A model generated the notes under the pieces. The model was given only the letters and a program-made list of their open reading frames with translations, had not been told where the DNA came from and did no database searches. The position numbers and the translations under genes were made by a program. From contig JAZQZB010000033.1 of assembly GCA_045633825.1 (NCBI GenBank), forward strand, positions 1 through 61,208: a stretch of DNA of 61,208 nt, in the 5' to 3' direction. Position 1 is the first letter of the stretch; every line of letters begins with the position of its first letter. Source of the stretch: Alphaproteobacteria bacterium (GTDB lineage Bacteria > Pseudomonadota > Alphaproteobacteria > RF32 > CAG-239). Positions 1 to 61,208 of this stretch are shown here, one piece after another.

Positions 1-127
1 GCTTCGTCGTCGCAAGTGCGGCGATACTTTCGTCTCGCCTGCTCCTCCTAGTCAAACTCCCTTCTTTCGTGAGTTCGAGGCCTCTGGCGAAAGCAAACAA
101 AAAATCCCCCGTGAAAGGGGGATTTTT
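1..127 (+). ncRNA. Candidate sibling sRNA, copy 1 (5' end may lie outside the window): GC-rich 90-nt block (1-90) plus intrinsic-terminator hairpin (100-127)
   Basis: Block 1-90 recurs at 207-296 with 2 mismatches. Stem aaaaatccccc/gggggattttt has a 6-nt loop and a T-run. Local G+C is far above the flanks. No conserved ORF. Confidence 0.35.
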
Positions 128-202
128 TTGTTGATGATGAATAGAAGTAATAAACAGCCCATAAGGGCTGTCAGAGAGACTGACCTCGCATATAAAATGC
201 TC

Positions 203-334
203 GGCCGCTTCGTCGTCGCAAGTGCGGCGATACTTCCGTCTCGCCTGCTCCTTCTAGTCAAACTCCCTTCTTTCGTGAGTTCGAGGCCTCTGGCGATAAC
301 CATTAAAAAATCCCCCATGAAAGGGGGATTTTTT
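203..334 (+). ncRNA. Candidate sibling sRNA, copy 2: GC-rich 90-nt block (207-296) plus terminator hairpin (305-334)
   Basis: Possible -35 ctgtca (168-173), 17-nt spacer, -10 tataaa (191-196) would place a start just before the block. There is an 8-bp stem gtcgtcgc/gcggcgat with an aagt loop. CT-rich stretches ctccttct and ctcccttcttt are present. The hairpin is followed by a T-run. Confidence 0.4.
305..334. terminator. Bidirectional intrinsic terminator (A-run, stem, T-run); also lies directly 3' of tRNA-Thr on the minus strand
   Basis: aaaaaatccccc atgaaa gggggatttttt. Confidence 0.6.
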
Positions 335-336
335 AA

Positions 337-412
337 TGGTGCCGACAGAGAGACTCGAACTCCCGACCCACTGATTACAAATCAGTAGCTCTACCAACTG
401 AGCTATGTCGGC
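337..412 (-). tRNA. tRNA-Thr (anticodon UGU), CCA encoded
   Basis: 76-nt cloverleaf read on the minus strand: gccgacatagctcag...tggtagagc. Anticodon stem actga/tcagt with loop tttgtaa. T-arm ggttcgagtct. 3' end is acca. Confidence 0.85.
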
Positions 413-568
413 GTAATCAAGGAGGTTATACATATAAGTTTTGTTGTTGTCAATAAAAAAAATAACACTTTTCTATCTCTATGGGGAAAAAGTAAAATTT
501 TGCTTGGTTTTATTGTCCGTATGGCTAAAATTATCACTAGTTTTGTTTGTTTTTGAAAGGTTTTTATT

Positions 569-1924
569 ATGGCTTCTAATAAATGGTTCGGAACTGACGG
601 TGTCAGAGGGGTGGCTAACGAATTTCCAATGGTGGCTGATTTTGCCATGAAATTGGCTTGTGCTTGCGCTCAAAAAGTTTGTGTAAATAATAAAAAAGTC
701 GCAATAGCTAAAGATACTCGTATTTCAGGTGATATGTTAGAAGCATCTTTAATCGCCGGTTTTACCTCTTTGGGCGTGGATGTTATCAGATTAGGTGTTA
801 TTCCGACACCGGCAGTTACAACTTTTGTTTCCGAACTTGATGTGGATATGGCTGTTATGATTACTGCTTCACATAATTCTTATCAGGACAATGGAATTAA
901 ACTTATTGCCAATAACGGTGATAAATTTGCTGATGAGGTTACATCCGAATTGGAAAATTTAATCGAAAATAACAATTTTTCTTTTGATAAGGATAAATTA
1001 GGCAGGGTTTTTGAAAATTATTCTATCAAAGAAAAATACAAACAAATCGCTTATGATATGTATGGCACAACATCATCTTTGAAAGGCTTAAAAATTGTTG
1101 CAGATTGTGCTAACGGTGTTTTTTCGGATATATTACCCGAAGTATTGCGTAATTTGGGGGCCGAAGTCGTAGAAGTCGGTGTTGAACCTAACGGTACAAA
1201 CATCAATCGTGATTGCGGTTCTCAACATCCTAAAGTAATGCTTGAAACTATTATTAAAACCGGAGCCGATTTGGGAGTGGCAGTTGATGGTGACGGTGAC
1301 AGAATTAAAGTCGGTGATAATAACGGTAAACTTATTAAAAGCGAACAGCTCTTGGCTTTTTTGGCAACATATATGCAGGAAATCGGCGAAAATAAAGGAA
1401 GAGCTTTTGTCTCTACGAAACTTTCCAATACTGCTTTAGAAAGATATATTACTCAAAAATTGGGTTTGAAATATATTTTAACAGGTGTCGGTGAACGTCC
1501 GGTTATTAAGGCCTTAAAAGAGCAGGGCGGAGTTATCGGAGGAGAAGAATCAGGGCATATCGTTTTGCTTGATTATGCAAAATCAGGAGATGCCATGATC
1601 ACATTTTTAAAGGTTTTGCAAGGTTTGGCTCAAATGAATAAAAAGGCTTCGGAAATCTTTCCGCTTTTTGAAGATGACTTTTTGTTTTTTGAAAACTTTA
1701 AGGTTAAGTCAAATGATGCTGTTAAAACAATTACTAATCGTGATGAATTGAAAAATTTGGTAGATAAATTAAGTGAGAAAATTAACGGACATGGACGTGT
1801 GGTTATTCATCCTTCGGGAACAGAGCCAACAATCAGAGTATGGGTTTGCGGTGATGATGAACAGGTTGTACAAGAGTTCGGAAATAAGTTGTGGAATACC
1901 ATTGAACAACTAAATTATGATTAA
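569..1924 (+). CDS. glmM: Phosphoglucosamine mutase
   Basis: 451 aa. Motifs GTDGVRG, phosphoserine loop TASHNS, DGDGDR metal site, GEESGH. Confidence 0.9.
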   Translation: MASNKWFGTDGVRGVANEFPMVADFAMKLACACAQKVCVNNKKVAIAKDTRISGDMLEASLIAGFTSLGVDVIRLGVIPTPAVTTFVSELDVDMAVMITASHNSYQDNGIKLIANNGDKFADEVTSELENLIENNNFSFDKDKLGRVFENYSIKEKYKQIAYDMYGTTSSLKGLKIVADCANGVFSDILPEVLRNLGAEVVEVGVEPNGTNINRDCGSQHPKVMLETIIKTGADLGVAVDGDGDRIKVGDNNGKLIKSEQLLAFLATYMQEIGENKGRAFVSTKLSNTALERYITQKLGLKYILTGVGERPVIKALKEQGGVIGGEESGHIVLLDYAKSGDAMITFLKVLQGLAQMNKKASEIFPLFEDDFLFFENFKVKSNDAVKTITNRDELKNLVDKLSEKINGHGRVVIHPSGTEPTIRVWVCGDDEQVVQEFGNKLWNTIEQLNYD

Positions 1925-2003
1925 TATTTTATTAATAAATAAATGCTATTTTTAAAAATGTATAAAAGTATTTGTTTGTATTAATTACAGAGGGATTTGT
2001 TTT

Positions 2004-2216
2004 ATGAACCAACTTATAGAAAAATCTGCCTTTGATTGGTCTAAAGATAAAAATAAACGTATTATGGCTAAAGGTGTTGCAGCTATGGCTATATTGAGCC
2101 GCAAGGTAGATGCAAAGGGTAATATTGTTTTGAATGGTTCGACACGTTGTGTTTGGAATAATCTTCAAAACAGATCTGACAGCCGCTATTTACAACGTCG
2201 AGTTTGGATTAGTTAA
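2004..2216 (+). CDS. Hypothetical small protein (70 aa)
   Basis: ORF only. Its stop overlaps the start of the next ORF (TAATG). Confidence 0.3.
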   Translation: MNQLIEKSAFDWSKDKNKRIMAKGVAAMAILSRKVDAKGNIVLNGSTRCVWNNLQNRSDSRYLQRRVWIS

Positions 2217-2536
2217 TGTTTAAGGGGCTTGCCGCACTATTTAGAACAGGGTTTATTTTTAAACCGTTTGTATTGCTTGGAATTTTTTGCGGTTCTTGGT
2301 GTTATTTAAATATGGAACCGTCTGAAATAAGATATTTGTTTTTGATGAATTATTTTTATGCCGCAGTTGTATTTTCTTCGATTGTTTTTGTTCTTTTGTT
2401 TTCCAGAGTATATGATGATTCCGGAAATAGTTTGGATTGGCCGGCAATGTTTTGGAAAATTGTAGGAAATATTGCGAAATTTTTTATTTCATTTGTTTTA
2501 GTAATGTCTTTTATTTCAATGATTAGTATTTTTTAA
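2216..2536 (+). CDS. Hypothetical membrane protein (106 aa, about 3 hydrophobic helices)
   Basis: Hydrophobic segments. Translationally coupled to the upstream ORF. Confidence 0.4.
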   Translation: MFKGLAALFRTGFIFKPFVLLGIFCGSWCYLNMEPSEIRYLFLMNYFYAAVVFSSIVFVLLFSRVYDDSGNSLDWPAMFWKIVGNIAKFFISFVLVMSFISMISIF

Positions 2537-2706
2537 ACATTGATATCAATTTGTGTGCCTTTATTTTCTGATACGGGAGCAGAGCGAGATGCATCGGCCA
2601 ATATTTCAACAATTTGTTGAGTGGCTTCGGCATTTTGTTTTATAATGCTCATTTGAAGTTGCTGTATTGCAACCATATATGAGCTTATGGCTCCCAGAGT
2701 GTTCAT
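2533..2706 (-). CDS. YjfB-like putative motility protein (57 aa; below the 60-aa ORF-track cutoff)
   Basis: Hand translation: MNTLGAISSYMVAIQQLQMSIIKQNAEATQQIVEILADASRSAPVSENKGTQIDINV. SD aagagga lies 7 nt upstream of the ATG. The N-terminal Q-rich helix and C-terminal G.xIDIxV resemble the YjfB_motility family. Confidence 0.45.
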   Translation of the reverse strand: MNTLGAISSYMVAIQQLQMSIIKQNAEATQQIVEILADASRSAPVSENKGTQIDINV

Positions 2707-2841
2707 TATAATATCCTCTTAATTTAACTCTTATAAGTATAACATAAAAAAGATAAAAAATGTACTAATTTTTTATATGAATCGTTGTTTTAATGGTTTG
2801 GTTATTTATATATTTATTGTTATATTTTGCGGAGATTCAAT

Positions 2842-3264
2842 ATGTATAGATTTCAAATGATATTAGTCGTATGGGGAATTTTTATTTCTTTTTCTTCAAT
2901 GGCCGGAGATGATCCTACAATTATTTATGGTTCTGCAGCAACTTCTGACGGTGAACAAAACGCGTTTGTAGTCGAACAACCGGAAAATGCACCGAATCCG
3001 TTGGGTAATCCGATTGTAGGAGAGAATAGACCTGTTGAAGTTTTTGGTAATCTTGATGAGGGGCGAGATGATCAAAATAATTTCAATAGAGATAACCGCG
3101 AAAATCTCAATAATCAAAATAATCCGGGAAATGATTTTGAAAATACTTTGTTAGAAGCTAATGACAGAGTATATGACATCCAATCATATCCTAAATCAGA
3201 CTTTAAGGTTATGGATAATCCGGTTGAACCGCAAACTATTTATTCACCTAATGTGAATGATTAG
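2842..3264 (+). CDS. Secreted low-complexity (Asn/Asp/Glu-rich) protein
   Basis: SD ggaga precedes the ATG at 2842. Signal-peptide-like MYRFQMILVVWGIFISFSSMAG. Confidence 0.5.
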   Translation: MYRFQMILVVWGIFISFSSMAGDDPTIIYGSAATSDGEQNAFVVEQPENAPNPLGNPIVGENRPVEVFGNLDEGRDDQNNFNRDNRENLNNQNNPGNDFENTLLEANDRVYDIQSYPKSDFKVMDNPVEPQTIYSPNVND

Positions 3265-4991
3265 TTACAGTCAAAGTATTTATAATCGAGATTGCGACAT
3301 TTCCATTTGTCTTTTAATAATTCAGAAGGTTCAAGAGTTTGATATCTTTTGTCATTATTAATAGATGATCCTAAATGGATTACGTATTTGTCTTCACAGT
3401 TAATATTATCAGTGTTTTCAACCAATAAAAATTCACTGTTGCCGTAAATACTGTATGCTTTCGCACCTCGATGAAGGTGAATTTGACTTAAAGTGTTGAT
3501 CAAATCAGGATTATCAGAAGTGGAAATCAATTTTATGTAAGCAGTGTCGATTATTGCATGTTGTTTGAGAACAACATTGGCTGTTTCGACAACAATACCA
3601 CCGGAAATCTTGGCTTTTGAATTGCACCCGAAAGAGATACTTTCGTTGTTAATAGAGTTATTAGATGTATCTTTATATTTTAAGATTCCTTTGATTATTG
3701 TTTCGCTGTATGAACCTGCTTTCAGATAACCGAATAAATTTCCTTTAATACCTAATGAAGCACTTTTACCTAAATTGATATTACCGGTAACATTGCCGGA
3801 GGTAATGAATTTTCCGTTGTCTTCAATATTTATGTTTGCACAGATATTATTAGCACCGGAAATATTTAATGTGCCGGAAACATTAATATTGAGACCTTTA
3901 AGAGCACATGCTCCGGGAGTTCCGGTAACTTTTATTCTGACATTATTGAATTTGCCGTTGGCATTAAGTTCAATCGGTTCAAGATAATTTAGAATTAAGT
4001 TAACATTACTTATTTCGCGATTTAAGACATTAGAGTACAGTTCCATATTTTTAGCATTTAGATTTAATGTTATTGTCGGACGTTTATTTGAAATACATGT
4101 TTCAGATATTTGTCCGAAAGGTGATTTTAGAATTTTTTTAGTAATGTCTAATATCGGGTCGGTAATATCTTCAGCTATGATATCGGCTTCGGGGAATAGC
4201 TTGGCAGCTAATTTATCGCAGTTTAATACACATTTTACAAGACTGTCTAATTCGGGACATGTGTAAGTATCTTCGGTAGAAGAACAAGATGTTTTATAAT
4301 GACCTGTTTCTTTGCAATATGATTCTGCTGTTTTACAAGTTTGGTAAAGAATCTTTGACGCTTTTTGACAAGTTGCCGTTTGGGGTGTTTCCGGACCGTA
4401 TGGACAATTTAAAAAGCCTTCACAAGGATTTTCAATAATGTTGGTTTTGGTAATGTTGTCGCAATTTATGCATGTTTCACCGGCAGCAATGTATCCGGCA
4501 GGTATATTTTTTATATCGTGAGAAAATTCTTCGCAAGGTGTACAACATTTTCCGTAGTTGTTGCTGAAAGGACATCTGTCATTGGTAATTTTACATTTTG
4601 TTTTAAATGAATAGTTTAAGCTTTCACAGGCTTTTTCAATATTTAATTCACAAGAACGATACATTTCGGCATTGTTATCACATTTTTTTAACGGATATGA
4701 CGGAAGTTTACATTCTTTCAGTTTGTATGAGAAATTGTTGTTCAGGCACCATTGTTCTTGAGAACAGCTTTTATAATAGTTTTGATGATGAGGACATTGA
4801 TCGGTAGGAGCTGTCATTTTAGGACAATTTTCATATGTGATTTTATATCCTTCATCAATACATTTTTTTTCAGATCTGGTGGGATTCTTTGAAGTATATG
4901 TATTTGTTGCATATTCCGGAATAACAGATGCAATAACCGGTGATGATGATAATAACAGTGCAATTATAATTAATTTACCTATACGAATCAT
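3261..4991 (-). CDS. Secreted cysteine-rich protein with a C-terminal beta-helix-like repeat region (576 aa)
   Basis: Signal peptide MIRIGKLIIIALLLSSSPVIASV. The N-terminal half has many Cys in repeated C..CP....Y(K/R)(S/T)C modules. The C-terminal half has G/N/I-rich repeats (NVSGTLNISG, NVTGNINLG). Confidence 0.6.
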   Translation of the reverse strand: MIRIGKLIIIALLLSSSPVIASVIPEYATNTYTSKNPTRSEKKCIDEGYKITYENCPKMTAPTDQCPHHQNYYKSCSQEQWCLNNNFSYKLKECKLPSYPLKKCDNNAEMYRSCELNIEKACESLNYSFKTKCKITNDRCPFSNNYGKCCTPCEEFSHDIKNIPAGYIAAGETCINCDNITKTNIIENPCEGFLNCPYGPETPQTATCQKASKILYQTCKTAESYCKETGHYKTSCSSTEDTYTCPELDSLVKCVLNCDKLAAKLFPEADIIAEDITDPILDITKKILKSPFGQISETCISNKRPTITLNLNAKNMELYSNVLNREISNVNLILNYLEPIELNANGKFNNVRIKVTGTPGACALKGLNINVSGTLNISGANNICANINIEDNGKFITSGNVTGNINLGKSASLGIKGNLFGYLKAGSYSETIIKGILKYKDTSNNSINNESISFGCNSKAKISGGIVVETANVVLKQHAIIDTAYIKLISTSDNPDLINTLSQIHLHRGAKAYSIYGNSEFLLVENTDNINCEDKYVIHLGSSINNDKRYQTLEPSELLKDKWKCRNLDYKYFDCN

Positions 4992-5181
4992 AATTTTTTC
5001 TCTTGTTGTTTGATTAAATATTATTAGTCATTATGAATAATAATTTTTATTTTTTTATAAAAAAACAATTTTTTTGAAAAAAATGAGTTTTTTGTACTAG
5101 ATTTAAACCTCATTTTGTGATATGTTAGCACTCGCAATGGAAAAATACAACCAGAATAATAAAATAATAGGCAGGTAAATT

Positions 5182-5691
5182 ATGAATAAAAAAATAACTG
5201 TACATAATCCATATGCAACCGGTGAATATGTGGTTTATCCGGCTCATGGAGTTGGTAAGGTTTCTGATGTTACTAAACAAACTATTGCGGGAACCGAGTT
5301 AGAGCTTATCGTTGTTAACTTTGACAAAGATAAGATGACTTTGCGTATTCCAATGGCTAAAGCCGAAACTACAGGATTAAGAAAAATTTCTAATGCCGAC
5401 ACAATTAATGATGCTTTGACAACATTGAAAGGAAAAGCAAAAGTTAAAAAAGTTATGTGGTCACGTCGTGCACAAGAATATGAAAATAAAATAAATTCAG
5501 GAAATCCGGTAGCTATTGCCGAAGTCATTCGTGATTTGCATCGTAATGAAAATTTGGCAGAACAGTCTTATAGCGAAAGACAAATTTATGAGCAAGCTTT
5601 GGACAGATTATCTAATGAATATGCGGTGTTTGAAAATATTTCCGCCAATGAAGCTACTCAGAAAATATTAGATGTTTTAACTAAACAATAA
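5182..5691 (+). CDS. carD: CarD/CdnL family transcriptional regulator
   Basis: 169 aa. N-terminal YVVYPAHGVGKV Tudor-like motif. Confidence 0.8.
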   Translation: MNKKITVHNPYATGEYVVYPAHGVGKVSDVTKQTIAGTELELIVVNFDKDKMTLRIPMAKAETTGLRKISNADTINDALTTLKGKAKVKKVMWSRRAQEYENKINSGNPVAIAEVIRDLHRNENLAEQSYSERQIYEQALDRLSNEYAVFENISANEATQKILDVLTKQ

Positions 5692-5715
5692 TTTTAGTTG
5701 ATCATCAAACAGATA

Positions 5716-5749
5716 AAGGTCTCAAATGTGAAATTTTGAGGCCTTTTTT
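5716..5749 (+). terminator. Intrinsic terminator after carD
   Basis: 11-bp stem aaggtctcaaa/tttgaggcctt followed by a T-run. Confidence 0.65.
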
Positions 5750-5881
5750 GTCGTAAGAAAAAAGAATCTTGTGTATAAGTTTGGTGATAAAATAACCTCG
5801 TCTTGTTTTATAAAACTCTATGTATAGGATAAGATTAACTTTTTATTAACGAACATCCTTTTTAGCAGGAGTTTTATTAAA

Positions 5882-6286
5882 GTGAGTATTGCTGACGATT
5901 TAGTTAGTTTACAAACAGGTGGAATCGTGGTTTCCGCAGGACCGGTTTTAGTCGATGAAGAGGTTGAGAATCGGTATATGTGGGGATATTATCTGTGTAT
6001 TGAAAATAATACGGCTAAAAAAATTCAGCTTGTGGGGAAGGATTGGAATATTACCGATGATAAAGGGAATCGGTTTAATGATAGCTCCGTAGGATTTAAG
6101 GGAGAACTTCCGGAATTGGAACCGGGAGAGTATTTTGAATATACTTCTTATGCTCCGCTTCAAGCTAAAAATGCGGTTTTTTACGGTTCTTGTAAGGTGA
6201 GGGCAGATGGTGTCGAAAGCAACGTAAAAGTGCCGACATTTAGTTTGTCGGCACGTAACGGAGGTAAGAATCGAATCTTAAACTAG
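5882..6286 (+). CDS. apaG: ApaG (DUF525) protein
   Basis: 134 aa. GTG start with SD aggag. ELEPGEYFEYTS motif. Confidence 0.7.
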   Translation: MSIADDLVSLQTGGIVVSAGPVLVDEEVENRYMWGYYLCIENNTAKKIQLVGKDWNITDDKGNRFNDSSVGFKGELPELEPGEYFEYTSYAPLQAKNAVFYGSCKVRADGVESNVKVPTFSLSARNGGKNRILN

Positions 6287-6900
6287 TAGTATGTGGGTTC
6301 GATTTCTTGATTCTTTATATAGGCATTTAAATTTTGTTTAATCTCGCTTGTCATTCTTTCATTAAAGTCGTTAAATAATTTTTCGACCATCGAGTTCCAA
6401 TATTCTTCTTTTTTACTGATATCGTAAGATGCCGGTATGGTTAAACTTCTCCAAGCTTCAACATCTGTTGATGCTTGAGACATGGATGATGTGTCGGAAA
6501 TTTTTACAGATACTACTAAACGAGCTGAATATTTTATTTTGTCTTGTTCAAATATTTGATCACTTTCTTCTATTTCTTCGGTAACGGAAGCGTCTTTGAT
6601 GATTACTTCGGCTATTTTAGAAGAAGAAAAATCAGCAGCTTTTAAGCGATCTTGCCCCCATAATTTTGCTGTTTTTTCAATAGATACCGGAAGTAAGTGT
6701 TCAACGTTCGGTCTTGTAAAACTGGGGGTAAATTCAGAAATAATATCAATTTTATTTACTTTTAATTCGATAGGAGTTTCGTTTTGATAACGAGGTTCTT
6801 TATATTGTGAAACTTCATCCGGAGTTCCAAATAATGTAGAGCATGCAGTTAAGCTTATGCTTATACCGACAAGTGATAAAATTTTTTTTGCAGAAATCAT
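6283..6900 (-). CDS. Hypothetical lipoprotein
   Basis: ATG at 6900 with SD aagg. Lipobox SLTAC. Confidence 0.55.
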   Translation of the reverse strand: MISAKKILSLVGISISLTACSTLFGTPDEVSQYKEPRYQNETPIELKVNKIDIISEFTPSFTRPNVEHLLPVSIEKTAKLWGQDRLKAADFSSSKIAEVIIKDASVTEEIEESDQIFEQDKIKYSARLVVSVKISDTSSMSQASTDVEAWRSLTIPASYDISKKEEYWNSMVEKLFNDFNERMTSEIKQNLNAYIKNQEIEPTYY

Positions 6901-6921
6901 AGTCTTTTGCCTTATATCAAG

Positions 6922-6956
6922 TAAAAACACAGCTACGATATAAATATAGCTGTGTT
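6922..6956 (-). terminator. Intrinsic terminator after hslO
   Basis: Stem acacagcta/tagctgtgt with a T-run on the minus strand. Confidence 0.6.
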
Positions 6957-6991
6957 TAGTATACAGACAAATAAATTAAAATCAGGTTAAC

Positions 6992-7909
6992 TTATTGTTT
7001 GATAATTTCACTCGGTTCAAAGCAATATTGTTCAGAGCAAAAGTGGCAAGTGGCACTGATTTTACCGTCTTCAATCATTCCTTGAATATCTTCATTAGAA
7101 AAGGTGCTTAATGTTTGAAGCAATTTTTCTCGAGAGCAACGACATGAAAAAGTATAATTTTTGCTTCGTTGAATATTTAAGTTATTGCCATGGAAAAGAC
7201 GATGTAAAATATCTTCTGATGAAAGGCTGGCATCAAAAACTTCGTCTTCGGATAAACTTTCCATAAATATTTTAGCTTCGTTCCATGCTTCTTCAGCGGT
7301 TTCGGTATCGATTTTATTTCCGCCCGTGTTCGGCATTTTTTGAAGCATAATACCGCCGGCAATCCAAGATTTACTTTCACCTTGAGGGGCGTGTAAGAAA
7401 AGTTTTAAGGCTGTATCAATTTGTTCGGACTGTTTGAAATAACGTAAAGCACATTCACTCAAGGTTTTGCCTTGTAAGTCTACAACACCTTGATACAGTT
7501 CAGTATTTTTTCCTTGATCAACGGTAAAGGCCAGATGACCGCCACCCAAAAGGTGAGGGGTCGGTTCAATTTGACCTAAAGTTTTGCGTAATTTTTGACC
7601 GGCATTTAAGCGCTCTTCGTCAAAACGAGCGCAAGAGCGAATTTTGCCGTCTGATGTTACATCAATAACAACCATAGGAACAGGACCGTTGCTTTGGATT
7701 TGCAAAGTAAATAAACCATCATATTTTAAAGTCGAGGCAAGCATTGCCGCTAAAACGGTTGTTTCGGCTACAACGGCTGAAACAGGCAAGGGATATGCGT
7801 GTTTGTTGATTATGGTGTCTAAAACTTCGTTTAGGCGGATAAAACGGCCTTGATATGAACCGTTATCAATGAAGAAAGATACACAATTATCAAAATTTTT
7901 ATTAGGCAT
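6992..7909 (-). CDS. hslO: Hsp33 redox-regulated chaperone
   Basis: 305 aa. C-terminal zinc centre CRCS...CHFC. Confidence 0.85.
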   Translation of the reverse strand: MPNKNFDNCVSFFIDNGSYQGRFIRLNEVLDTIINKHAYPLPVSAVVAETTVLAAMLASTLKYDGLFTLQIQSNGPVPMVVIDVTSDGKIRSCARFDEERLNAGQKLRKTLGQIEPTPHLLGGGHLAFTVDQGKNTELYQGVVDLQGKTLSECALRYFKQSEQIDTALKLFLHAPQGESKSWIAGGIMLQKMPNTGGNKIDTETAEEAWNEAKIFMESLSEDEVFDASLSSEDILHRLFHGNNLNIQRSKNYTFSCRCSREKLLQTLSTFSNEDIQGMIEDGKISATCHFCSEQYCFEPSEIIKQ

Positions 7910-7978
7910 TATTAAAAATCCTTAGTATAGTAAAATAAATTTTTATAATTCTATAATCTATATTGAGAGTTTTTTCAA

Positions 7979-8524
7979 GTGTTGTTAGATGTAAAAAAAG
8001 AATATAATAAAAAAATGCCAAAAAAAATAACTCCGCAGAGGTTAAAAAATATTGCCTTATTTTATCTGAAGCGTTTTGAAACTTCGGAAGCTAATTTGCG
8101 TAGTGTCTTGAAACGTCGAATTGATGATTATGCTTACTTTAATAAGGAATTTGACAGAGCAACGGCTTATCAATGGTTGGATGAGTTAGTGAATGATTTT
8201 ATTAGACTTGGATATGTTAATGATGAACGATATGCCGAAATTAAAATCAGAGGTTATTTGGCGCAAGGAAAATCGCCGAGATATATTTTGAATAAATTAA
8301 AAGAAAAGGGTATAGATCAAGATTTGGCAGATAACTTGTTGAATGAGCAAGAATATGATGATTTCGAATCGGCCTTAAAATTGGCAAAAAAGAAAAAAAT
8401 AGGACCATTTTGTCCGGATGAAAAATTGCGTAGGGAACGGCGCAATAAAGATATGGGAGTTTTAATCAGAGCCGGTTTTGATTATGATGTGGTGTTAAAA
8501 GTTTTAGACCGGGATGAAGAATAA
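7979..8524 (+). CDS. recX: Recombination regulator RecX (start uncertain: GTG 7979 or ATG 8015)
   Basis: About 170-180 aa helical-repeat protein. LKNIALFYLKRFETSEANLRSVLKRR is typical of a RecX N-terminus. Confidence 0.7.
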   Translation: MLLDVKKEYNKKMPKKITPQRLKNIALFYLKRFETSEANLRSVLKRRIDDYAYFNKEFDRATAYQWLDELVNDFIRLGYVNDERYAEIKIRGYLAQGKSPRYILNKLKEKGIDQDLADNLLNEQEYDDFESALKLAKKKKIGPFCPDEKLRRERRNKDMGVLIRAGFDYDVVLKVLDRDEE

Positions 8525-8557
8525 AAAAACGGTGGATTGTTGTTCCACCGTTTTTTG
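8523..8557. terminator. Bidirectional intrinsic terminator between recX and the DUF378 gene
   Basis: aaaaaaacggtgga ttgttgt tccaccgtttttt. Confidence 0.7.
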
Positions 8558-8560
8558 AGA

Positions 8561-8782
8561 TTAGTTCATTTTGTGTTGAATAGATTCTTTTAGAGAGCAA
8601 CTTGGCGCAAAAGCTACCGTAATTGCCGAAAGAGCTACTAATACATATACAATTCGGCTTAAAATAGACATAGCTCCAAATAAGTATGCTACTAAATCAA
8701 AGCTAAATAATCCGACTAAACCCCAGTTAATTCCACCAATAATGGTTAAAACCAAAGCTGTATTACGCATCCAATTACTCAT
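8561..8782 (-). CDS. DUF378 family small membrane protein
   Basis: 73 aa. GGINWGLVGLFSFDLVAYLFG motif. Confidence 0.7.
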   Translation of the reverse strand: MSNWMRNTALVLTIIGGINWGLVGLFSFDLVAYLFGAMSILSRIVYVLVALSAITVAFAPSCSLKESIQHKMN

Positions 8783-8859
8783 GATTTAAATCTCCTATTT
8801 ATTTTTGAATACTTTTATGATATATGGCAGAGATAAATATTTTCAAGTTGTAACAGGTG

Positions 8860-9564
8860 ATGTTTATGTATAGCGAAAAGTTTAAGATTTTTATTGATAT
8901 GTGGCGTGAAGAATTTGCCATAGAACGTTCTATTGACGAAAAAATTTGCTTGGATAAAGACGGAAATCCTATACCTTGGTATACTTATCCGGCAATAGAA
9001 TATTTGTCACAATTTGATTATTCAGATAAACAAATTTTGGAATTCGGTTGCGGATTTTCATCACTCTTTTGGGCAAAACGAGCTAAAAAGGTAACTTCAA
9101 TAGAAGATAATTTGAATTGGTTTGATAAGTGGAAAAAAGAATTTGATGAGCCGAATTTGGATATCAGGTGGCGTGATGAGGGCGAAATTTATGAGCAGGC
9201 GGCCTTTGAAGATAATATAAAATATGATGTGATTATTGTTGACGGAAAACGCAGATTTCAATGTGCGGAAGCGGCAGTGAAAGCACTTAATAAAGGCGGA
9301 ATGATAATTTTAGATGACAGTGACAGAATTAATACTTCGCAAGAGTATGTTAAGGCTGTTGAAATATTAAAAAATGCTAACTTATTACAGGTTGATTTTT
9401 ACGGTTTTTGCCCAATGAATAATTATACCAAAACTACTTCGGTTTTCTTTTCTCGTGATTTTAACTTTGAATCATTGTATAAAGTTCAGCCGATAAACGG
9501 ATGGGGTAATCTTTGGTCAAAATCACGAAAAGACAGAAAAGAATTTTATAAAAAATCAATGTAA
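8860..9564 (+). CDS. Putative SAM-dependent methyltransferase-like protein
   Basis: EFGCGFSSLFW glycine-rich loop, SIEDN acidic loop, VIIVDG. Confidence 0.4.
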   Translation: MFMYSEKFKIFIDMWREEFAIERSIDEKICLDKDGNPIPWYTYPAIEYLSQFDYSDKQILEFGCGFSSLFWAKRAKKVTSIEDNLNWFDKWKKEFDEPNLDIRWRDEGEIYEQAAFEDNIKYDVIIVDGKRRFQCAEAAVKALNKGGMIILDDSDRINTSQEYVKAVEILKNANLLQVDFYGFCPMNNYTKTTSVFFSRDFNFESLYKVQPINGWGNLWSKSRKDRKEFYKKSM

Positions 9565-9566
9565 AA

Positions 9567-9603
9567 AAACTCCTGATACATTGAAAGTATCGGGAGTTTT
9601 TTT
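9567..9603. terminator. Bidirectional intrinsic terminator
   Basis: aaaaaaactcctgatac attgaaa gtatcgggagttttttt. Confidence 0.7.
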
Positions 9604-9620
9604 ATAAGAGGTGAAAAGAA

Positions 9621-10013
9621 TTATTCTTCGGCAGAATAAATCATCTCGCCTTCAAGCTCTGCTTCGACGCCATGTCCTTGTTCGGCGATGGAAATAATCT
9701 TGGTATCACCTTGCATATATACAAAAGTATTATCGACATTTCCTCGATAATTTTTGTACATAGGACGATTAAGTTCAAAAACTACAAACCAAAATTTTGA
9801 ATTTTGGTAGGCCTTTTTGATTTTTATTGAAACGCGGCAAGGGTCTACATCCGGTAATGAACGCAGAAATATTTGTCCTACATTTTCTACCAGAATATAA
9901 CTACATTTGTCTAATAAAAATTTTTGAACTTGTTTGGCGTTGAACGCTTCGTTGAAATAAAATAATTCGAAACCTAAAAGGTAGCAATGACTGCTGATTT
10001 GAATTTTTTCCAT
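9621..10013 (-). CDS. Hypothetical protein (130 aa)
   Basis: ORF with a downstream terminator. No recognisable motif. Confidence 0.4.
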   Translation of the reverse strand: MEKIQISSHCYLLGFELFYFNEAFNAKQVQKFLLDKCSYILVENVGQIFLRSLPDVDPCRVSIKIKKAYQNSKFWFVVFELNRPMYKNYRGNVDNTFVYMQGDTKIISIAEQGHGVEAELEGEMIYSAEE

Positions 10014-10143
10014 AATCTTAAAAATTAATAATTTATATTGATTGCCTCATTATATTTATTATTTTTGTTTCGTCAATATGTTAAGGCAAAACTTAAATTT
10101 GAAATTTTAAAGCATATATTTTAGTTAAATAAGGAGAAAGTAT

Positions 10144-11043
10144 ATGCTTTGGATTATTAACGGGTTGGTATATGGTTTTTTTATGGCTTTGTATACTTTG
10201 GTAAACCAAAGACATAAGTTTAACGGGTATGTGCTCGGGGTTTGGCGAGGATTTGGAATTTCACTTATTTTTTTACCTTTTTTATTTTTGGTACCGTTGC
10301 AGACGAATGTAAAAAATTGGATTTTGCTGGTTGTTCAAGGTATTTTAATAGGGATTTATGATTCGCATATATTTTTTGCTTCGGCTCGTTATGGGGCGTC
10401 GGTTACTTCCAAATTATTGGTATTGAGTGTGTTGGTAACGACTTTGATGTGGTGGGCAATTACACCGAAATTGTTTGTTGATTTAGTAAGACAAGAAAAT
10501 GTTTTTATCACATTGCTTTTGACACTTTTCGGATTTTGCGTTTGTTATTGGTATATGCTTAAAAGTAAGATTACGCAAAATGCTTTTTGGTATATGATGC
10601 CGGCAGTATTATCATTGGCAGGTATGAGTGTGGCGACTAAAGAAATTGCTATGATGGGGCAAGATGTTTGGGATAATGTTTTATATTATTTAACAGTGTC
10701 TACTTTTGTTTCGGGTATTTATAATTATCTGTTTCTTATTAAAGATAAGCATTATAATTTTATGTTAATCGGAAAGATGATATTTAATTATGAAGTGGTA
10801 AAAGTAGGGATTTATATCGTATCTTTTTCGGCGGCTTTGATTGCGGCTAAAACTATGGCAATGAGGTTAGCGCCAAATCCGGGATATGTGGTAACTTTGC
10901 TTTTAACGGCGCCGATATTTGTATATTTATTGGAAGGTAATAAAAAGACATCAAGTGTTTCGGAAAAAGCCGGCTTTGCAATGCTGTTTTTTTTGTTTTT
11001 GATTATGATTTTGTTGGTAGATAATTTTAATATAAATGATTAG
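10144..11043 (+). CDS. Multi-pass membrane protein (about 10 TM, DMT/EamA-like topology)
   Basis: 299 aa, hydrophobic throughout. SD aaggag upstream. Confidence 0.5.
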   Translation: MLWIINGLVYGFFMALYTLVNQRHKFNGYVLGVWRGFGISLIFLPFLFLVPLQTNVKNWILLVVQGILIGIYDSHIFFASARYGASVTSKLLVLSVLVTTLMWWAITPKLFVDLVRQENVFITLLLTLFGFCVCYWYMLKSKITQNAFWYMMPAVLSLAGMSVATKEIAMMGQDVWDNVLYYLTVSTFVSGIYNYLFLIKDKHYNFMLIGKMIFNYEVVKVGIYIVSFSAALIAAKTMAMRLAPNPGYVVTLLLTAPIFVYLLEGNKKTSSVSEKAGFAMLFFLFLIMILLVDNFNIND

Positions 11044-12128
11044 GAGCAAAGCCCTAAAATAAGATAATCAAGAAGTACAAAACCTTTAGAAGTTGCTTTA
11101 AGAGTGGTGTCGTTGTTGATTAAAAGACCTTTATTTGAGGCTTCTTTTGTAAAATCTTGATTGATAAAATCATCAATATTTATTCCGCAAATCTGATGAA
11201 AGTTTTGTTTGTTGATGCCTTCGGTTAAACGTAAATTCATTATAATCAGTTCTTCGGCTCGTTCTTCTTGTGAGAGTTCTTCCATAATTATAGGGTTGGT
11301 TACGGCATAGTGTTTATTATTTATTTTTAGGCGGCCGTGAGCGGATTTGCCGATACCGATATAATCTTTGCCTAACCAATAGGCTTTGTTGTGTACGGAT
11401 TGAAAATCAGGTAAAGAATAATTAGAAACTTCGTATTTTTGATAGCCTTTTGAGTTCAGATAATCTTCGGTAAAAAGGTATAATTCGTTGGCTTTTTCTT
11501 CATCTAAACCTTTAAGGCCTTTTTTGTAAAAGACGGTATTTTCTTCAATCATCAGCTGATATAGTGATATATGTTTTAAGCCGAAGTTAGAAGCTAAAGC
11601 CAGTTGGGTTAGCCAATTTTGTTTTGTTTGCTCGGGCAGGGCATATATTAGATCGATTGAGTGATTGTTAAAGTTTTTTAATACATCTTCAATGGCTTTT
11701 AGGGCTTGGTTTGCATTGTGAGTTCTGCCTAAAAATTTTAAGTAATTATCATCAAAAGATTGCACTCCTAAAGACAGGCGATTGATGCCGGCATTTTTTA
11801 AATCTTGAAATAATGTCGAGGTTTGGGTGTTGGGATTAGCTTCCAAAGATATTTCGCAATTTGGAGAAACTGTCCAAAGTTCGTTTATTTTATTGAGTAA
11901 ACGAGAAATATTTTGCGGGGCAATAAGTGATGGAGTGCCTCCTCCGAAAAAGACGGAAACGACATTTTTATCCGGCAAAATTTCTTTGTATTTTATTATT
12001 TGCTCAATATAATCGTCAATGATTTCATTTTGGTTTATATTTTTTTTGACTTGGGAAAAGAAGTCGCAATAAGGGCATTTGCTTTTGCAAAAAGGCCAAT
12101 GAAAATAGATGCTTAATTCTTTTCCCAT
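11040..12128 (-). CDS. hemW: Radical SAM heme chaperone HemW (coproporphyrinogen III oxidase-like)
   Basis: 362 aa. CKSKCPYCDF CxxxCxxC cluster motif, GGGTPS. Confidence 0.8.
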   Translation of the reverse strand: MGKELSIYFHWPFCKSKCPYCDFFSQVKKNINQNEIIDDYIEQIIKYKEILPDKNVVSVFFGGGTPSLIAPQNISRLLNKINELWTVSPNCEISLEANPNTQTSTLFQDLKNAGINRLSLGVQSFDDNYLKFLGRTHNANQALKAIEDVLKNFNNHSIDLIYALPEQTKQNWLTQLALASNFGLKHISLYQLMIEENTVFYKKGLKGLDEEKANELYLFTEDYLNSKGYQKYEVSNYSLPDFQSVHNKAYWLGKDYIGIGKSAHGRLKINNKHYAVTNPIIMEELSQEERAEELIIMNLRLTEGINKQNFHQICGINIDDFINQDFTKEASNKGLLINNDTTLKATSKGFVLLDYLILGLCS

Positions 12129-12135
12129 TATAGTC

Positions 12136-13443
12136 CTATAATATAAATTTAGAAAGGTCGGATTTGACGGTGTATTTGCTTAATTTTTCTTCGACAAATT
12201 CTGCTGTGACATTAAATTCCTGACCGTCTTTGTCGGAGGCTGAAAAACTTATGTCTTCGAGCAAAATTTCCAAGACCGTATGAAGGCGACGAGCTCCGAT
12301 ATTTTCAACATTTTCGTTGATTAAAACGGCTATGTCGGCGATTTTTTCAATAGCTTCGGAAGTGAATTTTAAAGTGAAATTTTCGGTTCCCAAAAGGGCG
12401 ATATATTGCTCAATAAGGTTGGCTTCAGGCTCGGTTAAAATACGCACGAAATCTTCATGTGTGAGGGCTTGAAGTTCTACCCTTATCGGCAAACGACCTT
12501 GAAGTTCCGGTAGCATATCAGACGGTTTTGCCAAGTGAAAAGCACCCGAGCATATAAATAAAATGTGATCGGTTTTTACCATGCCGTATTTAGTGGTAAC
12601 GGTTGTTCCTTCAATTAATGGAAGCAAGTCTCTTTGGACTCCTTCGCGAGAAACATCACCGCGAGTACCTTCGGATTTTCCGGTAATTTTATCAATCTCG
12701 TCTATGAAAACAATTCCGTCATTTTCGACTGATTTTATTGCTGTGTCGACAATAGTATCATTATCCAAGATTTTATCACATTCTTCATCAATTAAAATTT
12801 TGAAAGCTTCATCAACTTTTAGTTTACGGGTTTTGTATTTTTGCGCACTTCCGCCAAGTAAATCACCAAGACTTATCATACCCATAGAGGCACCGGGCAT
12901 TCCGGGAATGTCGATAGTGGGCATTGATGAATTGGAATTGTCTAAAAGGGATATTTCGACTTCTCGTTCATCAAGTTCGTGATTGCGAAGCATACCTAAA
13001 AATTTGGTTTTGGTTTCGTCGCTTGCATTTGCGCCGACAAGAGCTTCGATTATACGTTTTTCGGCAAAAGATTCAGCTTTTGCACAAACACTTTTGCGTA
13101 AATGTTTGCGTGTTTGGTTTATAGATATTTCAATCAAATCTCTGATGATACTTTCGACATCACGGCCGACATAACCGATTTCGGTGAATTTAGTGGCCTC
13201 GACTTTGATAAACGGAGCTTTGGCAAGTTTAGCCAATCGGCGAGAAATTTCGGTTTTACCCACGCCGGTCGGTCCTATCATTAAAATATTTTTCGGTACG
13301 ATTTCTTCTTTTAATTTATCGGGTAATTGCATACGACGCCAACGATTGCGAAGGGCAACCGCAACAGCTTTTTTGGCTTCATGTTGACCGATAATAAATT
13401 TATCTAATTCCGAAACAATTTCTCTGGGGCTGAAGTTAGTCAT
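12136..13443 (-). CDS. hslU: ATP-dependent protease ATPase subunit HslU
   Basis: 435 aa. Walker [10 protein letters not shown]. 8-nt overlap with hslV. Confidence 0.95.
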
Positions 13444-13966
13444 TTTTAATACTTTCCATAATTACATTGTGATTGGTATAAATGTCGATATCTCCGGCGA
13501 TTTTCATTGATTTTTGAGCAATGTCTTCCAATGATAATCCTTCAATATCATATAGAGCTTTGGCAGCTGACATAGCATAGTTTCCGCCTGATCCGATACC
13601 TATAATACCATCGTCCGGTTCCATAACTTCACCGGTGCCGGATATTACCAATGATGTTTCTTTGTCGGCTACAATCATAAAGGCTTGCAGTTGGCGAAGA
13701 TATTTGTCCATGCGCCAATCTTTTGCCAACTCGACGGCAGCTCTTTTTAATTGGTTGGCGTGTTTTTCCAATTTTGCTTCCAAGCGCTCAATCAATGTAA
13801 TACCATCAGCAGCAGCACCGGCAAATCCGGCAATTATTTTACCGTTACCGATACGGCGCACTTTGATTGAATGAGATTTGAATACGATTGCTTCACCTAA
13901 AGTTGCTTGTCCGTCACCGGCCATAACAACTTTGTTGTCTTTTCTGATACATAAGATTGTAGTCAT
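13436..13966 (-). CDS. hslV: ATP-dependent protease subunit HslV
   Basis: 176 aa. N-terminal catalytic Thr (MTTILC), GDGQ. Confidence 0.95.
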
Positions 13967-14006
13967 TGAAATATATATCCTTAATTGTGGTTATTAATGT
14001 TATATT

Positions 14007-14035
14007 ATGTAGGTAAAAATATTGTCGGATGCAAG
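14007..14035 (-). promoter_or_regulatory. Possible RpoH (sigma-32)-type promoter for hslVU
   Basis: Minus strand reads CTTG, 18 nt, CCTACAT. This compares with the alphaproteobacterial CTTG-N17/18-CYTATNT. It lies between an upstream terminator and hslV. Confidence 0.3.
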
Positions 14036-14046
14036 GGGAAATTAAT

Positions 14047-14082
14047 AAAAAAACTCCCTGATTTTTTATCAGGGAGTTTTTA
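14047..14082 (-). terminator. Intrinsic terminator after the 705-aa lipoprotein gene
   Basis: Stem ctccctgat/atcagggag with a T-run on the minus strand. Confidence 0.7.
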
Positions 14083-14085
14083 GGA

Positions 14086-16203
14086 TTATTTGCGTTCTTT
14101 TGCGGTAACCGGTGTCGGCGATTTATCTTTTTTAGAATTGTCTATCGCATCGGCAATCGGTGTATATATACGTACAGCTTTAGGTTTGCTTCCGATAAGC
14201 GGTTTTTGACCGCAAATATCAAGACCTACCGATTTGAGGGCTGTTTCTATCGGAATAAAGAGGTCAGGCGATGTATCATCTTTTTTGCTCTTGTGAGAAA
14301 TACCGATGATATTACCTTTTTGATCAATTAATGCGCCGCCCAAAGTTGCGGTTTGAACAAAGGTATCAACAATAATTTCGGCACCTTTGTCTTCTGTCCA
14401 ACGATAGCCGACAACACGACCTTCATTATCAATATAGTTTTCTCCTTTTTCATCAAAATTGAGCATGCCTAAAGTTAAGAGAATATCTTTGTTTACTTCA
14501 GGTAATTTTAATGACATAGGCAGGGGTTGATATGCAATCGGTTTTTCAAGTAATAATACGGCGATATTTTTGTTCGGATTAATACGGAAAGCCGAAGCAT
14601 TGAATTTGTTACCATTGAGAGTTTCTAAAAGGTATTTGTTATTTTCTTTGGTAATTAAATCGGCAGATGTCAGAATCATATCTTCTGCAATTAGTAAGCC
14701 GGCACCTTTTTTGCCTTTTGAATTCTCTACAGATACAATAGATGAACGTAGTTTGTATAAATTGTAGGGATCGAGATTTTCAAACGGCGGATTGTTTACA
14801 ATACAGAAGTTATTGTTTACATCAGCATAAGAATCTTCGCCGATAACATCAATCTTTACATTGGTTTGCGGAACCGGAGTAACAACATTATTGGAAGCAG
14901 ATGTACCTCCGTCTTCAATAACGTCTACTGCTTCGGCTGTGTCAATTTCTAATGGGATATCAACAAAGACATCGTCACTTAAATTGATGTTTTCTTCCGG
15001 TTCAAGAATTGTATTGCAAGTGTCATAATCAGCGCATTCTTCAGTGATTTTAGCTGTTTGACATTCATCAGCAACGGTAATTGTTGTGTTTTTTGTTCCG
15101 CCAACCATTTCGGAAATCGATTCTTCTAAAGCTGAAGAAGTGCCGGATGTTCCGCCTTCGGTTAAAGACATAATGGCGGTACAAGAGCTGCCTTCGCATT
15201 TTACAGGAGTTGTTTGAACAACTGTTTTACCTGTAATGTTATGCTGTTCGTCACATTCTTGTAAGAGTTCGATAGTTTTTAATTCTTCGGCATATTCGGC
15301 AGCAAAACAATCTTCACAATTTTCACTTATATATAATTTTGCCAGTTGTATTTCTAAATCTTCGGCACATAAACGTTGTGAAAGTGTTTGATTAACACAG
15401 CTTATTTCGGGGAACTTGATTAAAGCATCTTCAAATGCACGTTCAACAAGCAATGTTTCACCGTTTGGTTCGCCTTCAATAATTTGTCCGTAACCTGTGG
15501 TTGTGCCTTTGCAATATACTTCATCTTTGGCCAAATTCATAATACGCCATACGACAGTCATTTCGGATGTACCGTTACGCAGTCTTTTATTTTTACTTTC
15601 TTGCCAATCAAATTCATCACAAATATTCATAAAATAGTCAGTAATTTCGGCAGTTATGACATATTCGTGTTGTTTGATTTTGTCAGAATCGGGGTAGTAA
15701 ACGCTTGAAGGTTCTACTACAACCGGATAGTAATCATTCATAGTTTCGTAAAAGACATCAAAAAAGTGCATATCTTTTTGCATTGAACGTCCTTGGTTTA
15801 AGTAGGCGTTCTTTGTTTCTCTGCGACAACCGAAAATGCGGAAACGATAGTCACCGAGTTTTGTGTTATATTCATCATATTTTTTGTTTTTTTTGATTCT
15901 GAAATCAACGTTTTCAAGTTTTATCGGGGCATAGGTGTCTCGAGAATTGTGTAATAAGGTGTATGCGTTGTATTGTTCATCGGAAATAATCAAACTTTGA
16001 TAGTTGATTTTTTGTGTGTCTTGAAGGTATGAGATTTTACGTACCGGTTTCTTTTTGGCCGGTTCACACATACAATCAAAGATACCTAAAGTAGAATCGG
16101 CATCAGGATTACACATACAAGGGATTAATTCAGGGCTTTCCACGTTACATGCAGAGAGCATTAACACAGATGAAAGTAATGATAAACCTATGTTTTTACG
16201 CAT
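14086..16203 (-). CDS. Lipoprotein with a C-terminal trypsin-fold domain lacking the catalytic triad
   Basis: Lipobox MLSAC. The C-terminus carries protease-like blocks GAGLLIAEDMILTSADLI, NIAVLLL and ATLGGALIDQKGNIIGIS. Confidence 0.6.
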   Translation of the reverse strand: MRKNIGLSLLSSVLMLSACNVESPELIPCMCNPDADSTLGIFDCMCEPAKKKPVRKISYLQDTQKINYQSLIISDEQYNAYTLLHNSRDTYAPIKLENVDFRIKKNKKYDEYNTKLGDYRFRIFGCRRETKNAYLNQGRSMQKDMHFFDVFYETMNDYYPVVVEPSSVYYPDSDKIKQHEYVITAEITDYFMNICDEFDWQESKNKRLRNGTSEMTVVWRIMNLAKDEVYCKGTTTGYGQIIEGEPNGETLLVERAFEDALIKFPEISCVNQTLSQRLCAEDLEIQLAKLYISENCEDCFAAEYAEELKTIELLQECDEQHNITGKTVVQTTPVKCEGSSCTAIMSLTEGGTSGTSSALEESISEMVGGTKNTTITVADECQTAKITEECADYDTCNTILEPEENINLSDDVFVDIPLEIDTAEAVDVIEDGGTSASNNVVTPVPQTNVKIDVIGEDSYADVNNNFCIVNNPPFENLDPYNLYKLRSSIVSVENSKGKKGAGLLIAEDMILTSADLITKENNKYLLETLNGNKFNASAFRINPNKNIAVLLLEKPIAYQPLPMSLKLPEVNKDILLTLGMLNFDEKGENYIDNEGRVVGYRWTEDKGAEIIVDTFVQTATLGGALIDQKGNIIGISHKSKKDDTSPDLFIPIETALKSVGLDICGQKPLIGSKPKAVRIYTPIADAIDNSKKDKSPTPVTAKERK

Positions 16204-16227
16204 TTTTTACAAACTCCAATAAACGAA

Positions 16228-17742
16228 TCAAAAATATCTGCTTTGGCGATAAGACAAAGCTTCTGCTATATGCATTTTAAGTATTTTTGATTCATTTTGC
16301 AAGTCTGCAATCGTTCTTGCTAACCGCAAAGTGCGATGATAGGCTCTGGCAGACATCGAATTTTTTTCGGCAAAGGTAATTAAGAGCTGTTCGGCATCAT
16401 TGTCCATAGCACAAATTTCCTCTAAAACCTTGCCTTTGAGCTGTGAGTTTGTGTTTATATCGGTAATGTTTAATTGACGATAACGAGCTATTTGAAGTTC
16501 TCTGGCTTTTATTACACGGCTTTGGATAACTTTTGAAGATTCGCCTTTTTTGACGTCTGATAATTCCCAAGGTGATACTTGAGGTACTTCAATTTTGATA
16601 TCTATTCTATCCAAAAGCGGTCCGGATATTTTTGACATATATTCTTGGGCGCAAACAGGGGCTCGAGAACATTCTTTATCTTTTTGTCCCAAGTGACCGC
16701 AACGACAGGGATTCATGGCGGCAATAAGTTGGAAATTTGCCGGAAATGTCGTGTGAGCATTTACACGAGATATTTGAATTTCGCCATTTTCTAACGGTTG
16801 GCGCAAAGCTTCTAAAGTGGGACGATTAAATTCGGGAAGTTCATCTAAAAATAATACCCCGTTATGAGCTAAAGAAATTTCTCCGGGAGTTCCTTTGCGA
16901 CCGCCTCCTACCAAAGCCGGAGTCGAAGCACTATGATGTGGCGATTGGAAAGGTCTGGAAAAACATATACCGCTTTCATTTAATTGGCCGGCAATGGATT
17001 TTATCATTGATGTTTCGATTGCTTCTTCAATGGTCATCGGAGGTAAAATAGTCGTTAAACGGGAAGCTAACATTGATTTTCCCGAACCGGGAGGGCCAAC
17101 CATAAGTAAATTATGTCCGCCGGCTGCAGCAATTTCTAAAGCTCTTTTGGCTGTTTCTTGGCCTTTGACATCGGACATATCAAGATTTGGTGCTTGAGTA
17201 ATATATTCGTTTTGAGGCGGTGTCGAAAGAAGTTCGCTTCCTTTTAAGTGATTTATCAAACTTATTAAATCGGGCGCGGCGATTATATCGTTTACTTTGG
17301 CCCAAGCCGCCTCGGAACCGCAACTTTGCGGACAAATTATACCAAGAGAGTCTTTTTTTGCTTGAACAGATGCCGGTAAAACGCCGTTTACCGATAAAAT
17401 TGCCCCATCTAAACCAAGCTCTCCCATTACCATATATGATTGTATTTTTTCTTTCGGTACTACACCCATAACAGATAAAATACCGAGAGCAATCGGTAAA
17501 TCAAAATGAGATCCTTCTTTCATCAGGTCAGCAGGGGATAGATTTATTACTATCCTTTTAGGAGGAAGTTGAAGACCTATTGATTGAATGGCTGAACGAA
17601 TGCGTTCTTTACTTTCGGCAATCGCTTTATCGGGAAGACCGACAATTATAAAGTTTGGTAAACCTGAAGATACTTGAGCTTGTAAATCGACTTTTTTTAC
17701 TTCTAATCCATTGAATGTAAGGGTATTTATGTGTGTTATCAT
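16228..17742 (-). CDS. YifB/ComM family Mg-chelatase-like AAA ATPase
   Basis: 504 aa. Walker A GPPGSGKS. Lon-like N-terminal domain. C-terminal ChlI-like region. Confidence 0.85.
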   Translation of the reverse strand: MITHINTLTFNGLEVKKVDLQAQVSSGLPNFIIVGLPDKAIAESKERIRSAIQSIGLQLPPKRIVINLSPADLMKEGSHFDLPIALGILSVMGVVPKEKIQSYMVMGELGLDGAILSVNGVLPASVQAKKDSLGIICPQSCGSEAAWAKVNDIIAAPDLISLINHLKGSELLSTPPQNEYITQAPNLDMSDVKGQETAKRALEIAAAGGHNLLMVGPPGSGKSMLASRLTTILPPMTIEEAIETSMIKSIAGQLNESGICFSRPFQSPHHSASTPALVGGGRKGTPGEISLAHNGVLFLDELPEFNRPTLEALRQPLENGEIQISRVNAHTTFPANFQLIAAMNPCRCGHLGQKDKECSRAPVCAQEYMSKISGPLLDRIDIKIEVPQVSPWELSDVKKGESSKVIQSRVIKARELQIARYRQLNITDINTNSQLKGKVLEEICAMDNDAEQLLITFAEKNSMSARAYHRTLRLARTIADLQNESKILKMHIAEALSYRQSRYF

Positions 17743-17754
17743 ATTATTTAATCC

Positions 17755-18060
17755 TTACCAACGCGGTGATGTGTCTCCATTACGCCAACGTCTTGTCGGA
17801 TAGGTGTCAACGGTTAAAAAATCATATTTTGCCGAACGGGACGGAATGTTGTTGAAACGAACGTATCCTTTTGTTTCGTAATATGAAGCACATTCTTCGG
17901 CCGAACGACTGTTGTTATTGTAACAATATATAATTGTGCGAGAGCGAAGATTTTGTAAACCGATGTAAGAATTGTCCGATGCTGCTTTGGATATTCCCAT
18001 AAAAATTATACAAAAAGACATAACAACTGTACAAATACTGATGAATCTTGTAAAAGACAT
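17755..18060 (-). CDS. Small secreted hypothetical protein
   Basis: Signal-like MSFTRFISICTVVMSFCIIFMGISKA. The start is placed at the internal ATG. Confidence 0.4.
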   Translation of the reverse strand: MSFTRFISICTVVMSFCIIFMGISKAASDNSYIGLQNLRSRTIIYCYNNNSRSAEECASYYETKGYVRFNNIPSRSAKYDFLTVDTYPTRRWRNGDTSPRW

Positions 18061-18332
18061 GGCTCTTCCCTTAAGATTGAACTTAATTTGTTTATTGATT
18101 AGCAAAAAAAGATTAAATCTTCATTAAAAATTTAGCATAAAATGCTTGCAAAATAAAGATTTTGTGATATAAGGACTTCGTCCTTGCCGTGGTTAATGAT
18201 GATCACGGCTATACAAAAGGCGGCCAAAATAATAGATGAGGGATGTGCTTTGGTGATTTTTGAAGCATTATTTCGAAAAAAATCGAGTGTTTTGGTCATA
18301 TTGTTGAGAATCCATAAGGAGTTAAATTTAAA

Positions 18333-18671
18333 ATGAATAAATATGAAAGCGTGTTGATTGCACGTCAAGATTTGGGCGCTTCACAAGTTAACACTTTGGT
18401 TGACGAATTGAAAAATGTTATTTCAGCTCAAGGTGGTGAAGTTGTTCGCGTTGATAATTGGGGTTTGAAAAACCTTGCTTATCGTATTAAGAAAAACCGT
18501 AAAGGTCATTACGTTCTTTTGAATATTGCTGCTCCGGCAAATGCTGTTGCAGAATATGAACGTGTTATGCGTGTTAACGAAGATATTATCCGTTATATGA
18601 CTGTTAAAGTTGAAGACTTTTCTGAAGTTTCTTCCGGTAATGACGGTGTAGATTCTGCAGTTGAAGAATAA
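18333..18671 (+). CDS. rpsF: 30S ribosomal protein S6
   Basis: 112 aa, YE..LI.R motif. rpsF-rpsR-rplI gene order. Confidence 0.9.
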
Positions 18672-18682
18672 GGAGAACGATA

Positions 18683-18910
18683 ATGGCTAAACAAGTATTC
18701 TTTAGAAGAAAAAAGAGCTGTCCGTTTTCCGGTGAAGACGGACTTAAAATCGACTATAAAGATGTAAAATTGCTTTCTCGTTACATTTCAGAAAAAGGCA
18801 AAATCATCCCAAGTCGTATCACTTCAGTTTCGGCTAAAAAACAAAGAGAATTGGCAAAAGCTATTAAAAGAGCTCGCTATCTCGGTTTGTTGCCTTATGT
18901 TGCAATGTAA
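18683..18910 (+). CDS. rpsR: 30S ribosomal protein S18
   Basis: 75 aa. CPF...IDYKDV..L..YISE.GKI.P.R.T. Confidence 0.9.
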
Positions 18911-18928
18911 GTTTAAGGGAGAAAGAAT

Positions 18929-19414
18929 ATGGAAGTTATCTTGCTTGAACATGTTGAAAAATTAGGCAAAATGGGCGAAAAAGTCAGCGTAAAAAATGGT
19001 TTTGCCCGTAACTATTTGTTGCCTCAAGGCAAAGCTTTGCGCGCTACTGAAGCAAACTTGGCAGTTTATGAAAAACAAAAGGCTGAATTGGAGGCTCGTA
19101 ATAAACAATTATTTGATGAAGCTTCTAAATTGGCAGAATCTTTGAAGGGTTATTCTACAGTTTTGATTCGTCAAGCTGCCGAAACAGGTCAACTTTATGG
19201 TTCTGTTACTATTCGTGATATTGCTGCTGCCGTTAAAGAAGCAGGTTTTGCAGTTGAACGTCGCCAAGTATTTTTGGATAAGGCAATCAAAGATTTGGGT
19301 GTTTACCAAGTTAAATTAAACTTGCATCCTGAAGTTAGCCAAACAATTTTGGTTAACGTTGCCAGAACAGAAGATGATGCTAAAAAACAAGCTAAAGCTT
19401 ATGAAAATAATTAA
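18929..19414 (+). CDS. rplI: 50S ribosomal protein L9
   Basis: 161 aa. MEVILLE.V..LG..G..V.VK.GFARNYL.P. Confidence 0.9.
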   Translation: MEVILLEHVEKLGKMGEKVSVKNGFARNYLLPQGKALRATEANLAVYEKQKAELEARNKQLFDEASKLAESLKGYSTVLIRQAAETGQLYGSVTIRDIAAAVKEAGFAVERRQVFLDKAIKDLGVYQVKLNLHPEVSQTILVNVARTEDDAKKQAKAYENN

Positions 19415-19432
19415 TTAGCTTTTTTAGTATTT

Positions 19433-19470
19433 AGAAAAAAAACCTTCGCTAATTTGGCGAAGGTTTTTTT
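19433..19470. terminator. Bidirectional intrinsic terminator
   Basis: aaaaaaaaccttcgc taattt gcgaaggttttttt. Confidence 0.7.
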
Positions 19471-19471
19471 A

Positions 19472-20530
19472 TTATCCTTTGTATAATGAGCTTTGTTTGT
19501 ATTTGGTAATTGCAAAGCGGGCTAAAACTCCGATTACTGCCGCTAACGGTACTGCTATCATTAAACCTAAAAATCCGAGTAATACACCGCCGGCAAGCAA
19601 TGCGAACATAACCCATACAGGATGAAGTCCGATTGAATCTCCAACTAATTTCGGCGTTAAGAAGTTGCCCTCTATGAATTGACCGATGGCAAAAACTCCG
19701 ACAACTTGAGCTATCGGAACCCAATCGGAAAATTGAGCGAAAGCTATGGTCATAGCGGTAATGAAACCGACAATGCTTCCAACGTAAGGAATAAATGATA
19801 TAATGCCGGCAATAAAACCGATTAACATACCTAAATCAAGGCCTATAAAAGAAAGTCCGATGCCGTAAAATGTTCCTAAAAGAACACAAACAGATAATTG
19901 ACCTCGGATAAAAGATGAAATGATTTTATCTATTTCTTTGGCTTGGGTGCGAATTTCTTTTTTGTAAGCTTTAGGAAGCAAACTGTCTACTTTTTTGGTA
20001 AAAGCATTCCAATCACGCAACATATAAAATGTAACGATAGGTGTAATCAAAATTAAAGATAATATGCTAAACAAGGCATAGCTTCCGGATATTACTTTTC
20101 GTAAAAGTGAGCCGATAACTTTTAGCGTGTTGGACATATTACCACGCAGATATTCGCGGAATTTTTCACGGTTGAGGTTAGGGAATCTGTCTTGTAAATT
20201 ATTGATAATCGGTTCCATTTTTTGTGAAAGTGATTCCATATATTTAGGAACGGCACTGATGAATAAAGCTAACTGTTCATCAATCATGGAAACAAGGGCA
20301 ATAATTGCCGGTATTAAAATAACGGCAACAAGTAATAAAACCAAACAGGTCGCTAATGTTCGATTTATTTTTAATTTTTCCAAACGTGTGGCTAAAGGGT
20401 CAAGTAAATAGCCTATGATGATGCCTACTACGAAAGGAAGTAGTACCGAACGTAAGACATATACTAATGACGCAAATATAACTAAAAGGGTAATCCAAAA
20501 AATCCAATTTTTGTTTTCGCTTTTTGTCAT
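19472..20530 (-). CDS. AI-2E family transporter (PerM-like permease)
   Basis: 352 aa, 7-8 TM. FIPYVG motif. Confidence 0.7.
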   Translation of the reverse strand: MTKSENKNWIFWITLLVIFASLVYVLRSVLLPFVVGIIIGYLLDPLATRLEKLKINRTLATCLVLLLVAVILIPAIIALVSMIDEQLALFISAVPKYMESLSQKMEPIINNLQDRFPNLNREKFREYLRGNMSNTLKVIGSLLRKVISGSYALFSILSLILITPIVTFYMLRDWNAFTKKVDSLLPKAYKKEIRTQAKEIDKIISSFIRGQLSVCVLLGTFYGIGLSFIGLDLGMLIGFIAGIISFIPYVGSIVGFITAMTIAFAQFSDWVPIAQVVGVFAIGQFIEGNFLTPKLVGDSIGLHPVWVMFALLAGGVLLGFLGLMIAVPLAAVIGVLARFAITKYKQSSLYKG

Positions 20531-20535
20531 AAATA

Positions 20536-21591
20536 TTATTCTCCTATATCGCTCATAATTATGTGAGTTTCATTATTTTTTATATCATAACCTAAATTTT
20601 TCAGTTGAGATTGAAGCGAATTTAAATCTCCGGTGTAGGTGATTTTAAATTGTGCTTTTCCCGGAGTCATGGCTTGAACATGAATATTGGTTATTTCGTT
20701 AATATTTTTAAGCTTTTGTTCTGCCGAAATCCAATATTTTAATGTCGGAAAATGGTATAAAACAGTAGCTTCATTTTGTGTAACTTGATTTTCATCTTTG
20801 TTTGAAAGTATTTCATGTTCAATTTGAGATTTTGTTTGTAAAACTGCTTGATTAAACAGCTCAATTCCGGAAGATTTGGCACCTTGTATATCAAGCTCGA
20901 ATTTATTTCCCAGTAATGATTTTCCGATAATTTTTAATCCTTCAACGCCATTGTATGATGCATTGAGCACATATATATTGTTGGTTTTAGCTTTAGAGGC
21001 AATGTTTTCGATGGCGATATAGTCAAAATCAGATGCTTGTTTGGCGTCTATCATTGATTGATATATCGGATTGTCAGATATGGATAAAAATTTTATTGCT
21101 GAAGAATTTGAAGAATTGTCCCAAGCTTGTTTCCATATATTTTCAGTTTCCCATAAAATAGGGGCATCATCAGTAAATTCTTTGAAAACAGGTATTATCA
21201 ATACGGTTGTTGATTTTGATGAAATTACGGGAATTTCACGTTCTTTCATATATTCTTTTAATAATTCTTCGTTTATGACGATTTTTAAATCGGCCATATA
21301 GCGAATGTCAGAATTTTTTTCACTGATTACAGATGTTTCTTTAACAAAGTTTATAATTTGAGCATCGGTCATGTCGGCGATTTTTTTGGCACCGTCGGAA
21401 GTTGACATGCGTTTGGCGATTGCATTTACGGCAGCACGTGTGGCAGAGTTAAGTGCTTTTTCACGAGCAATAGATGCATTTTCGTCGGAAACATCGACTT
21501 TTATTTCAACCGTATATTTTTCATCTTTGGCAAAAGCGGCAGACGCCAAAATTATGTTTGCACAAACGATGAATGTTAAAAGTTTAGACAA
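20536..21591 (-). CDS. Secreted hypothetical protein (possibly DUF2066-like)
   Basis: TTG start with SD ggag. Signal peptide. Sits next to an AI-2E permease, as DUF2066 genes often do. Family call is weak. Confidence 0.35.
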   Translation of the reverse strand: MSKLLTFIVCANIILASAAFAKDEKYTVEIKVDVSDENASIAREKALNSATRAAVNAIAKRMSTSDGAKKIADMTDAQIINFVKETSVISEKNSDIRYMADLKIVINEELLKEYMKEREIPVISSKSTTVLIIPVFKEFTDDAPILWETENIWKQAWDNSSNSSAIKFLSISDNPIYQSMIDAKQASDFDYIAIENIASKAKTNNIYVLNASYNGVEGLKIIGKSLLGNKFELDIQGAKSSGIELFNQAVLQTKSQIEHEILSNKDENQVTQNEATVLYHFPTLKYWISAEQKLKNINEITNIHVQAMTPGKAQFKITYTGDLNSLQSQLKNLGYDIKNNETHIIMSDIGE

Positions 21592-21608
21592 TTTTTATTA
21601 CTCCGAGA

Positions 21609-22022
21609 TTAGAAAATTTCAATATTAGAGAAGAAAAAGTTTATTTCTCTTTGAGCAGCTTCCGGAGAATCAGAACCGTGAACAGAGTTTTTGTCAATGG
21701 ATAAAGCAAAAGTTTTTCGAATTGTTCCTTCATCCGCAACTGCCGGATTGGTTGCTCCCATTATTTTGCGATAATTAACTATCGCATTTTCTCCTTCAAG
21801 AACTTGTACAACAACCGGAGCAGAGCTCATGAATTCGACTAAATTATCATAAAAAGGACGATCTTTGTGTTGTTCATAAAATTCGGCAGCATGAGCTTTT
21901 GACAGATGTATCATTTTTTGAGCAACAATTTTTAAACCGGAATCTTCAATTATCGTATTGATTTTTCCTGTAATATTTCTTGTTGTAGCGTCAGGTTTGA
22001 TTATTGATAATGTACGTTCCAT
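21609..22022 (-). CDS. ndk: Nucleoside diphosphate kinase
   Basis: 137 aa. [17 protein letters not shown] active site. Confidence 0.95.
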
Positions 22023-22179
22023 GAAACAATACTCCCATTAAATTTATGACGATTTTTATGTAGGATATAATACTTTGTACAAATAATCAAAAGATATTTT
22101 GACTTTTGTATAATAAAGTTGTTTATTATAGCTAATATTGTGGCTGATTTATTTTTTATATGATTGGAGAGGAACGTAT

Positions 22180-23172
22180 ATGAGTAAGTTTGTTGATGAA
22201 ATTATTGCTAAAGCAAAAGAAGGATATAAAACAATTGTTTTACCGGAAGGCGAAGATGACAGAGTGATTGAGGCTTCTGTTTTTATAATGAAAGAAAAAA
22301 TTGCTAAAGTTATTTTGTTGGGTAATGTCGAAGCTATTAAGTCAAAATTTGAAGCAAAAGGATTGGATTTTAATGCCGTAGAATGTATTGATCCTAAAAC
22401 ATCTGATAATTTGCAAAAATATGCTGATTTGTTTTATGAATTGCGTAAAGAAAAAGGTGTTACTCCGGAAGCAGCTTTAGAAACAGCTCAAAAAGCCAAT
22501 TATTTCGGTACTTTGATGATGAAAGCCGGAGATGCCGACGGTATGGTTTCCGGTGCAGTTAATTCAACAGCTGATACAGTTCGTCCGGCTTTGCAAATTA
22601 TTAAATCTTCGCGTAAAGATATGGGGGTTTCATCATTTTTCTTTATGAATAAAGATGATAAGACTTATATCTTTTCAGATTGTGCCATTACACCGAATCC
22701 GAATGCTCAAGAGTTGGCTAATATTGCTATTCAGGCTTCGGAAACTGCTGTTAAATTCGGTATTGAACCAAAAGTTGCCATGTTGTCTTATTCTTCATAC
22801 GGTTCGGCCAAAGGTGATATGCCGGAAAAAGTTCAAGAGGCAACAAAAATAGCTAAAGAAATGGCTGATGGAGAATTTAAACATTTGGGAGCAATTATTG
22901 ACGGTGAGTTGCAGGTTGATGCTGCTTTGGTTGAAAAAGTAGCTCTTTTGAAAGCTCCTCAAAGTACGTTAAAAGGACAAGCAAAAGTTTTGGTATTTCC
23001 TGATCTTAATGCAGGTAATATTTCTTATAAATTAGTTCAACGTCTTGGCGGTTATGATGCTTTCGGACCTGTTTTACAAGGATTGAAGGCTCCGATTAAT
23101 GATCTTTCAAGAGGTTGTAGCGCTGAAGATATTGTATTTACTGTTGCTTTGACAGCGGTACAATCAATGTAA
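22180..23172 (+). CDS. pta: Phosphate acetyltransferase (short form)
   Basis: About 330 aa. SD ggagagg precedes the ATG at 22180. PTA_PTB-type sequence. Followed by ackA. Confidence 0.85.
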   Translation: MSKFVDEIIAKAKEGYKTIVLPEGEDDRVIEASVFIMKEKIAKVILLGNVEAIKSKFEAKGLDFNAVECIDPKTSDNLQKYADLFYELRKEKGVTPEAALETAQKANYFGTLMMKAGDADGMVSGAVNSTADTVRPALQIIKSSRKDMGVSSFFFMNKDDKTYIFSDCAITPNPNAQELANIAIQASETAVKFGIEPKVAMLSYSSYGSAKGDMPEKVQEATKIAKEMADGEFKHLGAIIDGELQVDAALVEKVALLKAPQSTLKGQAKVLVFPDLNAGNISYKLVQRLGGYDAFGPVLQGLKAPINDLSRGCSAEDIVFTVALTAVQSM

Positions 23173-23204
23173 GTTTTTTATTTTAATAATAAGGACAGAG
23201 TAAT

Positions 23205-24386
23205 ATGAAAAAAATTTTGGTATTAAATTCAGGATCATCTTCATTAAAATATCAATTATTTAATGTTGAAGGTGATAAATATGAAGTTGTGGCTAAAGGC
23301 TTGGCTGAAAGAATCGGTATTGACGGTTCAAAAGTAAGCATTAAATATGCTGACGGTACAAAAAAAGAAGTTGCTAATCCGCTTCCGACTCACAATGAAG
23401 CTTTGCAAGAAGTGTTTAATTTGCTGTTAAGTGGTGCATTGACTGATTTGAATGAAATTACAGCAGTAGGACATCGCGTGGTTCATGGTGGCGAAATTTA
23501 TGCTAATTCAGTCGTGATTGATGAAAAAGTTATTCAAACTTTGATCGATTTGTCATCTTTGGCACCGCTTCATAATCCGGCAGGCGTTTTGGGTATCAGA
23601 GCTGTACAAAAAGCTTTGCCGAATGTGCCGCAAGTTGCTGTGTTTGATACGGCTTTTCACCAAACAATGCCTAAAGAAGCATTTCTTTACGGTCTTCCGT
23701 TGGAACAATATACCAAACATCAAATCAGACGCTATGGTATGCACGGAACTTCTCACAGATATATTGCTCAAGAAGTTGCTAAAATCTTGGGAGAAGGTAA
23801 AAAAGTTGTTGTTTGTCACCTTGGTAACGGTGCTTCATTGTCGGCAATTAAAAATGGTAAATGTATAGATACTTCTATGGGATTTACTCCTTTGGCCGGT
23901 ATCATTATGGGTACTCGTTCCGGCGATATTGATCCGTATATTCCGCTTCATATCATGAAAGAGCAAGGTTTGAGCATTGATGAAGCTAACAACCTTTTGA
24001 ATAAACAAAGCGGTATGCTCGGTTTGACCGGTTTTTCCGATATGCGTGATGTTGAAGCAGCATATTTGAAAGGCGAAGAAAAGGCAGTTATCGGTTTGAA
24101 AACTTATGTTTATACTATCGTGAAATTTATCGGTTCTTATATTGCTGCTTTGGGTGGTATTGATGCTATTGTCTTTACTGCCGGTATCGGTGAAAATTCT
24201 CCGATTATCAGAAAACTTATTTTGGAAAGATTAAGCTATTTAGGAATTTCGGTTAATGAAGAAGCTAATAATCGTAGAGGAAATATTGAAGAAATTTCAA
24301 CTTCCGACTCTAAAGTTAAAGCATTTGTTATTCCGACAGATGAAGAATTGATGATTGCACAGGATACGGTTAATCTTACAAAATAG
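23205..24386 (+). CDS. ackA: Acetate kinase
   Basis: 393 aa. ILVLNSGSSSLKY, HRVVHGG, GIGENS. Confidence 0.95.
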   Translation: MKKILVLNSGSSSLKYQLFNVEGDKYEVVAKGLAERIGIDGSKVSIKYADGTKKEVANPLPTHNEALQEVFNLLLSGALTDLNEITAVGHRVVHGGEIYANSVVIDEKVIQTLIDLSSLAPLHNPAGVLGIRAVQKALPNVPQVAVFDTAFHQTMPKEAFLYGLPLEQYTKHQIRRYGMHGTSHRYIAQEVAKILGEGKKVVVCHLGNGASLSAIKNGKCIDTSMGFTPLAGIIMGTRSGDIDPYIPLHIMKEQGLSIDEANNLLNKQSGMLGLTGFSDMRDVEAAYLKGEEKAVIGLKTYVYTIVKFIGSYIAALGGIDAIVFTAGIGENSPIIRKLILERLSYLGISVNEEANNRRGNIEEISTSDSKVKAFVIPTDEELMIAQDTVNLTK

Positions 24387-24511
24387 AAAAACTTATCTAA
24401 TGGTCTACTAATACAGAATTAGCAAATATTTTGTTCGGTCACGTACTTTTTTGTACGCTCACTCACAAAATTTTTTAATTCTTATTATTAGACTCATTAT
24501 CTAAGTTTTTT
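24387..24511. repeat. Palindromic nested-hairpin element, copy A1
   Basis: About 35-nt imperfect inverted arms aaaaacttatctaatggtctactaat... / ...attagactcattatctaagttttt. Central cacgtac tttttt gtacg hairpin. Confidence 0.7.
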
Positions 24512-24514
24512 GGG

Positions 24515-24642
24515 AAAAACTCGTATAAAAGTTTTCTAGAGCCATTTTCTGCGGGCGAGAAAAATTCATGTAGGTTTATCTACGACTCAAAATTTTTCTC
24601 GCCTTGAAATTAACTCTATAAATTCTTTTATCCGAGTTTTTT
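24515..24642. repeat. Palindromic nested-hairpin element, copy A2 (near-identical to 35104-35231)
   Basis: About 50-nt arms aaaaactcgtataaaagttttctagagcc...gcgggcgagaaaaatt / aatttttctcgcc...ctctataaattcttttatccgagttttt. Confidence 0.8.
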
Positions 24643-24664
24643 AGGGATAAATGGTTGTATAAAG

Positions 24665-24699
24665 CTAAAAAAAGCCTCGATTTTTTGTCGAGGCTTTTG
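24665..24699. terminator. Bidirectional intrinsic terminator
   Basis: aaaaaaagcctcga ttttttg tcgaggctttt. Confidence 0.7.
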
Positions 24700-24715
24700 T
24701 GGTTAAAAATAGGTT

Positions 24716-25309
24716 TTATTGGTTAACGATTGCGTTAGGGCCTTTGGGAATAACCGGACCGTTAGCATTGCCGATGACTCTGGGGCTTTTGGGAATAACC
24801 GGACCACCCGTTTTACCTAAAGCCGGAGTTGCAGGGGTATCTTTAATTGTAAGCAAGTTGTCGAAAGATTTGTGATTTACGAGATCTCCTACTTTAATAT
24901 TGTGACGAGATACTTGACCTCCGTTAAGTTCTATTACCGCACGAACAGGTTCTTTGCATGAAATACGATCTGTAGACATGGGTACGGCTTTTTCTTTAAT
25001 TTTTATAATTTTCCCGTTACCGGCAACAAATATCATATCTAAAGAAAGTTTGGTGTTTTTCATCCACATTTGAACCGGACGGATCGGATCAAATATAAAA
25101 ATCATGCCATTGTTGTTTGACATTTCAGTTCGATGCATTAAACCTTTTTGTAATTCGGCAGGGGTTTGAGCAACTTCAACATTGAAACGAACATCTCCGT
25201 TTGATTTTGTTTTAATTGTAAGCGGTGTGGTAGGTCTTTGTTCTTGAGGTTCACTACCACAAGCAAATAAAAATAGTGAGGCCAATAAAATGTATGATAA
25301 TTTTTGCAT
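24716..25309 (-). CDS. DUF192 family lipoprotein with a short Pro-rich C-terminal repeat
   Basis: Lipobox LFACG. MWMKNT..SLDMIF and ELNGG blocks typical of DUF192 (COG1430). C-terminal GPVIPK(S/G)P repeated twice. Confidence 0.6.
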   Translation of the reverse strand: MQKLSYILLASLFLFACGSEPQEQRPTTPLTIKTKSNGDVRFNVEVAQTPAELQKGLMHRTEMSNNNGMIFIFDPIRPVQMWMKNTKLSLDMIFVAGNGKIIKIKEKAVPMSTDRISCKEPVRAVIELNGGQVSRHNIKVGDLVNHKSFDNLLTIKDTPATPALGKTGGPVIPKSPRVIGNANGPVIPKGPNAIVNQ

Positions 25310-25334
25310 GAACAGTAATTCTCCTTAATTAAGT

Positions 25335-25856
25335 TTATTTTTTTAATTTTCGAGGATGCCAGGCAGATACTTTGACAATTCCGTTTTGTGAAATCATTAT
25401 TTTAGATTTGTTTTCGGTTTTGTTTTTAGAAGTTGCCGGTAAAAAAGAATCGATAAAATTGAGCGGATTTATAATTATATCGTCTTTGTTATCATTTAAA
25501 TTTTTAAAACATTTTAAAGAATGTATAAAATTTTTTAATTCGTCTTCATCTTGAGATGAGTATTTTTGCCATATTAATTCAAGAAATTCGGAAGTTTGAA
25601 TGTCAAAATCAGGTGTTGCCATTAGAGGAAAACCATAATACATGATTGTTTTTATCGTAGGATCATATATTTCTGATTTTGAATAAACAAAAAGAGAGGG
25701 CATTAAAAGTTTTTTATATTTCATTGCATAGTGCATTTGTGTCAAAAATAATAAGTATTGTATTTTTTGTTCACTTATTTTTTTGTTTTTAGAGGTTTCT
25801 TTGTTATAAAACCAATATGCAATGTTTATATTCGAATTATTTTTTTTGTAAGTCAT
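25335..25856 (-). CDS. Hypothetical protein with a degenerate Panacea/DUF4065 (SocA-like)-type N-terminal region
   Basis: INIAYWFYNK...ISEQKIQYLLFLTQMHYAMKYKKLLMPSLFVYSKSEIYDPTI. This parallels DIANYFL...KLQKLLYYAQ....G.PLF...F.AW..GPV...VY. Confidence 0.35.
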   Translation of the reverse strand: MTYKKNNSNINIAYWFYNKETSKNKKISEQKIQYLLFLTQMHYAMKYKKLLMPSLFVYSKSEIYDPTIKTIMYYGFPLMATPDFDIQTSEFLELIWQKYSSQDEDELKNFIHSLKCFKNLNDNKDDIIINPLNFIDSFLPATSKNKTENKSKIMISQNGIVKVSAWHPRKLKK

Positions 25857-26046
25857 TCATTTTTTCCGAAATTTAAATAATCTGTATATATACTATAATA
25901 TATTGTTTTATAATTACAAACAAATATTAAAAGATAATCACTTTATTTAATTATTTGCTAAAAAGTAAGTTTTTGTACTTGTGAAAATTTAATAAGTGTT
26001 TTATCTTTCCATAAGGAATTATTTTTATTTAGTGGGATTTAGTAAA

Positions 26047-26844
26047 ATGATAACAGAAAAAACTTTTGGACTGTCTTTGAAAATTGTTGCCGGTGTTTTA
26101 TTTTTGAGCGGTTGTGCCAGTTCGATATTTCCTGATTTTGCCGATGATACTCAAGTTATGATTGATGATGGCGGAAAAGTTGAGGTAAGAAAAATTAAAA
26201 GTACCGGTATATTGGTTGCAGATAAGGAAAATGCCGCTTATGAAGATGAAGTCTCCGATGAAAATGTTTTTGTTCAAAAACAAGAAGTCGAAGAGAAAGT
26301 CATGGCTGCAAAAACAGTTAAGGTTGAAACTGAAAAACTTAATCCCGTAGAAGATAAATCGGTTGTTGTTGAAAATAAAGTTGAAAAAGTTGCTGAAGTT
26401 AAATCTGAAGTAAAAGAAAATAAAGACGTTGTTGCGGCAGCAGAAGAAGATAAGACTTTAAATAAAGTTGAAGACAATATGCCGACAATGTATTATTTGG
26501 CAGAAACAATTTATTTTGATAATGGTAGCAGTGTTGTCGATTATAAATTTTATGATGAGTTGAAAGCTGTGGCAAAGGTTGCCAAAAAGAATAATGCCGT
26601 TGTAAGTGTTTTCGGATATGCTTCTTCAAGAACACGTAATACGGATCCGGCAAGTCATAAACTTGCAAACTTTAAGATTTCTGCCGAGAGAGCTAATAGT
26701 GTCGTGAAGGTATTGAAGAAGCAAGGGGTAAAATCAGACAGAATAATTTCTCAAGCTTTATCTGATAGTGCTCCGGTATATCAGGAAGTTATGCCTGAAG
26801 GTGAGCGTCTAAATCGTCGAGTCGAGATTTATTTGACATATTAA
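26047..26844 (+). CDS. OmpA-family (peptidoglycan-associated) lipoprotein with a charged K/E/V-rich linker
   Basis: Lipobox FLSGC. C-terminal OmpA-like domain ending NRRVEIYL. Confidence 0.75.
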   Translation: MITEKTFGLSLKIVAGVLFLSGCASSIFPDFADDTQVMIDDGGKVEVRKIKSTGILVADKENAAYEDEVSDENVFVQKQEVEEKVMAAKTVKVETEKLNPVEDKSVVVENKVEKVAEVKSEVKENKDVVAAAEEDKTLNKVEDNMPTMYYLAETIYFDNGSSVVDYKFYDELKAVAKVAKKNNAVVSVFGYASSRTRNTDPASHKLANFKISAERANSVVKVLKKQGVKSDRIISQALSDSAPVYQEVMPEGERLNRRVEIYLTY

Positions 26845-26845
26845 A

Positions 26846-28612
26846 ATGAAAAAAAATTTAGAAAAAAATGTATCTTTGGGCGGTAATTTGTGGCAAATTG
26901 CCGAGGTCGAAGAGCGTCTTGTCGAGCTTATAGTTCAACGATATAATATTCCGTATATTATAGCAAAAATTATTGCTTTGCGTGGAGTGTCGATTGAGGA
27001 AATCGAAACTTTTTTATCTCCGAAAATAAATAATTTAATGCCTGATCCTTATGTGTTGAAAGATATGCAAAAAGCTGCTGTAAGGATTGCCAGAGCTATT
27101 ATTGATAAACAAAAAATAGCAATAATCGGTGATTATGATGTTGATGGAGCAACTTCTACTTCGGTAATGAAGTTGTTTTTGCGTAGTGTCGGTGCAGAGC
27201 CTGATGTTCATATTCCTGATCGAGATGAGGGGTATGGACCAAGTAAAAAGGCTGTTGATGATTTTGCCGGTTGTGATTTATTATTGACGTTGGATTGCGG
27301 AACAACAGCATTTGAACCTTTGGAATATGCTGCTCAAAAAGGTATGGATGTAATTGTTTTGGATCATCACGAAGCTGAAGTAAAATTACCGAAAATTTAT
27401 GCGGTTGTTAATCCTAAAAGACTAGATGAGAGTGATGACTATCCGTCATTAAAATATATGGCTGCCGTCGGGGTGGTTTTTATGGCAGTGGTGGCAGTAA
27501 ACAGATGTTTGAGAGAAGAGGGATTTTATAAAGGTGAGATAAAAGAGCCAGATTTAAAAAAATGGCTTGATTTGGTTGCTTTGGGAACTGTTTGTGATGT
27601 GGTGCCGTTACAGGGAATAAATCGTGCTTATGTGGCACAAGGCCTGAAAGTTATGGCACAACGAGGTAATATCGGTTTAACAGCTTTGATGGATAAAGCT
27701 AATTTATCTGAAGTGCCGACAGCTTTTCATTTGGGATATGTTTTAGGGCCGAGAATAAATGCTTGCGGTCGTGTCGGCGATGCTGATATGGGTAATCAGT
27801 TGTTGTGTTGTAATAGTGATTATCAAGCACAGCTTTTGGTCGATAAATTAAATGAATTTAATATATCAAGAAAAGATATAGAGAACCATGTTTTGTTGTC
27901 GGCAATAGAGCAGGTTGAAGGAACTCCGCAAGAGTATCCGATCGCTTTTGTATATGGTGATGATTGGCATCAGGGGGTTATCGGAATTGTGGCCGGAAGG
28001 TTAAAAGAACGTTATAATGTTCCGTCTTTTGTTATGTCGATAGAGGCTGATGAAGTTAAAGGTTCGGCTCGTTCCATTCCTCAAGTTGATTTGGGGGCTT
28101 TGATTATTGCCGCTAAAGAAAAAGGTATTTTGACTAAAGGCGGCGGGCATATCATGGCCGCGGGATTTTCGTTGGAAGAAGATAAAATAGATGAGTTTAA
28201 GAAATTTGTCGGCGAATATGTTATCAGTAGAATAGGCGGAGAAGCTGTAACACCGATTTTGGAAATAGATACGGTTTTGGATGTTGGTGGTGCAAATATT
28301 GATTTGGTTGATTATTTAGAAAAATTAGAACCATATGGTGCCGGAAATAATGAGCCGAAGTTGATGTTAAAAAAAGTAAATATTATTAAATCGGCTATGA
28401 TTTCTACAGGGCATGTAAAATGTATTTTGACATCTCAAAACGGCGGAAGTATAAAAGCTATTGCATTTAGGGTGGCTGATAATCAAATCGGAAATGCCAT
28501 GATTAATGCTAAAAAAGGGGATTATTTTGATATTGTAGGTGTTTTGCGACATGATAAATGGAACGGACGTAATGATGTTCAGTTTATAATAGAGGATATT
28601 AGAAAGGCTTGA
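26846..28612 (+). CDS. recJ: Single-stranded-DNA-specific exonuclease RecJ
   Basis: 588 aa. GDYDVDG, VLDHHE (DHH), GGGH (DHHA1). Confidence 0.95.
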   Translation: MKKNLEKNVSLGGNLWQIAEVEERLVELIVQRYNIPYIIAKIIALRGVSIEEIETFLSPKINNLMPDPYVLKDMQKAAVRIARAIIDKQKIAIIGDYDVDGATSTSVMKLFLRSVGAEPDVHIPDRDEGYGPSKKAVDDFAGCDLLLTLDCGTTAFEPLEYAAQKGMDVIVLDHHEAEVKLPKIYAVVNPKRLDESDDYPSLKYMAAVGVVFMAVVAVNRCLREEGFYKGEIKEPDLKKWLDLVALGTVCDVVPLQGINRAYVAQGLKVMAQRGNIGLTALMDKANLSEVPTAFHLGYVLGPRINACGRVGDADMGNQLLCCNSDYQAQLLVDKLNEFNISRKDIENHVLLSAIEQVEGTPQEYPIAFVYGDDWHQGVIGIVAGRLKERYNVPSFVMSIEADEVKGSARSIPQVDLGALIIAAKEKGILTKGGGHIMAAGFSLEEDKIDEFKKFVGEYVISRIGGEAVTPILEIDTVLDVGGANIDLVDYLEKLEPYGAGNNEPKLMLKKVNIIKSAMISTGHVKCILTSQNGGSIKAIAFRVADNQIGNAMINAKKGDYFDIVGVLRHDKWNGRNDVQFIIEDIRKA

Positions 28613-28613
28613 G

Positions 28614-29306
28614 ATGAATAAGAGAAAAGTAATAAAAAGGGCAAAAAAAATTGAAGCTATAAAGAAAAAAAGAATTGAAAATAAGGTCTTTATGAAATTG
28701 GGAGCAAAATTGAGAGCTTATTTGTTTACCGGTATTTTGGTGACCGCGCCGGTGGCAATTACTTTTTATTTAGCTTATAAGTTTATATTATGGGTTGATG
28801 TTTTTGTTACTAAAATTATTCCTCCTCAATATAATTTTGTGAACTATATGCCAATGACAATACCCGGTTTCGGCTTGTTGATTTTAATCGGATTTTTGAT
28901 GTTGGTAGGTATGTTCGCAGCCGGATTTTTAGGAAGATTTTTTATTCGTTTGGGCGAGTGGTTTGTGGCAAAAATGCCATTGATATCATCAATATATTCC
29001 TTGTTAAAACAAATATTTGAAACTGTATTTTCAAGTAAAACTCAAGCATTTAAAAAAGTTGTAATGTTGGAATATCCGAGAAAGGGTATCTGGATTTTGG
29101 GACTTGTGAGTGCTGATTTGCAGGGTGAAATTGAAGAAAAATTGCCTGATGAAATGATAAATGTTTTTATTCCGACTACTCCGAACCCGACATCAGGATT
29201 TTTGATTTTTGTACCGAAAAAAGATGTTATCGAAATGGATATGACGGTTGAAGAAGCAATTAAATTTATTATTTCGGGCGGATTGGTGGAACCAAAGGAT
29301 GAGTAG
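28614..29306 (+). CDS. DUF502 family membrane protein
   Basis: 230 aa. IPTTPNPTSGFL signature. Confidence 0.75.
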   Translation: MNKRKVIKRAKKIEAIKKKRIENKVFMKLGAKLRAYLFTGILVTAPVAITFYLAYKFILWVDVFVTKIIPPQYNFVNYMPMTIPGFGLLILIGFLMLVGMFAAGFLGRFFIRLGEWFVAKMPLISSIYSLLKQIFETVFSSKTQAFKKVVMLEYPRKGIWILGLVSADLQGEIEEKLPDEMINVFIPTTPNPTSGFLIFVPKKDVIEMDMTVEEAIKFIISGGLVEPKDE

Positions 29307-29370
29307 ATACTTTTTTAATAATTGTGTGATATATAAAACGAATAGGTATTAAAATAAAAAGGATAAAATT

Positions 29371-29937
29371 ATGATTGGTATATTGTCGTTATTAGTGGCT
29401 GTTTTGTATACAACAAAGGTGTGGGCTAATCCGGCTTGTGCCGTATGTACCGTTGCAGTCGGTGCATCTTTGGAGGTGGCCAGAAGATATGGCGTTGATG
29501 ATGCGGTCGTCGGTGTTTGGGCCGGTGCTATGTTGGCTTTGTTGGGGTATTGGTTGATACTTTGGTTTGATAAAAAAAATTGGAATTTTGCCGGTCGTAA
29601 CTTTATATTGATGATGATTTCGGTGGCTTCTATCGGTTTTATGTATATTGAGATGCCTTATGCACCGAAAGTTATCGGAATTTTTTATATGGATCCGTTG
29701 TTGTTTAGTACAATTTTGGGCGCTTTGACTTTTATTTATGTATCAAAATTTTATCAGTGGATGAAAGCAAGAAACGGTGGGCATGCTCATTTCCCGTTTG
29801 AAAAAGTTGTTTTGCCGGTGTTGGCTTTGGCTCTTTTGAGTGTATATTTTAATTATTATCCGTTAGGTGAAGCATTACCTGTTAAAGTTGATTTATTAGA
29901 TGCTTCGGGATTGTATGAATTTTCGGGAGATAAATAG
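29371..29937 (+). CDS. Hypothetical membrane protein with an N-terminal CxxC
   Basis: 188 aa, about 5 TM. ANPACAVCTV follows a signal-like segment. Confidence 0.5.
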   Translation: MIGILSLLVAVLYTTKVWANPACAVCTVAVGASLEVARRYGVDDAVVGVWAGAMLALLGYWLILWFDKKNWNFAGRNFILMMISVASIGFMYIEMPYAPKVIGIFYMDPLLFSTILGALTFIYVSKFYQWMKARNGGHAHFPFEKVVLPVLALALLSVYFNYYPLGEALPVKVDLLDASGLYEFSGDK

Positions 29938-30528
29938 ATGAAAAAGGCAAAAGATGTAAAAGAATTTGTAGAAAGAGTTGATCAAGCTAAAAAGGTTAAT
30001 CCGAAAGATTTGTCATCAGATCAAGATTTGACTATTGCGATTATGAACCTTATTTCGATTGAAGAACATTTGGTTTTTTCCGGTGCTAAAACAGGTAAAA
30101 ATTCTTTTTATGATTTGGTCGAAGGTGTCAGAGAGCTCCGTAAAAATCTTATGCAACGCGTGATTCCCGAATATGAGGGCGAAGTTTGGTGTATTTCAAA
30201 GCACTTGTTATCATCGTCTATGCGTTTGATGGAAGTAGGCACAAAACAGCAATCATTAGGACATAAAGATTTGGCTTATGAATTGTTTAATCAAGCCTAT
30301 GATTTGTATTGTTTGTTCTGGGGACTTAATATGAAAATGCTTGATGTGTCTGATGTTAAGTGGGTTGAAGATAATTTGGAAGATATTAAAAAGATATCGG
30401 AAAAATTAGAGGAAAATAAGGCTCCGGTTAAAAAGAAAGAAGTAAAAGTTGAAACAAAAGTTGAGGGCGGTACTTTAGCTAAAATGAAAGCTTTTGTTAA
30501 AAAGGCTGTTGATTGTTGTATTGAATAA
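29938..30528 (+). CDS. Hypothetical soluble protein ending in a polybasic stretch plus CCIE
   Basis: 196 aa. Its start abuts the upstream stop (TAGATG). C-terminus KMKAFVKKAVDCCIE. Confidence 0.5.
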   Translation: MKKAKDVKEFVERVDQAKKVNPKDLSSDQDLTIAIMNLISIEEHLVFSGAKTGKNSFYDLVEGVRELRKNLMQRVIPEYEGEVWCISKHLLSSSMRLMEVGTKQQSLGHKDLAYELFNQAYDLYCLFWGLNMKMLDVSDVKWVEDNLEDIKKISEKLEENKAPVKKKEVKVETKVEGGTLAKMKAFVKKAVDCCIE

Positions 30529-30542
30529 GGTAATTATGAATT

Positions 30543-30576
30543 AAAAAAAACCTCCGAAATTTCGGAGGTTTTTTTA
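30543..30576. terminator. Bidirectional intrinsic terminator
   Basis: aaaaaaaacctccgaaatttcggaggttttttt. Confidence 0.75.
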
Positions 30577-30590
30577 GATAGTTGTTTTTG

Positions 30591-31838
30591 TTAGAACTTG
30601 TAGTTTACAGACAAACCCCAAATTTTAACCGAGTTTTCGTAGTCAGCATATATTCTGCGCTTTCCTGCATCATCAAGATTAACAGTAGCTTCTTTAGCTT
30701 GAATATATGTAAAGCCCATATCAAATGTCAAATTTTCGTTGTATTTGTATTCAAGACCTGTTGAATACCAAATGCGTCTTGAATCCGGAACGCGAGGGGT
30801 ACGATAATCAACTTTTACAGCTGCATCATCATAAGCCAAACCTAAACGAAGTTTCCATTGGTTGTCAATTTGATAAGAAGCACCGATAGCATAAAAGTTG
30901 GCATCTTCCCAATTTTCAGGAGTATAGCTTAACAAATAACTTCCATTAGGGTTTGTTCTTTCAGCGCCGTAAATATCGATGCTATCGAAAGAATTCCAGA
31001 ATACACGTTGGTATTCAGCCATAACAGCCCATTTGTCGTTGATTTCATGATAAGTACCGACAGATAACATAGCCGGAGTATCTATACGAGCAGTAATATC
31101 TTGGTTGAAGGCGGCACTCATAGGAGGTAAGATAGAACCGATGTTAGACTTAATGTCGCCTTTTAATTTGTGATTGATTTCACTACGATAGCTTACACCG
31201 AAACGAGTTTTTTCATTAAATTCATATAAGGCACTTAATTGATAACCGATATCAACACTTTCGCCTTCGATGGCAACACCTGCATTACCGGCTGCAGCAG
31301 TAGAAGTTAATCTGGCTTTGAAATATTGAATTGGTAAGCCGACACCAAGTGATAATTTATCGGTAGCTTTGTAAGCTAACATCGGAGTTGTGGTTACAGC
31401 AGTAACTTTTGATGTTGCACCATGATCAGCACCGGCCCAACGGTCATCATATTTAGTAATCATACCAAAAGGTATGTTAACACCTAAACCGAAAGTATAT
31501 TTGTCATTTAATTGTTGTGAATAAGACATATTCGGAGCAACGGCAGAGTGAACGATGTTGTGAACATCAGATTCATCACCCGAAACACCGTCAATATTGT
31601 GAGCCGAAGCTTCCGGAGCAATATATGTACCGCCGATATTAAATTGTTTACCTTTTTGACGGGTAAGACCGGCAGCATTAAAATATGCATAAGAGTTGTT
31701 TTCTGCACCGGCAGTAGCACCGGCAAAAGCATTACCCAAAGCTGCACCTGATTGTTCACGAAGATGGAATCCGGCAGCATTAGCATTTGCAATAGCCATA
31801 ACAGAAGCTAAAGCAGTAAATGTAAGAAGTTTTTTCAT
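30591..31838 (-). CDS. fadL: FadL/OmpP1 family outer-membrane long-chain fatty acid channel, paralog 1
   Basis: Signal peptide MKKLLTFTALASVMAIANANA. GFHLREQS hatch N-terminus. Beta-barrel repeats. C-terminal YKF. Confidence 0.85.
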   Translation of the reverse strand: MKKLLTFTALASVMAIANANAAGFHLREQSGAALGNAFAGATAGAENNSYAYFNAAGLTRQKGKQFNIGGTYIAPEASAHNIDGVSGDESDVHNIVHSAVAPNMSYSQQLNDKYTFGLGVNIPFGMITKYDDRWAGADHGATSKVTAVTTTPMLAYKATDKLSLGVGLPIQYFKARLTSTAAAGNAGVAIEGESVDIGYQLSALYEFNEKTRFGVSYRSEINHKLKGDIKSNIGSILPPMSAAFNQDITARIDTPAMLSVGTYHEINDKWAVMAEYQRVFWNSFDSIDIYGAERTNPNGSYLLSYTPENWEDANFYAIGASYQIDNQWKLRLGLAYDDAAVKVDYRTPRVPDSRRIWYSTGLEYKYNENLTFDMGFTYIQAKEATVNLDDAGKRRIYADYENSVKIWGLSVNYKF

Positions 31839-31846
31839 AGTACAAA

Positions 31847-31877
31847 CGTCCTTATTATTAAACACACGATAAGGACG
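31847..31877 (-). promoter_or_regulatory. 5'-UTR hairpin that includes the fadL-1 Shine-Dalgarno
   Basis: Minus strand shows a 9-bp stem cgtccttat/ataaggacg. The 3' arm carries aagga 9 nt before the ATG. Confidence 0.35.
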
Positions 31878-31901
31878 CTATACCATAAAATTCAATTTGT
31901 C

Positions 31902-31917
31902 AATCAATCGATTGATT
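31902..31917. promoter_or_regulatory. Perfect 16-bp palindrome AATCAATCGATTGATT upstream of fadL-1 (candidate TetR operator)
   Basis: Seen directly. 64-79 nt upstream of the fadL-1 ATG. The same core occurs at 32712-32723 and 37541-37552. Confidence 0.55.
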
Positions 31918-31929
31918 TTTTGTTGATAT

Positions 31930-32568
31930 TTATTTTTTTAAGTAGTCTAAAATGAAGTCAATTTGAGAGCTTGTATATCGCTGTAGCTCAAGTTGAGTCT
32001 TGTCATCATAGTCTTCCCATTCCATAAGTTTGCAAATTGATTCTTTGCGAGAAGCAAAAACAAAAAGCTGTGAAAAAAGCGGAAAAATATAAAAATAGCA
32101 ATTTTTTATATCAATGGTTTTGTTGCTTGCCAAATGGAGCAGGTTAGACATACGGTCATGAACCGGACGAATCAGTTCATCATATAAAATGTTGAATTCG
32201 TCTGTCGGGCTTGAGTACTCACTTAAGAAAACTTTTTTGACATTTGGTGATAGATCTTTGGAGCACAAAATGTTCAAAAAATATTCCGACATTTCTTTTA
32301 AGAGGATGCGAGCTTCTTTAGAATCTTGTTTTTCGATAACACTTGTGTAACGAGAGTTAAGCTCGGCCGTCATTTCGTTGATAGTGTCGACAATCTTTTT
32401 TAAGGCTGCGGTATAAATGCCTTTTTTGCCGCCAAAATAGTATAAGATTGAAGATATGTTGATGTCTGCTTTTGCTGCAATATCTCTGGTTGATGCGCCG
32501 GAAAAGCCGTTTTTGGCAAATTCTTCAAACGCAGACCATAGCAGCTTGCTTTTTGAATCTGCAGGCAT
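31930..32568 (-). CDS. TetR/AcrR family transcriptional regulator
   Basis: 212 aa. N-terminal HTH FAKNGFSGASTRDIAAKADINISSILYYFGGKKGIY. Confidence 0.85.
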   Translation of the reverse strand: MPADSKSKLLWSAFEEFAKNGFSGASTRDIAAKADINISSILYYFGGKKGIYTAALKKIVDTINEMTAELNSRYTSVIEKQDSKEARILLKEMSEYFLNILCSKDLSPNVKKVFLSEYSSPTDEFNILYDELIRPVHDRMSNLLHLASNKTIDIKNCYFYIFPLFSQLFVFASRKESICKLMEWEDYDDKTQLELQRYTSSQIDFILDYLKK

Positions 32569-32711
32569 TGTAAGGGGTACTCCTTTTAAATATATGTTAG
32601 TCTGGACTTTATAAGATGTTTATAATAGATATTTATTTTTTTCAATCATGTTTTATCCACTTTTGTGCAAAACTAAAAAAATAATTAAAAAACAGCATGT
32701 TACATCTTAAA

Positions 32712-32723
32712 TCAATCGATTGA
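32712..32723. promoter_or_regulatory. Palindrome TCAATCGATTGA in the divergent tetR/aas intergenic region (candidate operator)
   Basis: 12-bp perfect palindrome. 86 nt upstream of the aas GTG and 144 nt upstream of the tetR ATG. Confidence 0.5.
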
Positions 32724-32808
32724 ATTAGTGGTATAGTTTTTTTTTTCTTTACAGTTGCTGATAAAGTATTTAAAAAAGAGTTAACTTGAACTATTGGAGT
32801 AATATATC

Positions 32809-34977
32809 GTGAGAAATTTTGTACGTTTTTGTCTGCGTGTTATTTTTAATACTTTTAAGGTCAGATGTAATATTCAATTTGATGAAAACAAACTTCCGAC
32901 AAAGGCTGTTTATATTTCAAACCATGTGTCTTTTTTAGACCCGATTATGCTGTTTGCCTTTTTGCCGGGTAATCCTGTTTTTGCATTAAATGGTCATTTA
33001 TACCGTAATAAATGGATTAGAATGATTATGCAAACTGCTGATGTGATGCCGTTTAATCCGATTGAACCGTCTGATTTGAAAGAGTTGATAGCTAAAATTG
33101 ACAGCGGCAGATGTTGTGTGATGTTTGCAGAAGGTCGTATGACCGAAAATGGCGGTTTAATGAAGATTTATGAAGCTCCGGGATTGGCTGCTGATAAATC
33201 AGGTGCTCCGATTGTTCCTGTGTGGATTGATGGTCCGCAATTCGGTTATTTTTCAAAAACTAAAGGTAAATTGCCTCATCGTCCGTTGCCAAGAATTACT
33301 ATTACAGTCAGAAAACCTGTTAAGTTTAAGTTGAAAGATGAATTGCGTCGTCAACGTGATCACATTAGTAACGAAGTTTATATGATTATGCGTGATATGT
33401 GTTTTGATGCATCTAATAACGGTAATATATCTTTGTTCGGTATGTTGATGAAAGTAGCGAAAATTAACTCAAAACAAGGTTGGTTCCGTCGTGTGAAATT
33501 TTTTGAGGATATTAATCGTGAACCACAATCTTATAAAGATATTGTTATTAAATCTTTTGTTCTTGGTCGTTTCTTTAAGAAAATGACACAGCCGGGTGAA
33601 CATGTTGCTTTGTTGTTGCCAAATGCTTTGGCTACCGTTTGCTCATTCTTCGGTTTGTCAGCTTATGAACGTGTGCCGGTTATGTTAAACTTTTCGGTCG
33701 GCGCTAAAAATATGGTTTCGATGTGTAATACTGCTCAAGTTAAGATGGTTATTACATCGCATGCATTTATTCGTAATGCTAAAATGGAAGATGTTATTAC
33801 GGCAATTCGTGACGCCGGTTATAAAATCTTTTATTTGGAAGAATTGCGTAAGCATTTAACATTGAAAGATAAAATAGATGCTTATGTCAGATATAAAGTT
33901 AAACGTGTGCCACATCCTGAAGGCGGTAATAAAAAAGCAGTTATTTTGTTTACTTCCGGTTCGGAAGGTGCTCCGAAAGCCGTTGTTTTGAGCCACTCAA
34001 ATATTATTTCGAATGTGGATCAGTTGAATTGTATCGAAACATTGAATAACAAAGATACTTTACTTAATGCTTTACCGATGTTTCATAGTTTCGGTTTGAC
34101 GGTTGGTACTTTGTTCCCAATGTTTAACGGATGTAAATTGTTTTTGTATCCGTCTCCGTTACACTATCGTATTATTGCAGAGCTTTCTTATGAAATCGGT
34201 GCTACGGCTTTGCTTGGTACAGATACATTTTTCAGAGGTTATGCAAAAATTGCTCACCCGATGGATTTCCACTCTTTGCGTATTATGTATGGTGGTGCCG
34301 AAGCTATTAAGCCGGATACTCGTAATCTTTGGGGTGAAAGATTGGGAATCGCTGTTAAAGAAGCTTATGGTTCGACCGAATGTTCTCCCGTGGTTACTGC
34401 AAATAACCGAATCTTTAACCGTTTTGGTTCTATCGGTAAGTTGTTGCCGAAAATTCAACATAAAATTGTTCCGGTTGACGGAATCAAAAACGGTGGTGAA
34501 TTATGGGTTAAAGGTCCGAATGTGATGTTGGGATATATTCATCCGGATAAGCCGGGCGTGTTAGAGCCTTTGAAAGACGGTTGGTATCATACCGGTGATG
34601 TGGTAGAGATTGATGAAATCGGCTTTGTATATATTCGCGACAGAATTAAACGTTTTGCAAAAGTCGGTGGTGAAATGGTTTCATTAAATGCCGTTCATGA
34701 AACAGTTGTTAAAGCTTTTGAGGCCGATGGTGCTGAATGGGCATACGGAATCGTTGCTGTTCCTCATGACACCAAAGGTGAGCAGATTGTTTTGGCTACC
34801 AACAATAAAAAAGCAACAAATGATCGTTTGCACGCTTATATCAAACAAAATGCTTTGCCGGAACTTTATCTTCCTAGGGTTATTCTTTATCGTGATTCTT
34901 TGCCTGTGTTTGCGACAGGTAAGGCAGATAATGTGACACTTAAGAAAGAGGTTATGGATGAACTGGGTATTGCTTAA
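32809..34977 (+). CDS. aas: Bifunctional 2-acylglycerophosphoethanolamine acyltransferase / acyl-ACP synthetase (Aas-like)
   Basis: 722 aa. GTG start with SD ggag. N-terminal HxxxxD acyltransferase motif NHVSFLD. C-terminal AMP-binding FTSGSEGAPKAV. Confidence 0.85.
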   Translation: MRNFVRFCLRVIFNTFKVRCNIQFDENKLPTKAVYISNHVSFLDPIMLFAFLPGNPVFALNGHLYRNKWIRMIMQTADVMPFNPIEPSDLKELIAKIDSGRCCVMFAEGRMTENGGLMKIYEAPGLAADKSGAPIVPVWIDGPQFGYFSKTKGKLPHRPLPRITITVRKPVKFKLKDELRRQRDHISNEVYMIMRDMCFDASNNGNISLFGMLMKVAKINSKQGWFRRVKFFEDINREPQSYKDIVIKSFVLGRFFKKMTQPGEHVALLLPNALATVCSFFGLSAYERVPVMLNFSVGAKNMVSMCNTAQVKMVITSHAFIRNAKMEDVITAIRDAGYKIFYLEELRKHLTLKDKIDAYVRYKVKRVPHPEGGNKKAVILFTSGSEGAPKAVVLSHSNIISNVDQLNCIETLNNKDTLLNALPMFHSFGLTVGTLFPMFNGCKLFLYPSPLHYRIIAELSYEIGATALLGTDTFFRGYAKIAHPMDFHSLRIMYGGAEAIKPDTRNLWGERLGIAVKEAYGSTECSPVVTANNRIFNRFGSIGKLLPKIQHKIVPVDGIKNGGELWVKGPNVMLGYIHPDKPGVLEPLKDGWYHTGDVVEIDEIGFVYIRDRIKRFAKVGGEMVSLNAVHETVVKAFEADGAEWAYGIVAVPHDTKGEQIVLATNNKKATNDRLHAYIKQNALPELYLPRVILYRDSLPVFATGKADNVTLKKEVMDELGIA

Positions 34978-35101
34978 AACTTGTATAACAGCTCATCTAG
35001 AGCAATTTTACGGGGTAGTTAAAAATTCACGTAGCTATTTGTACGCTAAAATTTTTAACACCCCTAGAAATTACTCTATCTGAACTATTCTCCAAGTTTT
35101 T
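34976..35101. repeat. Palindromic nested-hairpin element, copy B1 (overlaps the aas stop codon)
   Basis: Arms aaaacttgtataacagctcatctagagcaattttacggggtagttaaaaatt / aatttttaacacccctagaaattactctatctgaactattctccaagtttt. Confidence 0.7.
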
Positions 35102-35103
35102 AG

Positions 35104-35231
35104 AAAAAACTCGTATAAAAGTTTTCTAGAGCCATTTTTTGCGGGCGAGAAAAATTCATGTACTATCAGTGTACACTAAAATTTTTCTCGCCTTAAAAAT
35201 AACTCTATAAATTCTTTTCTCCGAGTTTTTT
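35104..35231. repeat. Palindromic nested-hairpin element, copy B2 (near-identical to 24515-24642 except the loop)
   Basis: Direct comparison. The arms differ at only a few positions. Loop is catgtactatcagtgtacactaa versus catgtaggtttatctacgactcaa. Confidence 0.8.
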
Positions 35232-35338
35232 ATTTTGACTTTATCTAAACTATTCTTCGACCTTAATGGAGAATGTAGGAGCCTTCTTTTTTTGCTTCTA
35301 TTAACCTCATTATTTTAAGTTTTTTATTTTGACTTTAT
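35232..35338. repeat. Degenerate third element bounded by a perfect 21-bp direct repeat
   Basis: agttttttattttgactttat occurs at 35224-35244 and 35318-35338. The intervening sequence shares atctaaactattct with the B1 arm and forms hairpin attcttc/ggagaat. Confidence 0.5.
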
Positions 35339-35565
35339 TTATCGGTTATAAGTATTTCGAATCTTTTGTTGTAAAAGGAAAGTAATCTTTTGAATTTTGT
35401 AAAAGAAACTTTGTTTCCTTTTTCAATTTCGTTTATTGAATTTAGTGATAAATCGCAGTGTAGGGCAACATCAGCAGTTGTTAATCCTTTTTCTATGCGA
35501 ATTTTTTTTAAATTTTGCCCCAATATTTTTAATACTTCGGCACGAAATGAATCTGTCATTTTCAT
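35335..35565 (-). CDS. XRE-family helix-turn-helix transcriptional regulator (76 aa)
   Basis: LKKIRIEKGLTTADVALHCDLSLNSINEIEKGNK is a typical HTH_3 pattern. SD gggag upstream. Confidence 0.75.
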   Translation of the reverse strand: MKMTDSFRAEVLKILGQNLKKIRIEKGLTTADVALHCDLSLNSINEIEKGNKVSFTKFKRLLSFYNKRFEILITDK

Positions 35566-35586
35566 AAACTCCCGTTTGATTTTGTT

Positions 35587-35800
35587 AAAACAAAACCGCC
35601 TTTTTAATCAAAAAAGGCGGGGAGTTCGAAACTGCAAAAGAACAGCCTGAGTTATTCGAGCATAAGCCTTATATCCCCAGCTCCCCATCAGGAGATGTTC
35701 TTATTTCTTTTGGGAGTTTCGACACTCCGCAAAGGCAACTTACCTTTGCGAAATTTAAGCTAATAGATTTTAAGTAATTTGGCAAGAATATTTTTAAATC
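35587..35800 (-). ncRNA. Tandem unit 1: promoter-like boxes, about 150 nt of GC-enriched structured sequence, minus-strand terminator
   Basis: Minus strand reads -35 TTGCCA (35780-35785), 17 nt, -10 TAGCTT (35757-35762). Terminator ccgcctttttt/aaaaaggcgg is followed by ttttgtttt at 35587-35620. Internal hairpins present. No conserved ORF. Confidence 0.45.
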
Positions 35801-36014
35801 AAAAACAAACCCGCCTTTTTAATCAAAAAAGGCGGGGAGTTCGAAACTGCACAAGAACAGCCTGAGTTATTCGAGCATAAGCCTTATATCCTCAGCTCCC
35901 CATCAGGAGATGTTCTTATTATTTTGTGGGAGTTTCGAAGCTCCGCAAAGGCAACTCACCCTTGCGAAATTTAAGCTAATAGATTTTAAGTAATTTGGCA
36001 AGAATATTTTTTAT
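35801..36014 (-). ncRNA. Tandem unit 2 (a few substitutions and small indels relative to unit 1)
   Basis: -35 TTGCCA (35996-36001), 17 nt, -10 TAGCTT (35973-35978). Same terminator at 35801-35834. Confidence 0.45.
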
Positions 36015-36046
36015 CTTTGAAAATCAAGACTAAAAAAAGAGGAATA

Positions 36047-37012
36047 TTATTTTTTGATGGTGTTGGTTGTTAACTTTGTCAATAAATCAGGATTTACTTC
36101 TGATGTTTTAATAACCGGTTGTTCAGGAGTTTTTATACCACGAAGTTCAGCTATTCTATCGGGATTAATTTTAGCGTTCTGTTCAGTTTTTGTCTCCGGA
36201 TATCTTTCGTCAAGAAATTTAGCTCGGGATTTTAGTAAAGAGTTATCTTTTGAGTTTAGATATTCCTTAAAAGCTGTTATTGAGTTTTCATAACCGGCAT
36301 TTGTGGTCATTTTAGCACCGATACTATCAGCAAAGAATTCTTCTTTATCTTTTAATCCGCCGGTATATCCTAAAGGTCGAGAAGAAACATCTATAAAATG
36401 TCCAAATTCATGTGCTATAAGCATGGGAAGGATATTTTTGTTGTTTTCATCAAAACAGCCTTTGTTTATGTTTATTATTACATTTTTCCCATTGGATTTT
36501 GTATATTCATCATCCTTAAATTTTCCGTCAATAGATTTATCATCTAATATGTTTATTGTAATATTTTTATCTTTGAGTGCTGTATCTAAAAATTCATTCT
36601 TTTTGCGAAGTGTATCTAAAATATTTTGGGTATACTTCAGCTCATCAGGAGCGTCAATAGTATTGTTTTTCATCCATATAAATGGTGAGTGTTCTCGATC
36701 GACGATTTTGCTGGTGGTTGTTTCTATGGGATGAAGATTATGTTCTTTACTCAACTTGTTAAAATGTTCGTCTAAATTAAATCCGTCAGCTTCTATTTTT
36801 CTATTTTGTTCAATTTGCTTTTGCGATGCTGTTTGTGTGCAAGACATCAGATTTTGAATAGGGGCAGGGTTTTTGTTTGTTGACATTTGTTCAAGAGCAT
36901 AGATTTTGGCTTTCTCAAACATTTGATGATGTTCGCCACTAATATTAACGTAATTATTTTGTTTCAATTCTTCTAAGGTTTTTAGAATTTCATCAAATTG
37001 AATATTTGTCAT
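36047..37012 (-). CDS. HExxH zinc-metallopeptidase-like protein (ImmA/IrrE M78-like motif spacing), 321 aa
   Basis: LIAHEFGHFID, then about 20 aa later EEFFADSIGAKM (compare HExxH...E..A..FA). No signal peptide. Long unrecognised N-terminal half. Confidence 0.5.
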   Translation of the reverse strand: MTNIQFDEILKTLEELKQNNYVNISGEHHQMFEKAKIYALEQMSTNKNPAPIQNLMSCTQTASQKQIEQNRKIEADGFNLDEHFNKLSKEHNLHPIETTTSKIVDREHSPFIWMKNNTIDAPDELKYTQNILDTLRKKNEFLDTALKDKNITINILDDKSIDGKFKDDEYTKSNGKNVIININKGCFDENNKNILPMLIAHEFGHFIDVSSRPLGYTGGLKDKEEFFADSIGAKMTTNAGYENSITAFKEYLNSKDNSLLKSRAKFLDERYPETKTEQNAKINPDRIAELRGIKTPEQPVIKTSEVNPDLLTKLTTNTIKK

Positions 37013-37065
37013 AATATTATACTCCCTGTAGATAATATTGTATCATAAATCATGAAAAAATCAAA

Positions 37066-37095
37066 ACAAAACCGCCTCAAGTTAATGAGACGGTT
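37066..37095 (-). terminator. Intrinsic terminator after rpsU
   Basis: Minus strand stem accgtctca/tgaggcggt followed by tttgttttgatttttt. Confidence 0.55.
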
Positions 37096-37125
37096 TAAGA
37101 TTTTATTTTTTAGAAAAATTCTAAA

Positions 37126-37332
37126 TTAGAATCCTTCAGTATCTAAGCGTTTACGCAACTGTTTGCGAGCACGACGAATGGCTTCAGCTTGACGACGAGC
37201 TTTCTTTTCAGAATTCTTTTCGTGACAACGGCGAAGTTTCATCTCACGGAAGATACCTTCACGTTGCATCTTTTTCTTCAAAACTTTCAAAGATTGTCCG
37301 ACATCATTACCAATAACAGTAACTTGAACCAC
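37126..37332 (-). CDS. rpsU: 30S ribosomal protein S21
   Basis: 68 aa. GTG start with SD aagggg. [15 protein letters not shown]...EKK.RR. Confidence 0.85.
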
Positions 37333-37540
37333 TTAAATCACCCCTTTTCATATAAGTTTTAAGGTTAATCCAATAAATCATTTGGTTTGTAACATTTTGT
37401 ATCATAAAAATCAAGTATTTTTTTAAGTCTATTTTGTGAAAAAATAGGTGTTTTGTTATAAAAAATTTAGTTGTTGTTAATTTTTTTAACGGCTTAACAT
37501 ATTGAAAAATAACAAAAAATAAAAATAATTTAAAAATAAT

Positions 37541-37552
37541 TCAATCGATTGA
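37541..37552. promoter_or_regulatory. Palindrome TCAATCGATTGA upstream of fadL-2 (candidate TetR operator)
   Basis: 63-74 nt upstream of the fadL-2 ATG. The extended match TCAATCGATTGATTGA is shared with fadL-1. Confidence 0.5.
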
Positions 37553-37614
37553 TTGATTTTTTATTTTTTTGTGTTATAACGGCTTTCGTAGTTAAACAAA
37601 AAGGATTTTTATTT

Positions 37615-38826
37615 ATGAAAAAACTTCTTACATTTACAGCTTTGGCTTCTATTATGGCCGTTGCTAATGCCAATGCTGCCGGATTCCATCTTCGTGAACA
37701 ATCTGCCGCAGCTATGGGTAATGCTTTTGCCGGTGCTACTGCCGGTGCAGAAAACAACTCTTATGCTTATTTTAACGCTGCCGGTCTTACTCGCCAAAAA
37801 GGCAAACAATTTAATATCGGCGGTACATATATTGCTCCGGAAGCATCCGCCGGCAATATTGACGGTGTTTCGGGTGATGAATCTGATGTACACAATATCG
37901 TACATTCTGCCGTTGCTCCGAATATGTCTTATTCACAACAATTAAATGACAAATATACATTCGGTTTGAGTGTTAATGTACCTTTCGGTATGATTACAAA
38001 ATATGATGACCGTTGGGCCGGTGCTGCTCATGGTGCAACATCAAAAGTTACTGCCGTAACCACAACTCCGATGATTGCTTATAAAGCTACCGATAAATTA
38101 TCTCTCGGTGCCGGTTTGCCGATCCAATATTTCAAAGCAAGATTAACTTCTAATAACGGTGGTGCTGATGTTGCTTTGCAAGGTGATACCGTTGATGTCG
38201 GTTATCAATTAAGTGCCTTATATGAATTTAATGAAAAAAATCGTTTCGGTGTAAGTTATCGTAGTGAAATCAACCACAAATTAAAAGGCGAAATTGAGTC
38301 CAAAGCTTTGGCTCCTCATCCGACAATGGGACCTGTATATAACCAAGATATTACTGCTCGCATAGATACTCCGGCTATGTTATCTGTCGGTGCTTATCAT
38401 GAAATCAACGACAAATGGGCTGTTATGGCTGAATATCAACGCGTATTTTGGAATTCTTTTGATTCTATTGATATTTACGGTCAAGAAGTCGGCGGTATGA
38501 TTGATACAACTCCTGAAAACTGGGAAGATGCAGATTTCTATGCTGTCGGTGCTTCTTATCAAATTGATGATCAATGGAAACTTCGTTTAGGTTTGGCTTA
38601 TGACGAATCTGCCGTAAAAGTTGATTATCGTACACCTCGTATTCCGGATTCAAGACGCATTTGGTATTCAACGGGTCTTGAGTACAAATACAACGAAAAT
38701 TTGACATTTGATATGGGCTTTACATACATTCAAGCTAAAGAAGCTCATGTTGAGTTAGACGGTATTTCAGCCGATTATGAAAACTCGGTTAAAATGTGGG
38801 GCTTGTCTTTGAATTACAAGTTCTAA
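37615..38826 (+). CDS. fadL: FadL/OmpP1 family outer-membrane long-chain fatty acid channel, paralog 2
   Basis: Signal peptide MKKLLTFTALASIMAVANANA. GFHLREQS. Overall collinear with paralog 1. Confidence 0.85.
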   Translation: MKKLLTFTALASIMAVANANAAGFHLREQSAAAMGNAFAGATAGAENNSYAYFNAAGLTRQKGKQFNIGGTYIAPEASAGNIDGVSGDESDVHNIVHSAVAPNMSYSQQLNDKYTFGLSVNVPFGMITKYDDRWAGAAHGATSKVTAVTTTPMIAYKATDKLSLGAGLPIQYFKARLTSNNGGADVALQGDTVDVGYQLSALYEFNEKNRFGVSYRSEINHKLKGEIESKALAPHPTMGPVYNQDITARIDTPAMLSVGAYHEINDKWAVMAEYQRVFWNSFDSIDIYGQEVGGMIDTTPENWEDADFYAVGASYQIDDQWKLRLGLAYDESAVKVDYRTPRIPDSRRIWYSTGLEYKYNENLTFDMGFTYIQAKEAHVELDGISADYENSVKMWGLSLNYKF

Positions 38827-38887
38827 TAAAAAAGTTTCTTAACGGTGGCTGTGGTTACTTCGTTTTCCATGCTCCCGTTTTAAGAAA

Positions 38888-38958
38888 AGCGCTCGGATTT
38901 GGTGGGATTTATATTTTGCGTCCTTATTTTGCTCATTAATCCGAGCGCTATTTTTTTT
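38888..38958 (+). terminator. Long-loop hairpin plus T-run after fadL-2
   Basis: 12-bp stem agcgctcggatt/aatccgagcgct, about 38-nt loop, then atttttttt. Confidence 0.4.
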
Positions 38959-39006
38959 GATTGTTTCTTTTATTAAAAAATGATATCATTAGGATAAGTT
39001 AAATAA

Positions 39007-39978
39007 ATGAAAGATTTTAAAATGCTTGATTTGTCTAATGATAAGAATTATGAGAATGTTAAAATAGCATTGATTGATTATTTTAATCAATATCTTGTAT
39101 CTGAAGAAAAGAGAAAATCAGCGCATATAGATGATGTGGCTTTTAGTGTATCTGTTCGAGCCTATGATAAAATGTGTGTTGCTCATGATAAATTTTATAA
39201 GGAATTAGGTGCATATATTAACAATGTTACAAATTTGGAAGATAAAAAGTATCTTGCCGGACATTTTATTTTTAAGGTAATGGATATTATTTCTAAAGAA
39301 AAGGATAGTAAAAGAAAAAATCTTTTAAAGAAAAAGGGATTGCATATTATTTCTAATATTGTTGAAAATTATCCGTTAAGTGAACGTACAAGAAAAAGTA
39401 TTGATACATATGTTAAGAAAAACAGAGCACAGAAAAAATTAACAGATAAAGCTTTGGAAAAATTGACACCTAAAAGATATAAAAATCCTATAGAGGGTTT
39501 AGAGGGTAAAGATGTCGTTCCGTCGTATAAGACAATAAATGAATATGTCAGTTATGCATATAATTGTGCTCTTGATTATAATAATACTGATATTTCGGCT
39601 CATAGTATATTTGATTTGTTGAAAAAGAATACGTCTATGAATGGAATAGACGTTATTCAACCGACAATTTTTGAAGAAGCTAAAAAGATAAAAGCAATTA
39701 ATAAAGAAGCTGTTTTAGAGGTTGCTAAAACATATGCCGGTAATATTGATATTGAAAGTAATTATTATGGTGAAAATAATCAAGCTTTTGACAGAAGTAT
39801 GGAAAAAATGTTTTGTCATATTGTAACAACTTACGGATATAATCCGAAAGAAGTTGAAGAATTGAAGCAAACACTTATTGATAATTCTCAAGATAGAGAA
39901 TTTTCTAAAAGAATGGCGCAAAATATCGGAGCATCGTATATTGCTTCAATGCAAAATATGAAAGCCAGAAATTTATAG
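39007..39978 (+). CDS. Hypothetical Lys-rich protein (323 aa)
   Basis: ORF only. No signal peptide and no recognised motif. Its 3' end overlaps the uvrA stop by 6 nt. Confidence 0.45.
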
Positions 39979-42780
39979 TTTTTCTCTTAAAAATTTTGCA
40001 GTATAGCTGATGTCTGATTTAGCTACTTCTTCCGGTGTGCCTTTGGCAATTATTTGACCTCCGCCGTCACCACCTTCGGGGCCGATATCAATAATATAAT
40101 CAGCCGTTTTTATAACATCTAAATTATGCTCAATAACAATTAAAGAGTTTCCTTGTTCGACTAATGAATGCAAGATTTTGAGCAATTTGTTGATGTCTTC
40201 AAAATGAAGTCCGGTTGTGGGCTCATCAAGAATATATAATGTTTTACCGGTTGCCCGTTTGGATAATTCTTTTGATAGTTTAATGCGTTGAGCTTCGCCG
40301 CCGGAAAGAGTGGTGGCCGGTTGACCGAGTTTTACATAACCAAGTCCAACTCGACGCAATAAATCGAGCTTGTTTTTGATCGAGGGAATATTTTCAAAAA
40401 AACTGTATGCTTCGTCAATCGTCATATCCAAAACATCAGCGATTGACTTATCTTTGTATTTTATTTCCAAAGTTTCACGGTTAAAACGAGTGCCCTTACA
40501 TACATCACATTCAACATAAATATCAGGTAGAAAGTGCATTTCGATTTGGGTTACACCGTCGCCTTTACAAGCCTCACATCTGCCGCCGGCAACATTAAAG
40601 GAAAATCGTCCTGCATTATAACCTCGTGCTTTGGCTTCGGGCAGGGCGGCAAACCACTCTCGGATATTGGTAAATACGCCGGTATAGGTGGCCGGATTGG
40701 AACGAGGAGTGCGTCCGATAGGTGATTGGTCGATGTTGATGATTTTATCGATATTATCTGCTCCGATTATTTTATCGTAAACAGCTCCGTAAATGCGTGC
40801 ACCGTTAATTTCTTTTTCCAGCGCTTTGCATAAAGTTTCTAAAATCAATGATGATTTTCCGCCACCGGAAACGCCGGTTATACAGGTTAAAGTTCCTAAA
40901 GGTATTTTGGCGTCAACATTTTTTAAGTTGTTGGTCTTGGCTCCTTTTAATTCGATAAATTTACCGTTGCCTTTGCGGCGAGTTGACGGTACTTCGATTT
41001 TTTTTGTTCCGTTTAGGTATTGAGATGTAAGAGAGTTTGATTTTAAGATTTCTTTTAACTCTCCGGAGGCCATAATTTTACCTCCTTGTGCGCCGGCTTT
41101 AGGACCGATATCGATAATAAAATCGGCTGAACGAATGGCATCTTCGTCGTGTTCGACCACAATTACGGTATTGCCGATATCTCGCAGGCGATTTAAGGTT
41201 TCGATAAGTCGATAATTATCTCGTTGATGAAGTCCGATAGATGGTTCATCTAAAACATATAAAACACCGGTTAAGCCTGTACCGATTTGACTTGCCAAGC
41301 GAATGCGTTGAGCCTCGCCGCCGGAAAGTGTTCCTGATTGACGAGATAATGTTAAATAATCTAATCCGACATTGTTTAAAAAACTTAATCTTTCGCAAAT
41401 TTCTTTGATTATTTTGGAGGCAATTTCTTGTTTTTTGGGAGTAAGTGTCGGCAGAATCCCGTTAAACCAAACAAGAGCATTTTTAATTGACATTTCGGTA
41501 ATATCCATAATGTCAAGTCCGGCTATTTTGACACATAAAGCCTCCGGTTTCAGTCTTTTGCCATGACAAAATTCACAAGGGGCAGCAGATTGGTAGCGAG
41601 CCAGTTCTTCGCGAGTTTCTGCCGAATCGGTTTCTAAAAAACGTCGCTCCATATTGGGAATTACACCTTCAAAAGGTTTGTAGGTTTGAAAATGAGGAAA
41701 CTGCATCGGAACAGGTTCGTTGCCGGAACCGTATAAAATTACATCTCTGGCTCGTTTGGGCAAATCTTTCCACGGCGTTTCTTCGGATATGTCAAGATAA
41801 CGACATAATGAGGTCAGGGCATCCGTGAAAAAGCCATGTCGACGATTGTACCATGGCGCAACAGCACCTTGCTTAATTGACAGATTGGTATTTGGTATGA
41901 TGAGTATCGGGTCCATATATAACTTTGCACTGATACCGTCACAATGAGGACAAGCTCCGTAGGGATTATTAAATGAAAACAGGCGAGGTTCGATTTCTTC
42001 TAATGTGAATCCTGATACGGGACAGGCAAATTTGGAAGAAAATGTCAGCTGTTCTTTGGTGGAAACATTTTCAACAAAAGCTAATCCGTCACTTAACTTT
42101 AAAATTGTTTCAAATGATTGGCTTAAGCGATCGGATATACCTTCTTTGATGATAATTCTGTCAACGACTACTTCAATGTCGTGTTTTTGATTTTTGTTTA
42201 GTTCGGGGATATCTTCCAAATCGTATATTTCGTTGTCGATTTTTACTCGTTGATAACCCTGTTTTTGCAAAGTTTCAAATTCTTTTTTGTATTCGCCTTT
42301 TTTACCTCTGACAATCGGGGCCAGAAGCATAAATTTTGTGCCTTCGGGATATTCTAAAAGTTTGTCAACCATTTGGGATACGGTTTGGCTTTCGATGGGA
42401 AGTCCGGTTGCCGGAGAATACGGAGTGCCGACACGAGCCCATAAAAGACGCATATAATCGTATATTTCAGTAATGGTACCGACGGTTGAGCGAGGATTGT
42501 GAGAGGTGGTTTTTTGTTCAATGGAAATGGCCGGTGACAAACCTTCGATAGAGTCAACATCCGGTTTTTTCATCAAATCTAAAAATTGACGAGCATAAGA
42601 GGAGAGGCTTTCGACATAGCGTCTTTGACCTTCGGCATAGATTGTATCAAAAGCAAGCGAAGATTTGCCCGAGCCGGATAAACCGGTAATAACCGTAAGT
42701 TTATTTTTGGGAATATTTATAGAAATATCCTTGAGGTTGTGTTCTCTTGCGCCTTTTATTTCGATAAAATCATGTGCCAT
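39973..42780 (-). CDS. uvrA: Excinuclease ABC subunit A
   Basis: 935 aa. Two ABC modules ([18 protein letters not shown]). Zinc-finger CxxC pairs. Confidence 0.97.
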
Positions 42781-42930
42781 TGTATTCTCCCTGATATCTC
42801 AAAGTAATATAATTTCATTAAATTTGAATCGCAACAAAAATTTATTGACAATATCAGAGATGCATGTCAAACATTCTCAAAGAATGTGAAAGGTTAATTA
42901 AAATGAATTTTGCTGTAGTGAGTAATAAAT

Positions 42931-43037
42931 TAAATTCTCGTCGTGATCGCCGATACTATCTGCGACGATAGTTTTTTGTGTGTAAGGTCTAATTATCGTT
43001 GCAGGTTTGAAATAAGAAAAGTTTCAAACCTTTTTTT
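42931..43037 (+). ncRNA. Candidate orphan sRNA: sigma-28-like boxes, 9-bp hairpin, intrinsic terminator
   Basis: TAAA (42931-42934), 14 nt, GCCGATAC (42949-42956). Stem gcgacgata/tatcgttgc (42963-43003). Terminator ggtttgaaa/tttcaaacc plus ttttttt (43005-43037). There is no upstream plus-strand gene. Confidence 0.3.
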
Positions 43038-43061
43038 ATGTTTGAAAACAGGTGAAAGAAA

Positions 43062-43440
43062 ATGACAAAAAAATTGAAAATTAAAGATTTGAATATTGAA
43101 AATTTGGCAGATGTTTTGAAATTGCAAGATAAGATTATTGCCGGATTTCATGAAGATGAAAAACATTTTATATTAAAAAGAATTGTGTGAAGAACAGCAA
43201 CCTTTGCTGCTGAAAGGTAGTGAGTTTGCAATGTATATCGGTAAAGATATTCACAAAGAAATTCCGGCATTATTTAATAAAATGCGTCATTTTGCGGCAA
43301 AAGGATACAGAGGTGTCAGACTTGATAAAGAAACTAACAGCATTATTTGGGTTAAATCAGATTATGAATATAAGGCAGTTGCACGAAAAGTTATGACAAA
43401 TTGTTGTTTGAACTACCAAGGTAAAACCATTCGGAGTTAA
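43062..43440 (+). pseudogene. Possible frameshifted or truncated gene remnant (42-codon ORF, then an 85-codon ORF in another frame)
   Basis: MTKKLKIKDLNIENLADVLKLQDKIIAGFHEDEKHFILKRIV stops at 43188-43190. The second ORF begins at TTG 43183 and runs 50 nt into the convergent gene. Confidence 0.25.
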
Positions 43441-44254
43441 CCGGTGCCGTAGATTTTGGAAGTAAGATGTATGCATCTTTCGGGCATATTATGGTTGTGC
43501 CGTCATTGTATGTGGCTAAAATTTCTCCGGCTTTAACCTTATCTAAATGATTGTAGTCTTTAGATAGTTCTCCTTCTTTGGCTTTAATAAAAATGCTTTC
43601 CATATAAATATATTCTTGTTGTATCGGGGCAGAAGGGTAGCCTTGAAGCATATTTAAACATAAAAGTGTATTTAATATGGAATAGTAAGCTGTTTGAACT
43701 GTGCTTTCGTCATAATGGTGTCCGCATTCTATGGTTAAGCATGTTTTGCCGAAATTTTGAGCGCAAGCACCGGTAGATAAATCTTGTATGGTTGAATTGC
43801 CGGCATATATTTCAGGCCAACCTTTGATAATGTATTTTATGTTTAGGGCTGAAGATATTTTATCTGCCATTTCATTAGGATAGTCGCTGAAAATAAACGG
43901 CTCGCCCAAAGGACATAAAGTTGAATGAAGATCAATAATTATGTCTGCTTGCGATATATGTTCAACCAATTCATTGGCGATATGTTGTTCATAGGTTTTA
44001 GGAGTATCATATTTTTTGATGATACGGTTAAGGTTTTCATCAATTTGACGAATATTATTGTCAAAAGCTTGAGGATTGCATACGGGAATAAAAGATACAC
44101 TTCCTTTTAACGGTGTTAGGGCTTTTGAAGCAAATTTTTCCAATACCATGTAAATTGCTTTGGGACCGGCAGGTTCGTTACCATGAATGGCGCCTAAAAA
44201 TAAGACGGAAGGTCCGTTTTTTTCTGATTTGAAAGTGTATTTTTTTAAAATCAT
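43391..44254 (-). CDS. Succinylglutamate desuccinylase/aspartoacylase (AstE/AspA) family zinc hydrolase
   Basis: FLGAIHGNEPAG, DLHS and ECGHH motifs. The ATG at 44254 is preferred over the upstream TTG at 44317. Confidence 0.7.
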   Translation of the reverse strand: MILKKYTFKSEKNGPSVLFLGAIHGNEPAGPKAIYMVLEKFASKALTPLKGSVSFIPVCNPQAFDNNIRQIDENLNRIIKKYDTPKTYEQHIANELVEHISQADIIIDLHSTLCPLGEPFIFSDYPNEMADKISSALNIKYIIKGWPEIYAGNSTIQDLSTGACAQNFGKTCLTIECGHHYDESTVQTAYYSILNTLLCLNMLQGYPSAPIQQEYIYMESIFIKAKEGELSKDYNHLDKVKAGEILATYNDGTTIICPKDAYILLPKSTAPVNSEWFYLGSSNNNLS

Positions 44255-44408
44255 GATTATCTCGTTTTTTTTAATTATTTTCTTGCGATATTGTATGAAT
44301 TTATTTGTGTAAGTCAATATTTTGTCGACATTATTTATAAATTTTGTTGCAAATAATAAATAAAATGCTAATATTCCGTTTGTTTTTTAATTATGAGACT
44401 TTGAATCT

Positions 44409-45515
44409 ATGAAGTTTATCAAATATATAATATTGTTTGTTGTTTTGTTCCTTGCTCAAAATGCAAGGGCTTTTAATGTTGCGGTGGTGGCTCCGAAAGT
44501 CGGTACTATGAGCCGTTTCGGTAATGAGCTTATTGAAGGAGCACAAATTGCCGTTGATATGATAAACGAAAATGGCGGGTTGTTGGGCGAAAAATTAAAT
44601 TTGATTGCCATAGATGATCGTTGTGAAGATGCTTTTTCAGTATCTACAGCGCAGATGATTGCGCTTAATTCTTCAAAAGAAGATAGAATTGATTTGGTTG
44701 TCGGACCATATTGTGAAAACAGATTTGATGATGTGGCAAAAATTTATGAGCAAAATAAAATAGTAAGAATTGTTCCGATGCCGTTAAATGAAAAACAAAA
44801 TAGTACTGCTTTTAAGGGATTAATAAAAATCGGCGGGTTGATGAGTAATCAGGCAAAAATTTTTGTCGCTCATTATCAAAAAAATTCTATCGGTAAAAAT
44901 GTAGCTTTTGTTTATGATAGCAGAATTCCCAAAACAACGGAAACAGCTTTTGCCACTCAAATGTTGTTTAATAAAAACGGATTGTACGGATTAAAGTTGT
45001 TTGATATGGCAACGTATGATAAAAAATATAATGATTTGGTTGAAGATGTTATGCTTAACAGTCAAATTGTATATGTTTTGGGAGAACCGGAGACAACGGC
45101 GATTATAGTTCAAAAAATTCAGGAAGAAAATAATAAAACAGAAATATTTGTTGATGCATATATGGCCACGGAACATATATACAGAGAATTGGGTAATTTT
45201 GTTGAGGGGGTTTATTTTCTTTCATATAAAAATATAAAAGATGAGCCGAGTTTTACCGAAAAATTGGTGGAATTACGTATTAAGGGAAAAGAGCCGAAAG
45301 GTTTGGGCGTTTATGGTTATGCGTCGATTAATTTGTGGGCGCAAATGGTGAGAGATGCAAAAAGTGTTGATTTTAATAAGCTTGATGAGTTAAAAAATCA
45401 AAAGGAATATGAAATGCCTTGGGGAATGACCGGATTTAGAAACGGAAATGCCATAAAAACAGGCGAATATTCTTTGTATCAGATAAAAAATGGTGAATAT
45501 ACACAGGCAAATTGA
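44409..45515 (+). CDS. Periplasmic substrate-binding protein, LivJ/branched-chain amino-acid type (no adjacent permease or ATPase)
   Basis: 368 aa. Signal peptide. VAVVAPKVGTMSRFGNELIEGAQIAVDMINENGGLLGEKL resembles Peripla_BP_6 N-termini. Confidence 0.65.
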   Translation: MKFIKYIILFVVLFLAQNARAFNVAVVAPKVGTMSRFGNELIEGAQIAVDMINENGGLLGEKLNLIAIDDRCEDAFSVSTAQMIALNSSKEDRIDLVVGPYCENRFDDVAKIYEQNKIVRIVPMPLNEKQNSTAFKGLIKIGGLMSNQAKIFVAHYQKNSIGKNVAFVYDSRIPKTTETAFATQMLFNKNGLYGLKLFDMATYDKKYNDLVEDVMLNSQIVYVLGEPETTAIIVQKIQEENNKTEIFVDAYMATEHIYRELGNFVEGVYFLSYKNIKDEPSFTEKLVELRIKGKEPKGLGVYGYASINLWAQMVRDAKSVDFNKLDELKNQKEYEMPWGMTGFRNGNAIKTGEYSLYQIKNGEYTQAN

Positions 45516-45591
45516 TTTTTTGCTTTATAAAAGTAAAAAAATCTATTAGAGTCTTAAAAGTTTTAATTTTTAATAGTGATAGGATGAAAAA

Positions 45592-46053
45592 ATGGCCGGA
45601 AGTATAAATAAAGTTATTTTAGTCGGTAATTTGGGTGATGATCCAAGAATAAGTAATACAAACAGTGGTGCTAAAGTTGTTAATTTCAGTTTGGCAACAT
45701 CTGAAACATGGAAAGATAGAGCCAGTGGTGAACGTAATGTAAGAACCGAATGGCACAGAGTGGTTATTTTTAACCCGGGTTTGGCTGATGTCGCCGAAAA
45801 ATATTTACGTAAAGGTTCTAAAGTTTATTTAGAGGGGCAATTACAAACACGTAGTTGGGAAGATAACAGTGGTCAAAAACGCTATACTACAGAGGTTGTT
45901 TTGCAAAACTTTAACGGTAATTTGGTAATGTTAGACGGTAAGGGTGATGGTGTTCCGGCCGGCGGTAATGATGTATTTAGTGCATCGGATAGCGGTTGGG
46001 ATTCTACTCCGGCATCTGCACCGGCTAATTTGGATGATGATATTCCATTCTAA
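45592..46053 (+). CDS. ssb: Single-stranded DNA-binding protein
   Basis: 153 aa. INKVILVGNLG OB fold. Acidic tail DDDIPF. Confidence 0.95.
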   Translation: MAGSINKVILVGNLGDDPRISNTNSGAKVVNFSLATSETWKDRASGERNVRTEWHRVVIFNPGLADVAEKYLRKGSKVYLEGQLQTRSWEDNSGQKRYTTEVVLQNFNGNLVMLDGKGDGVPAGGNDVFSASDSGWDSTPASAPANLDDDIPF

Positions 46054-46075
46054 TAGAATTTATTATATTAAGAAG

Positions 46076-46101
46076 AAACCCGCAAATTTGCGGGTTTTTT
46101 T
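46076..46101 (+). terminator. Intrinsic terminator after ssb
   Basis: acccgcaaatttgcgggt followed by tttttt. Confidence 0.75.
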
Positions 46102-46117
46102 ATGCTATTTTAAAAAT

Positions 46118-46133
46118 TGGCACGACTTTTGCA
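46118..46133 (+). promoter_or_regulatory. Sigma-54 (RpoN) promoter for flgFGAH
   Basis: TGGCACGACTTTTGCA matches TGGCACG-N4-TTGCW exactly. It lies 72 nt upstream of the flgF ATG. Confidence 0.7.
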
Positions 46134-46205
46134 TATACTATTTCAAGTTATAAAAATTTTGTTGGCCACTGGGGAGTGGTCAGGGAAAAATCAGGGGAAT
46201 ATTTA

Positions 46206-46949
46206 ATGGATAATACATCTTATATTGCATTGTCTCGCCAAATGGCTCTTTGGAAACAAATGAATGTTGTTTCCAATAATATGGCCAATATGAATACCGT
46301 CGGTTATAAACAAGATAATGCTTTGTTTACTTCTTATATTAATCAAACAGAAAATGCAGTCGGTATCGGTTTAGAGCCTTTGTTCTTTACTCAAGATTTT
46401 GCTGATTATCAGGATTTTATTGAAGGTGCTTTTAAGGAAACAGGAAATACCTTTGATTTGGCTATTAAAGGTGACGGTTTCTTCTGCGTGGAAACTAAAG
46501 ACGGTGAAAAATATACCCGAAAAGGACAGTTTACATTAGATAAAGACGGCGCTTTGGTTACTTCTGCCGGCGAATATGTATTAAGTGAAAATAATGCACC
46601 GATTTTTATTGCTCCGGATGAGCATGAAATTACAATTTCGGAAAGTGGTGATGTTATTTCCGAAAATGGGGTTATCGGAAGATTGAAAGTGGCAAAATTT
46701 GCCGATAATCAAAAATTGTTAAAAGTTAACGGAGTGTTGTTTGACAATGTTGAAGGAAATAAAGTCAGCTTTGGTACAAATAATATCAGAATTGCGCAAG
46801 GAATGTTGGAAAGTTCTAATGTTAATGCAATTAATGAAATGACTAATTTGGTTAAAATTCAACGTAGTTACGATTATGTACAACAAATGATCGATCAGGA
46901 ACATAGTCGTTTATCTAATACAATTTCAACTTATGCCGAGTTGGCATAA
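46206..46949 (+). CDS. flgF: Flagellar basal-body rod protein FlgF
   Basis: SRQ..L....VVSNNMANMNTVGYK N-terminus. C-terminal SNVN...EM..LV..QR.Y. Confidence 0.85.
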   Translation: MDNTSYIALSRQMALWKQMNVVSNNMANMNTVGYKQDNALFTSYINQTENAVGIGLEPLFFTQDFADYQDFIEGAFKETGNTFDLAIKGDGFFCVETKDGEKYTRKGQFTLDKDGALVTSAGEYVLSENNAPIFIAPDEHEITISESGDVISENGVIGRLKVAKFADNQKLLKVNGVLFDNVEGNKVSFGTNNIRIAQGMLESSNVNAINEMTNLVKIQRSYDYVQQMIDQEHSRLSNTISTYAELA

Positions 46950-46970
46950 TTTATAAAAGGGGAATAAGTT

Positions 46971-47759
46971 ATGAGATCTTTACAAATAGGCGCTACCGGA
47001 ATGTTGGCTCAACAAACTAATGTTGACACCATTTCTAACAATATCGCCAATATGAATACTACTGCATATACTAAAAGACGTGCAGAATTTAGTGATCTGT
47101 TATATCAAAATGTTGTTCGTCCGGGTTCGGCTTCAACTGCTGATAATACTATTGTTCCTGCCGGTATTCAAATGGGACTTGGTGTGAGAACTTCTGCTAT
47201 TTATCGTATTACCGAAGGAGGGTCTTTGACATCTACAGGTAATGATTTGGATTTGGCAATCAGAGGAAGAGGTTATTTTACTATCGAATTGCCGGAAGGT
47301 AAAGGTACAGCTTATACTCGTGATGGCGCTTTCCAACGCAACGGTGACGGTACAATCGTTACTCATGACGGATATGTTGTTCAACCGGAAATTACTATTC
47401 CGGAAGATGCCGTTGAAGTTTATGTTAACAGTTCGGGTGAGGTTTGGGTTAAACAAGACGGTGAAACTGATGAAGTTAATGTCGGTCAGTTAGAATTGGC
47501 AACATTTGTAAATGAAGCAGGTTTGGAAGCTTTGGGCGATAATTTGTTTGTTCAGACAGAAGCTTCGGGTGATCCGATTGTCGATAATCCGGATAGTGAA
47601 GGTTTCGGATCTATTTTGCAAGGTTATTTGAATACATCAAATGTTAACCCTGTCAGTGAAATTACAGAGTTGATTTCAGCTCAACGTGCTTATGAAATGA
47701 ATTCAAAGATTATTACAACAGCAGATTCTATGCTTAATACAATTAATCAAATGAAATAG
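46971..47759 (+). CDS. flgG: Flagellar basal-body distal rod protein FlgG
   Basis: 262 aa. SLQIGATGMLAQQ..VD.ISNNIANMNTTAYK. C-terminal SNVNPVSEITELISAQRAYEMNSK. Confidence 0.95.
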   Translation: MRSLQIGATGMLAQQTNVDTISNNIANMNTTAYTKRRAEFSDLLYQNVVRPGSASTADNTIVPAGIQMGLGVRTSAIYRITEGGSLTSTGNDLDLAIRGRGYFTIELPEGKGTAYTRDGAFQRNGDGTIVTHDGYVVQPEITIPEDAVEVYVNSSGEVWVKQDGETDEVNVGQLELATFVNEAGLEALGDNLFVQTEASGDPIVDNPDSEGFGSILQGYLNTSNVNPVSEITELISAQRAYEMNSKIITTADSMLNTINQMK

Positions 47760-47771
47760 GATGTTTTACTG

Positions 47772-48470
47772 ATGTGTAAGTTGTTTTCAATATTGGTCAG
47801 TATGATGCTTTTGCCTTTAACTGTCGGTGCTAAAGAAATAAACAGTATCGAATTGTTAAAAGCAGTTGAAAAAGAATTTGTCGAGCAGGGTATTGCCAAT
47901 ATGGTCGAGTTGGAAATATTCGGAGGGAAGACAACTTTTGATGTAAAAGATACTGATGATGTTAAAATATTGATAAGTGATTTGCGTGCTGATGCCGATA
48001 ATAATAAGTTTACATCAAATGCGGAAATTTTTGCCGATGGCGTATTGGTAGGAAAAACGGAATTGTTGGGCAGATTTTTTGTTATGAGAGATGTGTATGT
48101 TCCGGCAAAGGATATTGCTAAAGATGAAATTATTAAAGCTGATGATATGAAACCTGTTTTAATGAGAGAGAATAGAATAAAGAAAGATAATGTTGTTGAT
48201 TTGGATAATATTATCGGTAAGCAGGCTGTAAAATTATTAAAAGCAGATAAAGTTATCAGTGAGCGTGATTTAAGAGAAGAAATTGTTGTAAAAAAAGGTC
48301 AGGAAGTGACTGTGTTTTATAAAAATAAAGGGCTTCAAATTACTTCTAAAATGCAAGCAACGGAAGATGGTGCCAAAGGTAGCTTTATAAAATTTATCAA
48401 TACTAAAAGTGCAAAAGAAGTAGTGGCAAAAGTTATTGATAAAAATATTGCAGAAATTATGACCGAATAG
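47772..48470 (+). CDS. flgA: Flagellar P-ring assembly chaperone FlgA
   Basis: Signal peptide. C-terminal GQEVTVFY....L.I.....A.EDGAKGSFIKFIN..S.K.V.AKV. Position between flgG and flgH. Confidence 0.7.
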   Translation: MCKLFSILVSMMLLPLTVGAKEINSIELLKAVEKEFVEQGIANMVELEIFGGKTTFDVKDTDDVKILISDLRADADNNKFTSNAEIFADGVLVGKTELLGRFFVMRDVYVPAKDIAKDEIIKADDMKPVLMRENRIKKDNVVDLDNIIGKQAVKLLKADKVISERDLREEIVVKKGQEVTVFYKNKGLQITSKMQATEDGAKGSFIKFINTKSAKEVVAKVIDKNIAEIMTE

Positions 48471-48480
48471 GTTGGGGGAA

Positions 48481-49248
48481 ATGAATATGAAAATGTTAAA
48501 CAGAAATTTTGTAAAATATACCGCAGTATTGATGATGGCGACGACATTGTCAGGATGTGGAATGTTATCAAGACTTGCCCAAGTCGGACAAGAACCCCCA
48601 TTGTCTCCGATTGAAAATCCGACGTTAGCAAAAGGATATGAGCCGGTGTCTATGCCGATGCCTCATGAAGAGATGCAAAAGCAAGGAGCTAATTCTTTGT
48701 GGATACAAGGATCTGCCGGTTTCTTTAAGGATCAGAGAGCTTCTAAAGTGGGTGATATTATTACGGTTAAAATTTCTGCTAAAGATAATGCCTTGATGGA
48801 AAACGAAATGGAACAAAACCGTGATGATAACAAAGATTCTTTGGGTATCGGTTCGGTGTTCGGATATGAAAAATATTTGGGTAAAGTATTTCCGGATACT
48901 GTTGAAAAAGACGGTTTAATTGATATTACCTCAAACAGAGAAATCGCCGGAGACGGTAAAATTGACAGAAAAGAAAATATTGATGTAACGTTGGCTGCGG
49001 TGGTTACTCAAGTTTTGCCGAACGGAAATTTGGTGATTGAAGGTACACAAGAAATCAGAGTCAGTTATGAAGTGCGTCAGTTGATGATGAGAGGTATTAT
49101 AAGACGCGCTGATATTTCATCAGATAATACTATTGAATCAAGTAAGATTGCCGAACTTCGAGTTTCTTATGGCGGACAGGGAGTAATATCTGATGTTCAA
49201 CAACCCAGATATGGTAGACAAATTATTGATATTGTTGCACCGTTTTAA
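48481..49248 (+). CDS. flgH: Flagellar L-ring lipoprotein FlgH
   Basis: Lipobox LSGCG. GDIITVKI and NGNLVIEG...V blocks. The exact start is uncertain (ATG 48481, 48487 or 48493). Confidence 0.9.
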   Translation: MNMKMLNRNFVKYTAVLMMATTLSGCGMLSRLAQVGQEPPLSPIENPTLAKGYEPVSMPMPHEEMQKQGANSLWIQGSAGFFKDQRASKVGDIITVKISAKDNALMENEMEQNRDDNKDSLGIGSVFGYEKYLGKVFPDTVEKDGLIDITSNREIAGDGKIDRKENIDVTLAAVVTQVLPNGNLVIEGTQEIRVSYEVRQLMMRGIIRRADISSDNTIESSKIAELRVSYGGQGVISDVQQPRYGRQIIDIVAPF

Positions 49249-49525
49249 TTAAGAAAAGTGATATTAAATATAGTGTAAATAATATTATAGCGAGTTCCCT
49301 TATTATTATGTGATAAAGCTTTTTTTTGGAAAAATCTCCCCAATTTTTTCTTAAAAAAGATATGGTAATCGAAAGTATATCGATTACATAAAACGAACGG
49401 AAAGAAGCTTAAAATTTTTGGCCTAGGGCATTTTATTCCCCAATCGCTTTAGACTTGATTTTTTGCTTCTTTCTTTTGTTTTGAAGAGAGTTTAGAAAGT
49501 TTTGGTTTTAAATTTTTTTATTAAT

Positions 49526-50200
49526 ATGGAATTATCAATGATTGAAAAAATACAAAGTCAAATTAAAGATGCTCAACAAGAAGCGGAATTATTAAAAGAA
49601 TATGCCAAACATTTAGAGAAGGCTTCGGTTTCAGAAGATAGTGAATATAAATATTTGGTGTTGGATGAAAATATGAAAATGTGGGTTGAAATAGATTCTT
49701 ATTTGAAAAATAAAAATAATTTGTTGCCTCAAGAAATAAAAAATAATTTAGATAAACTTTCTAAATATGTTGAAGCGGTTACACTTAACAAAGGTGTTAA
49801 GATGAGTGAAAAGACATATATGTCTTTAGCTAATATAAATAATCAAATTGCCGAGGGTTTGTTGGCATCAGTTAATATGAGTTTAGCTCAACAAGAAGCA
49901 TATTATTTGGCTAAAAACGGTTTAGATTTGTTAGAAGCTTATAAGAAAAATGATTTGAATTTAATGGTTAGGGCTTTGGATAATAATCAAAAAATGTGGA
50001 TTATGATTAAGACTTTGATGACTAAAAATAAAACCGATTTGTCAGATGAAGTTAAAAACAATTTGATTAAGTTGGCGGATTATGTGTCTGTAAATACTAT
50101 AAAATTCGGTCAGAACTTGAATAATATGGATAAGAAAATGTTGGACAGTTTTGTTAATATTAACAAGCATATTTCAGAAGGTCTTATCGGACACAGATAA
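49526..50200 (+). CDS. flaF: Tandem-duplicated FlaF-like flagellar regulatory protein
   Basis: Two internal repeats: NMKMWVEIDSYL..NN.LPQEIKNNLDKLSKYVEAVT...ANINNQIAEGL and NQKMWIMIKTLM...LSDEVKNNLIKLADYVSVNT...VNINKHISEGL. They resemble FlaF (N..LW....D....LP..lR..l..L..wV......N..i..GL). Confidence 0.5.
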   Translation: MELSMIEKIQSQIKDAQQEAELLKEYAKHLEKASVSEDSEYKYLVLDENMKMWVEIDSYLKNKNNLLPQEIKNNLDKLSKYVEAVTLNKGVKMSEKTYMSLANINNQIAEGLLASVNMSLAQQEAYYLAKNGLDLLEAYKKNDLNLMVRALDNNQKMWIMIKTLMTKNKTDLSDEVKNNLIKLADYVSVNTIKFGQNLNNMDKKMLDSFVNINKHISEGLIGHR

Positions 50201-50212
50201 ATTTAAAAAAAT

Positions 50213-50248
50213 AAAAATGCTCTGATTGTTAAAATCGGAGCATTTTTA
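50213..50248 (+). terminator. Intrinsic terminator after the flaF-like gene
   Basis: aatgctctgatt gttaa aatcggagcatt followed by ttt. Confidence 0.6.
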
Positions 50249-50335
50249 TTGTATAAGTTATGATTGGATGTTGTAAGTTTTGTGTAATAATAATATAAAT
50301 TTTATATATTTGGTTTTATCGGGTAATGTAAGCTT

Positions 50336-51583
50336 ATGATTTTTAATAAATTTGAGAGAATGACGGCCGGAAGATATTTGAGAGCCAAAAGAAAAGAAGG
50401 GTTTATATCGGTGATTACCGGTTTTGCTTTTACCGGAATTGCATTGGGTGTGGCTACTCTTATTATTGTTATGAGTGTTATGAATGGTTTCAGAGAGGAG
50501 CTTTTGGGGCGTATTTTGGGAATGAACGGTCATATAGGCATTGTTGCGCCTAATGGCTATCCTTTTAATAATTATAAAGATGCCATTAAGGATATTTCGG
50601 AAATTGAGCATATTGATTTGGTTGTTCCGATGATTGAGAATCAGTTGTTAATTACATCGGGAAAGTCAGCTGAAGGAGCAATGGTCAGAGGTATTGCCAA
50701 AGAAGATATCTTAAAGAAGAAAGCTATGGCTGAAGCCGTTAAAAATATTGATATGAGCTATTTTGAAGGCGATAGTGTCATTTTGGGAATAAGATTGGCT
50801 CGTAAAATGGGAGTGGTTGAGGGGGATAAAATTACTCTTTTGTCTCCTAACGGAAAAGTTACGGCATTCGGAAGTGTGCCGAGAATGAAATCATATCAGG
50901 TAATCGGTTTGTTTGATTCGGGAATGTTTGAATATGATTCTAATTTTGTGTTTATGCCTTTAGAAGCAGCTCAAATTTATTTCGGATTAAAAGGTGTGGT
51001 TACCAATATTGATGTGACCATAGATGATGATAAATTTTTGAAAGGTGTTAAAGATTCTTTAAGTGAAAGTTTAGGTTCGAGTGCTTATGTGTATGATTGG
51101 AAACAGAGTAATTCGGCGTTTTTTAATGCTTTGGAAGTTGAAAGAAATGTTATGTTCATTATTTTAACGCTGATTATTGTTGTGGCTGCATTTAATATAA
51201 TAACAGGGCTTATTATGTTGGTAAAGGATAAAAGTCGTGATGTGGCGGTGCTTCGAACAATGGGGGCTACTAAAGGAATGATTATGAGAATATTCTTTAT
51301 GGACGGAGCTTTTATCGGAGTGGTAGGAACACTGCTGGGTTTGGTTTTAGGGGTTTTATTTTGTGAAAATATTGAAGCTATTCGTCAGGGATTGCAAACT
51401 TTGTTGGGAAGAGATTTATTTTCGGCAGAAATTTATTTCTTATCTAAATTGCCGGCAAAAATTGATATAACAGAAGTTTTGACAGTGGTTATTATATCAA
51501 TATTTTTATCATTTACCGCTACATTGTATCCGTCGTGGAGAGCGTCAAAAACAGATCCGGTGGAGGCTTTGCGTTATGAATAA
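50336..51583 (+). CDS. lolC: Lipoprotein-releasing system transmembrane protein LolC/E
   Basis: 415 aa. MacB-like periplasmic domain plus FtsX C-terminus. 8-nt overlap with lolD. Confidence 0.85.
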   Translation: MIFNKFERMTAGRYLRAKRKEGFISVITGFAFTGIALGVATLIIVMSVMNGFREELLGRILGMNGHIGIVAPNGYPFNNYKDAIKDISEIEHIDLVVPMIENQLLITSGKSAEGAMVRGIAKEDILKKKAMAEAVKNIDMSYFEGDSVILGIRLARKMGVVEGDKITLLSPNGKVTAFGSVPRMKSYQVIGLFDSGMFEYDSNFVFMPLEAAQIYFGLKGVVTNIDVTIDDDKFLKGVKDSLSESLGSSAYVYDWKQSNSAFFNALEVERNVMFIILTLIIVVAAFNIITGLIMLVKDKSRDVAVLRTMGATKGMIMRIFFMDGAFIGVVGTLLGLVLGVLFCENIEAIRQGLQTLLGRDLFSAEIYFLSKLPAKIDITEVLTVVIISIFLSFTATLYPSWRASKTDPVEALRYE

Positions 51584-52298
51584 AAGTGTTCCGGTACTTG
51601 AATTGAAAAATATTTATCGTTCGTTTAAGCAGGGTGCTCAAACTTTGCAAGTTTTACGTGGCGTAAATTTGGATATTGAAAAAGGAGAAATTGTGGCATT
51701 GGTCGGACAATCCGGTTCCGGTAAATCAACCTTGTTGCAGTTGGCCGGATTGTTGGAAAAACCCACAAAAGGTGATATTTATATCGAAGGACAAAAATGT
51801 TCGGCGTTGAATGACGGGGTTCGAACTTCTTTAAGACGTGATTGTTTGGGTTTTGTATATCAATATCATAATTTATTGGCAGATTTTGATGCTTTGGAAA
51901 ATGTTATGATACCGCAGCTTATCAGCGGTAAAAAAGAAAAAGAAGCTCGTGAAGTGGCAAAATGGTTGTTACATAAAATGGGATTGGAAAAGAGATTAAA
52001 ACACAGACCTTCGGAAATGTCCGGAGGTGAACAGCAAAGAGTTGCTATCGCCAGGGCTCTGGCTAATGCACCAAAGTTGTTATTGGCTGATGAACCGACG
52101 GGTAATTTGGATCCGAAGACGTCGGAAATTGTGTTTAATGAATTATTGTCGATTGTTAAAGAAACAGGATTGAGTGCGTTAATTGCGACTCATAATTTTG
52201 ACTTGGCTGACAGGATGGACAGAAAAGTTAAATTGGAAGAGGGTAAATTACTTGATTTGCGTGCTGAAAAGTTTGTGAGTATTGAAAATTTTTACTAG
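51576..52298 (+). CDS. lolD: Lipoprotein-releasing system ATP-binding protein LolD
   Basis: 240 aa. Walker A GQSGSGKST, signature SGGEQQR, Walker B LLLADEP. Confidence 0.9.
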   Translation: MNKSVPVLELKNIYRSFKQGAQTLQVLRGVNLDIEKGEIVALVGQSGSGKSTLLQLAGLLEKPTKGDIYIEGQKCSALNDGVRTSLRRDCLGFVYQYHNLLADFDALENVMIPQLISGKKEKEAREVAKWLLHKMGLEKRLKHRPSEMSGGEQQRVAIARALANAPKLLLADEPTGNLDPKTSEIVFNELLSIVKETGLSALIATHNFDLADRMDRKVKLEEGKLLDLRAEKFVSIENFY

Positions 52299-52319
52299 TA
52301 AAAAAAGGAGTTTGTTGAA

Positions 52320-53006
52320 ATGAGTATTTATTGGAAGCAAAGTTTGTGGTTGGGCGGTGTATATTGGATTGTATCGCTTGTATTGGGATATGTTGATACT
52401 TTTGAAACATATTTTATTGATTTTATTTTGTCGTTGTTGTTGACGATCTTTCTTATCCCGATGAATTTCTTAAAACCTATAAAATGGATTGAAAAATCTA
52501 TGAGAAAATTGCCGATTACTTCGACATTTTTAGTATTTGTCGGTTGGGTCCCGTATATATCTGTTGTGATATTTTTGATTGCATCTTTATATGGAACCGT
52601 TGTTTTGATGAGCGGTAAAGCCAGTGTCGACGGTTTGATTTTAATGTTGATAACTCCAATGTCGATTTTATCTGTTATAAAGGTTGCATGTATTGTATTT
52701 TCATTTATTTTAGCCGCATTTTTTGTATTTATTAATAAAAAGAGTGTTATCGGCTGTTTGAATGATAAATATAAATTAATTGACGGTGATGTTTGTGATA
52801 TGCCTGTTGTTGAAGAAGCTGTCGTAGAGCATACAAAGAAAATGTATAAGTGTAAAAAAGAAGCAACTGAAAAAAAAGTTGCATTAAAAAAAGAAAAAGT
52901 CAAGAAAAAAGAAGCTAAAAAGGCTGTTTCGGAAAAGAAAAAAGCTGAAAAAGCAATAAAGAAAAAAGCAAAAAAATCAGTAAAGAATGAAGATGCTGTT
53001 AAATAA
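52320..53006 (+). CDS. Membrane protein with a Lys-rich (histone H1-like) C-terminal tail
   Basis: SD aaggag upstream. About 5 TM. The tail reads KKEATEKKVALKKEKVKKKEAKKAVSEKKKAEKAIKKKAKK. Confidence 0.55.
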   Translation: MSIYWKQSLWLGGVYWIVSLVLGYVDTFETYFIDFILSLLLTIFLIPMNFLKPIKWIEKSMRKLPITSTFLVFVGWVPYISVVIFLIASLYGTVVLMSGKASVDGLILMLITPMSILSVIKVACIVFSFILAAFFVFINKKSVIGCLNDKYKLIDGDVCDMPVVEEAVVEHTKKMYKCKKEATEKKVALKKEKVKKKEAKKAVSEKKKAEKAIKKKAKKSVKNEDAVK

Positions 53007-53083
53007 GTTAGTATTTTGTAATGTTTTTAATTGAAAAAATGCTTGATTTTTGATGTAAAAAGCTTTATAAGTGCGTTTGAACC

Positions 53084-53116
53084 GAGTGGGCGGGCTGTTG
53101 GTATGCCTGTCGACTC
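53084..53116 (+). promoter_or_regulatory. GC-rich leader hairpin upstream of rpmI-rplT (possible autoregulatory leader)
   Basis: 12-position stem gagtgggcgggc/gcctgtcgactc with 1 mismatch. It lies downstream of a possible -35 TTGATT, 17 nt, -10 TATAAG. Confidence 0.3.
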
Positions 53117-53149
53117 TTAAATAATCCAAATATTTGAAAGGGATTTAAA

Positions 53150-53347
53150 ATGCCAAAAATGAAAACTAAAAGTGCCGTTAAGAAACGTTTTAGCGTTACA
53201 GGTACAGGTAAATTGAAAAGAAATTTTGCTTACAAGAGACACTGCCTCTTCTGCAAAACACAAAAAATGAAAAGACAAGCTCGCGGTACAACATTGGTTT
53301 CTGATGTTGACGTTAAGATTGTTAAACAGTTTTTACCATATTTGTAG
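53150..53347 (+). CDS. rpmI: 50S ribosomal protein L35
   Basis: 65 aa. [14 protein letters not shown]. Confidence 0.9.
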
Positions 53348-53359
53348 GAGTATAGAAGA

Positions 53360-53719
53360 ATGTCTCGTGTAAAAAGAGGTGTAACAGCTCACGCTCGTCA
53401 CAAAAAAGTGTTGTCGATGGCTAAAGGCTATCGTGGCCGTAATAATAACGTTTTCCGCGTTGCTGTTGAAAAAGTCGAAAAGGCTTTGCAATATGCTTAT
53501 CGCGACAGACGTACAAAGAAAAGAAATTTCCGTAGCTTGTGGATTCAACGTATTAACGCAGCTACACGTTTGCATGATATGACCTATTCTCGATTTATGA
53601 ACGGGCTCGCCAAAGCTGGTATTGAGCTTGATCGTAAAGTATTGGCCGATATCGCTGTCAGAGAGCCCGAAACTTTCGCTAAATTGGTTGACCAAGTTAA
53701 GGCTTCTTTAAGCAAATAA
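53360..53719 (+). CDS. rplT: 50S ribosomal protein L20
   Basis: 119 aa. [18 protein letters not shown]...GYRG. Confidence 0.95.
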
Positions 53720-53802
53720 TTTTCTTAAAAAATTTATAAAAAGGGTCCTGCTTGAGCAATCAGGTAAGGATCCTTTTGATTTTAAATTTAAAAAATGGTG
53801 AA

Positions 53803-54909
53803 ATGATGGAACATATTGATGAATTAAAACAAAATACCTTAAAGCAAATTGATGAAGCTTCAGATATTAAATCTTTGGAAGATATTAAAGTTGCCGTTAT
53901 GGGTAAAAAAGGTGCTTTGACCGAAGAAATGAAAAAATTAGCTCTTTTGCCTGTTGAAGAGAAAAAAACAATGGGGCAAAAACTCAATGTTGTAAAAACG
54001 GAAATTGAAAAAGCTTTGGATGCTAAAAAACAGGATTTGTTTGATAAAGAATTAAATGAGAAACTGAAAAAAGAAACAATCGATGTTACTTTGCCGGTAA
54101 GAGAGGAAAATATCGGTCGTATTCATCCGGTATCTAAAATTTATGAGGAAGTTGTGGCAATTTTCGGTGAAATGGGATTTGAAATTGCTGACGGACCGGA
54201 TATTGAAGATCAATTCCATAATTTTAATGCATTAAATACACCGGCAAATCATCCGGCAAGACAAATGCAAGATACATTTTATATTGCTAATCCGGAAAGT
54301 GATAATTTTGATGACAGTTATGTGGTAAGAACTCAAACTTCTGCTGTACAAATCAGAACAATGGAAAAGAAACAGCCTCCGATAAGAATTATTGCGCCGG
54401 GAAGAACTTATCGTTCGGATTATGACGCAACTCATACTCCGATGTTCCATCAGGTGGAGGGGTTGGTTATTGATAAAACAACATCATTTGCGAATTTGAA
54501 AGGTTGTTTGTATGACTTTGTAAAAACATTTTTTGAAGTTGATGAGTTGCCGGTGAGATATCGTCCGTCATATTTTCCGTTTACCGAGCCGTCGGCTGAA
54601 ATGGATATAGGTTGTAAAAAAAGTAAAACAGAGCTCAAAATCGGTGCCGGTGATGATTGGTTGGAAATTTTGGGGTGTGGTATGGTGCATCCTAATGTTT
54701 TGAAATCTTGCGGAATTAATCCGGAAGAATATCAAGGTTTTGCTTTCGGTATGGGGTTGGACAGATTGGCAATGCTTAAATATGGTATTCCTGATTTGCG
54801 TACATTCTTTGAATCTGATGTTCGTTGGATTAAACATTACGGATTTATGCCGTTAGATGAATCATCCATGACCGGTGGTTTGAGCAATAATGGCGGTTTG
54901 GTAAGATAA
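53803..54909 (+). CDS. pheS: Phenylalanine--tRNA ligase alpha subunit
   Basis: Class II motifs HPARQMQDTFY, FPFTEPS and GFAFGMGLDRLAML. The start is placed at the internal ATG. Confidence 0.93.
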   Translation: MMEHIDELKQNTLKQIDEASDIKSLEDIKVAVMGKKGALTEEMKKLALLPVEEKKTMGQKLNVVKTEIEKALDAKKQDLFDKELNEKLKKETIDVTLPVREENIGRIHPVSKIYEEVVAIFGEMGFEIADGPDIEDQFHNFNALNTPANHPARQMQDTFYIANPESDNFDDSYVVRTQTSAVQIRTMEKKQPPIRIIAPGRTYRSDYDATHTPMFHQVEGLVIDKTTSFANLKGCLYDFVKTFFEVDELPVRYRPSYFPFTEPSAEMDIGCKKSKTELKIGAGDDWLEILGCGMVHPNVLKSCGINPEEYQGFAFGMGLDRLAMLKYGIPDLRTFFESDVRWIKHYGFMPLDESSMTGGLSNNGGLVR

Positions 54910-54924
54910 GGGGAGATAGAAAAG

Positions 54925-57315
54925 ATGAAATTTACATTATCTTGGTTAAAAGAACATTTGGATACGGAAGCAAGTGTCGATAAAATTGCCGAAACTCTTA
55001 CCAAAATCGGTTTGGAAGTGGAAGAGGTTATCAATCCGTTTGAAAATATGGAAGGTTTTTCAACAGCAAAAGTTGAAGAAGTAGAAGATCATCCGGATTC
55101 CGACCATTTACATGTTTTGAAAGTTAATGACGGTAATGAAGTGTTGCAAATTGTTTGCGGTGCGCCGAATGTTAAACAGGGTATGATTGGTATTTTGGCT
55201 CATGTCGGAGCATATATTCCGTTGTTTAACGAAAAAATTAAGGTTGGCAAGGTTAGAGGTGTTGAAAGTTTTGGTATGATGTGTGCTGAAGATGAAATCG
55301 GCGTGGGAAGTGATCATAACGGTATTATAGAACTTCCTCAAACAGCACCAATCGGATTGAGTTTGGCCGAAGTTTATAAGGCTGATCCGGTAATTGAGAT
55401 TGCAATTACTCCGAACAGAGCCGAATGTTTGGGCGTTCGTGGTGTAGCCAGAGATTTGGCAGCAGCCGGTTTGGGTAAATTGAAACCATTAAATATTGCA
55501 AAGCATAACAGCACATTAACATCACCAATTAAAGTAAAAATTGAAGATTTTAAAGCTTGTCCGACATATGTGGGACGCTATATCAAAGGTGTTAATAATA
55601 AAGCCGAAACTCCGAAGTGGATGAAAGACAGACTAACTGCAATCGGTTTGCGTTCTATTTCGCCTTTGGTGGATATTACCAATTATATCAATTATGATAT
55701 GGCTCGTCCGCTTCATGTTTTTGATGCAGACAAATTAAAAGGTGATATTTGTGTGCGTATGGCTAAAGATGAAGAAGGTTTTATATCTTTGGAAGATAAA
55801 GTTTATAATCTTGATAATCAATCTTTAGGTATTTGTGATGATGAGGGGATTCAATGTCTTGCCGGTATTATGGGAGGTAATTCCAAAGGATGTTCGGAAG
55901 ATACTGTTAATGTATTTGTAGAATGTGCTTCTTTTAATCCGGTATGTATTGCTAGAACAGGCAGAAAATTCCAAATTGATTCGGATTCTCGTTACAGATA
56001 TGAAAGATGGGTTGATCCGAAGTCTAATATATTGGGCTCGGATTATGCAACAGATTTGATTTTGCAAATTTGCGGCGGGGAAGTACATGAAATGGTAATG
56101 GCCGGTGATGAAAATTATCAGCCGGTTACAACTTATATCAGACCGGAGAAAGTTAAAAATTTTATCGGTATGGAAGTAAGTGCCGCAAAAATTAAAGAAA
56201 TATTGACTTCTCTCGGCTTTGAAACCAAAGAAGAGGGGAATAGAATCGTGGCAACTGCTCCTACTTGGCGTGGAGATATTGAAGGTGAGCACGATCTTAT
56301 AGAAGAGGTCGTCAGAATGATAGGTCTTGATAATATTAAGGCCGAATCTATGCCTAAAGCATATTTTCCTGTGCAAACATTGTCGCCGGCTCAACGTAGA
56401 ATTGTAACCATAAAACATGATCTTGCATCAAGAGGAATGTTAGAAACGGTTACTTGGAGCTTTACCGATTCAAAATTGGCTAAAGATTTCAGAAAAGGTA
56501 ATGAACCGATATTGGTTTGCAATCCGATTACTGCCGAAATGGACGAAATGCGTCCGTCTGTTTTGGTTAATTTATTATCCGGTTGTAAAAATAATATTGC
56601 CAGAGGATATAATAATGTTTCTTTGTTTGAGGTCGGTCCTGAATTTTATGGGGTAAAACCGGGTGAACAAAAGTTGGTCGCCGGCGGTATCAGATGCGGT
56701 CAAACATCTAAAAAACATTGGTTAAAAGATGAACGTCAATTTGATGTATTTGATGCAAAAGCGGATGCTTTGGCGGTTATTGCGGCTGCTAACGGTCCTT
56801 ATAATTCAGTTAGAATTTCGCTTGATGCTCCAAGTTATTATCATCCGGGCAGAAGCGGTGCTTTGCGCTTGGGGGCTAATGTGGTAGCATATTTCGGCGA
56901 ATTTCATCCGTCAATATTGAAAAAGTTTGGTATTAAACAACGTGTGGTTGCTTTTGAAGTGTTTGTTGATAATATTCCGCTTCCTCGTGTTAATCAAGAT
57001 AAAGCCAAGAAAAAACTTGAGTTGTCACAATTCCAGCCGGTTGATAAAGATATGGCCTTTATCGTTGATAAATCGGTTAAGGCTGATGATGTTGTTGCAA
57101 GCGCTAAAAATGCCGACAAACGATATATTGCTGATGTCAGAGTATTTGATGTGTATGAAGGTGAAAACCTTTCAGAGAGCAAAAAATCGATTGCTTTGTC
57201 GATAACTTTCCAACCGGTAGAAGCTACATTTAGCGATAAGGATTTGGAAATTTTGATGAGCAAAGTTGAACAAGCTGTTAAAACAAAATGTAATGCGCAA
57301 TTACGTGATGCATAA
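54925..57315 (+). CDS. pheT: Phenylalanine--tRNA ligase beta subunit
   Basis: 796 aa. MKFTLSWLKEH N-terminus, tRNA-binding OB, B3/4 and FDX-ACB regions. Confidence 0.95.
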   Translation: MKFTLSWLKEHLDTEASVDKIAETLTKIGLEVEEVINPFENMEGFSTAKVEEVEDHPDSDHLHVLKVNDGNEVLQIVCGAPNVKQGMIGILAHVGAYIPLFNEKIKVGKVRGVESFGMMCAEDEIGVGSDHNGIIELPQTAPIGLSLAEVYKADPVIEIAITPNRAECLGVRGVARDLAAAGLGKLKPLNIAKHNSTLTSPIKVKIEDFKACPTYVGRYIKGVNNKAETPKWMKDRLTAIGLRSISPLVDITNYINYDMARPLHVFDADKLKGDICVRMAKDEEGFISLEDKVYNLDNQSLGICDDEGIQCLAGIMGGNSKGCSEDTVNVFVECASFNPVCIARTGRKFQIDSDSRYRYERWVDPKSNILGSDYATDLILQICGGEVHEMVMAGDENYQPVTTYIRPEKVKNFIGMEVSAAKIKEILTSLGFETKEEGNRIVATAPTWRGDIEGEHDLIEEVVRMIGLDNIKAESMPKAYFPVQTLSPAQRRIVTIKHDLASRGMLETVTWSFTDSKLAKDFRKGNEPILVCNPITAEMDEMRPSVLVNLLSGCKNNIARGYNNVSLFEVGPEFYGVKPGEQKLVAGGIRCGQTSKKHWLKDERQFDVFDAKADALAVIAAANGPYNSVRISLDAPSYYHPGRSGALRLGANVVAYFGEFHPSILKKFGIKQRVVAFEVFVDNIPLPRVNQDKAKKKLELSQFQPVDKDMAFIVDKSVKADDVVASAKNADKRYIADVRVFDVYEGENLSESKKSIALSITFQPVEATFSDKDLEILMSKVEQAVKTKCNAQLRDA

Positions 57316-57336
57316 AATTTGTTTTTATATGTAAAA

Positions 57337-57365
57337 GAAAAGCCCCTTTGAAAGGGGCTTTTTAT
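57337..57365. terminator. Bidirectional intrinsic terminator between pheT and nagB
   Basis: aaaagcccctttgaaaggggcttttt. Confidence 0.8.
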
Positions 57366-57367
57366 TA

Positions 57368-58156
57368 TTATATGCGATTTTCGGTATCTTTGAAATATTT
57401 TGAGGTTGAATGGGATAGTTTTTTTGAAGCATCTTCATCACAAATGATAATTCCATATCGATGCATCTGTAAAATTGATGCCGGGCATTTGTGATTTATC
57501 GGATCTTCAATGGTTGATTTTATGGCATTTGCTTTGTTTTCACCGGTTGCCATGATAATTACTTCTTTGGCATCCATGATTGTTCCGATACCGATTGTTA
57601 AGGCTTGGGTCGGCACTTTGGAAATATCATTATCAAAGAAACGAGAATTATCTTTGATTGTTGATGTTGCTAAAGTTTTGATACGAGTTCTTGATGTTAG
57701 AGAAGAAAACGGTTCATTAAATGCAATGTGTCCATCAGTTCCTATACCGCCTAACATTAAATCTATACCGCCGTATGCTTTGATTGCATTTTCATAATCT
57801 TCACATTCTTTGGCATAATCTTTTGTCATACCGTCTAAAATATGAATATTTTTAGGGTTGATGTTAATGTAGTTGAAAAAATTTTCATACATGAAATAGT
57901 GATAACTGTTTTTGTCATCGGGAGAAAGGCCGATATATTCATCCATGTTAAAAGTTACTACATGTTCAAAAGATATTTTTTTATTTTGGTATAGTTTTAT
58001 AAGTTCTTTGTATACTCCCAAAGGTGTTGAACCTGTCGGTAAACCAAGAACAAAAGGTTTTTTTGCCGTCGGTTTGGCTTTTTTTATACTGTAGGCAATA
58101 TATCCGGCAACCCATGTAGCGCAATCAGCCGCATTATCTTTTATTATAACTCGCAT
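57368..58156 (-). CDS. nagB: Glucosamine-6-phosphate deaminase
   Basis: 262 aa. GLPTGSTP, GIGTDGHIAFNEP. Confidence 0.92.
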   Translation of the reverse strand: MRVIIKDNAADCATWVAGYIAYSIKKAKPTAKKPFVLGLPTGSTPLGVYKELIKLYQNKKISFEHVVTFNMDEYIGLSPDDKNSYHYFMYENFFNYININPKNIHILDGMTKDYAKECEDYENAIKAYGGIDLMLGGIGTDGHIAFNEPFSSLTSRTRIKTLATSTIKDNSRFFDNDISKVPTQALTIGIGTIMDAKEVIIMATGENKANAIKSTIEDPINHKCPASILQMHRYGIIICDEDASKKLSHSTSKYFKDTENRI

Positions 58157-59313
58157 TATATTTTTCCTTTTACAAATTGTCCGTTAATTATTGTGTGAAC
58201 AAGATTTAAGTCTTTGTCCAAGACTATAATATCGGCATCATATCCGGGGAGTAATAATCCTTTGTTTTTTTGTTTCATTATTTGTGCCGGATTTGTTGAA
58301 GCCATGCGTACGACTTTTTCAATCGGAACACCCCAATTTACAAGATTTCTGAAACCGTCTAACATTGAAATTGCCGAACCGTTGATAATGTTGTCTTCTT
58401 TGCGATAGAAACATTTGTCTAAATATAGTTCCGAGGATTGTGATAAATTTGTTTTTGCCGGATAGAGTGCATCGGTAACCAGAACAATTTGACTTAACGG
58501 TTTGCTTTTTATTAATAGATGAATAAGATTAGGGTTGATATGAACTCCGTCGCCGATAATTTCACAAGAAATTTCAGGGTGTATCAGTACGGCTCCGACG
58601 ACGCCCGGTTCTCTGTGATGCATCGGACGCATGGCATTAAATAAATGGGTTACATGCATAATGTTTGCCTGCATACCTTCAAGCATTTGTTCGTAAGTGG
58701 CATTGGTATGTCCGGCTTGCAAAATGATGCCTTTTTCGTTACAAAATAATGCTAATTCGCGCATTTGTTTTAATTCCGGCGCAACGGTCATATTGATAAT
58801 TTTGTTTTTTCCTGCTTTATACAATTTGTTCATCAGTTTTAAATCAATAGGATAAATGCCGTCGGCGGATTGTGCTCCGATTTTTTCAGGAGACAGAAAC
58901 GGACCTTCAAGGTGGATACCTAAAATATTGGCACCTTTTTCTTTGCCTATGGCTTTGGTAATAGCTTTTATTTTTTCGATAAGTAAGTCTTCTTTGGCGG
59001 TACAACATGTGGGAATAAATGATGTTACACCATATTGAGGTAAGACTTCGGACATGTGTAATATTGATTTATAATCAGCGTCGTCGGCGCCTTTGCCCCC
59101 GATACCGTGTATATGGGTATCTATTAGACCGGGTATTATATAGGCGCCTTTGACATCAATAATTTTTACTTTCGGAGAAAATTTTTTATTTTTAAATCGT
59201 TGTTCGTTATATACGTCGGCAATTTGATTATTTTTTATATATACTGCACAATCACGCATTATGGAATATCCGGTAATAACTGTTGCGTTGTGCAAACAAA
59301 TTGCTGTTTTCAT
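58156..59313 (-). CDS. nagA: N-acetylglucosamine-6-phosphate deacetylase
   Basis: 385 aa. DTHIHG, LEGPFLS, HLFNAM. 1-nt overlap with nagB (TAATG). Confidence 0.9.
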   Translation of the reverse strand: MKTAICLHNATVITGYSIMRDCAVYIKNNQIADVYNEQRFKNKKFSPKVKIIDVKGAYIIPGLIDTHIHGIGGKGADDADYKSILHMSEVLPQYGVTSFIPTCCTAKEDLLIEKIKAITKAIGKEKGANILGIHLEGPFLSPEKIGAQSADGIYPIDLKLMNKLYKAGKNKIINMTVAPELKQMRELALFCNEKGIILQAGHTNATYEQMLEGMQANIMHVTHLFNAMRPMHHREPGVVGAVLIHPEISCEIIGDGVHINPNLIHLLIKSKPLSQIVLVTDALYPAKTNLSQSSELYLDKCFYRKEDNIINGSAISMLDGFRNLVNWGVPIEKVVRMASTNPAQIMKQKNKGLLLPGYDADIIVLDKDLNLVHTIINGQFVKGKI

Positions 59314-59328
59314 TATATAATCCTTAAA

Positions 59329-59991
59329 TTAAAACTCAATTCTTACGACAACTCGACGATTTTTTAAGCGATTTTCGGGAATAGGTTCTCCGTAAGGGTT
59401 TTTATTAGGATAGGCCGGTGAAATTTCAGCTAATCCGACAGCTTTGAAACGATTAATATCCATATCGCTTGAAATCATTTCACGTGTTACGGCTCCGGCA
59501 CGAGCACCTGATAATTCCCAGTTTGAAGGAAGAGTTTCTGATTCTTGAGTGTCATCAGTATGGCCTTCAACAACAATGCGATATTTTTTATATTTGCTTG
59601 AGTTTAGGAGCAAAGATATTTTTTTTATTGTCGGAATAGCTTCTTGTTTTAATATAAAAGAGCCTGTGTCAAATAAATTTACGGATGTCATTTCTAAAGT
59701 TGCTCCATTAGCATCTGAAGATATGATAACTCCTTCGTCCTCTAAATTCATGTCTTTGGCATCGTTAATAAAGCTTATGATGTTTCCATCATCTTCTTCT
59801 GCAACTCCTTGTCCGAAAGCTGCTGCTAATGCATATTGAATTTGTGCTGCTTTGTTTTTATCGATTGATGAAGAGGCAAACAACACAATAAATAGTGCTA
59901 AAAGCAATGTTAAAAGGTCGGAATAGGGAACAAGCCATGTTTCGTCGGCATGTTCTTCGTGAGGCGGATGATGAGGTTTTTTCTTGACCAT
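59329..59991 (-). CDS. motB: Flagellar motor stator protein MotB
   Basis: 220 aa. WLVPYSDLLTLLLALFIVLF TM/plug. OmpA-like C-terminus NRRVVVRI. Confidence 0.85.
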   Translation of the reverse strand: MVKKKPHHPPHEEHADETWLVPYSDLLTLLLALFIVLFASSSIDKNKAAQIQYALAAAFGQGVAEEDDGNIISFINDAKDMNLEDEGVIISSDANGATLEMTSVNLFDTGSFILKQEAIPTIKKISLLLNSSKYKKYRIVVEGHTDDTQESETLPSNWELSGARAGAVTREMISSDMDINRFKAVGLAEISPAYPNKNPYGEPIPENRLKNRRVVVRIEF

Positions 59992-60015
59992 TTCTTATTA
60001 TCCTTAATTCATATA

Positions 60016-60789
60016 TTATTCATCGCGCATTGATTTGCGTTCAGCCAAAGGTATATATGCTTGAAGTCTTGATTCAATCGCTATTGATGAGGCTCCTTCT
60101 TGTAAAGCTAAAGCGCCTTCTAATACCATGCGTTTAATTTCTACTTCTTGAGCATTCATTTGTTTTAATTTGTTTGCAAACGGGTGCCAACATACATAAC
60201 CTGTAAAAATACCTAAAAGTGTAGCAACGAAAGCGGCAGCAATGGAGTGACCAAGTTGATCGATATCACTTAAGTTTCCGAGGGCCGCAATCAAACCGAT
60301 AACCGCACCCAACACGCCGAGAGTAGGTGCGTACATACCGCATTGTGCAAAAACTTGGGCACCGGAACGATGGCGTTCTTCCATTTGTTTAATTTCGGCA
60401 TCAATAACATTGTAGATAAAATCGGCATTAAAACCGTCGGCAACCATAGTCATTGCAGAACGAACAAAAGGATCGGAAACTTCGTTAGCTTTTTTCTCAA
60501 TAGCCATAACACCTTCTTGTTTAGAAGCTTTTGAGGTGGCAACAAAAAGTTCTAAAACTTCTTGTTTTGAGATAAGTCGTTGCCCGCTAAACAGTAGTTT
60601 AAAAAGCTTTGGCACTCGTTTAAGATCGCTCATGGGAAATGCGTTAAAAATTGCTGCAGCCGTACCGGCAAAAATAATTAAGAATGCGGCAGGGTTGATC
60701 AAAGCATGAGGGTCAGCACCTTTTAGCGCCATACCTACAGCCACAGAACTAATACCGCCAATAAGACCTATTAAAGTAGACTTTTCCAT
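60016..60789 (-). CDS. motA: Flagellar motor stator protein MotA
   Basis: 257 aa, 4 TM. MotA/TolQ/ExbB-type C-terminal helices (YAPTLGVLGAVIGLI). Confidence 0.85.
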   Translation of the reverse strand: MEKSTLIGLIGGISSVAVGMALKGADPHALINPAAFLIIFAGTAAAIFNAFPMSDLKRVPKLFKLLFSGQRLISKQEVLELFVATSKASKQEGVMAIEKKANEVSDPFVRSAMTMVADGFNADFIYNVIDAEIKQMEERHRSGAQVFAQCGMYAPTLGVLGAVIGLIAALGNLSDIDQLGHSIAAAFVATLLGIFTGYVCWHPFANKLKQMNAQEVEIKRMVLEGALALQEGASSIAIESRLQAYIPLAERKSMRDE

Positions 60790-60994
60790 TTTTTTTATCC
60801 TGTTTAAATAAATATTTTACTCAATGTTTATTATAAGAAAATATCCCTTAAGATTAGGTTAAAATACTTAATTGAAGAAGTAAATAAAAAGGAATTTTTT
60901 TTTGAAAAGTTGTATGAATAAAATTTTTACATACTTTAAAAAATTTTTATTGACAAAGGCAAATATAAATATTATTAAATATTTCGAATTTGAT

Positions 60995-61070
60995 GGCGGG
61001 TTAGCTCAGTCGGTAGAGCGGAGGAATCATAATCCTTGTGTCGTGGGTTCGAATCCCTCACCCGCTACCA
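60995..61070 (+). tRNA. tRNA with CAU anticodon (elongator Met, or Ile2 if lysidine-modified), CCA encoded
   Basis: ggcgggttagctcagtcggtagagc D-arm. Anticodon stem gagga/tcctt with loop atcataa. T-arm gggttcgaatccc. It lacks the initiator hallmarks (no 3 G-C pairs in the anticodon stem). Confidence 0.8.
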
Positions 61071-61086
61071 TTTTTTTATTAAGCTT

Positions 61087-61163
61087 GGTCTCGTAGCTCA
61101 GCTGGATAGAGCAACAGCCTTCTAAGCTGTGGGTCAGGGGTTCGAATCCTCTCGAGATCGCCA
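61087..61163 (+). tRNA. tRNA-Arg (anticodon UCU), CCA encoded
   Basis: ggtctcgtagctcagctggatagagc. Anticodon stem acagc/gctgt with loop cttctaa. T-arm ggggttcgaatcct. Confidence 0.8.
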
Positions 61164-61170
61164 ATTAAAG

Positions 61171-61204
61171 AAGAGGTTACACCTTGTGTGTGACCTCTTT
61201 TTTA
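61171..61204 (+). terminator. Intrinsic terminator after the tRNA pair
   Basis: 11-bp stem agaggttacac/gtgtgacctct followed by ttttt. Confidence 0.65.
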
Positions 61205-61208
61205 ATTA

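Follow-up and report, generated by a model that had tools for sequence, protein, structure and literature searches.

On the minus strand of the window, by which we mean the whole 61,208-nucleotide stretch of DNA analysed here, a gene for an HExxH protein is followed by two tandem copies of a short unit and by the small regulator gene xre (Table 1), in a housekeeping context of rpsU, fadL, uvrA, aas and tetR. The two units are direct repeats (35587-35801 and 35802-36016, minus strand) with a spacing of 215/216 nt and 94-96% identity, and nhmmer as well as a covariance model locate these two copies, and no others, in the 61-kb window; TRF did not report the 215-bp period, and a separate repeat search recovered both units. 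Their GC content of about 0.40, compared with 0.27-0.34 in the neighbouring DNA, bears out the enrichment described by an earlier, sequence-only reading. The same holds for its proposal of tandem promoter-to-terminator units: each repeat combines hexamers spaced by 17 nt with a terminator hairpin and a T-run that were called on the minus strand only. The consensus promoter scan misses these promoters because their -10 hexamer is weak (3/6 to TATAAT). Among the homologues, three genomic contexts carry three distinct hexamer pairs, which share the CTTG of the -35 element and the spacing of 17 nt, and the gap of 7 nt from the -10 hexamer to the P1 hairpin is common to every homologue. Unit 2 represents allele type B, with GGAGCUUCGAAAC, CACAAAAUAAU and CUUGUG, and reaches 214 bits with our covariance model R1, compared with 211 bits for unit 1. 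Applied to the window and 13 loci, R1 found the known copies only, and weaker matches, at or below 26 bits, mostly corresponded to other terminators or to the units echoed on the opposite strand. This anatomy, which is conserved well beyond this strain, supports the view that each unit is an autonomous minus-strand gene, equipped with a sigma-70-type promoter and an intrinsic terminator, whose product is probably a structured RNA of about 160 nt.

Table 1. Features of the minus-strand locus, in window coordinates.
Feature	Position	Strand	Remarks
HExxH (HEFGH) zincin-like protein, 321 aa	36047-37012	-	own promoter-like site and SD
Unit 2 -35 hexamer TTGCCA	35996-36001	-	17-nt spacer to TAGCTT
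Unit 2 -10 hexamer TAGCTT	35973-35978	-	ends 7 nt ahead of P1 hairpin
Unit 2 RNA with terminator	35802-35966	-	stem 35836-35810, U-tract 35809-35802
Unit 1 -35 hexamer TTGCCA	35780-35785	-	sequence
Unit 1 -10 hexamer TAGCTT	35757-35762	-	sequence
Unit 1 RNA, allele type A; copy leading straight into xre	35587-35750	-	
P2 5' strand GGAGUGUCGAAAC	35716-35728	-	minimum-energy fold and consensus structure
CUCCCA after P2 5' strand, candidate anti-ribosome-binding-site element A3'	35716-35711	-	invariant
Core GGAUAUAAGGCUUAUGCUCGAAUAACUCAGGCUGUU	35641-35676	-	36 nt, mostly predicted single-stranded (accessibility profile)
P2 3' strand GUUUCGAACUCC, adjoining terminator	35621-35632	-	
Unit 1 intrinsic terminator T1	stem-loop 35596-35620, U-tract 35595-35587	-	terminator call
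Spacer AACAAAAUCAAAC and SD GGGAG (35573-35569) of xre	35569-35586	-	
xre, 74 aa, Cro/C1-type HTH domain and nothing else	35335-35559	-	Pfam HTH_3 6.7e-8

The assignment of the last gene to the XRE-type HTH proteins stands, its proposed length of 76 aa does not: we place the start at the second ATG (35559), because the first one is absent in one homologous locus (L022). The padloc matches of its product are generic HTH families, and exact-sequence look-ups of both window proteins, XRE and HExxH, returned no match. The last terminator lies 22 nt ahead of the ribosome-binding site of xre, with the U-tract 13 nt from the SD, and the promoter scan found no promoter-like site between U-tract and SD. 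As xre thus has no promoter of its own, it would be transcribed only by read-through of T1. The spacer from T1 to the gene is invariant in all xre-proximal copies from the three contexts, save one base just before GGGAG.

Homologues were recovered in three unrelated neighbourhoods, namely rpsU...aas (window, L001-4, L023-28), ftsJ...fliE (L018-20, L022) and bipA...pfkB (L010-15), and 15 distinct sequences could be aligned. The units are thus conserved beyond a single strain. In every recovered locus the RNA lies directly 5' of xre on the same strand, forming a cassette of about 0.5 kb that consists of promoter, RNA, terminator T1, xre (74 aa) and a second terminator, T2. The cassette occurs once per genome and is known only from metagenome-assembled genomes of animal-gut Alphaproteobacteria: of 185,579 species genomes scanned for the RNA, two contain it, each with one copy adjoining xre, and the XRE profile retrieved a single locus from the JGI metagenomes. 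There was no close match in IMG/VR for the 25-mer core or the XRE profile, and blastn against plasmids gave no match. Given these housekeeping flanks and the lack of close viral or plasmid relatives, the locus does not look like a prophage, an ICE or a defence island. Dispersed intergenic repeats flank the cassette. The number of units varies (two in L001, one each in L002 and L003), the unit of L002 is a recombinant between those of L001, and the two units of the window are alleles A and B, each of which is single-copy elsewhere. Besides, the inter-unit junction of the window equals the junction between rpsU terminator and unit in L024.

The HExxH protein had been taken for an ImmA/IrrE-like (M78) peptidase. 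This identity finds no support, as there is no Peptidase_M78 (PF06114) match even at E<=1; the best Pfam match is Peptidase_M91 (E 0.056), there is no padloc, phrogs or NCBIfam match, and a PDB profile search with the protein returned nothing. Its predicted model (pLDDT 84) has weak fold matches to M48-type peptidases, BlaR1, SprT and selecase, including BepA and 3c37, a putative Zn-dependent peptidase of M48 type, and no named ImmA or IrrE entry is among the matches listed (best 50 of 96, E<=10). Remote relatives likewise give weak matches only, to Peptidase_M48 or another zincin family. Together with the model, these matches weakly suggest an M48-type zincin. HEFGH followed about 20 residues later by EEFFAD superficially resembles the M78 motif.

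The earlier idea of an XRE/ImmA-like (M78/COG2856) pair parted by RNA genes fails on co-occurrence as well as on the absent M78 signal. The window and L001-L004 have HExxH and xre close together and in one orientation, HExxH homologues have neither RNA nor xre alongside in L005-L009, RNA and xre directly follow rpsU without HExxH in L023-L028, and xre is found without HExxH in L010-L029. Hence, all three occupied combinations (HExxH with cassette, HExxH only, cassette only) are seen. In GCA_017501665.1 the rpsU-HExxH-aas site is empty and the cassette sits at ftsJ-fliE instead. With regard to the possibility that homologues of the HExxH protein never neighbour XRE genes, the closest ones do neighbour xre and more distant ones do not. 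Judged by this distribution, the HExxH gene is a neighbour that stands outside the RNA-xre cassette.

The RNA folds far better than shuffled sequences, with minimum energies of -63.7 kcal/mol for unit 1 (z -5.5) and -65.8 kcal/mol for unit 2 (z -6.1); the opposite strand likewise folds well (z -5.6). In our alignment A3, the unit 1 RNA is predicted to consist of the P1 hairpin, the long-range helix P2, P3, the P4 hairpin, P5 with large invariant internal loops, and the terminator. The 12-bp long-range helix proposed earlier is present in the minimum-energy folds of both units. The consensus structure comprises 49 pairs, and 99.4% of the alignment cells are paired, a value that falls to 38-59% when the partners are slid. 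Nine further pair types occur, all of them one-sided changes from the commonest pair and all standard on the minus-strand RNA; seven of the nine are G-U wobbles, to which A-C mismatches would correspond on the opposite strand. In P1, the apical pair passes through the series U-G, C-G, U-A, and P1, P4 and the terminator, T1 included, combine variable loops with unvarying stems. Double-sided covariation was seen at 0/49 pairs, and the sequences resemble each other too closely for shuffle controls of covariation to be informative. Conservation of P2 is not strict, as L001a, L002 and L004 carry a G->U mismatch and the L018-L020 lineage (three independent contigs) has a 7-nt deletion in the 3' strand. 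In contrast to these changes, AAACUCCC is invariant in 15/15 sequences, and the core is identical in 14 of the 15 distinct homologues, the exception being a G->A change in L028 (alignment column 121). In the predicted fold, CUCCCA is partly buried in P2 and only its CC is clearly unpaired. The CUCCCC end of the P2 3' strand is a second candidate anti-ribosome-binding-site element (B3').

A coding role of the RNA was rejected. Its sole ORF, of 26 codons, meets a stop at codon 4 of unit 2, as had been noticed before, and the A/G difference that breaks it interrupts 7/15 homologues; a 117-aa ORF in L023/L024 is a frame accident reading through the terminator. We also discarded a hammerhead, since the CUGAUG/CGAAAC resemblance seen by eye falls in the variable P4 loop.

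In folds predicted for the read-through transcript, AAACUCCC pairs with the SD of xre. As a purely thermodynamic prediction, the pairing probability of the SD is 0.5-1.0 in 11 loci, including the lineage without the P2 3' strand; in 10 of the 11 the pairing is mostly or wholly with the two leader anti-SD segments, while the partner in L022 lies elsewhere. The regulator shows a dN/dS of 0.05-0.30 overall and of 0.05-0.19 between contexts, where dS reaches 1.0-2.4. Between contexts the RNA is 85-96% identical, whereas identity amounts to 42-67% in the promoter region and to 31-49% in the downstream DNA. The RNA is thus conserved near the nonsynonymous rate, with synonymous sites of xre saturated across the three neighbourhoods. 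In L021, a chimeric XRE with a different recognition-helix region stands behind the same RNA.

No known RNA family matches the units at the Rfam threshold; at the gathering threshold the whole window yields 3 tRNAs only, and ARAGORN reported neither tRNA nor tmRNA for the region. A permissive search of the units (E<=10) gave 12 matches. The best alignment for both units was to sRNA-Xcc1 (RF02221), which has a comparable outer stem and a pair of inner hairpins, and we regard it as chance, the scores being 25.4 and 24.8 bits against a gathering threshold of 53 (E about 0.06 in an 801-nt search) and the two matches not being independent. AbcR/alpha-r families are not among the 12 matches at E<=10. 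We likewise exclude a 6S-like architecture, since no pairing joins the 5' end to the 3' end and there is no 6S match.

Among known systems, type III toxin-antitoxin loci (ToxIN-like) share the order of promoter, repeated RNA, intrinsic terminator and ORF, with a terminator that sets the RNA-to-protein ratio. ToxI-type repeats are about 36 nt long, depend on one shared promoter and are cut by the toxin. The cassette likewise has an intrinsic terminator between RNA and ORF, but its units measure 215 bp, bring their own promoter and terminator and occur in 1-2 copies, and the downstream ORF encodes a 74-aa HTH_3-only protein instead of an endoribonuclease (ToxN/AbiQ/CptN-like); the likeness is therefore superficial, as the sequence-only reading had put it. 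An XRE-type repressor operon whose 5' end yields a small RNA is described for the Enterococcus plasmid pCF10, where Anti-Q and PrgX arise from one promoter (PMC3181467). The cassette resembles this arrangement by anatomy only. Whereas Anti-Q is a countertranscript on a convergent overlapping operon, the cassette has no convergent gene or conserved opposite-strand promoter, and its flanks differ between contexts. It is also chromosomal and not plasmid-borne, and shows no sequence or Rfam relation to Anti-Q. A comparable system to Anti-Q/PrgX is mD/TraA of pAD1. Within the Alphaproteobacteria, AbcR1/AbcR2 (alpha-r15) of the Rhizobiales lie in tandem with their own promoters and terminators and a regulator gene alongside, and carry a CUCCCA anti-SD motif (PMC5461406). 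The cassette RNA also forms tandem units by a regulator gene and its CUCCCA is invariant, although partly helical in the prediction. The AbcR regulator, however, is of LysR type, lies upstream and is not co-transcribed, while xre lies downstream. In addition, AbcR RNAs are shorter and have different folds. For a leader that attenuates its gene or sequesters its SD, the cassette has a 5' UTR on the same strand without intervening promoter in all three contexts, and its expression platform would be the intrinsic terminator together with the predicted SD pairing; it differs in being duplicated together with its promoter, in the absence of double-sided covariation and in having no Rfam match. An RNA acting on its own downstream transcript is known from c4 of phage P1. 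Structured RNAs adjoining HTH-XRE genes are a frequent category in microbiome surveys (PMC8040213).

On balance, we lean towards a new lineage-specific RNA that serves both as a terminated small RNA and as a gating leader for xre, an interpretation drawn from sequence that we hold to be somewhat more probable than its negation. The fixed order of promoter, RNA, T1, xre and T2 would work as follows. Since xre would depend on read-through of T1, the RNA would play two parts, as a terminated small RNA that ends at the U-tract and forms the major product, and as a 5' leader for xre mRNA. When T1 is read through, the CUCCC-containing leader segments AAACUCCC and GAACUCCCC may pair with the invariant ribosome-binding site GGGAGUUU, and the long-range P2 helix may compete for the same CUCCC segments. 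Accordingly, T1 would determine how much RNA is made relative to xre mRNA, and leader folding would control the translation of XRE. As a free molecule, the RNA may also act in trans through its anti-SD motifs or its near-invariant single-stranded core. As the upstream tandem unit is a leader only if two terminators are read through, a role in trans may even be the main one. The presence of one or two units would be a copy-number polymorphism from unequal recombination between units, or alternatively through the near-identical terminator tails GGCGGTTTTGTTTT of rpsU and unit, and the HExxH gene may be an independent insertion between rpsU and the cassette.

A purely trans-acting base-pairing sRNA, that is a sibling locus to AbcR1/AbcR2 whose CUCCCA/CUCCCC anti-SD motifs or near-invariant core repress mRNAs elsewhere in the genome, with XRE as a dedicated transcription factor and co-transcription being incidental, is possible, though we regard it as rather unlikely. 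The unit's own promoter and strong terminator fit well with it, tandem copies with own promoters would raise the dosage, the 36-nt core is mostly predicted to be unpaired, and the invariant CUCCCA is the exact M1 motif of the AbcRs, which likewise stand in tandem by a regulator gene (PMC5461406). However, this motif is partly buried in P2, Rfam families of alphaproteobacterial sRNAs are absent even at E<=10, and no target stands out in the window: among the translation-initiation regions of its 54 genes, duplex energies of core and CUCCCA are no better than those of shuffled queries. The missing promoter of xre and the near-invariant spacer from T1 to the SD would also be left unexplained. Another reading is a riboswitch-like attenuator, in which the P2-P5 domain binds a metabolite, an ion or a protein, possibly XRE itself, and binding decides whether transcription stops at T1 and the SD is occluded, or whether T1 is read through and xre translated. 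Promoter, closed multi-stem domain, conserved internal loops, a terminator at the closing helix and then a regulator ORF, an SD complementary to the closing-helix strands and conservation near the nonsynonymous rate speak for such a sensor. Nevertheless, we consider it improbable, as no mutually exclusive anti-terminator is evident, none of the 49 pairs covaries, no ORF follows the duplicated upstream units, and the L018-L020 lineage persists with half of the closing helix deleted. The distribution (2/185,579 species genomes) is very narrow, and known riboswitch classes are usually broader.

The units might also be mainly a DNA-level signal, with the two TTCGAA-centred near-palindromes per unit and/or the TTTTGTT-TT-AACAAAA palindrome of the spacer as XRE operators and the RNA helix as a by-product of repeated operator half-sites. 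The near-palindromes noticed earlier do exist (35621-35635, 35713-35728), and GGAGnnTCGAAACTCC is a 14/16 palindrome, invariant outside its centre and unique within the window. The three divergent promoter regions share no conserved palindrome, so any auto-operator would lie in the conserved transcribed part, and the lack of covariation in the stems, at a saturated dS, would fit a joint constraint on DNA and RNA. We still judge operators as the main function to be quite improbable: they explain neither the conservation of the entire 160 nt nor the G-U substitution pattern in P1, P3, P4 and P5 and the terminator geometry, the 3' site is a poorer, shifted palindrome that is deleted in L018-20, and L021 has its different recognition-helix region behind the same RNA. 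Operators would moreover be compatible with the RNA acting as terminated sRNA and leader, and do not exclude it. A split ImmR/ImmA-like, toxin-antitoxin or defence module of XRE and HExxH protease with the RNA units as third component can draw on the shared strand and closeness of the two genes in the window and L001-L004 and on the superficially M78-like motifs. Set against the independent presence and absence of both genes, the housekeeping flanks without phage or plasmid relatives, the lack of M78 or padloc matches and the M48-like fold matches and remote relatives, we regard it as extremely improbable. Finally, the cassette may be a new kind of self-contained, relocatable regulatory or addiction pair of mutually antagonistic RNA and XRE, an idea to which we give little credence. 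The RNA might then titrate XRE or block its synthesis, XRE might repress the RNA promoter or act on the RNA, and T1 would fix the ratio of RNA to XRE, as in type III loci; the pair would move between chromosomal sites without a recombinase of its own, perhaps riding the flanking dispersed repeats.

The locus opens no long-standing question, as structured RNAs by HTH-XRE genes have already been reported (PMC8040213). If confirmed, the terminated RNA and leader proposed here would constitute a new family of structured RNAs that Rfam does not contain and that is confined to uncultured Alphaproteobacteria of animal guts, its sequence changing about as slowly as nonsynonymous protein sites although neutral sites close by are saturated. 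From a single promoter, the locus would then make a terminated small RNA and, whenever T1 is read through, a minimal XRE regulator, and the RNA would be complementary to the ribosome-binding site of the regulator gene. For its study, the natural variants with one or two units, a deleted P2 strand or a chimeric XRE provide ready-made genetics.

The tandem RNA-like arrangement lies on the minus strand between rpsU and xre.

Features of the window locus, in minus-strand order
Feature	Position	Strand	Remarks
rpsU with its own terminator	37332-37126	minus	first in minus-strand order
HEFGH protein, 321 aa	37012-36047	minus	own promoter-like site and SD (motif scan)
Direct repeats (units), 215/216 bp	36016-35802 and 35801-35587	minus	94-96% identity between copies
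SD GGGAG, then small HTH_3 ORF (xre)	SD 35573-35569	minus	22 nt past second repeat

On sequence reading, each repeat contains TTGCCA, 17 nt and TAGCTT, followed after 7 nt by a 9-bp hairpin (P1), about 110 nt of further structure and a closing hairpin with U-tract, called by the terminator scan on the minus strand only. Against shuffled sequences, both unit RNAs fold far more stably (z -5.5 and -6.1), and GC rises to about 0.40 from 0.27-0.34 in the surroundings. This confirms the tandem promoter-to-terminator RNA-like units described in the sequence-only reading, and the 12-bp long-range pairing claimed there (P2) was recovered in the folds of both RNAs. The HTH ORF with a GGGAG SD after the last terminator also stands, but with a length of 74 instead of 76 aa, since the first ATG is absent in the homologous locus L022 and the true start is the second one (35559). 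The consensus promoter scan omits TAGCTT because this -10 hexamer is weak by the standard of E. coli. Rfam at gathering threshold returned three tRNAs and no other match in the whole window, ARAGORN had no match in the repeat region, and a permissive Rfam scan gave only sub-threshold matches for the units, leaving them without a known family at threshold. The best permissive match, sRNA-Xcc1 (25 bits vs a gathering score of 53), was treated as chance.

The framing of the locus as a pair of XRE and ImmA-like (M78) proteins finds no support. The 321-aa HExxH protein has no Pfam family (best match Peptidase_M91, E 0.056; M78 match absent), no match in padloc, PHROG or NCBIfam, and no sequence relative found in the PDB. 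Its AlphaFold model, a confident one (pLDDT 84, with an N-terminal helical domain; family unclassified), yields weak fold matches throughout, to M48-type peptidases (BepA and 3c37, which we take to be of this type), BlaR1, SprT and selecase; at a cutoff of E<=10 there were 96 fold matches, and the 50 listed include no named ImmA/IrrE entry. Ten remote relatives match weakly to Peptidase_M48 or a zincin family and to nothing else. The family is tiny: a 5.8-billion-sequence collection yields 10 proteins, and 1.84 billion representatives yield 52 clusters (E<=0.001). We regard the protein as a member of a very rare zincin family. The conserved synteny is uvrA-hyp-fadL-rpsU-HExxH-aas-tetR-fadL. 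In loci L005-L009 the HExxH protein is 48-51% identical and the HExxH-aas spacer contains neither RNA nor xre; in L023-L028 RNA and xre directly follow rpsU and the HExxH gene is absent; both occur together only in the window and L001-L004. Because the neighbourhoods show HExxH alone, RNA with xre alone, and both, this protein is not a partner of xre; nor do its family and fold matches make it ImmA-like. The HExxH gene appears as an indel separating rpsU from the gene that follows, with TTGATTTT on each flank.

The real unit is the RNA plus xre. We found 24 homologues of the 74-aa XRE protein; P0034 is a 55% chimera, the other 23 share 76% identity or more, and the RNA directly precedes xre in every contig reaching far enough upstream. 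They occupy three unrelated neighbourhoods, namely rpsU...aas, bipA...pfkB (L010-L015) and ftsJ...fliE (L018-L020 and L022, together with L029, whose contig begins 45 nt before xre, so that the upstream side lies outside it). A search of public genomes revealed homologues beyond this strain with the RNA adjoining xre: a 25-mer of the RNA core matched two MAGs among 185,579 species (one genome each), the sheep-colon RGIG5458 and SIG43, with one copy apiece, both next to xre. JGI metagenomes added just one further locus, and no close relative was found in IMG/VR or among plasmids. L007 comes from RGIG5458 and its rpsU-HExxH-aas site is empty while the genome has the cassette elsewhere; therefore, the cassette moved and the surrounding synteny remained unchanged. 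Since a clear terminator lies 3' of xre in the other contexts, the cassette comprises promoter, RNA, terminator T1, xre and terminator T2, in about 0.5 kb.

A dispersed intergenic REP/MITE-like repeat of about 135 nt with internal inverted repeats (window 24507-24643, 34968-35103, 35097-35232; further copies at L018 2545-2760 and in L005/L007 spacers) borders the cassette on a side that varies by context and also occupies the "empty" site. A shorter repeat, AGTTTAGATAAAGTCAAAATAAAAAACT (35224-35247, 35318-35341), overlaps the region of the xre stop. Through these repeats the cassette could be gained, lost or relocated. In L021 (202-438), P0034 lies behind an intact RNA unit; its first ~29 residues fit the family and the remainder, recognition helix included, is a different HTH_3 sequence, making it either a natural chimera or an artefact of assembly (961-bp contig).

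Several observations point to a functional RNA made from the minus strand. Between contexts, xre shows saturated dS (1.0-2.4) and dN/dS of 0.05-0.19, and the RNA is 85-95% identical, compared with 31-67% for promoter and downstream DNA; thus, the RNA evolves about as slowly as nonsynonymous sites. A 36-nt core, GGAUAUAAGGCUUAUGCUCGAAUAACUCAGGCUGUU, predicted to be mostly unpaired, is identical in 14 of the 15 distinct copies aligned, with one G->A in L028. In this alignment, 99.4% of cells of the 49-pair consensus structure are paired, against 38-59% when partners are slid, and most variation falls in the P1, P4 and terminator loops. Nine further stem pair types differ from the commonest pair by a one-sided change, and every one is still a standard pair in the minus-strand RNA; G-U wobbles account for seven of them, where the opposite strand would have A-C mismatches. 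The apical pair of P1 is U-G, C-G or U-A. Two-sided changes are absent (0/49) and, with copies this similar, shuffling gives no informative control; the structure is therefore supported, not statistically proven. P2 is its weakest element: three sequences have a U-C mismatch, and between alleles A and B (UG vs CU) the bulge shifts with 12 bp retained. Three contigs from different samples (L018-L020) have lost 7 nt of the P2 3' strand (around L018 2925-2940), a deletion that removes the CUCCCC element and leaves the remaining RNA and xre intact, and thus represent a natural mutant for the role of P2. The promoter hexamers differ between the three contexts (TTGCCA/TAGCTT, TTGATA/TAACTT, TTGCGA/TATTTT) and the 17-nt spacing and the 7 nt to P1 are constant, which argues for a conserved transcription start immediately 5' of P1. 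A 117-aa ORF (L023 1701-2054, L024 1378-1731), although an ORF caller would report it, is spurious; a 1-nt difference in terminator-loop length brings a short RNA frame (AUG GGG AGC UGG...) in phase with xre there.

The duplication itself is a strain-level copy-number polymorphism and not a fixed design. L001 has two units, L002 and L003 have one, and the L002 unit is a recombinant of both L001 units. In the window the upstream unit is allele B and the proximal one allele A, each of which occurs as a single copy elsewhere. The inter-unit junction GTTTGTTTTTGATTTAAAAATATTCTTGCC matches the junction of rpsU terminator and single unit in L024, and GGCGGTTTTGTTTT is common to the rpsU and unit terminators. 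Unequal recombination, between units or between these terminator tails, accounts for the duplication, promoter included.

Concerning function, the motif scan found no promoter-like site between T1 and the xre SD, and this spacer is almost invariant across contexts, from which xre would have to be transcribed by T1 read-through. In predicted folds of the read-through RNA, the invariant SD region GGGAGUUU has an invariant leader segment as its partner, either AAACUCCC (the 3' half of the 5' segment of P2) or GAACUCCCC (3' end of P2). Across 11 loci the predicted SD-paired probability is 0.5-1.0, and the lineage without the second segment is predicted to use the first instead. Since P2 uses the same segments, the two pairings would compete, P2 formation freeing the SD and anti-SD pairing blocking it. 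Read-through and SD competition lead us to favour, as an inference, a dual role in which the RNA would act both as an abundant terminated sRNA and as a gating leader for low-level XRE, itself probably autoregulatory. A serious competing reading is an AbcR-like sRNA that acts purely in trans: AbcR sRNAs are tandem, have a regulator as neighbour and employ a CUCCCA motif (PMC5461406). As two further readings, the leader may sense a ligand or protein, and the TTCGAA palindromes, absent elsewhere in the window, may be DNA operators.

Besides, a second tandem repeat (copies 1-128 and 207-334, 94% identical, spacing 206, G+C-rich by eye) adjoins tRNA-Thr (337-412, minus strand), its first copy cut by the window edge. 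Each copy ends AAAAAATCCCCC-loop-GGGGGATTTTTT, a hairpin resembling a bidirectional terminator. Rfam has no match for this repeat at threshold, and it may represent a further sRNA-like gene duplicated in this genome. The palindrome AATCAATCGATTGATT (31902-31938, 32710-32746, 37539-37575) adjoins both fadL paralogues and occurs in the spacer separating the divergent tetR (CecR-like) and aas genes, and is a likely operator of the TetR-family regulator over a fatty-acid uptake and activation regulon. The highly similar FadL/Toluene_X outer-membrane paralogues (30591-31865, minus; 37549-38826, plus) bracket the tetR-aas-xre-RNA-HExxH-rpsU segment in inverted orientation and are a potential inversion substrate.

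Among known systems, the repressor PrgX has an XRE-type HTH. Anti-Q/PrgX resembles the cassette in that a repressor operon yields an sRNA from its 5' end (PMC3181467), AbcR1/2 as tandem alphaproteobacterial sibling sRNAs beside a regulator, type III TA loci by the order RNA, terminator, ORF, and attenuator or SD-sequestering leaders by an architecture among the four closest. For each of these, membership of the cassette either fails or is at best possible. Finding a structured RNA close to an HTH-XRE gene is reportedly common in microbiome surveys (PMC8040213). We rate the RNA family and the RNA-regulator cassette both as new, within a kind of arrangement that is already known.
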